From assembly GCA_944360115.1 (NCBI GenBank), contig CALVTH010000001.1, positions 6,579-70,578 on the forward strand: DNA of 64,000 nucleotides. The letters are read 5' to 3'. Both the position numbers and the translations under genes were made by a program. Below are positions 1 to 64,000 of this stretch, in pieces. The notes beneath the pieces are model-generated. The model was not told the origin of the DNA and ran no database searches. It was given only the letters and a program-made list of their open reading frames with translations. This DNA is from an uncultured Clostridia bacterium. GTDB lineage: Bacteria; Bacillota; Clostridia; Christensenellales; CAG-917. Every line of letters starts with the position of its first letter. The first letter of the stretch is position 1.

Positions 1-1
1 T

Positions 2-1066
2 GTGTGCGATGTGGCTTCGCTGCCGCACATGCTCATCGCGGGCACGACGGGCGCAGGCAAGAGCTGTTGCGTGCACAGCCTCATCGTCAGTCTGCTTTAC
101 AAGGCGTCGCCCGAGGATGTCAGGTTCATTCTCATCGACCCCAAACATGTCGAGTTCACCGCGTATGCGGGATTGCCGCACCTCATGCTCGACGAAATCG
201 TGTGCGATGTCGACAAGGCGATACGCGCGCTCAACTGGGCAATCGCCGAGATGGAGCGCCGCATAGCCTATCTGTCGTCGCTGAAATATTCGGACATTGC
301 CGACTACAACCGCGACTGCGAGAAGATGGGTTATCCCAAAATGCCGCGCATAGTCATCATCGTTGACGAGTTGGCCGACCTTATGGCGCAGGGCAAGAAA
401 GCCGTCGAGGAAGCCATCAACAGGCTGGCTAGACTGGCGCGCGCAATGGGCATACACCTCATTCTCGCCACGCAACGCCCGTCCGTCGATGTCATCAGCG
501 GCACCATAAAGAACAACCTTCCCACGCGCGTCGCGCTCAGGGTCAGTTCGGGCCCCGACTCCCGCACCATACTCGACGGCGGCGGTGCGGAAAAACTGCT
601 GGGCAACGGCGATATGCTTTATCTCAATCCCAAACTCAACGGGTATGTGCGTATGCAGAGTCCGTTCACCACTCCGTCGGAAATAAGAGCGGTGGTGGAC
701 TTCATAACCTCTCACAACGAGAGCGTGTACGACAGTTCCGTCAAGGACGCCATTTTCAAGGAGCCCGTCGACCCCGAAGAGGAGAAGAGGGCGGAGAAGG
801 GAAGCGGCGGCCGCAAGAGCGCGGGCGGTATTCCTCCCGAGGTGTACGACGCCGTGCGTATGGGGCTTGACGGGACGCCGATAACCATATCCAGCATGCA
901 GAGGAAACTCAGTCTCGGTTTCCCCAAGGCTGCCAAAATCTTCGACATAATGAAGGATATGGGGCTTATAGAGTACGACGCCGAGACCAAGAAGCACCGC
1001 GTGTGCATATCCGAAGAGGAACTTGACGCCCTCGAAAACGGCGGCGGAGAAGGCGACGAGGAGTAA
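2..1066 (+). CDS. ftsK: DNA translocase FtsK/SpoIIIE, C-terminal part (5' end lies outside the window)
   Basis: The ORF is open to the window edge. It has Walker A 'AGTTGAGKS', motor motifs 'IVIIVDELADLM' and 'HLILATQRPSVDVI', and a C-terminal gamma winged helix 'ISSMQRKLSLGFPKAAKIFDIMKDMGLI'. Confidence 0.9.
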   Translation: MCDVASLPHMLIAGTTGAGKSCCVHSLIVSLLYKASPEDVRFILIDPKHVEFTAYAGLPHLMLDEIVCDVDKAIRALNWAIAEMERRIAYLSSLKYSDIADYNRDCEKMGYPKMPRIVIIVDELADLMAQGKKAVEEAINRLARLARAMGIHLILATQRPSVDVISGTIKNNLPTRVALRVSSGPDSRTILDGGGAEKLLGNGDMLYLNPKLNGYVRMQSPFTTPSEIRAVVDFITSHNESVYDSSVKDAIFKEPVDPEEEKRAEKGSGGRKSAGGIPPEVYDAVRMGLDGTPITISSMQRKLSLGFPKAAKIFDIMKDMGLIEYDAETKKHRVCISEEELDALENGGGEGDEE

Positions 1067-1073
1067 TGCGCGG

Positions 1074-2393
1074 ATGACCCGAACACCGATGAAAATAGGC
1101 GCCGTGTCCCTCGGTTGCGACAAAAACAGGGTGGACACCGAGAAAATGCTCGCCCGTCTTGCGGCGGCAGGGCACAGGATAGTTTCTTCCGAGGACGAAG
1201 CCGACCTCGTCATAATCAACACCTGCGCTTTCACCAAGGACGCGCAGCGCGAAGCCGTCGACGAGATTCTGTCCGTCGTCGCGCTCAAGGAGCGTCGTCC
1301 CGACCTCAGAATCGCCGTGACGGGTTGTCTGCCTCAACGGTTTGCCGAGGAGACCAGACAAGGTTTCCCCGAGGTGGACATCTTCCTCGGGATAGGTGAT
1401 TACGACCACATCGTCGAAGCCGTCGACAAGGCGGCGCGCGGCGAGAAATTCGGGCTCGTCGCAGGCGGCGACGCATATTATCCCGACAGAATCGTCACCA
1501 CCCCGGGACATTACGCCTATCTCAAGATAGCTGAAGGCTGTTCCAACCATTGTACATACTGCGCCATTCCGTCCATACGCGGCAAGTACCGTTCCGAAAC
1601 GCGGGAAAATCTGCTGAAAGAGGCGGAAAAACTCGCCGACGACGGCGTGAAGGAACTCATTCTCGTCGCGCAGGATGTCACGAGGTACGGCGTCGACATC
1701 TACGGCAAACCTCAGCTCATTCCGCTGGTGAAAGGGCTGTCGGGGCTGGGATTCGACAGGATAAGGCTGATGTATCTCGAACCCGAAATGGTGGACGACG
1801 AACTCATAGAGTTCATCGCCACGGCGGACAGGGTGTGCCGCTATGCCGACATACCTCTCCAGCACATAGACAGCGAGGTGCTGAAGCGCATGAACCGTCA
1901 CACCGACGAGAGGACGACGCGCGAACTCGTCCGCAAGGTCAGGGCGGCGGGCATTACGATGCGGACATCGTTCATATCGGGTTTCCCCGGCGAAAGCAGA
2001 AAGGCGCACGCAAAACTGCGCGATTTCATCGCCGAAGCGGAGATAGATTTCGCGGGGATATTCGGATATTCCCGCGAAGAGGGCACTCCCGCGGACAGGA
2101 TGAAAGGTCATCTGCTTCCGTCCGTGATACGCTCCCGCGTGAGCGAACTCCGCGCCGTCGAGGAAGGCGTCATCACGCGCAAGGCGGCGGCACAGAAAGG
2201 CAATATACTCCGCGTCGTCTACGAGGGCATAGACTACGACCGTCAATGTTTCTACGGGCGCACCGAAAGGCAAGCCCCCGACATCGACAGCGTGGTGCTG
2301 TTCACCTCGGACGACAGGGTGGACATCGGCGAATATTACAATGTCGAGGTCACGGGCGCCGACGGAATAGACCTCATCGGAAAGACAGTATGA
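1074..2393 (+). CDS. rimO: Ribosomal protein S12 methylthiotransferase RimO (radical SAM MTTase)
   Basis: It has the N-terminal MTTase motif 'KIGAVSLGCDKNRVDTE', the radical-SAM cluster 'EGCSNHCTYCAIPSIRG' and a C-terminal TRAM-like end. I chose ATG 1074 because the longer frame would overlap ftsK. Confidence 0.88.
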   Translation: MTRTPMKIGAVSLGCDKNRVDTEKMLARLAAAGHRIVSSEDEADLVIINTCAFTKDAQREAVDEILSVVALKERRPDLRIAVTGCLPQRFAEETRQGFPEVDIFLGIGDYDHIVEAVDKAARGEKFGLVAGGDAYYPDRIVTTPGHYAYLKIAEGCSNHCTYCAIPSIRGKYRSETRENLLKEAEKLADDGVKELILVAQDVTRYGVDIYGKPQLIPLVKGLSGLGFDRIRLMYLEPEMVDDELIEFIATADRVCRYADIPLQHIDSEVLKRMNRHTDERTTRELVRKVRAAGITMRTSFISGFPGESRKAHAKLRDFIAEAEIDFAGIFGYSREEGTPADRMKGHLLPSVIRSRVSELRAVEEGVITRKAAAQKGNILRVVYEGIDYDRQCFYGRTERQAPDIDSVVLFTSDDRVDIGEYYNVEVTGADGIDLIGKTV

Positions 2394-3091
2394 CATTAGC
2401 CACTAAGATTACGGTTGCAAGAATAGTGCTCATCGTGCCGACGGTCGCGCTTTACATAGCGGGAATGTTGGCGGAGTCGCTTTATCTGCCGTTGCTCATC
2501 ACATCGTGCGTGCTTTTCGCCGTGCTTTGCTCCACCGATTTCGTGGACGGACACATAGCGAGAAAGACGGGCACGGTGTCCGCTCTCGGCAAATTCCTCG
2601 ACCCGCTTGCCGACAAAATCGTTATCGTCGTGATGCTGTTCCTGATAGTTTTCTTCCGCGATTTCAGTCTTGCTCCCGCGGGCGTGTTCCCCTACGACAT
2701 ACTCGTGATAGCCTTGCTCGGCGGGCTCATTCTCACCCGCGAACTCACGGTCAGCATTTTCCGCGCGATTGCCGCAAGCAAAGGGCTTGTGCTCGCCGCC
2801 GACATCTACGGCAAAATCAAGACCGTGCTTCTCGATGTGGGAGTGGCGTTCCTCATTCTGGGGGGCGTGCACGAAGTCATAATGTACATCGGCGAAATCG
2901 TGTTCTATCTCGGCGCGGTGCTGACGGTGTACTCCGGGCTGCGCTATATGGTAAAGAACAAGCATGTGCTTGCCGACGCAACTGCGGCAGAACCCGCGAA
3001 ATCCGCGGAAGCCGCGCCCGCGGCGGCGGACTCCGATGCGGACGACGATTCCGCAAACGACGGAGTGGACGCTCCGATGTCCGAAAAGTGA
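2390..3091 (+). CDS. pgsA: CDP-diacylglycerol--glycerol-3-phosphate 3-phosphatidyltransferase
   Basis: It carries the CDP-alcohol phosphatidyltransferase motif 'DFVDGHIARKTGTVSALGKFLDPLADK' and is multi-TM. Its ATG overlaps the rimO stop (ATGA). It has an Ala/Asp/Pro-rich C-terminal tail. Confidence 0.9.
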   Translation: MTLATKITVARIVLIVPTVALYIAGMLAESLYLPLLITSCVLFAVLCSTDFVDGHIARKTGTVSALGKFLDPLADKIVIVVMLFLIVFFRDFSLAPAGVFPYDILVIALLGGLILTRELTVSIFRAIAASKGLVLAADIYGKIKTVLLDVGVAFLILGGVHEVIMYIGEIVFYLGAVLTVYSGLRYMVKNKHVLADATAAEPAKSAEAAPAAADSDADDDSANDGVDAPMSEK

Positions 3092-3636
3092 AAAGCGGCA
3101 TAAGACGGGAAAACAGGACTTTCGCCGAGCTGGTAGCGGCGGCGGCAGTCAGGGGAGAGAAAAAGGGCAGACTTTCCGAGAGCGCGTTGCGGCGCGAACT
3201 CAAGGTGTTCTATCCCACCGCCGTGAAGGTGTTGTGCGCCTTCGAGATTGCCGGCGCGCTGGGCGAAAGTAAGGGGAGCAACTTCGATTTCCGTCCCGAC
3301 GCCGCGGCGGTATGGGGCGACAAGGGCGGCGAAAGGGAAGACTATCTCCCTCTTGCCGAGACCGACTCCGATTTCAAATCCGTGGGATTCAAGGGTTATC
3401 TTACGGGCACCCTGCTCCCCGCGGTGAAGATAGGCATAACCTACGGCAGTCTCAGCGTGGTGTTTCTCGAACGCAAGATGTCCGTGGGCTACGAGAGAGC
3501 GCGCGAGGTCTACGACCTCATAGCGGCGGCGGGATTGCTCGGCGAAGAGGACGAAATCAATCCCGGCAGAAAACTTATGAAGATGACATTCTCGGAATAC
3601 GACGCGTTGTACGAGAGAGTGAGCCTGAGAAAATGA
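3088..3636 (+). CDS. Hypothetical protein with two FtsK-gamma-like winged-helix modules
   Basis: This is the only part of ORF 2506..3636 that does not overlap pgsA. The proposed GTG start overlaps the pgsA stop (GTGA), and the stop overlaps the cinA ATG (ATGA). 'LSVVFLERKMSVGYERAREVYDLIAAAGLLGE' follows the FtsK gamma pattern (S-x-LQR-x-x-x-GY-x-RA-x-x-x-x-D-x-x-E-x-x-G). A weaker copy is 'LSESALRRELKVFYPTAVKVLCAFEIAGALGE'. Confidence 0.5.
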   Translation: MKSGIRRENRTFAELVAAAAVRGEKKGRLSESALRRELKVFYPTAVKVLCAFEIAGALGESKGSNFDFRPDAAAVWGDKGGEREDYLPLAETDSDFKSVGFKGYLTGTLLPAVKIGITYGSLSVVFLERKMSVGYERAREVYDLIAAAGLLGEEDEINPGRKLMKMTFSEYDALYERVSLRK

Positions 3637-4328
3637 CGGAAGAGATAATGCGAGTGTGCGGTCTGACCGCCGACGAAGTGTGCGAAAGACTCTCGCCCTT
3701 TGCGGGGCAGGGGGTGGACTTCTCGGTGGAAGAGCTGTGTCTCGACGCCCGCATAACAATGAAGAGCGACCTCGACAAAAAGCGTTTCGACGCCGTGAAA
3801 AGCCGTGCGTACAACGCGCTTGCCGAGGAGATATATTCGGCGGACGACCGCAGTCTGCACGACCTTGCGGCGTATCTGCTCAAAATCAACGGCAGGACTC
3901 TTGCCGTCGCCGAAAGCCTGACGGGCGGCGAGATCTGCTCGCGCCTGACCTCGGTGGCGGGCATAAGCGAGAATTTCTTCGAGGGCATAGTGTGCTACAA
4001 CCGCGCGTCCAAGATGAACCGCCTGCGCGTGCCAAAGGCGTTGCTCGGAGCATACGGCGCGGTGAGTCGTGAGACGGCGTATGCAATGGTGCGCGGACTG
4101 CTGGAGCCGCCCGTCGACATCGGGCTTGCCACCACGGGGCTTGCTGGACCCGCGGGCGACGAAGGGAAGCCCGTCGGACTGGTGTATATCGGCGTGGGCG
4201 CGGGCGACTTCATAACGGTGTTCGAGCGGCACCTTTCGGGCGACAGGAACACTGTGAGGGCGGCGGCGGCGAACCTCGCGCTGTTCTATCTGGTGCGCTA
4301 TCTCAAAGGCGACATTCTGAGACTATAG
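3633..4328 (+). CDS. cinA: CinA-family protein containing only the C-terminal PncC-type nicotinamide-nucleotide amidase domain
   Basis: It contains 'TLAVAESLTGGEICSRLTSVAGISENFFEGIVCYNRASK' and 'GLATTGLAGPAG'. It sits immediately upstream of recA, as in Firmicutes. Confidence 0.8.
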   Translation: MTEEIMRVCGLTADEVCERLSPFAGQGVDFSVEELCLDARITMKSDLDKKRFDAVKSRAYNALAEEIYSADDRSLHDLAAYLLKINGRTLAVAESLTGGEICSRLTSVAGISENFFEGIVCYNRASKMNRLRVPKALLGAYGAVSRETAYAMVRGLLEPPVDIGLATTGLAGPAGDEGKPVGLVYIGVGAGDFITVFERHLSGDRNTVRAAAANLALFYLVRYLKGDILRL

Positions 4329-4443
4329 GTTCAATACGGCTGTTTATCGGTCGGGAAACGCGCGATAAAACGCGTGTTGTGCGAAAAGAAATAAAGACGG
4401 AAAACACTCGGACGCGCAATGCGGACGGATAAAGGAGTTTGTT

Positions 4444-5439
4444 ATGGCAGACAAGGACAACAAAGGGAATTCGCTGGAACTTGCGCTCGCGCAGATTGAG
4501 AAGCAGTTCGGCAAGGGCGCGATTATGCGTCTCGGCGAGGAGCACATCCAGAAGGTGGAAGCGGTTTCCACGGGCTGTCTTACCCTCGACATCGCCCTCG
4601 GCATAGGCGGTATCCCCAAGGGCAGAATCATAGAGATTTACGGACCCGAGTCCTCGGGCAAGACCACCGTCGCGCTGCACATCGTGGCGGAGGTGCAGAA
4701 GACGGGCGGCACGGCGGCGTTCATAGACGCCGAGCACGCGCTCGACCCCTCTTATGCCGCGCGTCTCGGGGTGCAACTGGAGAACCTTTACATATCCCAG
4801 CCCGACAACGGCGAGCAGGCTCTCGACATCGTCGAGACTCTCGTCAGAAGCGGCGCAATCGATGTCGTGGTGGTGGACTCCGTCGCCGCGCTCACTCCGC
4901 AGGCGGAAATCGACGGCGAAATGGGCGACAGTCATGTCGGTCTGCAGGCCCGACTCATGTCGCAGGCTCTCCGCAAACTGACCGCCGTTACTTCCAAGAG
5001 CAAGTGCTCCATAATCTTCATCAACCAGCTTCGCGAGAAGGTGGGCGTGGTGTACGGCAGCGCCGAGACGACGACGGGCGGCAAAGCCCTCAAATTCTAC
5101 GCTTCCGTGCGCATAGACATCAGGAAAACGGAGTCAATCAAGGACGGCAGCGATGTCATCGGCAACCGCGTCAAAGCCAAAATCGTCAAGAACAAGGTCG
5201 CGCCTCCGTTTAAGGTGGCGGAGTTCGACATTATGTACGGCACGGGCATTTCCTCGCTGGGGTGCATACTCGACCTCGCCGTGCAGAACGGTTTCGTGCA
5301 GAAGAGCGGCAGCTGGTTCAGCTACAACGACGAGAAGATAGGACAGGGCAGAGACAAGACCATCGAATTCCTGCGCGCCAATCCCGAAATCGCCGCCGAC
5401 CTCGACCGCAAAGTGCGCGAGAAATACGAAATGGCGTGA
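4444..5439 (+). CDS. recA: Recombinase RecA
   Basis: The 331-aa product is collinear with bacterial RecA. It has Walker A 'GPESSGKTT' and '[28 protein letters not shown]'. An 'aaaggag' RBS lies upstream. Confidence 0.97.
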
Positions 5440-5530
5440 TTCGCCCGCGCGCACATCGCGCGGCGTCGGCGCGGCGCGCACGCGGCGTGCGCCCGCGGTC
5501 TGCCGTCGCGAATAATTTTGCATAATATTG

Positions 5531-5562
5531 CGCCGCCCCGCCTTTCGGGGCGGCGTTCTTTT
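5531..5562 (+). terminator. Intrinsic terminator after recA
   Basis: The stem is cgccgcccc / ggggcggcg, followed by ttctttt. Confidence 0.7.
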
Positions 5563-5597
5563 GTCGAAAAATTCCCGCCGTGAGTTGGAGATACGCC

Positions 5598-5627
5598 TTG
5601 ACTAAATACCAATATACAGTATATAAT
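5598..5627 (+). promoter_or_regulatory. Candidate sigma-A promoter for rny
   Basis: TTGACT (5598-5603), an 18-nt spacer, then TATAAT (5622-5627), about 58 nt upstream of the rny ATG. Confidence 0.45.
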
Positions 5628-5684
5628 AAATGCACAACTATGCGCATATTGTGCGCATATTGAAATAGAAGGAGTGGTCATTGA

Positions 5685-7310
5685 ATGACAAGCAGTATGG
5701 GTTTATTGCTTGCTTCACTCGATGCCGGTCAAATTGTTGGAGTGGTTCTCGGCGTGGTCGCCGCGCTTGTTGCGGGCACCGCCGCGGGGCTGTTCGGGTA
5801 TAGATCGTATTCCAAAAACAAAATAGGCCTGGCAAAGAGAGAGGCGGAGCGTATCCTCGAAGAAGCGGGTTTGGAAGCCAAAGCCATCCGCAAGGACGGG
5901 CTTCTCGAGGCAAAAGAGCAACAAAATAAATTGCGTTCGGAGTTTGAACGCGAGACCAGAGAAAAGAGAGCAGAATGGCAGCGCACGGACAACCGTCTGC
6001 TGCAGAAAGAGACCGCGCTTGACAAGCGCGAGGACAGTCTGTCCAAAAAGGAAGAAACCCTCGACAAGAAGACCGAGGAGCTCGAGAAGGCGCAGAAGTC
6101 TCTCGAGGAAAGCCGCGAAAGGCTGAAGGGCATCGAAGACGAGCTCAACCGTTCGCAGGAGACTCTCCGAGGCGAACTCGAAAGAGTGGCGGGGATGACC
6201 AAAGAGGAAGCCGAACTGGAACTCAAGAACGCGCTCCTCGAGGATGTCAAGAAAGGCGCGGCAGCCGAGGCGAAAGCCATTGAGGCGGAGGCGCGCGAGA
6301 ACGCCGTCAAAGAGGCGCAGAACATTATAGTCACGGCAATACAGCGTTGCGCGGCGGACCACGCGACGGAGAACACCGTCAGCGTCGTGTCCCTGCCCAG
6401 CGACGAAATGAAGGGCAGAATTATCGGGCGTATGGGCAGAAACATCCGCGCGCTCGAATCGGCGACGGGCGTCGACCTCATCATCGACGACACTCCCGAT
6501 GTCATCACCCTTTCCAGTTTCGACCCCGTGCGCCGCGAGGTGGCGCGCATCACCCTCGAGAAACTCATCGCCGACGGCAGAATTCATCCCGCGCGCATAG
6601 AGGAAATCGCAGACAAGGTGCGCCGCGAAGTCAACGCTTCCATAAAGGAAGCGGGCGAGGACGCCGTATTTCAGGTGGGTGTGCACGGTCTGCACCCCGA
6701 ACTCGTCAAGATTCTCGGCAGACTCAAATACCGCACCAGTTACGGTCAGAATGTGCTCAAACATTCCGTCGAAGTGGCGCTGCTCGCGTCGCTCATGGCG
6801 CAGGAACTCGGCGTAGACCCCAAAGTGGCGAAACGCGCGGGGCTGTTGCACGACATAGGCAAGGCAATCGACCACGAAGTCGAAGGCACCCATGTGCAGA
6901 TAGGCGTCGACCTCTGCAAACGCTATAAGGAGAGCGGCGAAGTCATACACGCGGTTGCCGCCCACCACAACGACATCGACCCCGAGACAATGGAAGCCGT
7001 GCTCGTGCAGGCGGCGGACGCCATATCCTCGGCGCGTCCGGGCGCCCGCCGCGAGTCGCTCGAGAATTATGTCAAGCGTATCGAGAAACTCGAGGACATC
7101 GCCAAGTCGTTCGCGGGAGTGGAGCAGACCTTCGCCGTGCAGGCGGGCAGGGAAATCCGCGTGCTCGTCAAACCCGAGCAGGTTGACGACGCGGCGACGG
7201 TGTTCCTCGCAAGGGAAATCGCCGACAAACTCGAGAACGAGCTCGAATATCCAGGACAAATCAAGGTCAATGTCATCCGCGAAGTGAGAAGCGTGGATTA
7301 TGCAAAATAA
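5685..7310 (+). CDS. rny: Ribonuclease Y
   Basis: It has an N-terminal TM helix, a long Glu/Lys coiled coil, a KH motif '[15 protein letters not shown]' and an HD domain '[12 protein letters not shown]'. It follows recA, as in B. subtilis. Confidence 0.95.
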
Positions 7311-7989
7311 CATCAAATCGCCTTCCGAAATCGCCAGAATGAGAAAGGCCGCCGCGATAACGGACGAAGTGTTCGACAGCGTGCTGTCCGCTCTTCGTGA
7401 GGGCGTGACGGAAAAGGAAATCGCCGACCTCGTGCTTGCCGAGATTCTCCGTCTCGGCGGCAGCGGAACGGCGTTCGACACAATCGTGGCTTTCGGCGAG
7501 AGCGGCGCGGAGCCGCACCATGTGCCCACCGACAAACGCCTTGAGAAAGGTATGTTGGTCACGGTGGACATGGGCGCGGTGTACGAGAGCTGCGACGCCG
7601 ATTTCACCCGTACGGTCGCCTTCGGCGAGCCGTCGGAAAAACAGCGCGAAGTGTATGCCGTCGTGCTGGAAGCGCAACGCCGCGCGCTTGCCGCGGTCGC
7701 GGACGGCGCGGCTTGCAGGGCGGTGGACGCCGCCGCGCGCGATTACATCGCGGAGTGCGGCTTCGGCGACAACTACATTCACGGCACGGGACACGGTGTC
7801 GGCACGGAAATTCACGAGCCGCCCACGCTGAACGCAAAGAGCGAGGAAATGCTCGCCGCGGGTCAGGTGGTCACCGTCGAGCCAGGCATTTACATCGCGG
7901 GCGAAATGGGCGTCCGCATAGAAGATATGGTGCTTGTGGGAGAGGGCACGCCTTTCAGCCGTCATTCCACCGCACTTACGGTACTGTAA
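7300..7989 (+). CDS. M24-family metallopeptidase (Xaa-Pro dipeptidase-like), catalytic domain only
   Basis: The pita-bread fold ligands are readable: 'VTVDMG', 'DADFTRT', '[15 protein letters not shown]', 'VVTVEPGIY' and 'GVRIEDMV'. It sits before efp, like B. subtilis yqhT. It overlaps the rny end by 11 nt. Confidence 0.85.
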
Positions 7990-8039
7990 CCTCTCCGCCT
8001 TGCGGAGCACATAAAGAGAAGAAAGCAGGAGAAATTTTT

Positions 8040-8603
8040 ATGGCACAGATTATGGCAGGTGACCTCAGAAAAGGCGTCACATTCCTCTATGAGAACAACA
8101 TCATGACCGTCGTCGACTTTCAGCATGTCAAGCCCGGCAAGGGCGCGGCGTTCGTTCGCACCAAGATGAAGAATGTCGTGACGGGCAGCGTTCTCGAAAA
8201 GACCTTCAACCCCACCGAAAAGTTCGACCTCGCCCACATCGAGACCAAGAATATGGAATATCTCTACAACGACGGCGAGTTCTACTATTTCATGGACACC
8301 GAAACCTACGAGCAAATCCCCCTCAACCACAGCCAGGTGGAGGACGCGCTCAACTTCGTCAAGGAGAATATGGCGGTCACTATGAAATTCTTCCAGGGCG
8401 CGCCCTTCTCCGTCGAACCCCCGAACTTCGTCGAACTGCTCATCACGGTTTGCGAGCCCGCCGTTGTCGGCAACACCGCCACCAACGCCACCAAGCCCGC
8501 CACCGTCGAGACCGGCTATTCCTTGCAAGTCCCGATGTTCGTGAACGAAGGCGATACAATCCGTATTGATACGCGTACGGGCGAATACATGTCTAGGGTT
8601 TAA
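8040..8603 (+). CDS. efp: Elongation factor P
   Basis: '[19 protein letters not shown]' is present and the protein is collinear with EF-P over its full length. Confidence 0.95.
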
Positions 8604-8691
8604 GCGCACTATTCGGCGAATTGCTTTGTCAGAGCCGTCCTCACAAACAGTCATGTACGAAAAGTACACTCCTGTCTGCTCGGACGGCTCT

Positions 8692-8978
8692 TTCGCGCAC
8701 TTCATCCGAATATTGCGCTTAAACACTAGCATGAAATTATTCGAAATATCGCGCTCAGCCGTAGAAATCGACCTGATTTTTATCGTTGTCTTTCGACTAT
8801 TCGCGCACTTCATCCGAATATTGCGCTTAAACACTAGCATGAAATTATTCGAAATATCGCGCTCAGCCGTAGAAAACAATCGATTTTCACTCCGTCTTCC
8901 GAGTTTTCGCGCACTTCATCCGAATATTGCGCTTAAATACTGGTGCATAACACTAATATCGCGCTCAGCCGTGGTAAA
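8692..8978. repeat. Three tandem copies of a 73-76 nt element separated by 32- and 30-nt diverged spacers
   Basis: Copies 8692-8767 and 8800-8875 are identical by eye (ttcgcgcacttcatccgaatattgcgcttaaacactagcatgaaattattcgaaatatcgcgctcagccgtagaaa). Copy 8906-8978 is diverged in its middle. A shortened relative lies at about 8604-8650. Confidence 0.9.
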
Positions 8979-9125
8979 TAATCAATATTTTCCGTTCTTA
9001 TATTTGTAGTCTGTTATTAAAATATCCCGTTAGATATAGGGTTTTGCGCCATAAGTAAAGAGAGAATGAAGTCAAGCCGTTTGCGCTGTTCGGCGTGGAC
9101 TGATTGCAGGCAGACAGACCGACAA

Positions 9126-9154
9126 CCGCTCCGACATACGGGGCGGTTTTTTTT
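9126..9154 (+). terminator. Strong intrinsic terminator in the efp-spoIIIA gap
   Basis: The hairpin is ccgctccg-acata-cggggcgg (one G.U pair), followed by eight T. Confidence 0.75.
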
Positions 9155-9271
9155 GTGTTTTCACACGCTGCGGTTTTGCGGTCCCGTTGAGTTTTGCGTT
9201 GCCCGTGCGGCGAAAAATGTCGGGTTTTGCGGGCGGCGGTTTTTTCGGGTGCGGGCGACATAGTTTTTAGT

Positions 9272-10159
9272 ATGTTCGACGGGCTGGTCACGGGAATTAT
9301 GGCGGACGCCGTGTGCGCCGCGGCGGCGGAGGAAGAGGTCACCGAACTGCGTATGCGCGTGGGGCGGGCTCTCGTCGTGCGCACGGCGGGTGAGCGTATC
9401 GTCGCGCGTATGCCGTCGGGGTATCCCTACATAGTCACCGAGGACGACATAGAAAGGCTGCTTGCCGCGGCTTCGGACTATTCGGTGTATGCGGTCAGCG
9501 ACAGTCTGGTGCGGGGGTATCTCTCGAAACGGGGCATACGCATAGGCGTTGCGGGCGAAGGGGTGACGGACGGCGGGGATGTGCTGAATATGAAGCATAT
9601 CCGTTTCGTCACCGTGCGTATTCCCCGACAGATAAAGGGGGTCGCCGACGGTCTCAAAGGGCGGATTTTCGGCGGGGACGAGGTGTGCAACACACTCGTC
9701 ATATCGCCGCCCGCGGGGGGCAAGACGACATTGCTGCGCGAACTGGCGCGACTGGCGTCGGAGAGCAGAGAGACTCTCGTCATCGACGAGCGCGGCGAAA
9801 TAGCGGCGGCGGCGGACGGTGTGCCCACCTTCGACATTGGCGACTGCGATGTGGTGACGGGCGTGCCCAAGGGCATTGCCTACGAAAACACCATTCGCGC
9901 GATGAACCCCGAGGTCATCGTCACCGACGAACTTTTCGGCGCGCGGGACGCGGACGCTATGTGCGACATAGTGCGCAGCGGCGTCAAGGTGTTCGCTTCG
10001 TTGCACGGCAAGGGGGTGGAGAGCGTTTTCCGTTCGTCGGCGCTTTGCAGGCTGAAAGAGATTGCCGAACTTTACATCGTGTTATCGGCGCGCCCGCGGG
10101 CGGGCACCGTCGTCGGGGTATACACGGCGGAGCAGGCGGAGAAGTTGTATGGGGGCTGA
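9272..10159 (+). CDS. spoIIIAA: Stage III sporulation protein AA (ATPase)
   Basis: It has Walker A 'SPPAGGKTTLLRELA' and 'VIVTDELF', and is the first gene of an eight-gene spoIIIA-type cluster. ATG 9272 was chosen within ORF 9194..10159. Confidence 0.85.
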   Translation: MFDGLVTGIMADAVCAAAAEEEVTELRMRVGRALVVRTAGERIVARMPSGYPYIVTEDDIERLLAAASDYSVYAVSDSLVRGYLSKRGIRIGVAGEGVTDGGDVLNMKHIRFVTVRIPRQIKGVADGLKGRIFGGDEVCNTLVISPPAGGKTTLLRELARLASESRETLVIDERGEIAAAADGVPTFDIGDCDVVTGVPKGIAYENTIRAMNPEVIVTDELFGARDADAMCDIVRSGVKVFASLHGKGVESVFRSSALCRLKEIAELYIVLSARPRAGTVVGVYTAEQAEKLYGG

Positions 10160-10661
10160 TTTCGCGCGGCTGATTGCGGGCGGGTTGCTCGCGCTCATCT
10201 GCTGTTACGGCGGGTTGCTGGTCAAGCGGCATTACGCCGAGCGGGAGAGATTCTACCGCGACGCGGAGGCCTTTGCCGCGCGCCTCAAAAGCGAGATTGC
10301 CTCGCGCAAGACGCCGCTTCCCGCAATCATATCCGAGTTCTGCGAGGGCAGGAAGGGGGAGTTCGCGCGGCGGGTGTCGGCGTTCGGCGAAAAGTTGCGC
10401 GGGGGTGCGGCGCAGGACGGGGCGGCTAAAGAGGAAGCCGAGGAAACGCACCTCAGAAAGGACGAGAAAAAGCAGTTCGCCGATTTTCTCGCGGCTCTTG
10501 GCAAGACCGCGCTTCGGGAACAGATTGCCGAGATTGCGCGCGCGGAGGGGGAATTCGCCGCAAAGCGCGCGTCGTGCGCCGAGGAGAGCAAGCGGCTGGG
10601 CGGAATGTATTTCAAGCTCGCCGTGCTTGTCGGAATCGCGCTCATAGTTATGCTCGCCTGA
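10149..10661 (+). CDS. spoIIIAB: Stage III sporulation protein AB
   Basis: It has TM helices at the N- and C-termini, the expected size and the expected operon position. Its start overlaps the spoIIIAA end. Confidence 0.75.
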   Translation: MGADFARLIAGGLLALICCYGGLLVKRHYAERERFYRDAEAFAARLKSEIASRKTPLPAIISEFCEGRKGEFARRVSAFGEKLRGGAAQDGAAKEEAEETHLRKDEKKQFADFLAALGKTALREQIAEIARAEGEFAAKRASCAEESKRLGGMYFKLAVLVGIALIVMLA

Positions 10662-10665
10662 GGAG

Positions 10666-10863
10666 GTGAACGGTACGGATATAATCTTGAAAATCGCCGG
10701 AATAGGTTTGCTGACGGCTATCGTGTGCGTCATTCTCAAGCGCAGCGACCGCGACGACATCGCACAGTTCGCCACGCTCGCAGGACTCATCGTCGTCATC
10801 GTGCTCGTCATCGATATGGTGAGCGGGCTTTTCGACACTATCAAGGATTTGCTGTCGCTGTAG
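10666..10863 (+). CDS. spoIIIAC: Stage III sporulation protein AC
   Basis: The 65-aa two-TM protein contains 'ILKIAGIGLLTAIVCVILK'. It uses a GTG start and sits third in the operon. Confidence 0.8.
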   Translation: MNGTDIILKIAGIGLLTAIVCVILKRSDRDDIAQFATLAGLIVVIVLVIDMVSGLFDTIKDLLSL

Positions 10864-10864
10864 C

Positions 10865-11257
10865 ATGATACTCGCCAAACTCATCGGAATAGCCCTCGTC
10901 GGAGTGGTCGCCGTGTCGCTGCTCAAGACGACGAAGTCGGAATTCGCCGTCTTTGCCGTCATAGCCACGGGCGTGGTCATGCTGGTGACGATGATGGGCG
11001 CGCTCCGCGATGTGCTGTTGTCCTTCGACGAACTGGTGAGGAAGAGCGGAGTGGACGACGCCGTGTTTTCCGCCGTCCTTAAAATCATAGGCGTGGGGTA
11101 TCTCACGGAATACAGCGCGTCGATTGCCGAGGACGCGGGGTGCGCTTCCATTGCGCGCAAACTGCAATTCGGCGGCAAAGTGGTGATTTTCCTTATGAGC
11201 ATATCAATCGTCACCGCGCTCGTCGATGTGGTGGGAGGTCTGGCGGATGCTCTGTGA
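10865..11257 (+). CDS. spoIIIAD: Stage III sporulation protein AD
   Basis: The 130-aa membrane protein contains 'IGVGYLTEYSASIAEDAG' and 'FGGKVVIF'. Its operon position fits. Confidence 0.82.
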   Translation: MILAKLIGIALVGVVAVSLLKTTKSEFAVFAVIATGVVMLVTMMGALRDVLLSFDELVRKSGVDDAVFSAVLKIIGVGYLTEYSASIAEDAGCASIARKLQFGGKVVIFLMSISIVTALVDVVGGLADAL

Positions 11258-12536
11258 TCTTGCGGGTGTCGGCTTTGCGCCCGAGGGCGGGCGCAAAGCG
11301 GCGACGGGAAGCAAAAGGCGGCTGAAAATGCTGCTGAAAGCGGCGTTGTGGGCGGCGGGGTTGCTCGTGCTCGCGCTGGCTTTGTCCGCGGTGTTCGGCG
11401 GGGGCGTGGCGTATGCGGACGACGGAGCGACCGCCGAAGAGATAGAGAAAGAACTCGCCGACGGAGTGGATTCGGCGATAGAGCGGCTCGACCTCGATTT
11501 ATTCCGCGATTTTCTGGAGTCGCTCGGCGACGACGAGCGGGAAGCCCTCGGCGGCGACGGTCTGGACGCCATGCTCAAAGCGTTCACGGAGGGGAGCGCG
11601 GGCGACTTTTTCGGCAGGTTCACGGCGGCGGCGGGAGATATGCTCGCCGACAGCCTGCTCGGATTTCTGCCGTCCTTCGTCACGGTGATTGTCGTGTGTC
11701 TGCTCAAAAGCATGCTGACGGGTCTGACATCGGGCTTTCCCAACCGCTCCACGGACAATGTGGTGCACATCGTGTGCTATTCCGTCGTCGTGGTGGTGCT
11801 GCTGACGGGCGCGGTGAAGATAATCGGCACGGTGACGGAGACCGTGGAAGCGTTGTCGTCCTTTTCGGAAGCCGTCTTTCCCGTGTTGCTCACCCTGCTT
11901 GCGGCGGTGGGCGGGACGAGCGGCGCGGCGGTGTATCAGCCCTTTATGGGCGTGCTGTCGGGGACGGTGATAGCCGTAATCGGCACGGTGATCGTGCCCG
12001 CGTTCGTGGCGACGATAGTCTTTTCCGTCGTCGGCAACATCTCCGAGAATGTGCGACTGAGCAAACTGTCCAAACTGTTCAAGTCCGGGGCGGGGTGGTT
12101 CATCGGCATTGTGTTCGGATTGTACGGGGCGTTTCTCACCGCGCAGGGCATAACGGGCGGCGTGATAGACAGGCTGAGTTTCAACGCCGCAAAATTCGCC
12201 GTGTCGAGTTATGTGCCCATACTCGGCGGTTATCTATCCGACGGCTTCGATTTGCTGACGGCTTCGCTGGTGCTGGTCAAGAACGCCGTGGGCGCGACGG
12301 GAGTCGTCGTGTTGCTTGCCGTAGTGCTGTATCCGTTGTTGCAGGTCGCCGTTTTCACGCTGGGACTGCGGCTGACGGCGGCGGTGACCGAGCCGCTCGG
12401 CGACAAACGCGTGTCGGGAATGACGGCTTCGCTCGCCGACTCGATGTCCCTTCTTGTGACCGCGCTTGCGGGGGTGGGGTTTATGTTTTTCGTACTGCTT
12501 ATGTTGATTATAGGCAGCTTCAATCCGGGGGTGTGA
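11247..12536 (+). CDS. spoIIIAE: Stage III sporulation protein AE
   Basis: This is a large polytopic membrane protein. GGAGG lies 8 nt upstream of ATG 11247. A later start at ATG 11328, before the signal-like 'MLLKAALWAAGLLVLALAL', is also possible. Confidence 0.8.
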   Translation: MLCDLAGVGFAPEGGRKAATGSKRRLKMLLKAALWAAGLLVLALALSAVFGGGVAYADDGATAEEIEKELADGVDSAIERLDLDLFRDFLESLGDDEREALGGDGLDAMLKAFTEGSAGDFFGRFTAAAGDMLADSLLGFLPSFVTVIVVCLLKSMLTGLTSGFPNRSTDNVVHIVCYSVVVVVLLTGAVKIIGTVTETVEALSSFSEAVFPVLLTLLAAVGGTSGAAVYQPFMGVLSGTVIAVIGTVIVPAFVATIVFSVVGNISENVRLSKLSKLFKSGAGWFIGIVFGLYGAFLTAQGITGGVIDRLSFNAAKFAVSSYVPILGGYLSDGFDLLTASLVLVKNAVGATGVVVLLAVVLYPLLQVAVFTLGLRLTAAVTEPLGDKRVSGMTASLADSMSLLVTALAGVGFMFFVLLMLIIGSFNPGV

Positions 12537-12537
12537 A

Positions 12538-13035
12538 ATGGGCGCGTGGATACTGGGCATAACGGGCGTTGTGTGTCTCGGGGTGCTGATAGAAATCCTG
12601 CTCCCCGACGGGCAGGCGGGCAAGTATGTGAAAGGGGCGTTTTCGTTGCTTGTGGTGTTCGCCGTCGCAGCGCCGTTGCCGTCCGTCGTGAAGCAGCTCA
12701 GAGAATGGAGCCCCGAGTCGTCGGGCATTGTCGCCGACAGCGGATTTCTTGCCGTCACGGCGGGGGAATACGGCGACGCGCACGCCGCCCGCGTGCGTGA
12801 CGCGCTCGCCGCCGAAGGCTACGAAGCCGATGTTAAAGTTGTCGTTTCGTCGGATAAAATGTCAGATATTGTAAAATGCAACATCGTTTTGCATCTTTCG
12901 GTTCTCGAAGCGGAAGAGGAGAATACACATATAGCAAGGGTGCGCGAGGTCGCCGCCGAAAGGCTGAACGCCGACCCCGAACGCGTCGCCGTGGAGGTGA
13001 ATTATGTGAAGGAGGGGACAGGTGGAAGTCAGTGA
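12538..13035 (+). CDS. spoIIIAF: Stage III sporulation protein AF
   Basis: The N-terminus 'WILGITGVVCLGVLIEILLPDGQAGKYVKG' is typical of SpoIIIAF. The ATG lies 2 nt after the spoIIIAE stop. Confidence 0.75.
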   Translation: MGAWILGITGVVCLGVLIEILLPDGQAGKYVKGAFSLLVVFAVAAPLPSVVKQLREWSPESSGIVADSGFLAVTAGEYGDAHAARVRDALAAEGYEADVKVVVSSDKMSDIVKCNIVLHLSVLEAEEENTHIARVREVAAERLNADPERVAVEVNYVKEGTGGSQ

Positions 13036-13441
13036 CGAGAGGAAGAAAAGCGTGACGGCGAAGGTCACGGGCGCCGCTTGGTTCAGGCGGCTCAGGAGCG
13101 TAAAAAACATCCGCGTCATCGCCGTGATATTCATAATCGCCGTCGCTCTCCTCATATATTCTACCGTGGCGGCGGGCGTCCGAGAGACGACGGCGCGCGA
13201 GGATACCGAGGTCTCCTCTATGGACGAAGAAGAAACGCGACTCGCCGCCGTGCTCGGCGGTATCGAGGGCGCGGGCAGGGTGCAGACGATGATTACGCGC
13301 GACGGCGACGACCGAATCGTCGGAGTGCTCGTCATCGCCGAAGGCGCAGACGACATTACGGTTATGCTCAGACTGCTTGCCGCAACCACCACAGCCCTCG
13401 GCGTCGACAGACAAATCGTCGATGTCTACACAATGAAATAA
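13022..13441 (+). CDS. spoIIIAG: Stage III sporulation protein AG
   Basis: It has a single TM helix and a C-terminal 'LGGIEGAGRVQTMI...GVLVIAEGADD' ring-building motif region. The start is GTG, with GGAGG 6 nt upstream. Confidence 0.78.
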   Translation: MEVSDERKKSVTAKVTGAAWFRRLRSVKNIRVIAVIFIIAVALLIYSTVAAGVRETTAREDTEVSSMDEEETRLAAVLGGIEGAGRVQTMITRDGDDRIVGVLVIAEGADDITVMLRLLAATTTALGVDRQIVDVYTMK

Positions 13442-13458
13442 CCTTTCGGGAGGACAAT

Positions 13459-13944
13459 ATGAAAATAAAAGCAAGAACCAAAAAAATCATCGTTCTGTCC
13501 GTTATGGTGGCTCTCCTCGTCGCCACGGGCGTGCTCAACTGGGCGCTCAACGACAAGCTGCTCAATTCGGACCCCGGCGGCGAAGCCACGGTCACGGAAA
13601 CATTCTTCGCTTCCTACCGCAGTGACCGTGACGCCACCCGCGAGTCGGAATTCCTCTATCTCGACGCCATCATGACCTCCGAGACCAGCTCCGCGGAAGC
13701 CAAGGCGGAAGCCGAGCAACAGAAACTCGGGCTTGTGGAGCGTATGGAGACCGAACTCCGTCTCGAAGCGCTCGTCAAGGCCAAGGGCTTCGAGGACGCC
13801 ATTGTGACGATGAGCGAGGACGGCGTCAATGTTGTCGTCGGCGCGGGCGAGGTCACCGACCAACAGCGTATGCAGATATGCGACATAATTCAGACTGAGA
13901 CGACTTTCAAGGCGTCGGATGTCAAAATCATACCCTACGCCTGA
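13459..13944 (+). CDS. spoIIIAH: Stage III sporulation protein AH
   Basis: It has an N-terminal TM helix and a C-terminal 'GFEDAIVTMSEDGVNVVV' YscJ/FliF-like domain. It is the last gene of the operon. Confidence 0.75.
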   Translation: MKIKARTKKIIVLSVMVALLVATGVLNWALNDKLLNSDPGGEATVTETFFASYRSDRDATRESEFLYLDAIMTSETSSAEAKAEAEQQKLGLVERMETELRLEALVKAKGFEDAIVTMSEDGVNVVVGAGEVTDQQRMQICDIIQTETTFKASDVKIIPYA

Positions 13945-13965
13945 GAGGCAGGGGAGAGGGAAAGA

Positions 13966-13990
13966 GGGAGTGCGCGCGCACTCCCTTTTT
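13966..13990 (+). terminator. Intrinsic terminator after spoIIIAH
   Basis: The sequence gggagtgcgcgcgcactccc forms a GC palindrome hairpin and is followed by ttttt. Confidence 0.75.
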
Positions 13991-14095
13991 CTTGTGTTGC
14001 GGACGGCGGCGCGGCGCGACGACGGGTCGGTTGCGGCATTGTCGGGCATATCCGTCGTGCGCGATGACCCGTGCCGCACAAATTACTTGCGGCGC

Positions 14096-14124
14096 TTGCA
14101 CACGCGCGCGGCGTATGCTATAAT
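14096..14124 (+). promoter_or_regulatory. Sigma-A-type promoter with extended -10
   Basis: TTGCAC (14096-14101), a 17-nt spacer, then TGcTATAAT (14116-14124). The -10 ends only 6 nt before ATG 14131. Confidence 0.6.
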
Positions 14125-14130
14125 CACGCT

Positions 14131-14460
14131 ATGGCTAAAGAAAGCAAATCGGACAATATGTCGGTGTTCTCAGATGTCATTATGACTCTGGCGTCGGACG
14201 CCGCCTCGGAAATCGAGGGGGTGGAAGTGCTGCGCTCGGGCGACCAGTCCAAAAAGCCCATAAGGGGCGGCGGCGTTTCCGTGTATTTTCTCCCCAACGA
14301 CAAGGTGACGGTGGACCTTTTCGTCAACATCAATTACGGCTACCGCGTTCCCGCCGCCGTCGCCGAAGTGCAACAGAAAGTCAAGAACGAAATAGAAAGC
14401 GCGACGCGCTTCCGCGTGCACAGCGTGAATGTGCAGGTGATGAGCGTCATTTTCCCTTGA
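14131..14460 (+). CDS. Asp23/Gls24-family alkaline shock protein (YqhY-like)
   Basis: It contains 'VIMTLASDAASEIEGV' and 'VNVQVMSV'. It sits directly before nusB, like B. subtilis yqhY. Confidence 0.85.
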   Translation: MAKESKSDNMSVFSDVIMTLASDAASEIEGVEVLRSGDQSKKPIRGGGVSVYFLPNDKVTVDLFVNINYGYRVPAAVAEVQQKVKNEIESATRFRVHSVNVQVMSVIFP

Positions 14461-14463
14461 TAT

Positions 14464-14850
14464 ATGAGACGCGTCAGCAGAGAGTATGTTTTCAAACTGG
14501 TGTTCGAATACACCTTCGTCGGCGAGCGCAACGAGGATACGCTCGCTCTTTTGCTGTCCGACGCCGAGCTGGAGGACGAGGACAGAAAGTTCATCCGCGA
14601 CACCTACTACGGCGTGACGGCTTCCTTTGAAGAACTCAAAGGCAAAATCGCCGCCAAACTGGAGCGGTACACCGTGGACAGGGTGTACCGTCCCGACCTC
14701 ACGGTCATGGTCGTCGCGCTTTACGAACTTGAAAAAGGCGACACTCCCGCCCGCGTCGTTATCAACGAAGCGGTGTCTCTCGCCAAGAAATACGGCGCGG
14801 AGAAATCCGGCGCGTTCGTCAACGGCGTGCTGGCAAAATTCGTCAAGTGA
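14464..14850 (+). CDS. nusB: Transcription antitermination factor NusB
   Basis: The 128-aa product contains 'INEAVSLAKKYGAEKSGAFVNGVLAK', a typical NusB C-terminus. Confidence 0.9.
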   Translation: MRRVSREYVFKLVFEYTFVGERNEDTLALLLSDAELEDEDRKFIRDTYYGVTASFEELKGKIAAKLERYTVDRVYRPDLTVMVVALYELEKGDTPARVVINEAVSLAKKYGAEKSGAFVNGVLAKFVK

Positions 14851-14898
14851 CGCGGCGGGTCTGATTTCAAAAACGCCGTTTTATCCGTTGTAAACGCA

Positions 14899-16119
14899 AT
14901 GCAAAACCTGTTTTCCGACAAAACCATTACCGTGACTGAACTCAACGCCACAATAGGCGGGTGCTTCGAGTCGCCGCTTTTTCACGGGCTGGAGGTGTTC
15001 GGCGAGGTGTCGGGAATAAGGGTGGTCAACGGTCACGCCTACTTTACCCTGAAAGACGAAAAGGCGGAAATCGCCTGCACCTGTTTCGGCGTTGCCCGCA
15101 CCTATCGCCCCAAGGACGGCGAGAGCGTGGTGCTGCGCGGCGGGTTGGATTTCTATCAGAAAAAAGGCAAACTTTCCCTTGTCGCCAACACGATAACCCC
15201 CGTGGGTGCGGGCGCGCTGGCTCTGGCTTTCGAGCGGCTCAAAAAGCAACTCGAGGCGGAGGGACTTTTCGACGCTAAATACAAAAAGCCCGTGCCCGCC
15301 TACGCGAGCGACATTCTCGTGGTGACTTCAAAGACGGGCGCGGTCATACGAGACATCGTCACCACCGTGCGCAGGAAAAATCCGCTGGTCGACATAACCG
15401 TGCGCGATGTGAGAGTGCAGGGCGAGGGCGCGGCTCACGAGATTTCGTCCGTGCTAAAAAGGGTGGACGGACTGGGCTACGATGTCATCATCGTGGCGCG
15501 CGGCGGCGGTTCTCTCGAGGACCTCGCGCCGTTCTACGACGAGGAACTCGTCCGCACCGTATTTGCGATGAAAACCCCGGTGGTCTCCGCAATCGGACAC
15601 GAGACGGATTTTTCCCTGCTCGATTTCGTGGCGGACGCGCGCGCGGCGACGCCCACCGCGGCGGGCGAACTGGTGGCGTACGATTATTACGCGCTCGTCG
15701 ATTCGCTGAAAAGAGCGGACGAGCGTATGCTCCGTTCGGTGCGCACGATGTATTCGGGCAAGCGCAACCGCCTGCGCGCGGCGTGCATAAAGGTCAGCGC
15801 GGACGCGGCTTCGCTGTACGACAGGCGTATGAACGGGGTGCGCAGGCTTGTCGAGCGCGCCCATGCTCTCGCGGAGCAGAAGGCGCAGGCGGCGACGGGC
15901 AGAGCGGAAAAGGCCGTCGGTATGCTGGACGCCCTCAGTCCGCTCAAAATTCTCGCCCGCGGTTATTTCAGCGTGCGCGCGGCGGGAGCGACGGTGACTT
16001 CGGTGCGTTCGCTCAGGGCGGGCGACGAGATAGAGGCGCGCGGCGCGGACGGCACGGTCAGGGCGAGCGTGAAAGAAATCATTGCCGACGACGGCAGGCC
16101 GAACGGAGCGGGCGCGTGA
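14899..16119 (+). CDS. xseA: Exodeoxyribonuclease VII large subunit
   Basis: It has an N-terminal OB fold ('[19 protein letters not shown]') and '[16 protein letters not shown]'. xseB follows it. Confidence 0.9.
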
Positions 16120-16144
16120 GCGCACCTTTCGGCGCGGAGGATTT

Positions 16145-16387
16145 ATGGCTGAGAAAAGCGACGGAAAAAGCGTGAAGAAGTTTGAGGAAAATCTTGCCGA
16201 ACTCGAGGCTATTGTCAGAAAACTCGAGGGCGATGTGCCCCTCGACGAGGCGGTGGCGGCGTTCGAACGCGGCATTGCGCTCAGCAAGGCGTGTATGGAC
16301 GAACTGAAAAAAGAGAAGGGCAAACTCCGACTGCTCGTCGACGACCTCAACAAGATTACGGAGGAGTTCGACATTGACGCCGAGTGA
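16145..16387 (+). CDS. xseB: Exodeoxyribonuclease VII small subunit
   Basis: The 80-aa product contains '[34 protein letters not shown]'. Confidence 0.9.
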
Positions 16388-17186
16388 AAGCCGGTTCGCC
16401 GCATTATTCGAAGAGCGGCTGAAAGAGACGCTGAAACGCGGCGCGACGGGCGGAGTGCTTGACGAGGCCGAATTCTACGCCTGTTTCGGCGGCGGCAAAC
16501 GCGTGCGTCCGCACCTCGTGCGTATGGGCGCTGAGGCGGCGGGCGGCGAAATGCCCCTCGACGAAGTGCTCGAACTTGCCGCGGCGGTGGAACTGGTGCA
16601 CAGTTATTCGCTGGTGCACGACGACCTCCCCGCAATGGACAACGACGATTACAGGCGCGGCAGACCCACCGTGCACAGACAATTCGGAGAGGCGAACGCC
16701 ATTCTGGCGGGAGACGCGCTGCTCACGCTTGCGGGAGTCGTGCTCGCGGAAGGGGCGGCTAAATACGGCGACAGATTCGCGCGCGCGGCAACTTTCATTA
16801 TGCGCGGCGCGTACGCAATGGCGGCGGGACAGGCAGAGGATTTGCGCGGTGCGAAAACCGAAGAGGAGTTTCTGTCGATGTACGCCCTGAAGACGGGCGC
16901 GCTCATACGCGCGGCGTTTCTTGCGGGCGCAACCGTCGCGGGCGGCAACCGCGAGTGCATGGAGAGGGCGGAAGAGTACGCCGACGCGCTCGGGCTTGCC
17001 TTCCAGCTTGCCGACGACCTTCTCGACCTCGGCGAACAGAATTCCGTGGCGGCGGTCGCGGGCGAGGGCAGAGTGCGTGAACTGCTTGCGGAGAGCACGG
17101 ACAGGGCGGTGACCGCGGCGCGCGGGCTGGCGTGCGGCGACGCGCTTGCCGATTTCGCGCTTGCGCTGGCAAGGCGAAAGAAATAA
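16374..17186 (+). CDS. ispA: Polyprenyl (farnesyl/geranylgeranyl) diphosphate synthase
   Basis: It has the first Asp-rich motif '[20 protein letters not shown]' and the second 'FQLADDLLD'. The start is TTG, with gaggag 7 nt upstream. It follows xseB, as in B. subtilis. Confidence 0.85.
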
Positions 17187-17216
17187 CCGCGCGACAAGTC
17201 AATTTTTGTAAATCGG

Positions 17217-17245
17217 TTGCCAAAAGCAAAAGCGTTTGATATATT
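17217..17245 (+). promoter_or_regulatory. Candidate promoter for the tRNA-Cys/tRNA-Leu pair
   Basis: TTGCCA (17217-17222), a 17-nt spacer, then TATATT (17240-17245). Confidence 0.4.
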
Positions 17246-17283
17246 GTTATAGCGCAGTCGGGAGACGACCCCGAGTATGACGC

Positions 17284-17358
17284 GGCACCATAGCCAAGTG
17301 GTAAGGCAAGGGTCTGCAAAACCCTGATTCTCCGGTTCAAATCCGGATGGTGCCTCCA
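17284..17358 (+). tRNA. tRNA-Cys (anticodon GCA), CCA encoded
   Basis: Hand-folded cloverleaf: acceptor ggcacca/tggtgcc, anticodon arm agggt-ctGCAaa-accct, T arm tccgg-ttcaaat-ccgga, ending tcca. Confidence 0.9.
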
Positions 17359-17363
17359 AAAAG

Positions 17364-17390
17364 GGCGGTATCCTGTGATACCGCCTTTTT
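17364..17390 (+). terminator. Hairpin plus T-run between the two tRNAs
   Basis: ggcggtatc-ctgt-gataccgcc followed by ttttt. Confidence 0.55.
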
Positions 17391-17394
17391 GATT

Positions 17395-17480
17395 GCCGGT
17401 GTGGCGAAATGGCAGACGCATGGGACTTAAAATCCCAAGGTGGTGACACCGTGTGGGTTCGACCCCCACCACCGGCACCA
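17395..17480 (+). tRNA. tRNA-Leu (anticodon TAA), long variable arm, CCA encoded
   Basis: Acceptor gccggtg/caccggc, anticodon arm tggga-ctTAAaa-tccca, 15-nt variable arm, T arm gtggg-ttcgacc-cccac, ending acca. Confidence 0.9.
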
Positions 17481-17863
17481 GCGAGGCAAGAACGCTTTGC
17501 AAAAGATGTTCTTGCGAGCGACAGTAGGTGGACTTTGCCTGTACAAAGTCCACCGGCACCAAACCGAGGATAAGGGCGCATCTTGCGCCCTTTCTTCGTG
17601 TCGTGGACTTCGGTTACATACTACCGCGGTATGCGCCCTCGTCCCCGCACTCGTAAGGACGCAATCTGCAACCCTTCTGCTCGGTTTGGGCGCGCAGACT
17701 GCAAGTAACCCCCGCGGGATTTTCCCTGCGGGGAATTGTGTTGTTATGCGCTGTAAGGTGGCGGGGGTCGAACGGGCGGAAAAGCAAACAGTCCATAAGA
17801 ACTGTTTGCCCGCCCCGGCGTGATAGCGCGAGCAAAGAGGGAAGTGCGCGACGGATGTCAGCC
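17460..17863 (+). repeat. Copy 1 of a 404-bp direct repeat; it begins inside tRNA-Leu (last 21 nt)
   Basis: It matches 17903-18306 at an offset of 443 bp. I found one mismatch by eye (g 17854 vs a 18297). Overlapping ORF translations on both strands are identical between the copies. Confidence 0.95.
17572..17597 (+). terminator. Terminator-like hairpin downstream of tRNA-Leu (duplicated at 18015-18040)
   Basis: aagggcgca-tct-tgcgccctt followed by tcttcg, which is a weak U-tract. Confidence 0.45.
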
Positions 17864-17902
17864 CCAAGCGGAGCGTGGTAAAATCACATAGCGAGTGCGG
17901 AG

Positions 17903-18306
17903 CGACCCCCACCACCGGCACCAGCGAGGCAAGAACGCTTTGCAAAAGATGTTCTTGCGAGCGACAGTAGGTGGACTTTGCCTGTACAAAGTCCACCGGC
18001 ACCAAACCGAGGATAAGGGCGCATCTTGCGCCCTTTCTTCGTGTCGTGGACTTCGGTTACATACTACCGCGGTATGCGCCCTCGTCCCCGCACTCGTAAG
18101 GACGCAATCTGCAACCCTTCTGCTCGGTTTGGGCGCGCAGACTGCAAGTAACCCCCGCGGGATTTTCCCTGCGGGGAATTGTGTTGTTATGCGCTGTAAG
18201 GTGGCGGGGGTCGAACGGGCGGAAAAGCAAACAGTCCATAAGAACTGTTTGCCCGCCCCGGCGTGATAGCGCGAGCAAAGAGGGAAGTGCGCGACGAATG
18301 TCAGCC
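17903..18306 (+). repeat. Copy 2 of the 404-bp direct repeat
   Basis: See copy 1. It is preceded by a 39-bp filler (17864-17902) and abuts the 3' end of maa. Confidence 0.95.
18220..18252 (-). terminator. Probable terminator of maa (lies inside repeat copy 2; its twin lies in copy 1)
   Basis: On the - strand, gcaaacagt-tcttatgg-actgtttgc is followed by ttttcc. It is nested in an outer gggcgg/ccgccc helix. Confidence 0.5.
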
Positions 18307-18333
18307 ACGAGTCGGTCGGGGTGCATGTGCGTT

Positions 18334-18933
18334 TCAGTATTCGCCGTCGTAGTACGGGTAGGTGTGGCGGTCGGCTTCGGTGATTTCACGCAGGACGCGA
18401 CAGGGCACTCCCACAGCCACGACATTTGCGGGGATGTCTTTCGTCACCACGCTTCCCGCACCGATGACGGAATTGTCGCCGATTGTTACCCCCGCAAGCA
18501 CGGTTGCGCCCACGCCTATCCATACATTGTTGCCCACCGTAACGGGTTTTGATATTTCGGTTCCTTCGGCGCGCATTTGCGGGTCTATTGCGTGCTCCGC
18601 CGTTGTAATTGTGCAATTGGGCGCGATAAAAACATTGTCGCCGAAAGTGACCTTTGCGCCGTCCTGCACTATGAAATTGTGATTGGCGTAAAAGCGGCTG
18701 CCCACTTCTATGTTATATCCGAAATCGCACCAGAACGGTGGCACGATGATGACCTCTTCTCCCATTTTTCCCAGCAAAGAAGAGAGTATTTCGCGTTGCT
18801 CTTCGGTGTCGTTGGGTGATAGTGCGTTGTAGCGGTAGCACTTTTCTTTGCCTTTTCTTATCTCGGCTTCGTAGGCGGGATTGTAACTCCCTTTGAAAAA
18901 GCAGTTGAGCGGCACGACGGGTCTTTTTTCCAT
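18334..18933 (-). CDS. maa: Maltose/galactoside O-acetyltransferase (hexapeptide-repeat family)
   Basis: It has the N-terminal Mac domain 'YNALSPNDTEEQREILSSLLG' and left-handed beta-helix repeats 'VWIGVGATVLAGVTIGDNSVIGAGSVVTKDIP'. Confidence 0.85.
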   Translation of the reverse strand: MEKRPVVPLNCFFKGSYNPAYEAEIRKGKEKCYRYNALSPNDTEEQREILSSLLGKMGEEVIIVPPFWCDFGYNIEVGSRFYANHNFIVQDGAKVTFGDNVFIAPNCTITTAEHAIDPQMRAEGTEISKPVTVGNNVWIGVGATVLAGVTIGDNSVIGAGSVVTKDIPANVVAVGVPCRVLREITEADRHTYPYYDGEY

Positions 18934-19160
18934 ATCGGTTCCTCCGAGTTTGATTGTAGCAGAAAACGCGGGGCAGTCAATACGGCGGCAATCCCTGCGG
19001 GAGCGAAAATCGCGGGAAACACGACGATTTGTATCCTGTATCCGCCGCCTTTGTGCAGGTATGTGCGTGCACAGCGGGCGCGCCTCGAGCGTGCACGCCC
19101 GCTTTAATTAAGATTTTACACGCGCCCGCGAAAATATTTGAAAAAAGTTTGCGTAAACTA

Positions 19161-19189
19161 TTGACATTTGGCAGACGGAAAAATATACT
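19161..19189 (+). promoter_or_regulatory. Sigma-A promoter of the hrcA-dnaK operon
   Basis: TTGACA (19161-19166), a 17-nt spacer, then TATACT (19184-19189), immediately followed by CIRCE. Confidence 0.7.
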
Positions 19190-19190
19190 G

Positions 19191-19217
19191 TTAGCAGTCA
19201 AGTGTTGAGAGTGCTAG
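19191..19217 (+). promoter_or_regulatory. CIRCE operator (HrcA binding site)
   Basis: TTAGCAGTC-N9-GAGTGCTAG compared with the consensus TTAGCACTC-N9-GAGTGCTAA. It lies just upstream of hrcA. Confidence 0.9.
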
Positions 19218-19253
19218 CAACCGCAAAACGGGCACGGGCACTCGGAGGCGGAG

Positions 19254-20315
19254 ATGAGCAAGGAGCTGAGCGAAAGAAAAAGAAGGATTGTGCGAGCGCT
19301 TGTCGAGACATACATCGCGACGGGGCAGCCCGTCTCAAGCGCCGACATTCAGTCGCGTTATCTTCCCGAAGTCAGTTCGGCAACCATCCGTGCGGAACTC
19401 AGCGCGCTCGAAGCGCTCGGCTACATAGCGCAGCCGCACACTTCGGCGGGACGAGTGCCTCTCAAGGCGGCGTACAAGTTGTATGTGGGCGACCTTGACG
19501 CGGAGACCGAGGGCGGCGCTCTCACCGACGCGGAGACGGCGTTTATCAGAAGCCGTTTCGAGGAAAGGCTGGACGAAGTGGGCGACCTCAGCAAGAGGGC
19601 GGCGCGCATAATCAGCGATGTGACCAACTACACTTCCTTTTTCGTCAGCAGTCATTCTTCGCCCGTCATCGAGGAGATAAAGCTGGTGCCGCTCAAAGGC
19701 GGGAAGGCGCTGGTTCTCATCGTCACCGACGCGGGTATCATCGCCGACAAGACCATAGATGTCGACTGCGACCTCAAGCGCGAATATGTGGAATCGGCGT
19801 CGGAGGTGCTCAACAAGGTGTTCTGCGGAAGGAGCGCGGACGAACTTGCGGGCGTTGACGCCGACGCGGAAATAGCCGAGCAAATCGGGGATTTCCGCGA
19901 TATATTCGACACGGTGCTGGCAATCATACGCAGTTATGTTGCCGAACATTCCGACGACCTCGCGGTGGAAGGCGCGCTCAAGATGCTCGATTATCCCGAA
20001 TACGATGTGGCGGACGCAAAGAATTTCCTTTCCGTCATTTCCGACCGCGGCAGCATGAGCGAATTGCTCGAGGACGCCGAGGACAGCATCGAGTTTTCGG
20101 TGCGTATCGGCAAGGAGGACAGCGGCGTGGACAAATGCGCCATCATCACGGCGTCGTACAAAGTCGGCGACGAGGTGGTGGGCAGAGCGGGCGTCATCGG
20201 CCCCGAAAGAATGGATTACAAGAAGGTCATCGGCGTGCTGGATTATATGAAAAAGACGCTGAGCACGGTGCTCGGCACGGACGACGACAGAAAGGACGAC
20301 AGCGATGAAAAATAA
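19254..20315 (+). CDS. hrcA: Heat-inducible transcription repressor HrcA
   Basis: It has the N-terminal winged helix 'LSERKRRIVRALVETYIATGQPVSSADI' and 'GRAGVIGPERMDY'. It is the first gene of hrcA-grpE-dnaK-dnaJ. Confidence 0.9.
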   Translation: MSKELSERKRRIVRALVETYIATGQPVSSADIQSRYLPEVSSATIRAELSALEALGYIAQPHTSAGRVPLKAAYKLYVGDLDAETEGGALTDAETAFIRSRFEERLDEVGDLSKRAARIISDVTNYTSFFVSSHSSPVIEEIKLVPLKGGKALVLIVTDAGIIADKTIDVDCDLKREYVESASEVLNKVFCGRSADELAGVDADAEIAEQIGDFRDIFDTVLAIIRSYVAEHSDDLAVEGALKMLDYPEYDVADAKNFLSVISDRGSMSELLEDAEDSIEFSVRIGKEDSGVDKCAIITASYKVGDEVVGRAGVIGPERMDYKKVIGVLDYMKKTLSTVLGTDDDRKDDSDEK

Positions 20316-20874
20316 AGACATCAAAGACAACCGCACCGAAAAGGCGGAAGAGAACATAAAGTCCGACAAAGAGAACGGCGAACAGACCGAACTCGACCGC
20401 GAGGCGATGGGCGACGACAAGTACATCGAAGCGCTGGAGGAGAGGATAGGCGCGCTTATGGCGGAGACGACCTCGGCGCGCAACCTGACGCTCAGACTGC
20501 AGGCGGACTTTGACAATTACCGCAAGCGCAACGCCGCGCTTGCCGAAGAGATGAAAGCCCTCGGCAAGTCGATGGTCATAGAGAAACTTCTCGGAGTGCT
20601 CGACAACTGTGCGCTGGCGAGGAAGTACATCACCGACGAAGCCAATCTCACGGGCTTCAATATGATGGAGAGGCAACTGCTCGACGCGCTGTCGGCGTTC
20701 GGGCTCGAAGAGATTGCGGCGGACGACGCCGACTTCGACCCCGCGTTCATGACGGCGGTGGAGAGAGTGAACGGCGACGAGTCCATGGCGGGCAAGGTCG
20801 TCGAGGTGCTTGCGAAGGGCTACAAACTGGACGGAAAGGTTCTGCGCCCCGCGAGCGTCAAGGTAGGATGTTGA
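20305..20874 (+). CDS. grpE: Nucleotide exchange factor GrpE
   Basis: It contains '[13 protein letters not shown]' and '[20 protein letters not shown]'. Confidence 0.9.
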
Positions 20875-20923
20875 AAACAACCGCGAAAGCGGTGCGAATT
20901 TTATAAAACAAGGAGCAACGATT

Positions 20924-22804
<1,881 letters not shown>

Positions 22805-22869
22805 CGACGGAGAATAAACGCGACATTTGAGGGCGCGCCCTGCGGGGTGCGCCCGAGGACTGTACATAT

Positions 22870-24042
22870 ATGGCAAAGGACTATTACGGTTTGCTGGGCG
22901 TGAGCAAGACGGCTTCCGACGAGGAAATCAAATCCGCCTACCGCAAACTCGCCAAAAAATATCACCCCGACCTCTATTCCACCGCGACCGAAGCGGAGAA
23001 GAAGGCGGCGGAAGAGAAGTTCAAGGAAATCAATCACGCCTACAGCGTGCTTTCCGACCCCGACAAACGCGCGGCGTTCGACGCCTACGGCGACGAGAAC
23101 GGTCCCATGGGCGGGCAGGGCGGAGGCGCGGGCTTCGGCGGATTCGGCGGATTCGGCGGCGCGGGACGGAGCGGCGGCGGATTCGGTTTCGACATGGACG
23201 ACATCTTCTCCACCATTTTCAGCGGCTTCGGCGGAGGACGGTCGTCGTCGGGTGCGCGCGGCAATGCGCCGCAGCGCGGCGCGGACATCCGCGTCAGGAT
23301 GACGCTCACCTTCGAGGAAGCGGCTTTCGGCGTGCAGAAAAAAGTGTCGGTGAGACGCACGGAAGTTTGTTCCGACTGCAACGGCACGGGCGCGAAACCC
23401 GGCACGGGCACCAAAGTGTGTTCCAACTGCCGAGGCACGGGACAGGTCACTCATACGCAGAACACCCCCTTCGGACAGTTCGCCACGACGGGCGTCTGTC
23501 CCGTCTGCAAGGGCAAGGGCAAAATCGTCACCGACCCCTGCAAGACCTGTGGCGGAGCGGGCGTGACGGAGAAGTCGAGGGAAATCACCGTCAACATACC
23601 TTCGGGCATTGACAGCGGTCAGACGATAACCTACACGGGCGAGGGCAATGCGGGCAGAAACGGCGGCGAGCGCGGGTCGCTGGTCGTCGAGATATCCGTC
23701 CGTCCTCACAAACTTTTCAAGCGCAACGGCAGCGACCTGCAACTCGAACTTCCGCTCACCATTGCCGAAGCGGCTCTCGGTTGCACGGTTATGGTGCCCA
23801 CCCTCAAGAACACGCAGGAGCTCAAGATTCCCGAGGGAACGCAGAGCGGCACGGTGTTCAAAATCAAGGGCGGCGGCATAAAGAAACTGCGTTCTTCCGA
23901 CAGCGGCGACCTGTATATCAAGGTCATCGTCGAGGTGCCGAAGAGCCTTACGAGAGAGCAGAAAGATTTGCTTCGCAAACTCGACGCCGACTTCGACCTC
24001 AAGCAATTCCCGCGGAAGAAGGAATACAAGGATAAGAACTGA
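22870..24042 (+). CDS. dnaJ: Co-chaperone DnaJ
   Basis: It has a J domain with 'KYHPDL', a Gly-rich linker, and four CxxCxGxG zinc motifs ('CSDCNGTG','CSNCRGTG','CPVCKGKG','CKTCGGAG'). Confidence 0.95.
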   Translation: MAKDYYGLLGVSKTASDEEIKSAYRKLAKKYHPDLYSTATEAEKKAAEEKFKEINHAYSVLSDPDKRAAFDAYGDENGPMGGQGGGAGFGGFGGFGGAGRSGGGFGFDMDDIFSTIFSGFGGGRSSSGARGNAPQRGADIRVRMTLTFEEAAFGVQKKVSVRRTEVCSDCNGTGAKPGTGTKVCSNCRGTGQVTHTQNTPFGQFATTGVCPVCKGKGKIVTDPCKTCGGAGVTEKSREITVNIPSGIDSGQTITYTGEGNAGRNGGERGSLVVEISVRPHKLFKRNGSDLQLELPLTIAEAALGCTVMVPTLKNTQELKIPEGTQSGTVFKIKGGGIKKLRSSDSGDLYIKVIVEVPKSLTREQKDLLRKLDADFDLKQFPRKKEYKDKN

Positions 24043-24046
24043 AAAG

Positions 24047-24088
24047 ACGGTTTATGTCCGTACTTTGTGGGCATAAACCGTTTATTTT
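24047..24088 (+). terminator. Hairpin plus T-rich run between dnaJ and prmA (partial terminator or processing site)
   Basis: acggtttatg (24047-56) pairs with cataaaccgt (24072-81), followed by ttattttg. It lies 5 nt upstream of the prmA ATG. Confidence 0.4.
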
Positions 24089-24092
24089 GTCT

Positions 24093-24995
24093 ATGAAACT
24101 CAAGAAAATCACCGTAATCACCGACCACGACAACGCCGAAATCGTCTCGTCCGCAATGTTCGACGCGGGCGCGGACGGCGTGGAAATTCTCGACCGCGAG
24201 GACTTCGCGTCGCTTCTGAAATCCGATGTCATCTGGGATTATGTCGACGAAAACGCCTTTGCGGCAGACGGTACGGTCAGGGTGTCCGCGGTGGTGGACG
24301 GGGACGACCGCGTTTTCCTGCCCGCACTTGAAAAGCGGCTGGACGGCATGAAAGAGACGGGCGTGCGCTTCGGAGAAATCACCGTCGTCACGCTCGACGA
24401 CGCCGATTGGGCAAACGAATGGAAGAAGTATTACAAGCCCATTGTCGCCGACCGCATAACCGTCGTGCCCACATGGATAGACTACACCCCCGCGGCAGGG
24501 GAGCGCGTCATGCGGCTGGACCCCGGAATGGCGTTCGGCACTGGCGAGCACGAGACGACGAGGATGTGTCTCGACCTCGCGTCGCCCGAGGGCAGGAGCG
24601 TCGTCGATGTGGGGTGCGGCAGCGGCATACTCGGTATCGCCGCGGCGCTTTCGGGGGCGAAGTCCGTGTATATGTGCGACCTCGACCCGCAGGCCGTCGA
24701 AGCGGCGGAAAAGAACGCCGAACTCAACGGTGTGGATTGCGTCGTGGAGCAGGCGGACCTGCTCGAGAAAGATATAAAAGCCGACCTCATTCTCGCAAAT
24801 CTGACCGCCGACATACTCATGCGTTTCGCGCCGCTCGTCGGCGATCATCTGAACGCGGGCGGCAAACTCGTGGTGTCTGGCATAATAGTGCCGCGCGCCG
24901 ACGAGGTGGAAGAGGCGTTTTCGGAGTGCGGTTTTGCAGTCGAGAAACGCGCCGTGCACGGCGACTGGTGTGCTTTCGTGCTGGGGAGGCGTTGA
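24093..24995 (+). CDS. prmA: Ribosomal protein L11 methyltransferase
   Basis: It has the SAM motif 'VVDVGCGSGILGIAAALSGA'. The N-terminus 'MKLKKITVITD' is PrmA-like. It sits after dnaJ, as in B. subtilis (yqeT). Confidence 0.85.
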   Translation: MKLKKITVITDHDNAEIVSSAMFDAGADGVEILDREDFASLLKSDVIWDYVDENAFAADGTVRVSAVVDGDDRVFLPALEKRLDGMKETGVRFGEITVVTLDDADWANEWKKYYKPIVADRITVVPTWIDYTPAAGERVMRLDPGMAFGTGEHETTRMCLDLASPEGRSVVDVGCGSGILGIAAALSGAKSVYMCDLDPQAVEAAEKNAELNGVDCVVEQADLLEKDIKADLILANLTADILMRFAPLVGDHLNAGGKLVVSGIIVPRADEVEEAFSECGFAVEKRAVHGDWCAFVLGRR

Positions 24996-24996
24996 T

Positions 24997-25722
24997 ATGG
25001 AACTGAGAAGATTTTTCGTCGCGCCCACCGATGTCGCCCCCGACGGCACAATCACTGTCCGCGGCGGCGAAGCCGAGCACATCACGCGCGTTCTCAGAAT
25101 GAAAAAGGGTTTCAAGGCGATTGTCTGCACAGGCGACGGCACCGAGATAGTGGCGGAGATAACCGACATTGCCCGCGATACCGTCACAATGCGCACGCTG
25201 GAGGCGAAAAAAGCGGACAGACGCGACAAACATCTCACGCTGTATTGCGGCATACTCAAGAACAAAAATCTTGACTTCGTGGTGCGGCACGCCGTCGAAC
25301 TCGGCGTGGACAGGATTGTTCCTTTTTATTCTTCCCGCACGGACGAGACGGCTTTCAACGCCGAACGCGGCAACAGAATAGCGCTCGAAGCGGCAAAACA
25401 ATGTGGCTCGGTGTTCCTGTCCGAGGTGTGCGAGCCCGTGTCGTTCGACGAGATGACGCAGGATTTCGCGCAGTACGACGCCGTGTATTTCTGTTACGAA
25501 AACGAACGCCGTCGTCCGCTTGCCGCCGTTGCGCCCGAGGGCGGAAAGTTCGCGCTCGTGGTGGGCAGCGAAGGCGGATTCACGGAGGACGAGGCGGCAA
25601 AAGCCGCGGAGTCGGGAGCGGTTGCGGTCACGCTCGGCAGGCGTATTCTCCGTGCCGAGACCGCCGACATCGTTGCCTGCGCGTTTGCGCTCGCCGCAAT
25701 GGGAGAACTCGATTATGACTAA
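24997..25722 (+). CDS. rsmE: 16S rRNA (uracil1498-N3)-methyltransferase RsmE
   Basis: It contains 'MELRRFFV', a PUA-like N-terminus, 'VVGSEGGFTEDE' and 'LGRRILRAETA'. It corresponds to the yqeU position. Confidence 0.85.
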   Translation: MELRRFFVAPTDVAPDGTITVRGGEAEHITRVLRMKKGFKAIVCTGDGTEIVAEITDIARDTVTMRTLEAKKADRRDKHLTLYCGILKNKNLDFVVRHAVELGVDRIVPFYSSRTDETAFNAERGNRIALEAAKQCGSVFLSEVCEPVSFDEMTQDFAQYDAVYFCYENERRRPLAAVAPEGGKFALVVGSEGGFTEDEAAKAAESGAVAVTLGRRILRAETADIVACAFALAAMGELDYD

Positions 25723-26992
25723 GCCCGTCATTGCCGTTTACACCCTGGGGTGTAAGGTCAACCAGTACGATTCCGATGTTATGGCGGCGGTGCTTGCCGA
25801 CGGCGGTTTTACCGTGCACGAAGGGCTTGTGCCCGCCGATGTCTACATAATCGACACCTGCGCCGTCACCGCAGAAGCCGAAAGAAAATCCCGTCAGACA
25901 GTCGGCAAGATTATGAGAATCAACGCCGCCGCGGAGATTTATGTATGCGGGTGCGCTTCGCAGAACAATTTCGCGCAGTTCGCGCGCGACGGAGTAAAGT
26001 TCATCAGCGGCACCAAGGGCAAGTCCGACCTCGCCCGCAAACTGGTCGCCAGATATTCGGGCAGGGAAGAGGGCGGATTCGACAAGATTGTTTCTTCCGA
26101 TTTCGCCACCGCGGGGAGATACGAAGAGGACGGTTTCCCGCTCACATCCCGCACGCGCCGATTCATCAAGATTCAGGACGGCTGCAACAATTTCTGTTCC
26201 TATTGCCTTGTGCCGTACCTGCGCGGCAGGTCGCGCTCCCGCAGTTTGTCCGGCGTGCTCGCCGAGGTGCGCGCCGCGGAAGTGGACTGCAACGAAATAG
26301 TGCTCACGGGAATAAACCTTTCGGCGTACGGCAACGACATCGGCACTTCGCTTGCCGCGTTGCTGACTGCGTTGCAGAGCACTCCGCTGAGAGTGCGCCT
26401 CGGGTCTTTGGAGGCGGGCGTCATAGACGAAAAATTCCTCGAAGCGGCGGCGGGACTCAGGAAATTCTGCCCGCACTTTCATCTTTCGTTGCAGAGCGGA
26501 GACGACGGCGTGCTTGCGGCAATGAACCGCCATTACACCGCGGAGCAGTACGCCGAAAAAGTCGCGCTCATACGCCGCTATTTCCCCGAAGCCGCGCTGA
26601 CCACCGATGTCATAGTCGGTTTCCCCACCGAGACCGAACAGGCATTCGAGAACAGTCGCGCTTTCTGCCGCGACACGGTAAAATTCGCTGACATTCATGT
26701 CTTTCCGTATTCCTCGCGCAAGGGCACGGCGGCAGGGAAAATGCGCGTTTTGCCGCCCGAAACCGTCGCGGCGAGACAGCAGAGTATGTCTGAGGTAAAA
26801 AGGGAACTTTCCGCCGATTTCAGGCTTAAACAGCTCGGAAAACCCGCTGAAGTGCTTTTTGAGTCGAAAGAGGATGGAATGTGGTGCGGGCATACGCCCA
26901 ATTATGTCAAGGTCTACTCCTCGGTGGGCGGGCACAACACGCTGTCCGTCGTCACCCCCACCGCGCTCTACGGCGACGGCGTGCGGGTGTAG
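25715..26992 (+). CDS. mtaB: tRNA threonylcarbamoyladenosine methylthiotransferase MtaB (radical SAM)
   Basis: It contains 'VYTLGCKVNQYDS', the radical-SAM motif 'DGCNNFCSYCLVPYLRG' and a TRAM end. It corresponds to the yqeV position. Confidence 0.85.
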   Translation: MTKPVIAVYTLGCKVNQYDSDVMAAVLADGGFTVHEGLVPADVYIIDTCAVTAEAERKSRQTVGKIMRINAAAEIYVCGCASQNNFAQFARDGVKFISGTKGKSDLARKLVARYSGREEGGFDKIVSSDFATAGRYEEDGFPLTSRTRRFIKIQDGCNNFCSYCLVPYLRGRSRSRSLSGVLAEVRAAEVDCNEIVLTGINLSAYGNDIGTSLAALLTALQSTPLRVRLGSLEAGVIDEKFLEAAAGLRKFCPHFHLSLQSGDDGVLAAMNRHYTAEQYAEKVALIRRYFPEAALTTDVIVGFPTETEQAFENSRAFCRDTVKFADIHVFPYSSRKGTAAGKMRVLPPETVAARQQSMSEVKRELSADFRLKQLGKPAEVLFESKEDGMWCGHTPNYVKVYSSVGGHNTLSVVTPTALYGDGVRV

Positions 26993-27158
26993 GAAGTTTG
27001 CAGGGTTCCCGTTTTGCCGCGCCCCTTCCTCGGACGCGCCGTCGAGCGACGGAAGGGGCGCGCAATCAAATTGCCTTTCGCAATTTCGCCGCGCCGCTTG
27101 AACGACGGCGGTTGCGGTGATATCATATCGGTGCGCACAGCGCAAAGGAGTTTTCATT

Positions 27159-27500
27159 ATGGACGACTGCATTTTCTGCAAGATAATCAAAGGCGACATT
27201 CCCTCGACCAGGCTTTACGAGGACGACGATATGGTCATCATCAAGGACATCTCCCCGCAGGCTCCCGTGCACCTGCTTCTGCTCCCCAAAGAGCACTACG
27301 CAAACATCATTGAGATGTCCGAAGCGCAGGCGGCGACCCTCGCCCGTTGTCTCAAGAAACTGTCCGCAATGACCGACAAACTCGGTCTGTCCGGCGGCTT
27401 CCGTCTCGTGTCCAACAAGGGCAAGGACGCCTGCCAGTCCGTCGAACATCTGCACATCCACATTCTCGGAGGAGGTCAGCTCGCCGACAGAATGGGTTGA
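27159..27500 (+). CDS. HIT-family (histidine triad) nucleotide-binding protein
   Basis: It contains 'CIFCKII', and the histidine triad 'HLHIHILGG'. An aaaggag RBS lies upstream. Confidence 0.9.
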   Translation: MDDCIFCKIIKGDIPSTRLYEDDDMVIIKDISPQAPVHLLLLPKEHYANIIEMSEAQAATLARCLKKLSAMTDKLGLSGGFRLVSNKGKDACQSVEHLHIHILGGGQLADRMG

Positions 27501-27687
27501 CGGTTTTGCGAGGGCGGCGGTCACTCGGTCACATTGACGCGACTTGAGCGCCGATTCCGCGGCGTTTGAGGAGAGCGGAGCGTAGTGCGACGGAGCCGTT
27601 TTGCGCACTCCCGCCCGTCGCCACGGCGGCGGGATTTCCGTCGGAAGACGCGTTTTGCGATTTTGCCGCGCTTGTGCCGCTATTTCC

Positions 27688-27715
27688 TTGACAAACACCG
27701 CGCGGTGTGTATAAT
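27688..27715 (+). promoter_or_regulatory. Candidate promoter for rpsU
   Basis: TTGACA (27688-27693), a 16-nt spacer, then TATAAT (27710-27715). Confidence 0.55.
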
Positions 27716-27748
27716 AAATATCACTTGCGAAAAAAAGGAGGTGAAGAT

Positions 27749-27928
27749 ATGTCTACAGTCAGAGTCGGCGAAAACGAGTCTCTCGACAACGCAATCCGTC
27801 GTTTCAAAAGAAAGTGCGCCCGCGACGGCATCATCGGTGACCTCCGCAAGAAAGAGGCTTACGAGAAGCCCAGCGTCAAGCGCAAGAAGAAGGCGGAAGC
27901 CGCGCGCAAGAGAGCGTACAAGAACTAA
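27749..27928 (+). CDS. rpsU: 30S ribosomal protein S21
   Basis: The 59-aa basic protein contains '[19 protein letters not shown]' and '[11 protein letters not shown]'. An aaggagg RBS lies upstream. Confidence 0.9.
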
Positions 27929-27954
27929 AATTACGAGGAGAGCAATCTCCCCGC

Positions 27955-28031
27955 GGGGGCATAGCCCAGTCGGTTAGAGCGCTTGTTTCACATACAAGAG
28001 GTCACAGGTTCGAGTCCTGTTGTCCCCACCA
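27955..28031 (+). tRNA. tRNA-Val (anticodon CAC), CCA encoded
   Basis: Acceptor gggggca/tgtcccc (one G.U pair), anticodon arm cttgt-ttCACat-acaag, T arm acagg-ttcgagt-cctgt, ending acca. Confidence 0.85.
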
Positions 28032-28034
28032 TTC

Positions 28035-28088
28035 AAAACCTAAAACGAACCACTGTCAAGTGAAAGTAGTTTTAGGTTTTCTCTTTTT
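28035..28088 (+). terminator. AT-rich hairpin plus T-run after tRNA-Val
   Basis: aaaacctaaaac (28035-46) pairs with gttttaggtttt (28069-80), followed by ctcttttt. Confidence 0.45.
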
Positions 28089-28190
28089 GCCATTTGTTTT
28101 TCAAGATACCTAATGATCCGCAGCGAAATTCTCCGTTCATTCAAGCCGCTGTCATAGTGCCATTTCGTAAAATAGTCGTTGTAGAAGCTA

Positions 28191-28219
28191 TTGATTTTTG
28201 TTTTCTAATATGCTATGCT
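28191..28219 (+). promoter_or_regulatory. Candidate promoter for the structured leader
   Basis: TTGATT (28191-96), a 17-nt spacer, then the extended -10 TGcTATGCT (28211-19). The predicted start is near 28226, the first base of the P1 helix. Confidence 0.35.
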
Positions 28220-28225
28220 GACTTT

Positions 28226-28370
28226 GCCAAACTAACTTAATCGCTCGTAAGGACATTTTTTCTTTAAGGGCATATTGTGTGCTTTTGTCCAATAATCTGT
28301 GAATTTGATAAAAATGCAAATTCCTTACGGTTATTGGACGGTAAGTTCTTACGATAACGGTTAGTTTGGC
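28226..28370 (+). ncRNA. Candidate structured 5' leader (cis-regulatory RNA of unknown class) upstream of the GIY-YIG gene
   Basis: The closing helix is gccaaactaac (28226-36) / gttagtttggc (28360-70). An inner helix is cgtaagga (28246-53) / tccttacg (28322-29). A competing or pseudoknot pairing is gtccaataa (28287-95) / ttattggac (28331-39). Confidence 0.4.
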
Positions 28371-28393
28371 GACTATCGGAGTTTGCGTTTTTT

Positions 28394-28425
28394 GTGCGCT
28401 TACTTCGGTAGGCGCACTTTTTTTT
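28394..28425 (+). terminator. Strong intrinsic terminator 16 nt upstream of the GIY-YIG start codon
   Basis: gtgcgcttac-ttcg-gtaggcgcac followed by eight T. Confidence 0.75.
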
Positions 28426-28441
28426 GAAGAGAGGGGCGGTT

Positions 28442-29296
28442 ATGTATATCTACTTAAATGAAATACTTGCTATCGGAAAGGATGAGTATCGCGATTGGTC
28501 TATTTGTTTGAACAATGCAAATGCCGAGCAAGTGTATTCTTTTGACGAAAACAAAGAGCGTTTACTTGAACATATTTCTTGGAAAAGGCATAGTGGTTCA
28601 AGCACAAGTTTTCGAAATATATCCACAAAATATTGTTTACAGTTTATAAGGTTAGACAAAGACCAAAAATGGGACCAGTGGCTGTTTTTGGGCGCATATG
28701 AAAATTGCGGCGAAAAGACTTTTGACGACGGGCATCAAACATACGATTTGAAACCCATTGACCGCTTTTCACATTTTCTTGAGAGACTGGTTGTCGAATA
28801 TAAAAAGAAGCAAGGACCAAAACAAGCGAAAATAGATATTGCAAATATTGAAACGATACCCGTTATATCGGTACTGGAGAAGAAGTATATTCAGATAAAC
28901 AAACCTTTTGACGGATACGACAAAATTTCGTTATCGTTCAAGGACTTAAAAGCGATAATTAACGGTAACGTAGATAATTGGCGAATATTGCTCGAAAACA
29001 TAAATTGTATTTATGCCATAACAGATACTTTGACGGGGAAAGTTTATATCGGCAGTACATACGGCTATAACGGTGTTTGGCAACGGTGGAGTTGTTACGT
29101 CAACACGAATGGGCACGGCGGCGATGTCGCATTGAAAAATTTGATAGAAACTACGCCCGATTACGGTAATAATTTTGTATTTACCGTAATAGAAAGTTTT
29201 TTTAACCGCGACGGCAACGCACCATATATTCGGGAACGTGAGAATTATTGGAAGAAAGTTTTTTCAACGCGCGCGTTCGGCAATAATAAAAATTAA
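28442..29296 (+). CDS. Two-domain protein: unknown N-terminal domain (~190 aa) plus a C-terminal GIY-YIG nuclease domain
   Basis: The C-terminus reads 'IYAITDTLTGKVYIGSTYGYNGVWQRWSCY...FVFTVIESF...IRERENYWKKVFSTRAFGNNKN'. This gives GIY...YIG, a conserved Arg, a catalytic Glu and a terminal Asn. The codon usage is AT-rich, unlike the neighbours. Confidence 0.7.
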   Translation: MYIYLNEILAIGKDEYRDWSICLNNANAEQVYSFDENKERLLEHISWKRHSGSSTSFRNISTKYCLQFIRLDKDQKWDQWLFLGAYENCGEKTFDDGHQTYDLKPIDRFSHFLERLVVEYKKKQGPKQAKIDIANIETIPVISVLEKKYIQINKPFDGYDKISLSFKDLKAIINGNVDNWRILLENINCIYAITDTLTGKVYIGSTYGYNGVWQRWSCYVNTNGHGGDVALKNLIETTPDYGNNFVFTVIESFFNRDGNAPYIRERENYWKKVFSTRAFGNNKN

Positions 29297-29367
29297 GAAA
29301 TACTTATAATCATAATTCAAGCGCAAACGGCTTGGTATTATAAAATCTTAAAAGGAGGTGTAAAGCG

Positions 29368-29571
29368 ATGTTTTCAGACTATGTTGTTTACATAAGGTAT
29401 TATTATTCGAAAGGCATTTTTGGCTCAAATCAAAAAGCGGAAACTACAATTTGTGTGCGCGCAGAAAGCGAAGGAGGCGCAGCGGAAAAAGCGCGCCGTC
29501 AACTTGAAGCCGACCTAAAACAAAAAGGTTATCGGCTTGGAAACTGTTCAACTAACGCAAAGAAAATGTGA
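29368..29571 (+). CDS. Small hypothetical protein (67 aa)
   Basis: A strong RBS aaaggagg lies 8 nt before the ATG. It is followed by a terminator at 29605-29632, has the same low-GC composition as the islet, and has no recognisable motif. Confidence 0.5.
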   Translation: MFSDYVVYIRYYYSKGIFGSNQKAETTICVRAESEGGAAEKARRQLEADLKQKGYRLGNCSTNAKKM

Positions 29572-29604
29572 CTAAAATTTGTTTTAGGTTATCACCTGTC
29601 CACC

Positions 29605-29632
29605 AAAAAGTCCACTGTTCAGTGGGCTTTTT
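29605..29632 (+). terminator. Intrinsic terminator at the right edge of the islet
   Basis: aaaa-agtccact-gttc-agtgggct-ttttt (one G.U pair). Confidence 0.6.
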
Positions 29633-29894
29633 CATTATTTCCCGAAAACGCGATTTTGCCGTTTAACATCAGATTCGCAAAAAAACCATGTCAAAAACGG
29701 TGTCGGAATTTCGGCAGGAATTTTGCGGCGGATTTCCGAAGAGTGCCAATGGCAATACACGGCAACCGAAGACGCAGGGCTTCGGACGCCTTGTTTGGGG
29801 CCTTTGAAAGGGGCGGAGCGGTACGGCGTCGGGAAAGGGCGGCGTGATAAGGATATTTCCGTGTTTTGATTGAGAGCATGCGGCGGTTGCGATA

Positions 29895-29924
29895 TTGACG
29901 GAGGGTGTCGCGGCGTGTCATAAT
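29895..29924 (+). promoter_or_regulatory. Candidate promoter with extended -10 directly abutting the kinase ATG
   Basis: TTGACG (29895-900), an 18-nt spacer, then TGtCATAAT (29916-24). ATG 29931 lies 7 nt downstream. Confidence 0.45.
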
Positions 29925-29930
29925 ACATAT

Positions 29931-31865
29931 ATGGGGATTGATAATGCCGAAGAGGTCAAGAAGATAAAAGTGTGGATATTTTCCGTCGCTTTGATTGTCG
30001 TGACGGCTGTCATGATATTTCTGACATGGCTGTGTTCGGAGAATTTTGCGCAGATAATGAATATGCCGCAGATGGACGGAACGCACATAGATATCGGCGC
30101 CGAAGACAATGAGTATGTCTCGCTGTACGGGCACAACGAATTTTTCTATAACAAATGGATTGTCACCGACGGGCTGGAGGCCGCCGAGCCCGACGCCGTG
30201 GTGGAAGTGCCGAAAGCGTGGACGGGCTGGGAACTGAACGGGAGCAAACTGGACCGCTTCGGATATGCGTCTTACCGTTGGACCATGACGGTGGAGCCGG
30301 GAGTGCCTTTCATCATTTACACCAAGAATTTCATCGGTGCGTACAGGGTGTTCGTCAACGGGCAGTTGTGCACGGAGTACGGCAGTATGTCCAAAGACCC
30401 GACCGAAACGGCGTCCGACGGAGTTTGTTCGAGCGTCACGCCGTACATCGCCGAGGAAGGCGAACTCCTGACCGTGGTGGTGGAGCTGAGCGCAAGCGAA
30501 ACGGGCGGACTGACTTCGTCGATGTGTTATGTGCGCGGCGAGTGGGCGATCGCCAACGCGTTGCGGTACGGCGACACGCTGGCGTGCGTTATCCTGGGCG
30601 CGTTGCTTATGCTCATACTCATCAACCTCGTCATCAATGCGGGGCAGGAGAAAGAGGGCAGGGACTGGACTTTGACGGTTTTCCTGTCGGCGCTTGCGCT
30701 CATGTACTTTTTCTCGCTTGACCTCTACTGGAAGATTTCGGAGACCGACAACATAATGATATACAACTGCATCGCCGAAGTTTTCTATGCTTTCGCGGTG
30801 CTGCTCGGGGTGGCGTTCGTCGTTCACCTGGTCAGGACGAATGTCATAAAATTCGGTCGAAAAAATTTGCCCGTGCTCATAGGCAGCGGAATTGTCAACC
30901 TCGCCTGTATCGGCGCATATTACGGGTTGATCGGATATAACGAGCGTATTATCCCTGTTTTTGTGCAGATAGGCGTTTTCACATTGCTGTATTTTCCGCT
31001 GCTCAGGGCTTCGTTCGACAGGGTGAAATTCGCCGCGTTGTACACAGTCATATTCTTCGGCATAATCTTTGCCATGGGCATAACTTTCATGGATATGCTC
31101 AACTTCGTCATCATAGGCACGGAGTCGGTGGCGACCTATGCCATTGTGTTCATAATGATTGCTGTGTACGCCATTTATCTGCTCAGAATCAGGGAACAGA
31201 ATCTGGCGGCACTTCGCGCCGAGGAGTACAGGCGGCGCATAACGGAAATCAAGTCCGCAATACTCCGCGAGCAAATCAAGCCGCATTTCGTATTCAACTG
31301 CCTTGCGAGCATACAGCAGATTTACCACGAAAATCTGCAGGAAGGCGACCGCGCTCTGGAGAGTTTCAGCCGTCACCTGCGCGCCAACATCGACGCCGAC
31401 GAAAAGGTGGTCATACCCTTTGCGCAGGAACTTGAGAATATCCTCAACTATGTGAAACTCGAGCAGATGCGTGTGGCAAAGGAAATCAATCTCATGCTCG
31501 ATGTCGAGTTCTGGGATTTCGAAATCCCCGCGCTTGCGTTGCAGCCGTTTGTCGAAAACGCAATCAAGCACTCGGGTATTCTCGACGACGAGGACGGGTA
31601 TGTCCTCATCGCAACGGAGTTTGCGGACGGCAAGGTAGTCATAACCGTAGAGGACAACGGTTGCGGGTTCGATGTCGACGCGGTGGGGGAGAAATCCGTG
31701 GGACTCAGGAACTCGCGTGAAAGGCTTTCCCTTATGACGGGCGCAGAAACCGAAATCGTCAGCCGCATAGGCGAGGGCACGCGTATAACTATTTCTTTCG
31801 AGATGGAATCGGGCGCGGATTCCGGCGCAAAGAACGGCTCGGAGGCGGAACATGAGGACGATTAA
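29931..31865 (+). CDS. Sensor histidine kinase, LytS/YehU-type catalytic core with a 7TMR-DISM-like sensor
   Basis: It has an N-terminal TM helix, an extracytoplasmic domain of about 170 aa and about seven TM helices. These are followed by the His_kinase motif 'KPHFVFNCLASIQQIY' and HATPase motifs 'FVENAIKHS', 'VEDNGCGF' and 'GLRNSRERL'. Confidence 0.85.
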   Translation: MGIDNAEEVKKIKVWIFSVALIVVTAVMIFLTWLCSENFAQIMNMPQMDGTHIDIGAEDNEYVSLYGHNEFFYNKWIVTDGLEAAEPDAVVEVPKAWTGWELNGSKLDRFGYASYRWTMTVEPGVPFIIYTKNFIGAYRVFVNGQLCTEYGSMSKDPTETASDGVCSSVTPYIAEEGELLTVVVELSASETGGLTSSMCYVRGEWAIANALRYGDTLACVILGALLMLILINLVINAGQEKEGRDWTLTVFLSALALMYFFSLDLYWKISETDNIMIYNCIAEVFYAFAVLLGVAFVVHLVRTNVIKFGRKNLPVLIGSGIVNLACIGAYYGLIGYNERIIPVFVQIGVFTLLYFPLLRASFDRVKFAALYTVIFFGIIFAMGITFMDMLNFVIIGTESVATYAIVFIMIAVYAIYLLRIREQNLAALRAEEYRRRITEIKSAILREQIKPHFVFNCLASIQQIYHENLQEGDRALESFSRHLRANIDADEKVVIPFAQELENILNYVKLEQMRVAKEINLMLDVEFWDFEIPALALQPFVENAIKHSGILDDEDGYVLIATEFADGKVVITVEDNGCGFDVDAVGEKSVGLRNSRERLSLMTGAETEIVSRIGEGTRITISFEMESGADSGAKNGSEAEHEDD

Positions 31866-32670
31866 AATTGCGGTGATAGACGACGAAATCAACCCTCTCA
31901 AGTCTTTCGTCGAGAACATCATAGACAAACCCGATGTGCAATGTTCCTATTTCATGCGCGACCCGAAGGCGTTGCTCGAAAGCGTGGCAAAGGACGGTTA
32001 CGACGCCGTTTTCCTCGACATCAATATGCCCGCCGTGAACGGAGTCGACCTGGCTTGCCGTATATTGGAAAAAGCCCCCGATGTCTGCATCGCTTTCATA
32101 AGCGGATATGCGCAGGACGAGGAGAAAATAGGGCGGCGCGTGGGCGAAAATCTCATAGGATTCTGCTACAAGCCTTACAGCGCGGAGAGAATAGACGAGT
32201 TCGTCGCCCGCATAAAACAGATGCGCGGTATAAAGTGTGCCGTGTACGCCCGCACATTCGGCAATTTCGACCTTTTCGTCGACGGCGAAAAAACGGAGTT
32301 CGAGTCCGCCAAAAGCAAAGAATTTCTCGCATATCTCGTCGACAGGCGCGGCGCAACCGTGCCCATGTCCGAAATGGTGACGGCGCTTTGGCCGCACCGA
32401 CCGCTCGACAAAGCCAAAATGCTGTACCGCAACGCAAAAAGCCGTCTCGACATCACTCTCCGCAACGCCGGTATGCAGAACCTCGTCCGCTTCGGACGCG
32501 CGCAGGCGAGCGTCAACCCCGACCTTATGGAATGCGATATGTGGCGTTACATAGACGACGACTCCGACCTGTCCTACAACGGCGAGTATATGATAAGTTA
32601 CAATTGGTCGGTCAACACTCAGCACCGTCTCGACATGATTGCGATGCGCAGAGACGCTCTCTTCGACTGA
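31852..32670 (+). CDS. Response regulator: REC domain plus SARP/OmpR-type winged-helix DNA-binding domain
   Basis: The REC domain reads 'IAVIDDE...[13 protein letters not shown]...CYKP'. The output domain '[46 protein letters not shown]' follows the SARP N-terminal pattern. It overlaps the kinase stop by 14 nt. Confidence 0.8.
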
Positions 32671-32851
32671 GCCCCTCCCGTCGCGGATTTTTCCCGTCGT
32701 TTTCCGTAAAAAATTTTTCGACTTTTTCATTTCCGTTCACGCTTTTTTCACACTTCGTATGTTATCGGTGTATCGAGAGAGCGAAATTGCGCCGTTTTGC
32801 GGCTTTGCGGTCGGGGCGTTTTCGGTCTCTTTGGAAACGGAGGGGACGATT

Positions 32852-35800
32852 ATGGGAATTTCCAAAAAATTCACAATCATTTTCGTTTTGTCGCTGGTGT
32901 GCGTGCTTTTCGCGTGCGCGCTCGTGGCGTGCAATCCGAGCGACAGTGCGAATAACGGTCAGTTGCCCAGTGACGAAGAGTATGTGACCGTAACTTTTGA
33001 CACTGACGGCGGGTCTGCGGTACAGGCAGAAAAAGTGAAGGTGGGGGACAGGGTGGAGAAGCCCGCCGAACCCCTGAAAGACGGATATTTGTTTGCTGGG
33101 TGGTTTCTCGACGGCAAACAATACGATTTCAATCTGTCCGTTACATCGGATATAACTCTTGTTGCGCACTGGACGGAAAAGTTGATAACCGTCATGTTCG
33201 TCGTCAACGATACCGTGATAAAACAGCTGAACGTCAAATACGGCAGTTCGTTGCAGAGCGACGATATTCCCGCCGTACCCGAAAGGAGCGGGTATATCGG
33301 GGCCTGGGACAGGCAGTCGTTCGATAACCTTAAGGAATCGCTGACGGTTAAGGCGGTCTACACCCGACAAGAGTACGATGTCAGATTCGTGCTCAATTAC
33401 GAAGGGGCGGGTACGGTTACCGAACGCACTGAAAACGGCCTCATAACGTTCATCCCCGAGCGTCCCGATTACGTGTTCAACGGTTGGTGGTACAGCGACG
33501 GACAGACGAGCGACGGAGGATACATTCTCACCCGCCGTCACGATATGAAGGAAACGATTGACGAAGCCGGAGTCGTGCTCTACGCCGAGTGGGTGAAGGA
33601 AGCCGACCGTGCGGAGCAGTTGTCTGCGCCCGTCGTAAGCGTCGAAAACGGTGTGTTTTACTGGGAAGCCGTGGACGGCGCGACGGGATACACCGTCACC
33701 ATTCTGCAAGGCTCCGTAGAGCAGGAGAAGTCACGGATTACCGCAACACATTTTTCCTTCCCGACATACTATTCCGCGGGATACTACACCGTGAAGATTT
33801 GCGCCAACGGGGACGGCATAAACACATACAACTCCGTTGAAACATCTAAAAATTACGCGCACAGGATCCTCACTCAACCCACCAATGTGAACATAAATGA
33901 CACGACATCGGTGCTTACGTGGACCGCTGTGCCGAACGCCACTTCGTATACAGTAACCGTGAACGGAACCGCGGTGAATTGCAGCGATCCCGTTTACGAT
34001 ATGTCGTCGTACGAGGCGGGTACGTACACCGTGACCGTCACGGCAAAACGAAACGGATGGACTTCGACCGAAACGCGCGCTACGATAAAAAAGGTGCGCC
34101 TCAAGACGCCTGCCGTCAGCATAACCACCGACGGACTGATGTATACGGTGACTTGGGACGAAGTCGCTCACGCCAACAGCTACATAGTGAAAATAGGCGA
34201 AAAAGAGACGAACACCGCTTCTACATCGTGGAGCGTTTCGTGCGCCGATGCAACACTGTGGGATACCACCGAACAACTGACATTTATAGTGTACGCTTAC
34301 GACAGCAACACAGAATATCTGCGCTCCATAGGCGAGGAATACAAGATCACGAGGCTGTGGGGCATCGCAGTTGAAACTTCCGAAGGCGGCCAGGTCAACG
34401 CCATAGGCGACGGAGTGGTGCGCGCCGATGAACAGTGTTTCGGCGCGCCGAGCGGCAAGACCGTAACGCTTGTTGCCACCACGAATGGCGGCTATGTCTG
34501 GCTCGGGTGGTATCTGGACGGCAAGAAGGTGAGTGAGGACAACAAGCTTAGTTATTCATTCGAGATGGAGTCCGCCCCCGTCACTTACACAGCAATTTGG
34601 CAAATGCAAGCGGAAATGGAGATATTCAACTTCTCATCGACGCCTACTGATATCACCATATTCGGGGTCAAAGACGGTGATATTTCAGCTGTGGAAATTC
34701 CTTCATACTCCGGAGTTTCGGTTCAAATTGCCCAAGATGCATTCACAAAATGTAAAAATTTAAATTCCGTCACCATCGGTAGCGGCGTGACAAGCATAGG
34801 AGGGAGTGCCTTTTACGGTTGCTATAGATTGGTTGAGGTATACAACAAGAGCAAGCTCAATATCGTGGCGGGTAGTTCGGATAACGGTTATGTCGCTTAC
34901 TATGCAAAGAACGTATATACGGAAGAAGGCGGTTCAAAACTCACTACCGATGAGAACGGTTTTGTCTTCTACTACGACGGCACGACGGGTTATCTTGTCG
35001 GTTACACGAGCGACGAAACAGAACTCATCCTTCCCGACGGTTTTGTCGCGTACAACGGCGTGTGGGTAAACGCTTATGAAATTAACAGGTACGCCTTTTA
35101 CAGTTGCAGCGGCTTGACCTCAATCACCATTCCCGACAGCGTGACAAGCATAGGGGATTACGCCTTCTACGGTTGCAGCGGCTTGACCTCCGTCGCCATA
35201 GGCAACGGCGTGACAAGCATAGGATATCGTGCCTTCGAGGATTGCAGTGGCTTGACCTCAATCACTATTCCCGACAGCGTGACGAGCATAGATAGTTGTG
35301 CCTTCTGTAATTGCAGCAGTCTGCGTTCCGTTACCATAGGCAACGGCGTGACAAGCATAGGGAGTTCTGCTTTCTCCGGCTGTTATAAATTGGTTGAGGT
35401 ATACAACAAAAGTAAACTCAACATTGTCGCAGGCAGTTCGGATAACGGCTATGTCGCCTATTACGCAAAGAACGTACACACGGAAGAAGGCGGTTCAAAA
35501 CTCACTACCGATGAGAACGGTTTTGTCTTCTATTACGATGGCACAACGGGTTATCTTGTCGGTTACACGGGCAGCGAGAATGAACTGGTTCTCCCCGACG
35601 GTTTTGTCGCGTACAATGGTGCGAGGGTGAATGCTTATGCAATTAACGGGTACGCCTTTTACAATTTCAGCGGCCTGACCTCAATCACCATCCCCGACAG
35701 CGTGACAAGCATAGGGAATTATGCCTTCGAGGATTGCATTAGTTTGAAATCTGCCACCATAGGCAACGGCGTGACAAGCATAGGAAGCAATGCCTTCTAT

Positions 35801-37297
35801 GGCTGTTATAAATTGGTTGAGGTATACAACAAAAGCAAACTCAAAATTGTCGCAGGCAGTTCGGATAAAGGCTATGTCGCCTATTACGCAAAGAACGTAT
35901 ACACGGAAGAAGGCGGCTCCAGACTTACCATCGATAGCGGCGGTTTTGTCTTCTACTACGACGGCACGACGGGTTATCTTGTCGGTTACACGAGCGACGA
36001 AACAGAACTCATCCTTCCCGACGGTTTTGTCGCGTACAACGGCGTGTGGGTAAACGCTTATGAAATTAACAGATACGCCTTCTACGGTTGCAGCGGCTTG
36101 ACCTCAATCACCATTCCCAACAGCGTGACAAGCATAGGGTATCGAGCCTTCGGGGATTGCAGCGGCTTGACCTCAATCACTATTCCTGACAGCGTGACAA
36201 GCATTGGGAGTAATGCCTTCGCGGGTTGTAGCGGTTTGACCTCAATCACCATTCCCGACAGCGTGACGAGCATAAGGGATTATGCCTTCTGGGGGTGCAG
36301 CGGTTTAACCTCAATTATTATCCCCGACAGCGTGACAAGCATATGGAATTATGCCTTCTGGGGGTGCAGCGGTTTAACCTCAATAACCATCCCCGACAGC
36401 GTGACGAGCATAGGGGATAGCGTCTTCTACGGTTGCAGCGGCTTGACCTCGGTTACCATAGGCAACGGCGTGACAAGCATAGGGGATTATGCATTCGAAA
36501 ATTGTTACAAATTGGTCGAGGTATACAACAGGAGTAAACTCAACATCATCGCGGGCAGTTCTAGTAACGGCTATGTTGCCTATTATGCAAAAAATGTGTA
36601 TAAACAAAAAGGCGGTTCAAAACTCACCACAGATGAGAACGGTTTTGTCTTCTATTACGACGGCACAACGGGTTATCTTATCGGTTACACAGGCGACGAA
36701 ACAGAACTCATCCTTCCCGACGGTTTTGTCGCGTACAACGGCGTGTGTGTAAACGCTTATGAAATTAACAGGTACGCCTTCTACATTAACGGCAGCTTTA
36801 AATCCGTCACCATAGGCAACGGCGTGACAAGCGTAGGGGGAGATGGCGCTTCCTCGGGGCGCACGGGCTTGACCTCAATAACCATCCCCGACAGCGTTAC
36901 AAGCATAGGGAATTATGCCTTCTATAATTGTAGCAGTCTGCGTTCCGTTACCATAGGCAACGGAGTGACAAGCATAGGGAGTTCTGCGTTCGAACTTTGC
37001 AGCGGCTTGATCTCAATCACCATTCCCGACAGCGTGACAAGCATAGGGGATGATGCCTTCTCGTGGTGCGGCGGCTTGACGTCCATTACTATCCCAGACA
37101 GCGTGACAAGCATAGGGAAGGGTGCCTTCGAAAATTGCAGCGGCCTGACCTCGGTGATTTTCAAGAATAAAAGAGGCTGGCAGGTGTCGACAACAAGCAG
37201 TTACACCAGTCTTTCGAGCAGCGATTTGTCCGATCCTTCGACTGCGGCGACCTATCTCAAGTCGACCTACCGTACCTATTATTGGCGTAGGGCGTAA
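32852..37297 (+). CDS. Giant surface lipoprotein: Listeria-Bacteroides (Flg_new) repeats, Ig/Fn3-like modules and many BspA-type leucine-rich repeats
   Basis: It has a lipobox 'FACALVAC'. Its Flg_new-like units include '[39 protein letters not shown]'. It has more than 20 LRR_5 units such as '[35 protein letters not shown]'. Confidence 0.85.
34957..35098 (+). repeat. 142-bp perfect intragenic repeat (partner at 35941-36082)
   Basis: The string cggttttgtcttctactacgacggcacgac...gcttatgaaattaacag reads identically at both places, at an offset of 984 bp. It is part of four ~190-aa modules starting near 34818, 35378, 35801 and 36501. Confidence 0.85.
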
Positions 37298-37346
37298 CAC
37301 AATGGCAAGACGCGGCGTCGTCACCGCCGCCGATTGTATTCAGTTG

Positions 37347-37380
37347 AAAAGCGCAGCGACTCCTCCCTGCGCTTTTCGTT
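37347..37380 (+). terminator. Intrinsic terminator after the LRR lipoprotein gene
   Basis: aaaagcgcag-cgactcctcc-ctgcgctttt followed by cgtttt. Confidence 0.65.
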
Positions 37381-37500
37381 TTGTTTCGGGAATCCGTCGG
37401 AGCGCGCGGCGAACGATACGAAAGGGGGCTCTGACGGCGGGGGAGGCGGAAAGCGAAAGCGAAAAGCAAAACGGATGCGTTAGATTGCAGGTTTTTCGAA

Positions 37501-37575
37501 ATGCGGCGGAGATGATGCGGAGATTATGCGGCGGTGAGAGACGGATAATGCGGCGCGTGCGGCGGCAAAATGCGG
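37501..37575 (+). repeat. Five phased direct repeats of ATGCGG(C/A)G
   Basis: ATGCGG occurs at 37501, 37515, 37526, 37548 and 37570 (spacings 14, 11, 22 and 22 bp). A degenerate ATGCGT lies at 37475. Confidence 0.8.
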
Positions 37576-37671
37576 ACGGCGCGGCGACAAAAAGGTACGA
37601 GGACGGAGAGCGCGCAAAGAGGCGAAACATTGCAAAAATTGCAAGCAAGACTCGGGGGAAAAGTCAATTTT

Positions 37672-37690
37672 TCAAATTGACACGGGTTGC
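37672..37690. promoter_or_regulatory. Perfect 8-3-8 palindrome (operator-like) overlapping the -35 of the GH38/iol promoter
   Basis: GTCAATTT-ttc-AAATTGAC. The right arm overlaps TTGACA (37686-91). Confidence 0.5.
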
Positions 37691-37714
37691 GCGGGGGAAT
37701 AATATTATACTCAG
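37686..37714 (+). promoter_or_regulatory. Candidate promoter of the GH38-iol operon
   Basis: TTGACA (37686-91), a 17-nt spacer, then TAATAT (37709-14). Confidence 0.45.
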
Positions 37715-37782
37715 TTAATATTATGCGTTCCCGACTTGCCTGCGCGCCCGTGCGCTCGGCGGCGGGGATGCGGCGGGAAATT

Positions 37783-40722
37783 ATGATTGAAAGAATTTTG
37801 CTTTATCCTGCGCACATTGCCGAACTTCTCCGCGTGCGCGGCGGTATTCATTCCGTCGTGGCGACGCTCGACGCGGTGAGATTGCCCTCGAAAGAGCCCG
37901 TTCCGTTCGAGGAAGCCGCGTCGTCCGATATGCAAAAGACCCGCAAGGGGCAGGTGTGGGGCGGACTGTACGATTGCTGTTGGTTCCGTTTCCGCGGCAG
38001 AGTGCCCGAGAGCGCAAAGGGCAGGCACACCGTGTTGATAATCGATACGGGCGGCGAAGGGCTTGCCCGCGATATGACGAAAGGCGGCGCGCCCATGCAG
38101 GGACTGACGAACATTCTGTCGCCCATTGACGCCGTGCAAAGCGTGTGCGGCAAGCGCATAGTGGAATTTCTGCCGTGCGCCGAGGGCGGAGAAGCCGTCG
38201 ACATCATGGTGGACGCGGGCAACAACGATGTTTACCGCGTGCATCCTGCGAGGTTTGCGCGGGCGGCGGTTGCCGTGCGCGACGACGCGCTGTTCAGATA
38301 CTATTACGATTTTCTCGTCCTTTTCCAACTGCTTCTCACATACGGCAAGAACGAAAACCTTTCCGACCCCGACGCCGTGGAACTCAACAAAGTCCTTACC
38401 CGTGCGGAGCGTTTGCGTAGGAAGGACCTCGGCGCGGCGACGGAACTGCTGGAGGCCCGTCTCGGCACGCCCAATGTCAAAGCCGTCACGGAATATACCG
38501 CGGTGGGGCACGCGCACCTCGATCTTGCGTGGCTGTGGCCGTTGCGCGAGACCAAGCGCAAGGCGGCGCGAACTTTCGCAACCGCTCTGAAAAACACCGA
38601 GTTGTATCCCGATTATGTTTTCGGTGCGTCGCAGGCGCAGCAGTTCGAGTGGATGGAGAAAGAGCAGCCCGAGATTTTCGGTCGGCTCGGGAAAGCCGTC
38701 GCGGACGGACGGGTCGAGATTCAGGGCGGAATGTGGACGGAGAGCGACTGCAATCTGCCGTCGGGAGAGTCGCTTATCAGGCAATTTGCCTACGGCGACG
38801 AGTATTTCGGCGAAAAGTTCGGCGTGCACACCGACATGGTGTGGCTGCCCGATGTTTTCGGATTCCCCGCTTCTTTGCCGCAGATTATGAAAAAGTGCGG
38901 CAAGGAATATTTCATGACCATAAAACTCAGCTGGAACGAGCACAACAAGTTCCCGTACAAGACTTTCCGCTGGCAGGGTATCGACGGCACGGAGATAGTG
39001 TCGCACATGCCGCCGCAGGGCGATTACAATTCGTCGGGATGTCCGCTTGCCGTGGTGAAATCGGACGGCAAGTTCGACCAGTCCAAGGACTTTGACACCG
39101 CGCTCATCGCATACGGCGTGGGCGACGGCGGCGGCGGTCCCGGAGAGGGGCACATCGAGTGCGTCACGCGCGAGCGTGACATAAAGGGACTGAGCAAAGT
39201 GAAAACGGGTGCCGCCCGCGATTTTTTCGTTGCCCTGGAAGCCGTCCGCGACAAGATGCCCGTGCACAAAGGCGAATTGTACCTCGAAAAGCATCAGGGC
39301 ACATACACCTCGCAGGGCAGGAACAAACGGTACAACAGGTTGCTGGAGCGCGCGCTTCACAATTACGAGTGGCTCGCCGCCGCGGCAACGGTGAAAGGTA
39401 TTCCGTACGACAGGGAGACCCTCGACGCAGTGTGGAAAGAGGTGCTGCTGTATCAGTTCCACGATGTCATCCCCGGCTCGTCCATAGGCAGGGTGTATAA
39501 AGAGACCACGGAAGGCTACGAGAGGATGCTCGCCGTGCTCCGTCGCGCTTCGGACGACCTGCTCGTCGCGCTGGGCGCCGGAAAGGGCAAAGGACTGTTC
39601 AACGGCGCGCCTTTCGCGGTGGACGGAGCGGTGAAGAGCGGCGGCAGGTGGTACCGCGCTCGGGCGGCGGCTTATTCCGCCGTCGTCGCCGAGGAAATCT
39701 CGGGCGACGCCGAGGGGCTTGTCGCGGGCGAAAGAAGCATTTCCAACGGCATACTCACCGTCACGACAGGGCGCGACGGCGTCATCCGTTCGCTGACGGA
39801 CGGCGAGGGCAGGGAGTATGCGGGAGAATATCTCAACCGTCTCACCGTCTACAGCGACCCGCGTATGCACTACAACGCGTGGGACATCAACATCAATTAT
39901 CCGCGTATGCGCAAAAAACAGTTGCGCGCGCGTTCGGTGAAGAGTTACATCGACGGCTGTGCCGCCGTTCTGGAAATCCTGTACGAAGGCGACAGATACT
40001 CCGTGACACAGAAACTTTCGCTCGTGAAAGGTGAGGATATGCTGCGCGTGGACACCTTCGCCGACTGGCACGAAAGGCACAAAATGTTGCGCGCCGACTT
40101 CCGTCCCACGGTGTGGAGCGATACGGTGGAGTGCGACATACAGTTCGGCACGGTGCGCCGCTCGACGGGAAACAAAACCAAAATCGAAAAGGCGCAGTTC
40201 GAGATATGCGCGCACAAATATGTCGCTCTCGAAAAGGACGGTTTCGGGTTCGCGGTGCTCAACGACTGCAAGTACGGTCACAGGGTGAAAGAGGGCAAAA
40301 TCAGCCTCAATCTCCTGCGCTCGCCGAAGTATCCCGACCCCGGGTGCGATATGGGCAGGCACACCTTCTCGTACGCCGTGTGTCCCTACCGCGGCAGCGC
40401 GGAAAGCGCGGGCGTCGTCGGCAAGGCGTATCTGCTCAACAACCCGCCCGAGGTGCGCGACCTTGCGGCGGAGATAGCGCCGCTCGTCACGGCGGATTCC
40501 GACGGCGTGGTGGTGGAGACCGTAAAGCCCGCGCGCGACGCCAAAGGCGTGGTCGCGAGGGTGTACGAACGCTACGGAAAAGAGTGCGCCTGCACGCTCG
40601 GCGCGACCTTTGCGGCAAAGGGAATTTACGAGACCGATATGCTGGAAAAGGGGCGCGTCGGGAGCGATGGCAGAACGGTTTTCAAGCCGTTCGAGATAAA
40701 GACGATTTATTTCGAAATCTGA
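37783..40722 (+). CDS. GH38-family alpha-mannosidase
   Basis: It contains 'GHAHLDLAWLWPLRETKRKAARTF', 'WLPDVFGF' and 'YLEKHQGTYTS', and is about 980 aa. The start is uncertain, with in-frame candidates at 37687, 37723, 37768 and 37783. Confidence 0.85.
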   Translation: MIERILLYPAHIAELLRVRGGIHSVVATLDAVRLPSKEPVPFEEAASSDMQKTRKGQVWGGLYDCCWFRFRGRVPESAKGRHTVLIIDTGGEGLARDMTKGGAPMQGLTNILSPIDAVQSVCGKRIVEFLPCAEGGEAVDIMVDAGNNDVYRVHPARFARAAVAVRDDALFRYYYDFLVLFQLLLTYGKNENLSDPDAVELNKVLTRAERLRRKDLGAATELLEARLGTPNVKAVTEYTAVGHAHLDLAWLWPLRETKRKAARTFATALKNTELYPDYVFGASQAQQFEWMEKEQPEIFGRLGKAVADGRVEIQGGMWTESDCNLPSGESLIRQFAYGDEYFGEKFGVHTDMVWLPDVFGFPASLPQIMKKCGKEYFMTIKLSWNEHNKFPYKTFRWQGIDGTEIVSHMPPQGDYNSSGCPLAVVKSDGKFDQSKDFDTALIAYGVGDGGGGPGEGHIECVTRERDIKGLSKVKTGAARDFFVALEAVRDKMPVHKGELYLEKHQGTYTSQGRNKRYNRLLERALHNYEWLAAAATVKGIPYDRETLDAVWKEVLLYQFHDVIPGSSIGRVYKETTEGYERMLAVLRRASDDLLVALGAGKGKGLFNGAPFAVDGAVKSGGRWYRARAAAYSAVVAEEISGDAEGLVAGERSISNGILTVTTGRDGVIRSLTDGEGREYAGEYLNRLTVYSDPRMHYNAWDININYPRMRKKQLRARSVKSYIDGCAAVLEILYEGDRYSVTQKLSLVKGEDMLRVDTFADWHERHKMLRADFRPTVWSDTVECDIQFGTVRRSTGNKTKIEKAQFEICAHKYVALEKDGFGFAVLNDCKYGHRVKEGKISLNLLRSPKYPDPGCDMGRHTFSYAVCPYRGSAESAGVVGKAYLLNNPPEVRDLAAEIAPLVTADSDGVVVETVKPARDAKGVVARVYERYGKECACTLGATFAAKGIYETDMLEKGRVGSDGRTVFKPFEIKTIYFEI

Positions 40723-40786
40723 CAAAACGGCGGGTTGAGCGTGCAAAACGCGCGCGTAAACAGCCCGATATGATACAGGAGGAACA

Positions 40787-41800
40787 ATGAAACATATCGA
40801 GTTCGCAAGCGACAGGGAGTTCGACATCATACTCATCGGCAGGGTGTGCATAGACTTCAACCCCCTCGATTATTTCAAGCCGCTTTCGCAGTCAAACGAG
40901 TTCAGGAAGTATCTCGGCGGCTCGCCCGCAAACATCGCCGTCGGGCTGGCTCGACTGGGCAAGAAAGTGGGGTTTATCGGCAGGGTGTCCGACGACCGTT
41001 TCGGCGAATATGTTGTCGACTTCTTCAAGAAGGAAGGCATTGACACCAGCAATATTTTCCTCGCCGAGAAGGAACACAAACTGGGGCTGACATTCACCGA
41101 GATTCTGTCGCCCGACGAGAGCAGTATCCTTATGTACCGCGAGGGCGTCGCCGACCTCACGCTGCAACCCTCCGAGGTCAGCGAGGATTACATCAAACGC
41201 GCAAAAGCCATTCTCGTGTCGGGCACCGCGCTGTCGGCAAGTCCCTCCCGCGAGGCGTGTTTCAAAGCCATTCAGCTCGCCGAGAAAAACGGCGTGAAAA
41301 TCATATTCGACATCGATTACCGCGAGTACAGCTGGAAGAGCCGCGACGAAATCGCCGTCACCTATTCCCATGCCGCCGAGCACAGCGACATCATTATGGG
41401 CAGCCGCGAGGAATTCGACCTCACCGAGAGCATTTCCGCACCCGGACGCACCGACGCCGAAACGGCGGCGTACTGGATGAGCAAGGGCAATTCCATAGTC
41501 ATCATCAAACACGGCAAGCAAGGCTCCACGGCGCACACCGCCGACGGCGAATACAACATCAAACCGTTTCCCGTCAAGGCGTTCAAGTCCTTCGGCGGCG
41601 GCGACGGATACGGCTCGGCGTTCATTTACGGACTGCTCGAAGGCATGGACATCATGGATTGTCTGGAACTGGGCAGCGCGTCGGCTTCCATGCTGGTGGC
41701 CGCGCACGGTTGCTCGGAATTCATGCCCACCCGCGCGGAGATCGACGAGTTCGTCGCCCGCGAGAAAGCCGAGTTCGGCGAAATGGTGGCGAGAGGCTGA
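40787..41800 (+). CDS. iolC: 5-dehydro-2-deoxygluconokinase
   Basis: It is collinear with B. subtilis IolC: 'FDIILIGRVCIDFNP', 'YLGGSPANIAVGLARLG', 'GLTFTEILSPDESSILMYREGVADL' and 'FGGGDGYGSAFIYGLL'. Confidence 0.88.
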   Translation: MKHIEFASDREFDIILIGRVCIDFNPLDYFKPLSQSNEFRKYLGGSPANIAVGLARLGKKVGFIGRVSDDRFGEYVVDFFKKEGIDTSNIFLAEKEHKLGLTFTEILSPDESSILMYREGVADLTLQPSEVSEDYIKRAKAILVSGTALSASPSREACFKAIQLAEKNGVKIIFDIDYREYSWKSRDEIAVTYSHAAEHSDIIMGSREEFDLTESISAPGRTDAETAAYWMSKGNSIVIIKHGKQGSTAHTADGEYNIKPFPVKAFKSFGGGDGYGSAFIYGLLEGMDIMDCLELGSASASMLVAAHGCSEFMPTRAEIDEFVAREKAEFGEMVARG

Positions 41801-41818
41801 CGGCGAGGAGAAAAGAGA

Positions 41819-42586
41819 ATGTTCGCTTATCCCGAGTTCGACAAAAAAGGCGTCAAAACCCTTGTGAAATCCGACGGCAAGGGCAGGGAATTCCTCATGG
41901 ACATCACCGTCCACCGTCTTGCGAAAGGCAGTCGGCGCACTTTCCTTTTCGCCGACGAGGAAGCGGCGTTCCTGCTGACCGAAGGCGCGGTGAGGTTCGC
42001 GGCGGAAGGCAGAACATACGACGCCGAGCGCAGTAATGTGTTCGAGGCGTTGCCGTCCTGTCTGCACGCTCCCAAAGGGGTGAAAGTGACCGTGACCGCG
42101 CTCTCCGACTGCGAGTTCATAGTGCAGGCGACGGCAAACGACGGCGTTTTCCCCGTGAAGTTTTATGCGCCCGAGGACATTATATGCACGGTGTCCTGCG
42201 AGGGGCGGTGGGAGAACACCGCCGTGCGCGATGTCAACACCGTCTTCGACTACGACAACGCGCCGTATTCCAACATGGTGCTCGGCGAAGTCATAGCGCG
42301 ACAGGGCAGGTGGTGGAGTTATGTTCCGCACAGCCACCCGCAGCCCGAGGTGTACTATTACAAAATGCCGCGCGCGGAAGGTTTCGGCGCGTGTTTCATC
42401 GGCGACGAAGCGCACACCGTCAAGGACGGAAGCGTGGGAGCGTTCCCCGGGGGCAAGACTCATGTTCAGGTCACCGCGCCCGGTTATCCCATGTACTGCG
42501 CGTGGATGATACGCCATCTCGACGGCGACCCGTGGCTCAAGACCCGCACCGTCGACCCGCGTTACGAGTGGCTGGAGAAAGATTGA
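41819..42586 (+). CDS. iolB: 5-deoxy-glucuronate isomerase
   Basis: This is a KduI/IolB cupin. 'GRWWSYVPHSHPQPEVYYY' matches the IolB 'W.SYPPHKHD...E.YY' core. It lies between iolC and iolD. Confidence 0.82.
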   Translation: MFAYPEFDKKGVKTLVKSDGKGREFLMDITVHRLAKGSRRTFLFADEEAAFLLTEGAVRFAAEGRTYDAERSNVFEALPSCLHAPKGVKVTVTALSDCEFIVQATANDGVFPVKFYAPEDIICTVSCEGRWENTAVRDVNTVFDYDNAPYSNMVLGEVIARQGRWWSYVPHSHPQPEVYYYKMPRAEGFGACFIGDEAHTVKDGSVGAFPGGKTHVQVTAPGYPMYCAWMIRHLDGDPWLKTRTVDPRYEWLEKD

Positions 42587-42602
42587 TTTCCGGGGGGAAA
42601 AT

Positions 42603-44528
42603 ATGAAGGAAAAGACCAGAAAAATGACAGTCGGAGAGGCGCTTGTCACCTTCCTCGACAATCAGTATGTGTCCTTCGACGGGGCGGAGACAAAACTCGT
42701 CGAAGGCATTTTCACGATATTCGGACACGGGTGTGTTGTCGGCACGGGAGAGGCTTTATCTCTCAAAAAGCACTCGTTAAAAGTCTATCAGGGCAAAAAC
42801 GAACAGGGTATGGCACACGCGGCAATCGCATACGCCAAGCAGAACAACCGTCTCAAAATCCTGCCTTGTATGTCGTCGATAGGACCGGGCGCGGCAAACA
42901 TGGTGGCGGCGGCGGGCACCGCCACGGCAAACAACATTCCTTTGCTGTTGCTCGTCGGCGACGCCTTTGCCACCCGTCAGCCCGACCCCGTGCTTCAGCA
43001 AATAGAACAGGCCAACTGCGCGGGCACGACCACCAACGACGCCTTCCGCGCCGTCACCCGTTACTTCGACAGGGTCAGCCGCCCCGAAATGCTCATGACG
43101 GCAATGCTCAACGCCGTGCGCGTGCTCCTCGACCCCGCGTCCACGGGCGCCGTTGTGATAGCGTTGCCGCAGGATGTGCAGGGCGAAGCGTACGATTTCC
43201 CGCTGTCTTTCCTTCGCAAGAGGGTGACGCGCGTGCTTCGCGCACAGCCCGACAGAGAACAGATAAAGGAAGCGGCGAAAGCCGTCAAAAAGGCGAAAAA
43301 ACCTTTGCTCGTAATCGGCGGCGGGGCGAAGTACAGCCGCGCGGGCGAGGCAATCAAGGCGTTTGCCGTCCGTCACAACATACCCGTGTGCGAGACGCAG
43401 GCGGGCAAGTCGGCGGTGGAGTCGTCCTTCGCTTACAATCTCGGCGGCGTCGGAGTGACGGGCAACTCGGCGGCGAACACCGTTGCCGCGGCGTGCGACC
43501 TCGTCATCGGCGTGGGCACGAGATTCACGGATTTCACCACGGCGTCGAAGTCGCTTTATGCGGGCGCGCAGGTCGTCACAATCAACGCTTCCTCTTTCCA
43601 TGCGGCGAAAATGGACGCAATTCCCGTCGTTGCCGACGCGCGCGAAGGCATAGTCGCCCTCGACAAGGCGCTGGGCAATTACCGCGCGGCTTACGACGGC
43701 GAAATCGAAAAGGCGAAAGAGGACTGGCAAGCCGAAATGCGCCGTCTGGTTTCCGTGCGCGTGGGCGAGAGCTATGTGCCCGAAAACACCGACATGACTC
43801 CCGACTGCGTGGAGAAATTCGCCGCGGCGACCGGTTGCGCGCTCACGCAGACCGCCGCCCTCGGCATAATCCGCGACATAATCCCCGCCGACGCGATAAT
43901 CGTCGGGTCGTCGGGCAGTCTGCCCGGGTGCCTGCAGCGTATGTGGGAGACCGACGCCGTGGACAGCTACAATGTCGAATACGGCTATTCCTGCATGGGC
44001 TACGAAATCGCGGGGGCGCTGGGCGCAAAACTTGCGTGCCCCGATCGCGAAGTGTACGCAATGGCGGGCGACGGAAGTTATCTGATGTTGCACAGCGAAA
44101 TGGTGACGGCGGTGCAGGAAGGCAAGAAAATCAACATCATGCTTTTCGACAACGGCGGCTTCGGGTGCATAAACAACCTGCAAATGGGGCAGGGAATCGA
44201 CAGCCTTTGCACGGAGTTCAGGAAACGCGAGGGCGACGCGCCCATACGCGGCGGAGACTTCGTGCCCGTCGACTACGCGATGAGCGCGAGGGCGTACGGT
44301 TTCAAGAGTTATACCGCGCTCACTCCCGACGAGCTTGCCGCCGCGCTCCGCGATTCGCTCGGACAGACCGCGCCCGTGCTTATCGACATAAAGGTTATGC
44401 CGAAGTCAATGACGCACGGCTACGGCGGGTGGTGGAATGTAGGTATCACCGAACTGCCCGAGAACGACAAACAGAAAAGCGTGCTCGCCGAAAAGAGAGA
44501 GAAACTCGGGTCGGCGCGTAAATACTAG
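42603..44528 (+). CDS. iolD: 3D-(3,5/4)-trihydroxycyclohexane-1,2-dione acylhydrolase (TPP enzyme)
   Basis: It is 641 aa with TPP-binding motifs 'GDGSYLM...FDNGGFG' and the IolD-like N-terminus 'TVGEALVTFLDNQYV'. Confidence 0.9.
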   Translation: MKEKTRKMTVGEALVTFLDNQYVSFDGAETKLVEGIFTIFGHGCVVGTGEALSLKKHSLKVYQGKNEQGMAHAAIAYAKQNNRLKILPCMSSIGPGAANMVAAAGTATANNIPLLLLVGDAFATRQPDPVLQQIEQANCAGTTTNDAFRAVTRYFDRVSRPEMLMTAMLNAVRVLLDPASTGAVVIALPQDVQGEAYDFPLSFLRKRVTRVLRAQPDREQIKEAAKAVKKAKKPLLVIGGGAKYSRAGEAIKAFAVRHNIPVCETQAGKSAVESSFAYNLGGVGVTGNSAANTVAAACDLVIGVGTRFTDFTTASKSLYAGAQVVTINASSFHAAKMDAIPVVADAREGIVALDKALGNYRAAYDGEIEKAKEDWQAEMRRLVSVRVGESYVPENTDMTPDCVEKFAAATGCALTQTAALGIIRDIIPADAIIVGSSGSLPGCLQRMWETDAVDSYNVEYGYSCMGYEIAGALGAKLACPDREVYAMAGDGSYLMLHSEMVTAVQEGKKINIMLFDNGGFGCINNLQMGQGIDSLCTEFRKREGDAPIRGGDFVPVDYAMSARAYGFKSYTALTPDELAAALRDSLGQTAPVLIDIKVMPKSMTHGYGGWWNVGITELPENDKQKSVLAEKREKLGSARKY

Positions 44529-44536
44529 GAGAAAAT

Positions 44537-45427
44537 ATGGACAGAAAGAAGGTCAGACTGGGCATTGCGCCCATTGCGTGGACCAACGACGATATGCCCG
44601 ACCTCGGCGGCGGCAACACCTTCGAGCAATGCGTCAGCGAAATGGCGCTTGCGGGGTTCAAGGGCACGGAACTCGGCAACAAATTCCCGAAGAAAGCGCG
44701 CGAACTCAAAAAGGCGCTGGCTCTGCGCAAACTGCGCCTTGCCAACAGCTGGTTCAGCGCGTACATTCTCACCAAGCCTTACGAGGAAGTGGAGAAGGAA
44801 TTTGTCGCCAAGTGCAGATTCCTGCACGCGGCGGGGGCGCGCGTCGTGGGCGCGTCCGAACAGAGTTATTCCGTGCAGGGCACGGACCTGCCCGTGTTCG
44901 AGTCCCGTCACATAATGGACGACGCGGAATGGGCGCGGCTGTGCGACGGACTCAACCGTCTGGGCGCGAAAGCCGCCGAAATGGGCATGACGCTCGTCTT
45001 TCATCATCACATGGGCACGGTGGTGCAGACGGCGGCGGAAGTGGACAGACTCATGGAGGGCACCGACCCCGACAAACTTTCGTTGCTGTTCGACAGCGGA
45101 CATCTGGCGTACTGCGGCGAGGACGCGGCGGCGGTGCTGGAGAAGCACATCGGCAGAACGAAGCACATTCACCTCAAGGACATACGCTCCGAAGTGGTGG
45201 AAAAGGTCAGACGCGAGGGATTGAGTTTCCTTGCGGGAGTCAGACTGGGCACATTCACGGTGCCGGGAGACGGCGACATAGATTTCGCGCCCATATTCGA
45301 CACCGTCGACAAGTCCGGGTACGAAGGGTGGATGATTGTGGAAGACGAGCAGGACCCCGCGCTTGCCAATCCTCTCGAATACGCGCTCAAGGCGCGCAAG
45401 TTCATCAAAAAAACGGCGAAAATTTAG
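44537..45427 (+). CDS. iolE: Inosose dehydratase
   Basis: 'VRLGIAPIAWTNDDMPDLGGGNTFEQCVSEMALAGFKGTELGNKFP' closely follows the IolE N-terminus. The fold is a xylose-isomerase-like TIM barrel. Confidence 0.88.
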   Translation: MDRKKVRLGIAPIAWTNDDMPDLGGGNTFEQCVSEMALAGFKGTELGNKFPKKARELKKALALRKLRLANSWFSAYILTKPYEEVEKEFVAKCRFLHAAGARVVGASEQSYSVQGTDLPVFESRHIMDDAEWARLCDGLNRLGAKAAEMGMTLVFHHHMGTVVQTAAEVDRLMEGTDPDKLSLLFDSGHLAYCGEDAAAVLEKHIGRTKHIHLKDIRSEVVEKVRREGLSFLAGVRLGTFTVPGDGDIDFAPIFDTVDKSGYEGWMIVEDEQDPALANPLEYALKARKFIKKTAKI

Positions 45428-45439
45428 TCGGAGGAAATT

Positions 45440-46942
45440 ATGGAGACTTTGAAGTATTTCACCAACAACACCTTTGTCGAGTCGACTACGGACAAGTATT
45501 ACAATGTGTTCGACCCCAGCACGGGCGAACAGATTGCGCGTTGTCCGCGCGTCACCGCCGACGAGATAAAGCAAGTCATAGCAAACGCAGAGGCGGCTTA
45601 TAAGGTGTGGAGCAAAACGCCCGTCATCAAGCGCGTGCAGATACTTTACCGTCTGCGCGAATTGCTTGTCGAGCACATGGACGAACTCACCCTCATCTGC
45701 GCGCGCGAGCACGGCAAGGTGTACGAGGAAGCCAAGGGCGACATCCTCAAAGCCAAAGAGGGCACCGAACTCGCCATTTCAATGCCTTCGCTCATGATGG
45801 GCGAATCGCTCATGGACACATCGTCGGGCTACGACACCGTGTTGTACAGGGAATCCCTCGGCGTGTTCGTGGGAATTTGTCCGTTCAATTTCCCCGCGAT
45901 GATACCCATGGGATGGATGGCGCCCTCGTGTATTGCCTGCGGCAACACCATCATCCTCAAAGTGGCGGGCGCAACGCCGATGACCTCGCTCCGCATTGCC
46001 GAACTGTACAGGGAAGCGGGGCTTCCCGACGGCGTGCTCAACATCATCAGCTGCGACCGCAACGACACGCAGGAACTGCTCACCAACCCCGTCGTCAAGG
46101 GCATATCCTTCGTCGGTTCCACAAAGGTGGGCAAGTTCATCTACGAGACCGCGGCGAAAAACGGCAAGAGGGTGCAGTGCCTGTGCGAAGCCAAGAATCA
46201 CGCGCTCGTGCTCAACGACGCCGCTCTCGACCGCACGGCGGCGGGTATCGTCAACGCGGCGTACGGTTGCGCGGGCGAGAGGTGCATGGCGCTTCCCGTC
46301 GTGGTGGCGCAGGAGGGCATAGCCGACGCGTTGGTGGCGAAAATCAAGGAACTCGCCTCCGCACTCAAGGTCGGTCCCGCGTACGACAAGACCAGCAAAC
46401 TCGGTCCCGTCTATTCCGCCGAACACAAAAAGTCCGTCGTCGAATGGATTGAAAAGGGACTTGCCGAGGGCGCGACGCTCGTGCTCGACGGCAGGGACAA
46501 GGTCGTCGAAGGGTACGAAAACGGCTTCTATCTCGGGCCCACCGTGCTCGACCATGTCACCACCGAAATGACCGTCGGCACGCGCGAAATCTTCGGACCC
46601 GTGCTGTGCATAAAGAGAGTCAAGACATTCGAGGAAGGACTCGAGGTGATGAACTCCAATCCCTTTGCCAACGGCTCCGTCATCTACACGCAGAACGGAT
46701 ATTACGCGCGCGAGTTCGCCCGCAACACCGACGGCGGTATGGTGGGTATCAATGTGGGTATTCCCGTGCCCGTCGGCGTCTTCCCCTTCTCGGGGCACAA
46801 GCAGTCCTTCTTCGGCGACCTGCATTGCCTCGGCAAGGACGCCTACCGTTTCTTCACCGAAAGCAAATGCGTCACCACGCACTGGTTCGACGAACACGAA
46901 AAGAAATCCACCGCCGTCAGCACCTGGGACGGCACAATCTAG
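45440..46942 (+). CDS. iolA: CoA-acylating methylmalonate/malonate-semialdehyde dehydrogenase
   Basis: This is an aldehyde dehydrogenase with 'FPAMIPMW'-type 'NFPAMIPMGWMAP' and catalytic 'GCAGERCMA'. The C-terminus is 'FFGDLHCLGKDAYRFFTESKCVT'. Confidence 0.9.
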   Translation: METLKYFTNNTFVESTTDKYYNVFDPSTGEQIARCPRVTADEIKQVIANAEAAYKVWSKTPVIKRVQILYRLRELLVEHMDELTLICAREHGKVYEEAKGDILKAKEGTELAISMPSLMMGESLMDTSSGYDTVLYRESLGVFVGICPFNFPAMIPMGWMAPSCIACGNTIILKVAGATPMTSLRIAELYREAGLPDGVLNIISCDRNDTQELLTNPVVKGISFVGSTKVGKFIYETAAKNGKRVQCLCEAKNHALVLNDAALDRTAAGIVNAAYGCAGERCMALPVVVAQEGIADALVAKIKELASALKVGPAYDKTSKLGPVYSAEHKKSVVEWIEKGLAEGATLVLDGRDKVVEGYENGFYLGPTVLDHVTTEMTVGTREIFGPVLCIKRVKTFEEGLEVMNSNPFANGSVIYTQNGYYAREFARNTDGGMVGINVGIPVPVGVFPFSGHKQSFFGDLHCLGKDAYRFFTESKCVTTHWFDEHEKKSTAVSTWDGTI

Positions 46943-46950
46943 GAGGAATT

Positions 46951-47964
46951 ATGCTGAAAATCGGTATCATCGGCGCGGGCAGAATAGGCAAAGTCCACAC
47001 CGAGTCGATTATGCGTTATGTCGCGGGCGCCACGGTCAAGACCGTTGCCGACCCCTTTATGACCGAGGAGACCGCCGCATGGGCAAAGTCCATGGGCGTG
47101 GAAAAGGCGTGCAAGGACTATAAGGAAATCCTTTCCGACCCCGAAATAGACGCCGTGCTCATCTGTTCGTCCACGGACACCCATTCGCCCATTTCCCTTG
47201 AGGCAATCGCCGCGGGCAAGCACATCTTCTGCGAGAAACCCGTCGACCACGACCTCGGCAAAATCAAGGCGGTCATGGACGCGCTGAAAGGCTCGGATGT
47301 CAAGTATCAGGTGGGCTTCAACCGCCGCTTCGACCACAATTTCTCCGCCGCGCGCGAAGCCGTCGCGAACGGTAAAATCGGCGACCTCGCCGTCCTCAAA
47401 ATCACTTCCCGCGACCCTGGCGCGCCTCCCGTGTCCTACATAAAGGTGAGCGGCGGAATTTTCCTCGATATGACCATACACGACTTCGATATGGTGCGGT
47501 TTATTTCGGGTGACGAGGTGGACGAGGTCTATGCCGTCGGCGGCGTGACCGTCGACCCCGCTATAGGCGAAGCGGGCGACATCGACACAGCGGTGATAAC
47601 CCTCCGTCTCAAAGGCGGCGCGATCGCCGTCATCGACAACTGCCGCAGGGCGACCTACGGCTACGACCAGCGCCTCGAAGCCTTCGGCAGCAAAGGGCAG
47701 GTGGCAATCGCCAACGACACCCAGTCCAGCGCGGTCGTCTCCGACGCAAACGGCGTCACCGCCGAGAAACCGCTGTATTTCTTCCTCGAAAGGTATATGC
47801 AGGCGTATGCGAGCGAGGTGGCGGCCTTCGTGGACGCCGTCGTCAACGACAAGCCCGTGCCCGTCGGAGTGGAAGCGGGACTGCAATCCGTGCTCATCGG
47901 CGTTGCGGCGAAACGCTCCCTGGAGCTCAACCGTCCCGTCAGACTTTCGGAAATAGAATTCTGA
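46951..47964 (+). CDS. iolG: myo-Inositol 2-dehydrogenase (Gfo/Idh/MocA family)
   Basis: It has a Rossmann motif 'KIGIIGAGRIGKVH' and 'IFCEKPV'. It is the last gene of the iol cluster. The specific substrate is inferred from context. Confidence 0.78.
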   Translation: MLKIGIIGAGRIGKVHTESIMRYVAGATVKTVADPFMTEETAAWAKSMGVEKACKDYKEILSDPEIDAVLICSSTDTHSPISLEAIAAGKHIFCEKPVDHDLGKIKAVMDALKGSDVKYQVGFNRRFDHNFSAAREAVANGKIGDLAVLKITSRDPGAPPVSYIKVSGGIFLDMTIHDFDMVRFISGDEVDEVYAVGGVTVDPAIGEAGDIDTAVITLRLKGGAIAVIDNCRRATYGYDQRLEAFGSKGQVAIANDTQSSAVVSDANGVTAEKPLYFFLERYMQAYASEVAAFVDAVVNDKPVPVGVEAGLQSVLIGVAAKRSLELNRPVRLSEIEF

Positions 47965-47990
47965 ATTTTCGTCGCATACCCTAAGAAATC

Positions 47991-48016
47991 AAAACGACCG
48001 CGCTTGCGGTCGTTTT
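47991..48016. terminator. Bidirectional terminator between iolG (+) and the PfkB kinase gene (-)
   Basis: aaaacgaccgc-gctt-gcggtcgtttt has A/T runs on both sides. Confidence 0.7.
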
Positions 48017-48044
48017 CGGTTTCGGCACGGATATTGCGCGGACT

Positions 48045-48938
48045 CTACTTGTAGAACTCGTAGAACTCGTCGATGTAGGCTTGCACATCGCGGCGGGATT
48101 TGTCGAAGGGTCCCGTCTTTTCCATTTTGTAGGACACCGTCGCGGTTGCCCAGAGCAGGGAGGTGGGGATGTCGTTGTAAATGCGCTCTCCGAGATACGC
48201 CGCGAAGGTGGTGTCGCCGCGCCCCGTCCTGCCCGAAAGATTGCGCGACTTTATGGGGCAGGTGAAGAAATCCTTGCCGTCGTATATCAGCACTTCGGTG
48301 TTGTGGGTTATCATAATCTCCTTTGCGCCCATATCGTACAGGGCGCGGGCGGCTTCCTTCCTGTCGGACAGTCCCGTCATAATCTCGGCTTCGGCGGCGT
48401 CGGTTTTCAGATAGCGGATGTAGGGGAGCATATCGCGTTTGTCGCGCCAGTCCTCGAAGTACATTTCCGCGCCCGCGCCTCCGCTGTGACGGAGGAAACC
48501 CTGCACATCGACCGCGACATCGCCGCGCTTTTCGAGCAGGGGAATGAGGGCGGAGTCGAAGTCGCCGTAGATAAGTCCGCCGAGGTGATATATTTCGGCG
48601 TCGAAATCGGGTATGTCGCCTATGGTGAACGGGTCGCCCTGCGAGCGGCACACGCAACGGCGTTTCTCCTTGTCCTCGGTGAAATATTTGTTTTCTATGG
48701 AAGTGGAAGCCGACGAGGGCAGACAATAGATGTCATCGCGGGGCAGGGTGAAAACGCTCAGCCTGTCGCGGTCGGCTTCGGCGAGTTTCGTGACTGCGGC
48801 GACCTTTCTTCCGAGAGCGTACGCCGCCGCGGAAGAGTAGACCACCGCGCCGCCTATCTGCACGGTGAGATTGTCGTGACAGTCTATGTTGTAGTCGAGA
48901 GACACATGCCCGATGATGACGCAATCGTAACTTTTCAT
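48045..48938 (-). CDS. PfkB-family carbohydrate kinase (substrate unknown)
   Basis: It has a ribokinase-like fold with 'GGAVVYSSAAAYALG' and 'GRTGRGDTTFAAYL' (the anion hole/GxGD region). Confidence 0.72.
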   Translation of the reverse strand: MKSYDCVIIGHVSLDYNIDCHDNLTVQIGGAVVYSSAAAYALGRKVAAVTKLAEADRDRLSVFTLPRDDIYCLPSSASTSIENKYFTEDKEKRRCVCRSQGDPFTIGDIPDFDAEIYHLGGLIYGDFDSALIPLLEKRGDVAVDVQGFLRHSGGAGAEMYFEDWRDKRDMLPYIRYLKTDAAEAEIMTGLSDRKEAARALYDMGAKEIMITHNTEVLIYDGKDFFTCPIKSRNLSGRTGRGDTTFAAYLGERIYNDIPTSLLWATATVSYKMEKTGPFDKSRRDVQAYIDEFYEFYK

Positions 48939-49111
48939 ACTTGTTTTTCTCCGTTAAAATGCAGTTTCGGTGAAAAAGGTTTTCCGCAACCCGAACGTGC
49001 GTTCCCGAGCGGTGCGATTTGCGTCCGTCAACTCGGTTCGAGTGCGGTTTTCCGACACGGTTTACTATAGCAAAAAATGCTTAATTGCACAAGGTTAATT
49101 GCGTCAACCAC

Positions 49112-49140
49112 TTGCCAAACATACGGCTTTCCGCTATTAT
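49112..49140 (+). promoter_or_regulatory. Candidate promoter of the second carbohydrate operon
   Basis: TTGCCA (49112-17), a 17-nt spacer, then TATTAT (49135-40). It is preceded by two TTAATTGC direct repeats (49081-88 and 49095-102). Confidence 0.45.
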
Positions 49141-49228
49141 ATTAGACAGAATTTGTTCAGTGTACGCTTTTCCGCGTGCGGGCGCGCTCGAGTCGTATTC
49201 CGCGACAAAGCCGCCGAAGAGGGGAATT

Positions 49229-50503
49229 ATGGTCAGAATCGCCGTATTGGGGCTCGGAAGCCGCGGCAAAAATTACGGGGGACATCTGTCCCGCAATCCC
49301 AATGTGCAGATCGTTTCCGTCTGCGATAAATTTCAGAACAAAATCGACAAGGTCAAGGGCAAGTGGAATGTGCCCGACGACAAGTGCTTCACCGACGACG
49401 AGGAATTCTTCGCGCAGGGCAAAATCGCCGACGCAATGATTATCGCCACGCAGGACCGCGACCATTACGGTCACGCCATGCGTGCGCTCGACCTCGGCTA
49501 TGACCTCATTCTCGAAAAGCCCGTCAGTCCGTTTATCGAACAGACTCTCGAAATCGAACGCAAAGCGCGCGAAAAAGGCGCGAGGGTGCTGGTGTGCCAT
49601 GTCCTGCGTTACGCCCCCTATTACCGCAGAATCAAGAAGATGATCGACAGCGGCGTGCTGGGCGACATCGTTTCCATAAAGCACGACGAAAACATCTCGT
49701 ACTGGCATTTCGCCCACAGTTATGTGCGCGGCAACTGGCGCAGGGAGGAGGAGACCTCTCCGATGTTGCTTGCGAAATGCTGTCACGATATGGATTTGCT
49801 GTACTGGTACACGGGCAGCAAGTTCGCCAAGGTCAATTCCTACGGCGGGTTGAAGTATTTCACCGAGAAGTCCGCGCCCGAAGGCAGCGCGGCGCGCTGC
49901 GCCGACTGCGCGCTTAAGGACACCTGCATTTACGAGGCGCGCTATCAGTACATAGGTCGTCCTTTCCGCGGCAAGAAATTCCCGTGGGGGACATACGCGT
50001 TTTGTCAGTCCAAGTCCAAAGCCGACATCGCCGAGTCGCTCGAAAAGGGCGAGAAGGGCAGACTGTTCGGTCGGTGCGTGTTCCGCTGCGACAACAATGT
50101 CGTCGACAATCAGACCGTCAACATCGAGTTCGAAAACGGCGTGCGCTGCGTGATGACGGTGACGGCGTTCAACGAAAAGAATCACCGCCACACCGAAATC
50201 CGCGGCACCAAGGGCACGCTCATCGCCGACGACAGCCACAGCATACTCAAATTCCAGCCCTTCGACGGCAGAAAGCGCAGAATCAGGGTCAACCTCATTC
50301 CCGTCGTGCGCGGCCATTACGGCGGCGACCAGGGTCTTATGAAAGCGGCGGCGGCAATGCTCGAAAACAAGTTCGACCCCGGTGTGCTGTACACCTGGAT
50401 AAGCGACACGGTGGAGAGTCACCGTATCGTCGCCGCGGCGGAGAAATCCAGAAAAGAGGGCGGCAGACTGGTGACGGGGGAGGAAATTCCCGACATCGAG
50501 TAA
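49229..50503 (+). CDS. Gfo/Idh/MocA-family oxidoreductase
   Basis: It contains 'RIAVLGLGSRGKNY' and 'LILEKPV', and has a long C-terminal alpha/beta domain. Confidence 0.8.
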   Translation: MVRIAVLGLGSRGKNYGGHLSRNPNVQIVSVCDKFQNKIDKVKGKWNVPDDKCFTDDEEFFAQGKIADAMIIATQDRDHYGHAMRALDLGYDLILEKPVSPFIEQTLEIERKAREKGARVLVCHVLRYAPYYRRIKKMIDSGVLGDIVSIKHDENISYWHFAHSYVRGNWRREEETSPMLLAKCCHDMDLLYWYTGSKFAKVNSYGGLKYFTEKSAPEGSAARCADCALKDTCIYEARYQYIGRPFRGKKFPWGTYAFCQSKSKADIAESLEKGEKGRLFGRCVFRCDNNVVDNQTVNIEFENGVRCVMTVTAFNEKNHRHTEIRGTKGTLIADDSHSILKFQPFDGRKRRIRVNLIPVVRGHYGGDQGLMKAAAAMLENKFDPGVLYTWISDTVESHRIVAAAEKSRKEGGRLVTGEEIPDIE

Positions 50504-50513
50504 GCAACGCGGT

Positions 50514-50975
50514 ATGACAACGCTCTTTTCTCTCGACACCACATTCACCGACGCCGACCACCACACCCACAGGGCGTATTCGTTTGCCGTGCCGTCGGGG
50601 CTCAGGGAAATCAGGGTGAAACTGAGTTATTCGCCCAAGGATTTCGACGACGAGGAGAAAAGCGTGGGGATTATCCGCGACATTCTCGCCCGCGACGCGT
50701 GGTACGAGACTTTCACGGAAGAGGAAGTGCGCGGATTCCTGCCGCTGCGCAACCACATTTCGGTGTCCATAGACAGCCCCGACGGGTGGCTGGGCACGGC
50801 GCACCGTCACGCTCCGCGGCAGGAGTTTTTCATCAACGAAAAGGACTGCGCCTGCGGTTTCCGTCCCGCTCCGATAAAGGCGGGCGAATGGAAAATCACG
50901 CTCAGTTTCAACTGTGTGGTGACGGGTACGGTGGATGTGCGCGTCGTGGCGGAGGGATACGATGAGATTCGTTAA
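50514..50975 (+). CDS. Hypothetical protein (153 aa, predicted beta-rich)
   Basis: It lies 10 nt after the upstream stop and overlaps the PHP gene by 14 nt. No motif was recognised. Confidence 0.5.
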   Translation: MTTLFSLDTTFTDADHHTHRAYSFAVPSGLREIRVKLSYSPKDFDDEEKSVGIIRDILARDAWYETFTEEEVRGFLPLRNHISVSIDSPDGWLGTAHRHAPRQEFFINEKDCACGFRPAPIKAGEWKITLSFNCVVTGTVDVRVVAEGYDEIR

Positions 50976-51915
50976 GTGCGAACTGCACACCCACACGCTG
51001 TGGAGCGACGGCACGATGACCCCCGAGGAGCTCGTCGAAAACGCCGTAAAGCGCGGTTATGCCGCGATAGCTTCCACCGACCACAACACCTGGTTTGCGT
51101 ATCCTCGCATAAAGGCGGCGGCGGACAAGGCGGGACTGGTCGCGGTGAAGGGTATAGAGTGGACGACATTCTACGGACATCTCACCGTGCTCGGCGGCAA
51201 CAGCCCCGTGGACTGGCGCGATGTGCGCCCCGACAACATCGCCGACAAAATCCTCGAAGCGCGCGCGAGCGGCGACGCCGTGGTGCTGTGTCACCCGGCG
51301 AGGATAGGCGGACAGATATGTTGCGGCTGTCACAACGATTTCGACATAGGCGCGGGTCTGCTTTCCGCAATGGAGGTGTGGAGCCGCTACAACCAGAACC
51401 GCGACGCGGCGAACGCCGAAGCCGAAAGGCTGTGGCGCGCGCGGCTGGACGACGGCGAAAGAATCGCCGCCGTGTACGGCTACGACTGGCACCGTCCCGA
51501 CAGGGGTTGCCCGCCGTATTCGGCGACTTATGTGGGCGTCGAGGGCGCGGTGACTCCCGAAAAAATCGTGGAAGGAGTGAAGCGCGGGCGCACCTATGTC
51601 TCGTCGGGCGTCGAACTGGAGATTTCGGTGACGGCGGCGGGCGAGAGACGGGAAATCGGCGACTCGTTCCCCGCGGGGGAAGTCGCTGTTTCCGTGACGG
51701 TGAAAAGAGACGGCGACTACGCGAAGGAGTATGCCGTCGAGACCGAGGCAATCGCCGTCGAGGGCAGCGCGTTTTCGGCTCGTGCCGAGGGCGACCGCCT
51801 TTCGGTGACGGCGCGGGCGGAGAAGGGATATTTCTTCGTCAAGGTGTTCGGCAAAATAGACGGCGAGAGGACGGAACTGGCAATCACCGCTCCGTTCTAC
51901 ACGGAGGAGATATGA
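50962..51915 (+). CDS. PHP-domain metal-dependent phosphoesterase (CehA/McbA-like)
   Basis: The N-terminus 'CELHTHTLWSDGTMTPEELVENAVKRGYAAIASTDHN' carries the PHP HxH...D...DH signature. Confidence 0.7.
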   Translation: MRFVKCELHTHTLWSDGTMTPEELVENAVKRGYAAIASTDHNTWFAYPRIKAAADKAGLVAVKGIEWTTFYGHLTVLGGNSPVDWRDVRPDNIADKILEARASGDAVVLCHPARIGGQICCGCHNDFDIGAGLLSAMEVWSRYNQNRDAANAEAERLWRARLDDGERIAAVYGYDWHRPDRGCPPYSATYVGVEGAVTPEKIVEGVKRGRTYVSSGVELEISVTAAGERREIGDSFPAGEVAVSVTVKRDGDYAKEYAVETEAIAVEGSAFSARAEGDRLSVTARAEKGYFFVKVFGKIDGERTELAITAPFYTEEI

Positions 51916-52556
51916 TCACTGCACACGGCGGCGCGCTGGGCACGGGGCGCAATACGGCGAGGTATTTCGACAGGGTGGCGGATTATGCCGCCGACGCTCT
52001 CGAAATCGATGTCAGGAAGAGGGGGGATTTGCTCTACATCTCGCACCTGCCCGCCCTTTTCCCCAAACGCAAAATCACGCTCGACGAGGCGTTCGACCGC
52101 GTCAGGGAATCGGGACTGCGCGTCAACTGCGACCTGAAGCAGCGCGGAATGGTGCGCGCCGTGCTTGACCTTGCAAAGAGCAAGGGCATTGCCGACAAGG
52201 TGTATTTCACGGGGACGGCTTCGCTGGAGGACAGCGACGAGCTGGACGCCGGGGAAGTGTGGCTGAACTCCTTCAACTTCCGCGACACGGGCATAACCCC
52301 CGAGACGGCGGCGCTGATAAAGGAGAAAATCGACGCGACGGGCAATCCCGCATTCAGGGGCGTCAACATCAACAGGAGTCTCGCAACCGACGCTTTTATG
52401 GAAGCGGCGAAGAAGGCGGGGCTTGGGGTGTCGGTCTACACCGTGGACGACCCGCGCGAGCAGGAGAGAATACTTGCGCACAACCCCGACAACATGACCA
52501 CCAACCAGCCCGTGACGGCACGGCGTATTCTGGAGAAAATCAGTAAAGGCGAATGA
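51912..52556 (+). CDS. Glycerophosphodiester phosphodiesterase-family protein
   Basis: It contains 'ITAHGGA', 'ALEIDVRK' and 'VYTVDDP...MTTNQP', which is a GDPD-like TIM barrel. Its ATG overlaps the PHP gene stop (ATGA). Confidence 0.65.
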   Translation: MITAHGGALGTGRNTARYFDRVADYAADALEIDVRKRGDLLYISHLPALFPKRKITLDEAFDRVRESGLRVNCDLKQRGMVRAVLDLAKSKGIADKVYFTGTASLEDSDELDAGEVWLNSFNFRDTGITPETAALIKEKIDATGNPAFRGVNINRSLATDAFMEAAKKAGLGVSVYTVDDPREQERILAHNPDNMTTNQPVTARRILEKISKGE

Positions 52557-52587
52557 CGGCTCCCGCCGCTTTCGCTCAGGAGGATAT

Positions 52588-53532
52588 ATGGCAATCAAAA
52601 TCTCGGGATTTTACGACGAAGTAAGCTCCGACCTCAAGGTGCAGCTCGAGCTGATGAAGAAACTCGGCGAGCGTTACATCTGCCCCCGCAGCGTCAACGG
52701 CAGGAACATCGCCGACTACACCGCGGAAGAATTCGTCTCCACGGTCAAGCCCGTGCTCGACGAATACGGCGCGTCCTTCTCGTCGATCGGATCGCCGATC
52801 GGCAAGATAGGGCTCTATGACGACGAAGCCTATGAGAGACAATGCGGGCAACTGCGCGAGCTGGTCAAGATAGCCAACGCCATGAATTGCCGTTATATCC
52901 GCATATTCAGTTTCCATGTCGACCCCAAGGGCGATTATGAGGCGTACAAGCCCGAGGTGCTCAAGAAACTCAAGGGCTTCCGCGACATAGCCGAAGAGGG
53001 CGGCGTGGTGCTGCTGCACGAGAACGAAAAGAAGATTTACGGCGACATTCCGTCGCGTTGTCTCGAAATTTACGAGGCCCTCGGCAACGACAATTTCCGC
53101 CTTGCCTTCGACGCAAGCAATTTCATACAGTGCGGCGCGGTGCCTGCGGAAGCGTACGCCTTGCTCAAGGACTACTGCGTGTACTATCACATCAAGGATT
53201 GCTCGCCCGAGGGAGTGGAAGTGCCTATCGGTATGGGCAACGGCGGTTACCGCGAAATGCTCGCCGACCTCGTGTGCAACAGGGGCTACGACGGTTTCTT
53301 CACGCTGGAGCCGCACACGGCGAAGTACGCCGTGCTCAAGAACGCTTTCAATGTGCTGTTCCCCATTGCGGCGCTCATACCGCCCGTGAAGAATTTCCAC
53401 AAAGTGTTCCTGCGCATAGACAAGGCGTACGGCATAAAGCGTTTCGGCAGGGTCAGCCGCGAACAGGTGTTCGTGTGGCAGTACGAAGGTCTCAGGAAAC
53501 TGCTCGCCGAAGTGGGAGCCGTGACGGAATGA
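52588..53532 (+). CDS. Sugar phosphate isomerase/epimerase (xylose-isomerase-like TIM barrel)
   Basis: It contains 'IRIFSF', 'VVLLHENE', 'FRLAFDASNF', 'HIKD' and 'GFFTLEPH', which match the AP-endonuclease-2/IolE-IolI superfamily metal ligand pattern. Confidence 0.72.
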   Translation: MAIKISGFYDEVSSDLKVQLELMKKLGERYICPRSVNGRNIADYTAEEFVSTVKPVLDEYGASFSSIGSPIGKIGLYDDEAYERQCGQLRELVKIANAMNCRYIRIFSFHVDPKGDYEAYKPEVLKKLKGFRDIAEEGGVVLLHENEKKIYGDIPSRCLEIYEALGNDNFRLAFDASNFIQCGAVPAEAYALLKDYCVYYHIKDCSPEGVEVPIGMGNGGYREMLADLVCNRGYDGFFTLEPHTAKYAVLKNAFNVLFPIAALIPPVKNFHKVFLRIDKAYGIKRFGRVSREQVFVWQYEGLRKLLAEVGAVTE

Positions 53533-53600
53533 CGGAAAGCGGGCGCGGACGCGTCGCGTCCGTGCCGCACTGCGCGTGAGCGCAAACATTGAGGGGAGTT

Positions 53601-55532
53601 ATGGGAAACAACGGCAAACCTGTTTACCGCGACGGTAAAATCATCGTCGAAAACACCTTTTTCGAGAAGGTGTGCTACGACGCGGGCAACAATCTCATCA
53701 CGGCGCAATTCGACGGGCGCGGCGGCGTGTCCAAGTACGCCGTGATGAACAAATTCTCCGTATTTTCGGCGTACTATTCCACATTCTCCGTCAACGGCGC
53801 GCCCGTGTCGTGGGATGTGCCCAAGCGGGTGGAGATGATAGGGCGCACGCAGCGCGTGTTCTTCTCCGCGCCGCAGGCGGATTTCGTCGTCACTTTCTTC
53901 CTCGACGGCACCACCAACGCCGTATTCTGCGACATCGGCGTGACTGCGAAAGAGGACATACGCTTTGAGAATGTCGTCAATTACGGCATAAATTTCTCCT
54001 CTTATCTCGAACAGCTGCTTGCCAACCGACTGAGCGCGCGAAACATCGGCAAAATCGTCGGCGGCGTCATAAGGAACAGGAAGCCCTCCCTCACCGTGCG
54101 CGACGGCGTGGGATATATCCGCAACGATGTCATGGGCGACTTCTATCTCGATTTCGCAATCGGCGAAGGGGCGGAAGTGCTGGAGAAAGAGCGCAATTTC
54201 TACAATCAGTTCGCTTTCGGCGGCGCCGTGAGGGCGGGAGAGGAGAAACATTTCCGCTATCTCATGAGTGCGGGCACCCGCGACGATTTCACCTTCTGCG
54301 ACGCCGTGGAAGCCTTCAAACGCTTCGACGCGTCGTATGCGGAATCCGAGCGTTACATCGATTCCTTCGAGTGCCCCGAAGGTCTGGACGACTTTCACAG
54401 GAGTTTTTACAATTCGCTCATCAACTGTTCGCTGTCCAACTATAAGGAACTGGGCGACTTCAAGTCGTTTCTCGCGGGTATCGTGTATCAGTTCCCCGCG
54501 CGCACCTATTACCGCGATTCCTACTGGACGGTGCTTTCCGTGCTGCCCGTGCGCCCCGATCTCGTGCGCAATCAGATTGTCACATTGAGCAGGGGAGTCA
54601 ACTACAAGACGGGCGAGTGCCCCTCGGCGGTGAAGTTCAATTTCAAAAATTACTGGGGCAACCATTACGATTCGCCCAGTTTCCTCGCCATTATGCTTTA
54701 CGACTATGTCGCTCACACGGGCGACCGCAGCGTGCTAGACGAGAAAGCGGGCGGCAAGACGGTGTTGCAGGCGGCGCGCCGCGTAATCGAACGCCTGAGA
54801 AAGGAGACCGACGACACGGGACTGCTGGTCAAGGGCGGCGAGTACAACCGCCGCGACTGGTGCGACAATGTTTTCCGCGGCGGATATGTCACCTACGACG
54901 AAGGACTGTACGCCCGCGCGCTGTACGCGCTCGCCGCATTGCTCAAGGGGCGCGACGACGCGGCGGCGGCGGAATACGCGGCGGAATACGCCAAAGTGAA
55001 AAAGGCAATCAACGACCTGCTGTGGGACGAGGAGAAAGGCTGGTTCGTCAACTACCGCGAGGAGGATTTCACCGAGGACAACCTTTCGATAGACACCGTG
55101 GTGGTGCCGTTGTTCGGTCTGACCGACGACGCCCGCGCGCGGCGTATGCTCTCCAATATGGAGCGCCTGCTCGAAAGCCGCAACAACACGGAACAGAAAG
55201 CCGGCGATTTCGGCGTGTTCGCGGTGTTCCCGTTCTACAAGAATCTCAGGGATGTCGTGCAGAAATCCTCGCTTCCGTACTACTACCACAACGGCGGCGA
55301 CTGGCCGTATCTGTCGGGGATGTACGCCTATGCCAAACTCATGTACGGCATGGATTACGAGTACCCATTGACGCGCTGGTTCGAGTACAACGCCGAGCGC
55401 GGCAACTATACTCCAGTGGAATTTTTCAGCCCCGCGCACCCCGACGGGTCGCTGTTGCAGGCGTGGAGCTCGACGGGCGCGTTCGTGCTCAAATACCCGA
55501 AAGGGGACTTCTTCAAAAAGACGCTCGACTGA
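53601..55532 (+). CDS. (alpha/alpha)6-barrel glycoside hydrolase (GDE_C / GH63-related)
   Basis: It contains 'YRDSYWTVLSVLP', 'GNHYDSPSFLAIMLYDYVAHTGD', 'GGYVTYDEGLYARALYA' and 'YHNGGDWPYLSGMYAYA', which follow the six-hairpin glycosidase pattern. The family assignment is tentative. Confidence 0.6.
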   Translation: MGNNGKPVYRDGKIIVENTFFEKVCYDAGNNLITAQFDGRGGVSKYAVMNKFSVFSAYYSTFSVNGAPVSWDVPKRVEMIGRTQRVFFSAPQADFVVTFFLDGTTNAVFCDIGVTAKEDIRFENVVNYGINFSSYLEQLLANRLSARNIGKIVGGVIRNRKPSLTVRDGVGYIRNDVMGDFYLDFAIGEGAEVLEKERNFYNQFAFGGAVRAGEEKHFRYLMSAGTRDDFTFCDAVEAFKRFDASYAESERYIDSFECPEGLDDFHRSFYNSLINCSLSNYKELGDFKSFLAGIVYQFPARTYYRDSYWTVLSVLPVRPDLVRNQIVTLSRGVNYKTGECPSAVKFNFKNYWGNHYDSPSFLAIMLYDYVAHTGDRSVLDEKAGGKTVLQAARRVIERLRKETDDTGLLVKGGEYNRRDWCDNVFRGGYVTYDEGLYARALYALAALLKGRDDAAAAEYAAEYAKVKKAINDLLWDEEKGWFVNYREEDFTEDNLSIDTVVVPLFGLTDDARARRMLSNMERLLESRNNTEQKAGDFGVFAVFPFYKNLRDVVQKSSLPYYYHNGGDWPYLSGMYAYAKLMYGMDYEYPLTRWFEYNAERGNYTPVEFFSPAHPDGSLLQAWSSTGAFVLKYPKGDFFKKTLD

Positions 55533-55610
55533 CCGTCGGGCGACAACAATCGACTGAAACGGGACTTTACCGTCCCGAATAAGGTGAATAAACAGAGCAA
55601 GGAGAAAATT

Positions 55611-57338
55611 ATGGCAGCAAGTGTTGCAATCGACGCGGGTGTGCCGATTGTCGAGAAAAAGTACCTGAAGGCGAAGGATTACATCACCTTCTCGATGGCG
55701 CGGTTTGCCACCGCCGCCATTTCGGGGTTGGTGCAGGGCTATCTCCTCATCTTCTATACTTCCGTTCTCGGCATAGACCCCATCAAGGTCGGAACGATGT
55801 TCCTCATCGCAAAAATCTGGGACGGAATCAACGACCCGATTATGGGCGTCATCGTCGACAAGACGCGCAGCAAGATGGGCAAAATGCGACCGTATCTGTT
55901 GTACGGCGCCGTGCCTTTCGGTCTGGTGATTATCGCGATGTTTCTACCGCTCGGAGGCGTGCTGTCGTCGGTGGGTAAGGTGGCGTTTATGTATGCGTCT
56001 TATCTGCTTTACGATTTTCTCAGCACCTTGGTGGGCGTGCCCCTCGACGGTCTGCCCGCCGTGGCATCGCCCAACTCCGAAGAGCGCGCCAAGATAATTT
56101 CCGTCAGCCGTATCGTCGGTTCCATAGGCGAACAGTCCGGCCTTGTGCTTTACTCCCTGTTCATAATCTTCATGCCGATGAAGGACACCTTCCTCATGAT
56201 GGGACTGGTCATCGGTATCGCCGCGCCCGTGTTTATGATACTGGGCGGTCTGAACGTCAAGGAGCGTATAAAGCCGACGGGCGAGAATGTGCATATTCTG
56301 GACGGGTTCAAGTATATGTTCCAGAATAAGCAGTTCTTAGTGCTGATACTGGGCTTGTTGCTGACATTCTTCCGAAATCTGGTGTCGGCAATGCAGATAT
56401 ACATGGTCACATACATATACGGCGACGGCTCGCTCAACATCGCCTTCGCCTTGCCCGGAGCCATAGCGTCGATGATAGGTATGTTGTTCGCGCCGTGGCT
56501 CAAGAGGCGTATGGACGCCAAGAAACTGTTCATTCTGTCCACCGTCGTGCACTCCGTTATGCTGGCGATAGTCTATCTCATCGGCTATCAGGTGCACTGG
56601 ATTGTCACGGCGGCGGTCATGTTCTTCGCCATGTTGCCCGTCGGCGTCATCAATGTCGCCCCGCACCTCATGGTCATCGACACCCTCGACTACTGGGAAG
56701 ACAAGACCGGCAAGCGTCAGGAGGGCATAGCCTTCGCAATCGTCTCCCTGCGCAGCAAGGTCTCCAGCGCGTTCAAGGACTACTTCATCGCGTTCCTGCT
56801 GGCGACATTCCTCTTCGCCACTCCGCTCACGAGCGCCGTCAACGACCACAGCCCGTGGCAGTTGCAGGTCACTCTCGACGGTCTGTTCATGATGTTCACC
56901 GTCATACCCGCCGTCCTCAACCTCGTGTGCATAGTGCCTTTCCTGTTCTACACCCTGTCGGGCAAGCGCATGGCTGAAATCAACGCCCGTCTGGCAATCA
57001 AGCGTATGCTCGAAGAAGGCGGCGGCGAAGACGCCGAGGAGAGCGGCGAAGGCAAGACCGTCGGCTGGATGAGCCTCGAAGACATTCTCCGCGACCCCGC
57101 GGCGGCAAAGGACCCCGACGCGGCTTTCGGCGTGGTGGGCAGGATGTCTCTCGACGATATGGTGGCATATCCCCCCGTCGCCGACAAACAGACTGCGGAC
57201 GCCGTCACAGAGGAAGCCCCGAAGTGCGAGGAAGAGATTTTCGTGAAAGAGGGGTGCGAGCCCGTCACCGAAGAAGAGAAGATGGAGCTTGCCGAAAAGC
57301 AAGCCGTCGACGAATACGAGAAGGGAGGTGACCTGTAA
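55611..57338 (+). CDS. Glycoside-pentoside-hexuronide (GPH):cation symporter with a ~110-aa acidic C-terminal tail
   Basis: 'IAKIWDGINDPIMGVIVDKTRSKMGKMRPYLLYGAVPFG' is the GPH signature. It has about 12 TM helices. A ggag RBS lies before ATG 55611. Confidence 0.85.
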   Translation: MAASVAIDAGVPIVEKKYLKAKDYITFSMARFATAAISGLVQGYLLIFYTSVLGIDPIKVGTMFLIAKIWDGINDPIMGVIVDKTRSKMGKMRPYLLYGAVPFGLVIIAMFLPLGGVLSSVGKVAFMYASYLLYDFLSTLVGVPLDGLPAVASPNSEERAKIISVSRIVGSIGEQSGLVLYSLFIIFMPMKDTFLMMGLVIGIAAPVFMILGGLNVKERIKPTGENVHILDGFKYMFQNKQFLVLILGLLLTFFRNLVSAMQIYMVTYIYGDGSLNIAFALPGAIASMIGMLFAPWLKRRMDAKKLFILSTVVHSVMLAIVYLIGYQVHWIVTAAVMFFAMLPVGVINVAPHLMVIDTLDYWEDKTGKRQEGIAFAIVSLRSKVSSAFKDYFIAFLLATFLFATPLTSAVNDHSPWQLQVTLDGLFMMFTVIPAVLNLVCIVPFLFYTLSGKRMAEINARLAIKRMLEEGGGEDAEESGEGKTVGWMSLEDILRDPAAAKDPDAAFGVVGRMSLDDMVAYPPVADKQTADAVTEEAPKCEEEIFVKEGCEPVTEEEKMELAEKQAVDEYEKGGDL

Positions 57339-58264
57339 TGAAAAAGAAAATCATCGTTGCCGTGTTGCTTTTGGCGCTTGCGCTGACGGCGCTCGTCGGG
57401 TGCAGTCAGACCGCCGAGGAATTCTACAGGGACCTCGACAAATCCATCGCGGAGACGGCGGGCAAACTGGACGAAGCCTACGGTATCCTTTCAGGACTGA
57501 CCACCTACCGCTACACCACCGAGGTTTACCTCGAAAGTATGTCCAACTACGACGCCGTCAACAAGAAATTCCCCGACGAAAAGGAATGGTACAAGCCGTC
57601 CTTCGGCTACGAATTCGTCCGCGACGGCAACGCCGAGTATGTCAAGATAACGGCGGAAGACACCACATACGAGTTCTGGTATGACGGCGGCGCGCTGTCC
57701 CAGACCAAGGTGGACGGAGCGGTGGTCGCCGAAATTCCCGCCGACAAGAGGGAGGGCTACGACCTCTTCCGCGGCTATTTCTTCGAGAGCGACACGCAGT
57801 ACAATCTGGCGTTCGACATCGTCGACCGCTATCACGACATAGATAGCGAAGCCCGCGCGGATTCCGTGGCGGCTGCCCGTGCGGAGGGTATTCTCGGCAC
57901 GGATGTCGTCAACTTCCTCACCTACGACATCACCCTGAACGGTGGCGTGACGGAAGGGTGGAGGACGCTGTCCACCGACGACGGCGTGACCGCCGTCACC
58001 GGATACGACGAGGATCTCAAAATCTCCTGGTCGGAAGTCGAAACCCTTGCCATAGGCAATATGTGTATCAGCCTGCAGAAAGGCAGCATAACGATGATAG
58101 AGATGTACAACGAAATCATCGGCGCCTACCACAAGAGCGAGGAACAGGCGTGGAACAACCTCACCGCCGACAACTGGTACGGCGACAGAATAGAGGCGGA
58201 CAAACTCATTCTCACCTTTGAATATCCGTCCAAGAAAGTCACCGTTTCCGTCCCCGCGAAATGA
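57338..58264 (+). CDS. Hypothetical lipoprotein
   Basis: It has a signal peptide with the lipobox 'LTALVGC'. Its ATG overlaps the transporter stop (TAATG). Confidence 0.65.
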   Translation: MKKKIIVAVLLLALALTALVGCSQTAEEFYRDLDKSIAETAGKLDEAYGILSGLTTYRYTTEVYLESMSNYDAVNKKFPDEKEWYKPSFGYEFVRDGNAEYVKITAEDTTYEFWYDGGALSQTKVDGAVVAEIPADKREGYDLFRGYFFESDTQYNLAFDIVDRYHDIDSEARADSVAAARAEGILGTDVVNFLTYDITLNGGVTEGWRTLSTDDGVTAVTGYDEDLKISWSEVETLAIGNMCISLQKGSITMIEMYNEIIGAYHKSEEQAWNNLTADNWYGDRIEADKLILTFEYPSKKVTVSVPAK

Positions 58265-58286
58265 TTTTTCACCGACGCAACGGAAG

Positions 58287-58311
58287 CCCCGCCGCACGGC
58301 GGGGTTTTCTT
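58287..58311 (+). terminator. Intrinsic terminator after the lipoprotein gene
   Basis: ccccgcc-gcac-ggcgggg followed by ttttctttt. Confidence 0.7.
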
Positions 58312-58395
58312 TTGCGCACTGCGCGCCGCGCTGTTGATTTTCCGTCGCGGGTGTGATACAATAACGAAGTATTTTAATAATAAGGAATTGTCGCA

Positions 58396-59925
58396 ATGCT
58401 CGCGTGTGTCAAAAGTTACGCCCTCGAGGGTCTGGACGGATACGCCGTCGATGTCGAAGTGGATGTCAACAGCGGTCTGCCGAGCGTGGAGACGGTGGGA
58501 CTGGCTTCCGCCGCCACCAAGGAATCCAAGGAACGCGTGCGTGCGGCAATCAGAAACAGCGGCTTTCCCTATCCCGCAAAACGCATAACCGTCAATCTCG
58601 CTCCCGCCGACACCAGGAAAGAGGGGGCTTCGCTCGACCTGCCCATAGCGGTGGGGCTGTTGGTGTGCGCCGAAGCGGTGACGGGCGCGCGTTACAAGGA
58701 ATTCGCAATGGTGGGCGAACTTGCCCTGAACGGCGAGATACGCCCCGTCAACGGCATTATGCCCCTGCTTATTTCGGCAATGCAGCACGGCGTGAAAAAG
58801 TTCGTCGTGCCCGCGGCAAACGCCAAGGAAGCGGGGTATATAGACGGCATTGAGGTATATGCGGTGTCCACGCTGCGCGAAGCGGCGGATTTTCTGAACG
58901 GACAACCGCTCGCCCCCGTGCCGCGCACGGAATATTCCGCCGCGCGCACGGCTTCCCGCTACGGCATAGACCTTGCGGATGTCAAGGGGCAGACGGCGGC
59001 GAAGCGCGCGCTGGAAATCGCCGTTGCGGGCGGGCACAATGTGCTGATGTGCGGTGCGCCCGGCGCGGGCAAGACAATGCTCGCCAAATGCGTGCCCACC
59101 ATAATGCCCGACATGACTTTCGCCGAAGCCGTCGAGGTGACCAAGATACATTCCGTGGCGGGTATTCTCGACCCGTCCGTGGGCATAGTGTCCGCACGGC
59201 CGTTCAGGACTCCGCACCACACGGCGACGGTGCCCGCGCTCATAGGCGGCGGCAGCAAGGCGCGTCCGGGGGAGGTCAGCCTCGCGCACAACGGGGTGCT
59301 TTTCCTCGACGAAATGCCGGAATACACCCGTCACGCGCTGGAGACCCTGCGCCAGCCCCTGGAGGACAAGAGGGTGACGGTGGCGAGGGCGGCGCGGTCG
59401 GTGGAATATCCCGCCAACTTCATGCTGGTGGCGAGCATGAACCCCTGTCCGTGCGGCAATTACGGGTCGCGCACGCAGGTGTGCCGTTGCTCGGCGGCGC
59501 AGATTCACGCCTACACCGCAAAGCTGAGCGGACCTCTTCTCGACAGGATAGACCTCTATATCGAGGTGGACGGCGTGGAGTATTCCGAACTGCGCGGAAG
59601 CGCGGCGGGAGAGACCTCGGCGACGGTGAGGGAGAGGGTGGAAAAAGCCCGCGAAATTCAACGGAAACGCTTCGAGGGAGAGGGCTTCTGCACCAACTCG
59701 CAGATGGGTGCGCGCGACATCGCGCGCCACTGCGCGCTCGACCCCGACGGGGAGCGACTTTTGCAAAAAGCCTTCGACAAAATGGGCTTGACGGCACGCG
59801 GTGCCACGCGTATACTCAAAGTCGCCCGCACCGTCGCGGACCTTGGCGGCAGCGCGGACATACTGCCCGCTCACCTTGCCGAAGCAATACGCTACCGCAG
59901 TATGGAAAGGAACAATATCCGATGA
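58396..59925 (+). CDS. comM: YifB/ComM-family Mg-chelatase-like AAA+ ATPase
   Basis: It has a Lon-protease-like N-terminus 'GLASAATKESKERV', Walker A 'GAPGAGKTMLAK', 'GVLFLDE' and 'RILKVARTVADL'. Confidence 0.9.
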   Translation: MLACVKSYALEGLDGYAVDVEVDVNSGLPSVETVGLASAATKESKERVRAAIRNSGFPYPAKRITVNLAPADTRKEGASLDLPIAVGLLVCAEAVTGARYKEFAMVGELALNGEIRPVNGIMPLLISAMQHGVKKFVVPAANAKEAGYIDGIEVYAVSTLREAADFLNGQPLAPVPRTEYSAARTASRYGIDLADVKGQTAAKRALEIAVAGGHNVLMCGAPGAGKTMLAKCVPTIMPDMTFAEAVEVTKIHSVAGILDPSVGIVSARPFRTPHHTATVPALIGGGSKARPGEVSLAHNGVLFLDEMPEYTRHALETLRQPLEDKRVTVARAARSVEYPANFMLVASMNPCPCGNYGSRTQVCRCSAAQIHAYTAKLSGPLLDRIDLYIEVDGVEYSELRGSAAGETSATVRERVEKAREIQRKRFEGEGFCTNSQMGARDIARHCALDPDGERLLQKAFDKMGLTARGATRILKVARTVADLGGSADILPAHLAEAIRYRSMERNNIR

Positions 59926-61007
59926 ACGGACGCGACCGCAATACGGCGGTGCTGCTCGCGCTCCGCTGCACCGAACACATTTCGCAAAAGAGGAGGGAAG
60001 GACTGCTCGGGCTTGCGCCCGAACCGTCCGCTTTACTTTCGCGCGAATTTGCGGGCAGGGTCGACGCCCTTCTCGGCGAGGCGGCGGAGGAATTCCGCGA
60101 CAATCTCGCGGCGACGGAGAGGCTCTTCGACGAGACGGAAAAGGCGGGCGTGTCGTGGATGACTTATCTCGACGACGAATTCCCCGCCCAACTGCGCGAA
60201 ATAAGCCCTATGCCGACTCTGCTCTTCGTAAAGGGCAATGCCGGTGCGCTGGGCGGCTTCGGGATTGCCGTCGTCGGCACCAGAAAACCGACCAGATACG
60301 GACTGAAACTCGCAGATATGTTCTCGCGGGAACTGGCGAGGGCGGGCATAACCGTCATAAGCGGATTCGCAAGGGGAATAGACACCGCGGCGCACAAAGC
60401 GTGCATCGAAAGCGGCGCGCCCACGGTGGCGGTGTTCGGGTGCGGATTGGATGTGTGTTATCCCGCCGAAAACCGTGCGCTTTACCGCGACATACCGGAG
60501 CGAGGCGGCGCGTTGGTCAGCGAATATCCTCTCGGGTGCAAACCCCTGCAGTACCGTTTCCCCGAGCGCAACAGGATAATCAGCGGACTTGCGCGCGGCG
60601 TGTTTCTGCCCGAGGCGGCAAAGAGAAGCGGCTCGCTCATCACGGCGGAACTCGCTTTGGAGCAGGGCAAGGATGTTTTCATCGCTCCCGGCAACATTTT
60701 CGCGGAGGAGAGCGGCGGCACGAATCTGCTGTTGCAGTCCATACCGCACGCGTTGGTGCTGTCGCCCGACGACATACTCGCGCACTACCGCATGACTCCC
60801 AAGGAGCGGGTCGAGAAAGGCGAGACCGAGCAGATGACGGTGGAGGAAAATCTCGTCATCGCCGTGCTCCGTCGCGGAGAAGCCCATTTCGAGGAACTTC
60901 TTGCCGAGACGGGACTTACGGCGTCCGCGCTCACCGATGTGCTCGTGGGGCTTGAACTGTCGGGAATAGCCGAGCAGACAAACGGGAATTATTACAGTCT
61001 GTGCTGA
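59922..61007 (+). CDS. dprA: DNA processing protein DprA (Smf)
   Basis: It contains 'VVGTRKPTRYG', 'ISGFARGIDTAAHKA' and 'FPERNRIISGL'. Its ATG overlaps the comM stop (ATGA). Confidence 0.9.
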   Translation: MNGRDRNTAVLLALRCTEHISQKRREGLLGLAPEPSALLSREFAGRVDALLGEAAEEFRDNLAATERLFDETEKAGVSWMTYLDDEFPAQLREISPMPTLLFVKGNAGALGGFGIAVVGTRKPTRYGLKLADMFSRELARAGITVISGFARGIDTAAHKACIESGAPTVAVFGCGLDVCYPAENRALYRDIPERGGALVSEYPLGCKPLQYRFPERNRIISGLARGVFLPEAAKRSGSLITAELALEQGKDVFIAPGNIFAEESGGTNLLLQSIPHALVLSPDDILAHYRMTPKERVEKGETEQMTVEENLVIAVLRRGEAHFEELLAETGLTASALTDVLVGLELSGIAEQTNGNYYSLC

Positions 61008-61018
61008 AAGGAGAATAA

Positions 61019-63166
61019 ATGAAACAACTCATCATCGTCGAATCGCCTTCCAAAGCAAAGACGATACAGAAATACCTCGGCGGGGATGTCGTGGTGCTGG
61101 CGTCCAAGGGGCACATCTGCGATTTGCCCGCGCGCAGTCTCGGCATTGACATCGCCGACGGCTTCAAACCGCAGTATGTCGTCACCCCCGAGAAAAAGGA
61201 GACCATAGACAAACTGGCTCAGGCTGTCGCCAAATACAAGACCGTCTACCTTGCGACCGACCCCGACCGCGAAGGCGAAGCCATAAGCTGGCATCTCAAG
61301 AACACGCTCGGCATTTCGGGCGACAAGGTGCGCATAGAGTTCAACGAAATATCCCCCAAAGCCGTGCGCGCGGCAATGGAAAAGCCCCGCGAGATAAATA
61401 TGAATCTCGTGGACTCCCAGCAGGCGCGGCGCGTGCTGGACAGGCTGGTCGGCTATAAGATCTCGCCCATTCTGGCGAGAAAACTGGCCCCCTCGGGCAA
61501 CAAGACGGGTATGTCCGCCGGCAGAGTGCAGTCGGCGGCGCTCAAGATGATAGTCGACCGCGAGAACGAAATCCGCGCTTTCGTGCCCGAGGAATACTGG
61601 ACGATTATCGCCGAACTGTTCAAAGAGGGCGACCGTCACATCAAAGCCAATCTCATAAAGGCGGCTTTCAACGATTTCGACGGCAAGAAGACCAAAATCA
61701 CGGACGCCGCTTCGGCGGCTTCTCTGGTGGCGCGTATGAAGGGCGCGGCCTATACCGTGGACGAGGTCAAGAAGGGCGTCGTCACCGCGAAGCCCGCTCC
61801 GCCGTTCACCACGAGCACAATGCAACAGGAAGCCAACCACAAGCTCAATATGTCCGCCGACCGCGCCATTCGCGTGGCTCAGCAGCTGTACGAGGGCGTC
61901 AATGTGGGCGGCGAGGGTCTGCACGCGCTTATCACCTACATCAGGACGGACAGTGTCAGGGTGTCGCCCGATTTCTCGGCGGCGGCTCTCGGGTTCATAA
62001 GGGCCAATTACGGCGCGGAATTCGCCCCGTCGTCTCCCAATGTCTACAAGACGAGCGCGAGCGCGCAGGACGCTCACGAAGCCATACGCCCAATTTCGCT
62101 GGAGCGCACCCCGCAGTCTCTCGAAGGCAAACTCGAGCGCGACCAGTTCCGTCTTTACAAACTCATCTACGAAAGATTCCTTGCTTCGCAGATGAAACCC
62201 GCGCTCTACAACACCATGCGCGTGCACATCGCGGGAGAGGACGGCGAAGGCAGAATGGGCTTCGTCGTGCACGGCAGAAGCGTCAAGTTCAAGGGGTTCA
62301 CCGCCGTCTATTCCGCCACTTCCGACAAGGAGAAGGACGAGGACGACGGTATTGAGGTGGACACCATGCCCGACCTCAACGAAGGCGACAGGCTGGAACT
62401 CGGCAACGCGACCTCGGAGCAGAAGTTCACCAAACCGCCCGCGCGGTACACCGACGCCAGTCTGGTCAAGGCAATGGAAGAAAACGGCATAGGTCGCCCC
62501 AGCACCTACGCGTCCATAATCTCCGTCATCGCCAAGCGCGAGTACACCGAGAAAGAGGGCAAGAGCATAAAGCCCACGCCCCGCGGCGAAAAGGTGTGCG
62601 AATATATGGAGAAGAATTTCCCCGACATAATGAGCCTCGATTTCACGGCGAGGCTGGAGGGCGCGCTCGACAAAATCGCCCTCGGCGGTTATCCGTGGCA
62701 GGACCTCATCGGGGCGTTCTATCCCAGACTGCAACGCTTCATCGAGCGCGCGGCGAAGTCGGCGGGCGAGGACAAACTTCCCGACGAAGTCAGCGATGTG
62801 GTGTGCGACAAGTGCGGCGCGAAAATGGTCATAAAAGAGGGCAGATACGGCAAATTCCTGGCTTGCCCCAACTATCCCGCCTGCAAGAACATCAAGAAAT
62901 TCGTCGAAGTGGTGGGCAAGTGCCCGAAGTGCGGCGCGGATGTGCTGAAAAAGACTTCGCGTTCGGGCAAGACTTTCTACGGGTGCGCCGATTATCCCAA
63001 GTGCGATTTCACTTCGTGGGAACTTCCCGCGCCCAAACTGTGTCCCGAGTGCGGGGGCGCAATGCGTATGAACACCCGCGACGGAGTCACCACTTATATA
63101 TGTATGAACCGCGATTGCAGACACCGCGAGAAAGCCCCGTCGGGCGAAGGCGGCGAGACCAGATGA
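61019..63166 (+). CDS. topA: DNA topoisomerase I
   Basis: It has Toprim 'LIIVESPSKAKTI' and 'ATDPDREGEAI', the catalytic region 'ITYIRTDS', and three C-terminal CxxC zinc ribbons. Confidence 0.95.
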   Translation: MKQLIIVESPSKAKTIQKYLGGDVVVLASKGHICDLPARSLGIDIADGFKPQYVVTPEKKETIDKLAQAVAKYKTVYLATDPDREGEAISWHLKNTLGISGDKVRIEFNEISPKAVRAAMEKPREINMNLVDSQQARRVLDRLVGYKISPILARKLAPSGNKTGMSAGRVQSAALKMIVDRENEIRAFVPEEYWTIIAELFKEGDRHIKANLIKAAFNDFDGKKTKITDAASAASLVARMKGAAYTVDEVKKGVVTAKPAPPFTTSTMQQEANHKLNMSADRAIRVAQQLYEGVNVGGEGLHALITYIRTDSVRVSPDFSAAALGFIRANYGAEFAPSSPNVYKTSASAQDAHEAIRPISLERTPQSLEGKLERDQFRLYKLIYERFLASQMKPALYNTMRVHIAGEDGEGRMGFVVHGRSVKFKGFTAVYSATSDKEKDEDDGIEVDTMPDLNEGDRLELGNATSEQKFTKPPARYTDASLVKAMEENGIGRPSTYASIISVIAKREYTEKEGKSIKPTPRGEKVCEYMEKNFPDIMSLDFTARLEGALDKIALGGYPWQDLIGAFYPRLQRFIERAAKSAGEDKLPDEVSDVVCDKCGAKMVIKEGRYGKFLACPNYPACKNIKKFVEVVGKCPKCGADVLKKTSRSGKTFYGCADYPKCDFTSWELPAPKLCPECGGAMRMNTRDGVTTYICMNRDCRHREKAPSGEGGETR

Positions 63167-64000
63167 AGAAACCGCGTGTGACCGTTGTGGGAGGAGGTCT
63201 TGCGGGGTGCGAAGCCGCCCTGCAACTTCTCGCGCGCGGTTACGGCGTGGATATGTACGAAATGCGCCCCGAGGTGACGACGGGCGCGCACAGAACGGGC
63301 GCTCTTGCCGAACTGGTGTGTTCCAATTCGCTCAAATCCGAGGGCGGGGACACGGCGTCGGCGGCGCTGAAAGACGAACTGGACGCAATGGGGTGCAGGC
63401 TGATTGCCCTCGCGCGCGAGTGTCGTGTGCCGTCGGGCAGCGCGCTTGCCGTCGACAGAGAGAAATTCTCGGCGGCGGTGGAGAGCGCGCTTGCGGCGTA
63501 CCCCGATTTCCGACTTGTAAGACGGGAGGTGACGGAGATTCCCGCCGCACCCGCCGTCGTCGCCTGCGGACCTCTCGCTTCCCCCGCAATGGCGGAAGCC
63601 CTCGCCGCGGCGACGGGCAAGGACAGATTGTATTTCTACGACGCCGTCGCCCCCATTGTTGACGGCGAGAGCATAGACTACGACAGCGCATATTTCGGCG
63701 GCAGATATGGCAGAGGCGACGATTATCTCAATCTTCCCATGGAGCGCGACGAATACGAGGCGTTTTACGAGGCGCTCGTCGGCGCGCAGACGGTGGTGCT
63801 CAGGGATTTCGAGCGCAAGGAACTTTTCGAGGGGTGTATGCCCGTCGAGGAGATTGCCCGTCGCGGCAAGGATTCCATGCGTTTCGGACCGCTCCGTCCC
63901 GTGGGACTGCGCGACCCGCGCACGGGCAAGGGCGCGTACGCCGTCGCGCAACTCCGCCGCGAACACGCCGCGGGCGACTGTTTCAACATGGTCGGATTTC
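63163..64000 (+). CDS. trmFO: Methylenetetrahydrofolate--tRNA-(uracil54-C5)-methyltransferase TrmFO (3' end lies outside the window)
   Basis: My own translation from ATG 63163 gives 'MKKPRVTVVGGGLAGCEAALQL...AELVCSNSLKS...FEGCMPVEEIARRGKDSMRFGPLRPVGL'. The frame is open to the window end. The ATG overlaps the topA stop. The dprA-topA-trmFO order matches B. subtilis. Confidence 0.88.
   Translation, partial: MKKPRVTVVGGGLAGCEAALQLLARGYGVDMYEMRPEVTTGAHRTGALAELVCSNSLKSEGGDTASAALKDELDAMGCRLIALARECRVPSGSALAVDREKFSAAVESALAAYPDFRLVRREVTEIPAAPAVVACGPLASPAMAEALAAATGKDRLYFYDAVAPIVDGESIDYDSAYFGGRYGRGDDYLNLPMERDEYEAFYEALVGAQTVVLRDFERKELFEGCMPVEEIARRGKDSMRFGPLRPVGLRDPRTGKGAYAVAQLRREHAAGDCFNMVGF

Follow-up and report, generated by a model that had tools for sequence, protein, structure and literature searches.

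Why does the trailer of a tRNA-Leu(UAA) gene in an uncultured Clostridia bacterium carry almost two copies of a non-coding unit that opens with the 3' end of that same tRNA? The window analysed here, i.e., a 64-kb stretch of one metagenomic contig, had been annotated from its letters. This first-pass annotation described two 404-bp copies joined by a 39-bp filler, and proposed the scars of a tRNA-targeting integrating element, a duplicated structured RNA gene or an assembly artefact. Taken as a whole, that interpretation was partly supported by the present analysis.

The repeat at 17460-18306 was confirmed as a real 443-bp repeat with one mismatch. Tandem Repeats Finder reported a single array (period 443, 1.9 copies, 99% matches, 0 indels), and a separate repeat search and BLAST gave the same result. 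As annotated, the sole difference between 17460-17863 and 17903-18306 is 17854 G / 18297 A, and both copies open with the last 21 nt of tRNA-Leu, CGACCCCCACCACCGGCACCA, at 17460 and 17903. This 21-nt sequence occurs exactly twice in the 64 kb, with a chance expectation of ~0.01. The unit folded far more stably than its shuffled versions (z = -6.8 for the + and -8.7 for the - strand), and the hairpins originally listed were present in the minimum-energy fold. It contains no credible ORF: those of 192 and 127 aa that run across it give junk, Arg/Cys-rich translations, and served solely as search bait because gene callers sometimes call them.

Could an assembler have wrongly doubled a single unit? 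The 404-bp repeat exceeds the short-read length, one scaffold of the same locus (L002) is interrupted by a gap of 100 N precisely where the tRNA meets the unit, and a short contig (L092) looks chimeric through the conserved module described below. Arrays of this kind are also spots where metagenome assemblies break or turn chimeric. However, three independent assemblies from different samples (L002, L004 and L005) repeated the two-copy layout together with the copy-specific G/A difference, while other assemblies had one or at least three copies of the module, each with its own variants. Moreover, assemblers usually collapse repeats rather than create them. We consider an artefact very improbable.

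Layout of the Locus

The features of the window at this locus are as follows.

17217-17245, + strand: promoter-like site (consensus scan), TTGCCA-17 nt-TATATT with TG, preceding the tRNA-Cys/tRNA-Leu unit and the sole strong sigma-70-like site 5' of both tRNAs
17284-17358, + strand: tRNA-Cys(GCA) (ARAGORN; Rfam tRNA, 67 bits)
17359-17390, + strand: terminator-like hairpin in the tRNA-Cys/tRNA-Leu gap (inverted repeat; reported on the - strand)
17395-17480, + strand: tRNA-Leu(UAA) (ARAGORN, Rfam); its last 21 nt (17460-17480, T-loop C56 through CCA) form the first "core" copy
17481-17561, + strand: cassette c1, 81 nt, with a hairpin (17486-17515) and a perfect 11-6-11 palindrome (17527-17554); its 3' terminus (17550-17561) equals 12 nt of the tRNA 3' end
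17562-17704, + strand: species-specific spacer, with a terminator-like hairpin T1 (17572-17597) and a long-range helix (17559-17576 with 17672-17689)
17705-17756, + strand: terminator T2 (stem 17710-17733), counterpart of the single terminator "S" found 3' of the tRNA in relatives
17757-17923, + strand: module R, complete copy (covariance model R1, 190.8 bits; alignments, pair counts, fold)
17757-17773: 5' arm of R, antisense to tRNA positions 53-69
17774-17815: helix P2 of R
17816-17832: conserved box of R, CGGCGTGATAGCGCGAG, with small hairpins 3' of it
17887-17902: conserved box of R, CATAGCGAGTGCGGAG
17903-17923: 3' terminus of R, the 21-nt tRNA-Leu 3' end
17924-18199, + strand: second c1, spacer and T2, identical to 17481-17756
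18200-18333, + strand: module R, distal defective copy, equal to the first copy through 18306 except for 18297 A
18334-18933, - strand: hexapeptide-repeat acetyltransferase gene, bounding the array

The 39-bp "filler" (17864-17902) is a segment of the unit that is missing from the incomplete second copy, not a mere joiner, and CATAGCGAGTGCGGAG, the motif conserved best in the element as a whole, lies in it. What was taken for a "decayed tRNA 3' half" consists of the 3' portion of R, which is conserved, and an undamaged 21-nt tRNA end directly behind it. Of the tRNA end, 12 nt and not 18 recur in the inner "second terminus" (17549-17561), and cassette c1, to which this terminus belongs, is dispensable, being missing from the sister species and from unit B of one strain of the window's species (L001). 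No counterpart of the spacer was seen beyond the window's species, and no relative of the unit part 17481-17756 was found outside that species. The second allele of T2 is a textbook terminator, CCCCGCGGATTTCTCCGCGGGGTTTTT. The distal R copy lacks both the 3' conserved box and the tRNA end, and its last segment (18307-18333) bears only a faint likeness to R positions 108-128.

The Conserved Element Is a Structured Module

What is conserved is the ~167-nt module R (17757-17923), not the 404-bp copy; the module crosses the "filler" and the start of the presumed second copy. Of the explanations offered at first, a structured RNA gene thus came closest to the evidence, although the boundaries proposed for it (17598-17863) were wrong. 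In the predicted structure, a closing helix (P1) is formed by the 5' arm, antisense to the T-arm/acceptor 3' strand, and the copied tRNA end, leaving the NCCA-containing tail free. P1 encloses P2, which is a long hairpin in two parts, as well as smaller hairpins and two single-stranded boxes that do not vary. The loop GGA of a small hairpin was not kept across all types of R.

The compensatory changes sought in relatives were present in the R helices. In 17 sequences, 97.4% of the 578 cells paired and 8 pairs were altered on both sides, this covariation representing few independent lineages. None of 500 shuffles matched the observed percentage paired, the number of double changes or the covariation score, and slid controls gave 34-52% paired. 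P1 changes together with the tRNA (GGGGGUCG/CGACCCCC to GGGAAUCG/CGAUUCCC), so that its changes are coupled to tRNA identity. P2 exists in two versions, each fully compensated, the compensations deriving from two related sequences (L104 and L117). Folded alone, R gave z = -4.8. The helices contained 16 G-U against 3 A-C appositions, favouring the tRNA strand; this excess carries some bias from prediction of the structure on the + strand, and since the helices are Watson-Crick, DNA hairpins would give the same pattern. A terminator on the tRNA strand lies 3' of each R unit. No convincing promoter was found ahead of R, which in the window is separated from the tRNA by T1 and T2, both terminator-like hairpins.

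An Rfam search of 16500-19500 of the window returned only the two tRNAs at E ≤ 5. No tRNA or tmRNA fold was found in R by ARAGORN and Rfam, which recognised only the genuine tRNAs, and the position of the T loop in R reads GAGCGA, not GTTCGA. We also considered and rejected a tmRNA, a permuted tRNA and a minus-strand tRNA-like fold, whose stems fail to form. An integron attC-like site was rejected too: the arm GTCGAAC is near the inverse core site, but its partner on the 3' side reads GAGCGAC instead of GTTCGAC, and an intI gene is absent.

R Follows Three Different tRNA Genes

In related uncultured Clostridia, R-like modules occur 3' of tRNA-Leu(UAA) (the window's species and a sister species, L117, whose IspA is 66% identical), of tRNA-Gly(CCC) (L104, L108, L112 and L113) and of tRNA-Glu(CUC) (L096 and L107). 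In the window and in each of these seven loci the order was tRNA, terminator hairpin and R, all on the same strand. Every non-terminal R ended in exactly the last 21 nt of the local tRNA, i.e., tRNA-Leu in the window and L117, tRNA-Gly in L104, L108, L112 and L113, and tRNA-Glu in L107. This end was lost in terminal copies (L096, the distal copies of L112 and L113, and copy 2 of the window). At the orthologous locus of the sister species we observed the simplest form, i.e., tRNA, terminator, R, 21-nt tRNA end and then the same terminator; the element is therefore older than the split between the two species.

The interiors of R at Leu, Gly and Glu loci were 77-86% identical, for contigs of the same metagenome series that are not tied to one genome. 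A search of the 64-kb window with model R1 found this locus alone. An IspA search of representative genomes, among which the window's species was absent, gave a best match of 54% identity (L012), a sequence that has tRNA-Gly and tRNA-Cys and is without tRNA-Leu and without R. The interior of R looks mosaic, with P2 appearing to track the genome and the middle tracking the locus.

Some candidate loci were discarded. Nine bait matches (P0006, P0007 and P0009-P0015) were rejected as evidence of R, the bait having matched only through antisense translation of tRNA-Gly; L109-L111 are regarded as being without R for the same reason, and model R1 agrees. In a metagenome scan with CATAGCGAGTGCGGAGCG, 12 of 14 matches were due to chance, in coding DNA. 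The contig L092 might have been taken for a fusion, by T-loop recombination, of R with a foreign tRNA end. It is a hybrid whose crossover lies inside the conserved P2 region, and therefore reflects homologous recombination or an assembly chimera and is not evidence for T-loop recombination.

It might be argued that all this is neutral junk, i.e., that a slippage-prone, hairpin-rich tRNA trailer duplicates and decays without product or function, R surviving merely by hitch-hiking beside an essential tRNA. The composition and copy number of the units do vary freely among strains, the distal copies are eroded in all cases, and the E. coli repeats discussed below, where they lie in tRNA operons, are without known function after 45 years (PMC8144298). 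However, the R helices have been preserved through compensatory changes, and the two unpaired boxes are invariant across tRNA-Leu, tRNA-Gly and tRNA-Glu loci and between species with IspA 66% identical, a distance over which the spacers around R became unalignable. On balance a purely neutral reading appears unlikely.

The Duplication Is Local and Varies among Strains

Using the acetyltransferase gene (18334-18933) as an anchor, the same locus was retrieved from other assemblies. Variation in copy number, which had been sought in relatives, was indeed seen, with one to at least three R copies per locus depending on the strain: one unit in L003 and L008, 1.9 units in the window, L002, L004 and L005, and at least three R copies in L001 and L007. 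The units of L001 are rearranged, and all of their junctions lie directly after ...CACCGGCACCA.

Direct repeats of the 3' portion of a tRNA around a non-coding insert are reminiscent of CIMEs and other tRNA integration scars, which are left by integrases that target tRNA 3' ends, and for which tandem accretion is known. The region could be the footprint of a small non-autonomous integrative element (CIME-like or satellite) that depends on a T-loop-specific tyrosine integrase acting in trans from another place in the genome; attL/attR cores would then account for the 21-nt repeats, and repeated integration for the array. Repeats of a tRNA 3' end that start within the T loop are what a T-loop-type integrase would produce, and every unit junction falls directly after CCA. 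In addition, in L003 one complete 443-bp unit separates the tRNA from a second tRNA end, behind which comes the ancestral terminator, and at the tRNA-Gly locus the first unit varies among strains in a manner resembling an exchanged cassette.

However, as noted originally for this region, recombinases are absent: in gene tables and Pfam annotations of the flanks (read for L001-L003, L096, L104, L107, L108, L112, L113 and L117) there was no integrase, transposase or reverse transcriptase within ~4-6 kb. A tblastn search of the 64-kb window with one tyrosine integrase, a weak test with a single query, gave no match. The duplicated block is not confined to the attB/attP identity segment inside the tRNA gene. 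In the simpler relatives the direct repeat reaches 50-77 nt beyond the tRNA end, into the terminator belonging to that locus, and the repeats of 71 nt (L117), 98 nt (L104) and whole 219-nt units (L108) all include the locus-specific trailer. Because the duplicated block contains each locus's own terminator, the duplication was made locally, rather than brought in on an attP site. Unlike the space between repeats in CIMEs, that at R loci is occupied by a conserved, covarying structured module, whose 5' arm covaries with the tRNA-derived end and which is old and orthologous across two species. Nothing similar was present in phage, plasmid or viral collections: a BLAST search with the unit in phages and plasmids gave no phage match and one marginal 41-bp match in a Burkholderia record (E 9e-3), taken as chance, and the sole match in viral contigs scanned with three R motifs, in an actinophage gene (L011), was also chance. 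The idea of integration scars was not supported, and we regard an integrative origin as quite improbable.

The 2 x 404-bp repeat would instead be a recent, strain-polymorphic expansion of an array, probably through unequal recombination or slippage between repeated blocks of tRNA end plus trailer, the distal R copy being the older, 3'-eroded one.

R Resembles the tRNA-Linked Repeats of E. coli

The tRNA-linked repeats (TLRs) have been reported in E. coli since 1978 (Egan and Landy, 1978; Rudd, 1999, both as cited in PMC8144298). There are 22 of them at ten loci, with 1-5 per locus, and their last 18-19 bp equal the 3' end of the upstream tRNA or rRNA gene (PMC8144298). When we rechecked the tyrT/tyrV array, it comprised 178 bp x 3.1, each unit ending AATCCTTCCCCCACCACCA. 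Like TLRs, which include the tyrT/tyrV repeats and RtT/RttR RNA (Rfam RF00391), R lies directly 3' of a tRNA gene in the same orientation, ends in the ~20 terminal nt of that tRNA, CCA included, is present in one to a few tandem copies per locus, and has related units at the loci of different tRNAs, each with the local tRNA end. In the Rfam consensus of RtT, as in R, a 5' arm pairs with the tRNA-derived 3' end to form a closing helix, and the CCA tail stays unpaired.

Nevertheless, searches in both directions revealed no sequence homology. RtT (RF00391) had no match at E ≤ 5 in 16500-19500 of the window, whereas the same search found four copies (133-138 bits) in the E. coli tyrT locus, and model R1 had no match in the latter. 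R is also longer (~167 against 130 nt) with a different interior, copies 21 nt of the tRNA (from C56) rather than 18-19, and occurs in uncultured Clostridia rather than Enterobacteria. The last copy in its arrays is an eroded R, but the tyrT array finishes on the tRNA-derived terminus.

A further parallel in layout is provided by RrA, RrB and RrF, the TLRs of E. coli rrnA, rrnB and rrnD, which are flanked by two terminators, produced by read-through and processed (PMC8144298). As with R, the stable-RNA operon ends in two terminators that enclose the element, which copies the 3' end of the upstream gene, a proposed processing signal (PMC8144298); the layout of the sister-species locus (tRNA, terminator, R plus tRNA end, same terminator) is exactly theirs. 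They differ in lying 3' of 5S rRNA and in binding Hfq and CsrA, via GGA motifs, and their transcription and processing have been demonstrated (PMC8144298).

We therefore think it probable (roughly 0.7) that the region is a short TLR array of R modules in the trailer of the tRNA-Cys/tRNA-Leu(UAA) unit that underwent recent local expansion. By analogy with the E. coli TLRs, R would be transcribed by read-through past the tRNA terminator, excised from the precursor by the tRNA 3'-end maturation enzymes, and released as a discrete small RNA. Excision by these enzymes is suggested because R has the same 3' end as the tRNA, followed by the same terminator. The analogy covers form better than any role that R may have, because E. 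coli TLRs are without an established function.

The origin of TLRs, and the function of most of them, have remained unexplained in E. coli since 1978, and the descriptions that we found in the open literature searched are all from E. coli and its relatives in the Enterobacteriales. [quoted passage not shown] This suggests that such a design is general, either as a solution or as a by-product of the processing or recombination of stable-RNA operons. The Clostridia system offers natural variation from one to three or more copies, exchangeable sub-cassettes, a sister species that holds the orthologous single-unit form, and a module more strongly structured than RtT, which together could open the old TLR question to comparative genomics and metatranscriptomics.

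A more speculative proposal, to which we attach little likelihood, is that TLR-type elements are a widespread class that colonises tRNA loci by a structure- or RNA-guided process and arose at least twice, in Enterobacteria and in Clostridia. The 5' arm, antisense to the T arm of the local tRNA, would act as a guide pairing with the tRNA gene or transcript, and the tRNA 3' end and terminator would be copied during insertion, e.g., by template switching onto the tRNA precursor. The tRNA-matched arms, the fixed boundary in the T loop and the mosaic interior of R are compatible with such colonisation without demonstrating it.

In E. coli, the glyW-cysT-leuZ tRNA operon, whose last gene encodes tRNA-Leu(UAA), does yield a functional RNA from the 3' trailer of its transcript: this RNA, 3'ETS-leuZ, sponges the sRNAs RyhB and RybB. 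It differs from R in being short, unstructured, unrepeated and without a copy of the tRNA end. The gene order Cys, Leu(UAA) is shared between the window and glyW-cysT-leuZ, the source of the 3'ETS-leuZ mentioned in PMC8144298.

A tandem duplication that begins within tRNA-Leu

The repeat starts inside the second of two adjacent tRNA genes.

Features of the tRNA locus in the window
17284-17358, + strand: tRNA-Cys(GCA) (ARAGORN, Rfam)
17395-17480, + strand: tRNA-Leu(UAA) (ARAGORN, Rfam)
17481-17561 and again 17924-18004: cassette c1, 81 nt, the 3' end of which is 12 nt of the tRNA end

Tandem Repeats Finder reported a single array at 17460-18306, with a period of 443, 1.9 copies, 99% matches and 0 indels. 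Between the two 404-bp stretches there is one difference, 17854 G / 18297 A. The 21-mer CGACCCCCACCACCGGCACCA, the stretch of tRNA-Leu that begins at C56 in the T loop and ends in CCA, occurs twice in the 64 kb, against ~0.01 occurrences expected by chance. The first-pass annotation had thus described the duplication correctly. The 39 bp that it placed between the copies as a "filler" are also present, but they do not form a separate element, being the part of the 443-bp unit that is missing from the incomplete copy 2. The unit was far more folded than shuffled sequence on both strands (z = -6.8 and -8.7), its ORFs were junk, and an Rfam search at the locus returned the two tRNAs and nothing else.

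A terminator-like hairpin lies right behind tRNA-Cys (17359-17394, 4 nt before the start of tRNA-Leu), and recurs slightly further from tRNA-Leu in the sister species (L117, 3354-3391). Lacking its own promoter, tRNA-Leu must depend on read-through. In a more distant relative (L012) this position holds tRNA-Gly and tRNA-Cys, and no tRNA-Leu.

A ~167-nt module behind three types of tRNA gene

The repeat unit had no match in phages, and a single marginal 41-bp match in plasmids (a Burkholderia record), which we took as chance. Since gene callers sometimes annotate such ORFs, the spurious ORFs of the unit were used as queries against the protein collection, together with one metagenome motif scan. 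These searches yielded seven loci from other organisms or genomic places (L092, L096, L104, L107, L108, L112 and L113), which have in common with the window only the last ~167 nt of the unit, 17757-17923, here termed module R. The limits that the first-pass annotation gave its candidate RNA (17598-17863) therefore have to be redrawn, because the conserved part runs through the "filler" and the start of "copy 2".

At each of these loci the layout, on the tRNA strand throughout, is a tRNA gene, a terminator hairpin (S) and then R. The final 21 nt of each non-terminal R are exactly those of the local tRNA, after which the local terminator follows again; the terminal R of an array is always defective.

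R-bearing loci outside the window's species and its sister
tRNA-Gly(CCC) upstream of R: L104, L108, L112, L113
tRNA-Glu(CUC) upstream of R: L096, L107
21-nt end CGATTCCCTTCATTCGCTCCA: L104
21-nt end CGATTCCCATCATTCGCTCCA: L108, L112, L113
21-nt end CGATTCCCCATGGAGGTACCA: L107
Terminal R cut after ~26 nt: L104
Terminal R cut after ~38 nt: L108
Terminal R with diverged 3' half: L112, L113
Terminal R with decayed tRNA end: L096, L107

With tRNA-Leu included, R is linked to three types of tRNA, and in each case its end and arm match the tRNA. In the window's distal copy, identity ends at 18306, and the following 27 nt resemble R faintly. A covariance model of R (R1) found no further R in the window, and none in ~300 kb of other loci.

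In L092 (776-1163) the first R combines a 5' part of the tRNA-Gly type with a 3' part of the tRNA-Glu type. This hybrid joins the ABC-transporter side of the tRNA-Gly locus to the PAP2 side of the tRNA-Glu locus, and is either a product of recombination between paralogous R copies or an assembly chimera formed through a shared ~60-nt stretch. In L109 (3330-3665) and L110, both on the minus strand of the loci and from a low-GC Firmicute, tRNA-Gly(CCC) and a terminator are followed by ~1.5 copies of a different unit of ~190 nt. At its end this unit reads GCGAGTG-TTCCCGTCATTCGCATAC, in which a tRNA-Gly 3' end is present in degenerate form, and the 3' half of the terminator comes next; the unit was not matched by R1, and looks like another family resembling the tRNA-linked repeats (TLRs) of E. 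coli.

Anatomy and predicted fold of R

The anatomy of R was derived from three alignments (A1, A2 and A4).

Parts of R, 5' to 3', in window coordinates
17757-17773: 5' arm GGTGGCGGGGGTCGAAC, antisense to tRNA positions ~53-69
17774-17815: bipartite hairpin P2
Invariant box: CGGCGTGATAGC(R)CGAG
Between the two boxes: two or three small hairpins
17887-17902: second box CATAGCGAGTGCGGAG, shared by most copies, with variants in L108, L112 and L117
17903-17923: tRNA-derived end

The 5' arm pairs with the tRNA-derived end to form the closing helix P1, and changes along with that end: in P1, Leu loci have GGGGGUCG/CGACCCCC, and Gly and Glu loci have GGGAAUCG/CGAUUCCC. The last 5-12 nt of R, CCA included, stay unpaired. 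P2 exists in two versions, GGGCGG...GCAAACAGU/ACUGUUUGC...CCGCCC and GCCGCG...GAAAACAGCC/GGCUGUUUUU...AGCGGC, both fully compensated. Across 17 sequences, 97.4% of the 578 cells in the helices were standard pairs and eight pairs had changed on both sides; none of 500 shuffles came up to the real alignment in percentage paired, double-change counts or covariation score, and controls with partners slid by 1-3 columns gave 34-52% paired. Few independent lineages lie behind this covariation: L104 and L117 supply the P2 compensations, and changes in P1 track tRNA identity. Alone, R folds with P1 closed (z = -4.8; z = -3.3 for the L117 copy). The helices contain 16 G-U against 3 A-C, an excess that favours an RNA read on the tRNA strand, although the count is biased in that the structure was predicted on that strand.

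The window R has the same P2 type as the Gly and Glu copies of the same metagenome series (e.g., L107 and L108), and a different P2 type is found in L117 and L104; the middle segment of R is common to the two tRNA-Leu orthologues, in the window and L117. This apparently mosaic interior suggests exchange between copies at different tRNA loci, and would fit gene conversion between paralogous copies.

Orthologous persistence and local origin of the duplication

The sister-species locus, L117, was found via IspA homologues (66% identical), and has the gene order of the window (nusB-xseA-xseB-ispA ... hrcA-grpE-dnaK). Here tRNA-Cys and tRNA-Leu(UAA) are followed by a 50-nt terminator S with a 10-nt linker, R (128 bits), the 21-nt tRNA end, S again and an acetyltransferase remnant. 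The latter is the 3' part of the gene (3766-3900), with hrcA directly next. L117 represents the simplest form of the element: its direct repeat, 71 nt and 99% identical, combines the 21-nt tRNA end with the terminator of the locus itself. In a contig of the window's species (L003), the flank behind the second tRNA end is the orthologue of the L117 S. The presence of R at this locus therefore predates the split of the two species, and its structure has been kept since then; the spacers around it were not kept.

Integrase, transposase and reverse transcriptase genes were absent within ~4-6 kb of the R-bearing loci for which flanks were read, the neighbours being housekeeping genes (ispA, hrcA-dnaK, ABC transporter, EF-G, pilins, PAP2/GDPD). 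A tblastn search of the whole window with one tyrosine integrase, a weak test with a single query, gave no match, and ARAGORN detected no tRNA or tmRNA in R. An imported integrative element, bringing the tRNA end on its attP site, is made unlikely by the locus-specific trailer sequence that the duplicated block includes in L117, L104 (98 nt) and L108 (whole 219-nt units); because of this trailer, the duplication was made locally. The array of the window most likely grew to its 2 x 404-bp form recently, when repeated blocks underwent unequal recombination or slippage, with the distal copy the older, eroded one.

Copy number varies among strains

An exact match to the flanking acetyltransferase gene (18334-18933, minus strand) served as anchor to retrieve ten further contigs of the window's species, which came from different samples. 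They varied in the spacer that separates ispA from this gene.

Arrangements among same-species contigs
L003, L008: a single full unit followed by a second tRNA end, which is mutated to CATCA, and by a plain terminator
L002, L004, L005: window arrangement, with the copy-specific G/A difference
L007: at least 3 R copies (a cut first unit, one full unit, a truncated one)
L001: three units of unlike make-up (222, 362 and 380 nt), all unit junctions directly after ...CACCGGCACCA

Since the same arrangement, with its G/A difference, recurs in L002, L004 and L005, some strains do have the two-copy structure; copy number is polymorphic, and the region is difficult for assemblers. In L002, a 100-N run exactly where tRNA-Leu meets the first unit (~295-394 nt beyond the ispA stop codon), after which the tRNA 3' half is repeated, is a scaffolding artefact caused by the repeat.

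In the window's species an extra 224 nt separate tRNA and terminator, consisting of c1 (17481-17561) and a spacer with its own terminator, T1; which added pieces each unit carries differs among strains (L001). The cassette c1 is a miniature of the R design, holding a perfect 11-6-11 palindrome (GGTGGACTTTG CCTGTA CAAAGTCCACC) with a 3' arm that overlaps the tRNA-derived bases, and is absent from one L001 unit and from the sister species.

R and the tRNA-linked repeats of E. coli

In E. coli K-12, 22 TLRs are spread over ten loci, each of which has one to five; a function is known only for three copies behind 5S rRNA, and the repeated 3' end has been proposed as a processing signal (Stenum et al., 2021; PMC8144298). 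We checked that K-12 tyrT and tyrV are followed by 3.1 copies of a 178-bp unit, each ending in AATCCTTCCCCCACCACCA; one such CCA is exactly where the annotated RttR RNA ends, and the Rfam RtT model (RF00391) matches these units at 133-138 bits. The RtT consensus has a closing helix, GgGaaGGAU/AUCCuuCcC, that pairs a 5' arm with the tRNA-derived end and leaves a free ccaCCACCA tail, the same design as P1 of R. However, the two are unrelated in sequence: the RtT model had no match in 16500-19500 of the window at E <= 5, nor R1 at the E. coli locus. R also differs in its longer, more elaborately folded interior, in its copied end (21 nt, against 18-19 nt in E. coli TLRs) and in its phylum. Since R combines an RtT-like design with no sequence relation, it appears to share the architecture of E. 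coli TLRs as a new, non-homologous family of that kind. The feature is real, and is a sequence-unrelated variant, in another phylum, of a long-known and still unexplained class rather than a categorically new type of element.

By analogy with E. coli, transcription of R would come from read-through at the terminator behind the tRNA. Since R is followed by the same end and terminator as the tRNA, the machinery that matures tRNA 3' ends would release it, and P1 would stabilise it.

The E. coli TLRs RrA/B/F bind CsrA (PMC8144298). The 17854 G / 18297 A difference lies in the loop of a small GAC-GGAU-GUC hairpin (17850-17859, 18293-18302), the GGA of which resembles a CsrA binding site; the defective distal copy reads GAA, and the loop GGA is missing from Glu-type and L104 copies. 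A promoter-like site within R (17855-17884: ATGTCA, 18 nt, TAAAAT, with TG) is oriented towards the copied tRNA end. The Glu and L108 types have an AT-rich -10-like box at this place, and L104 lacks it.
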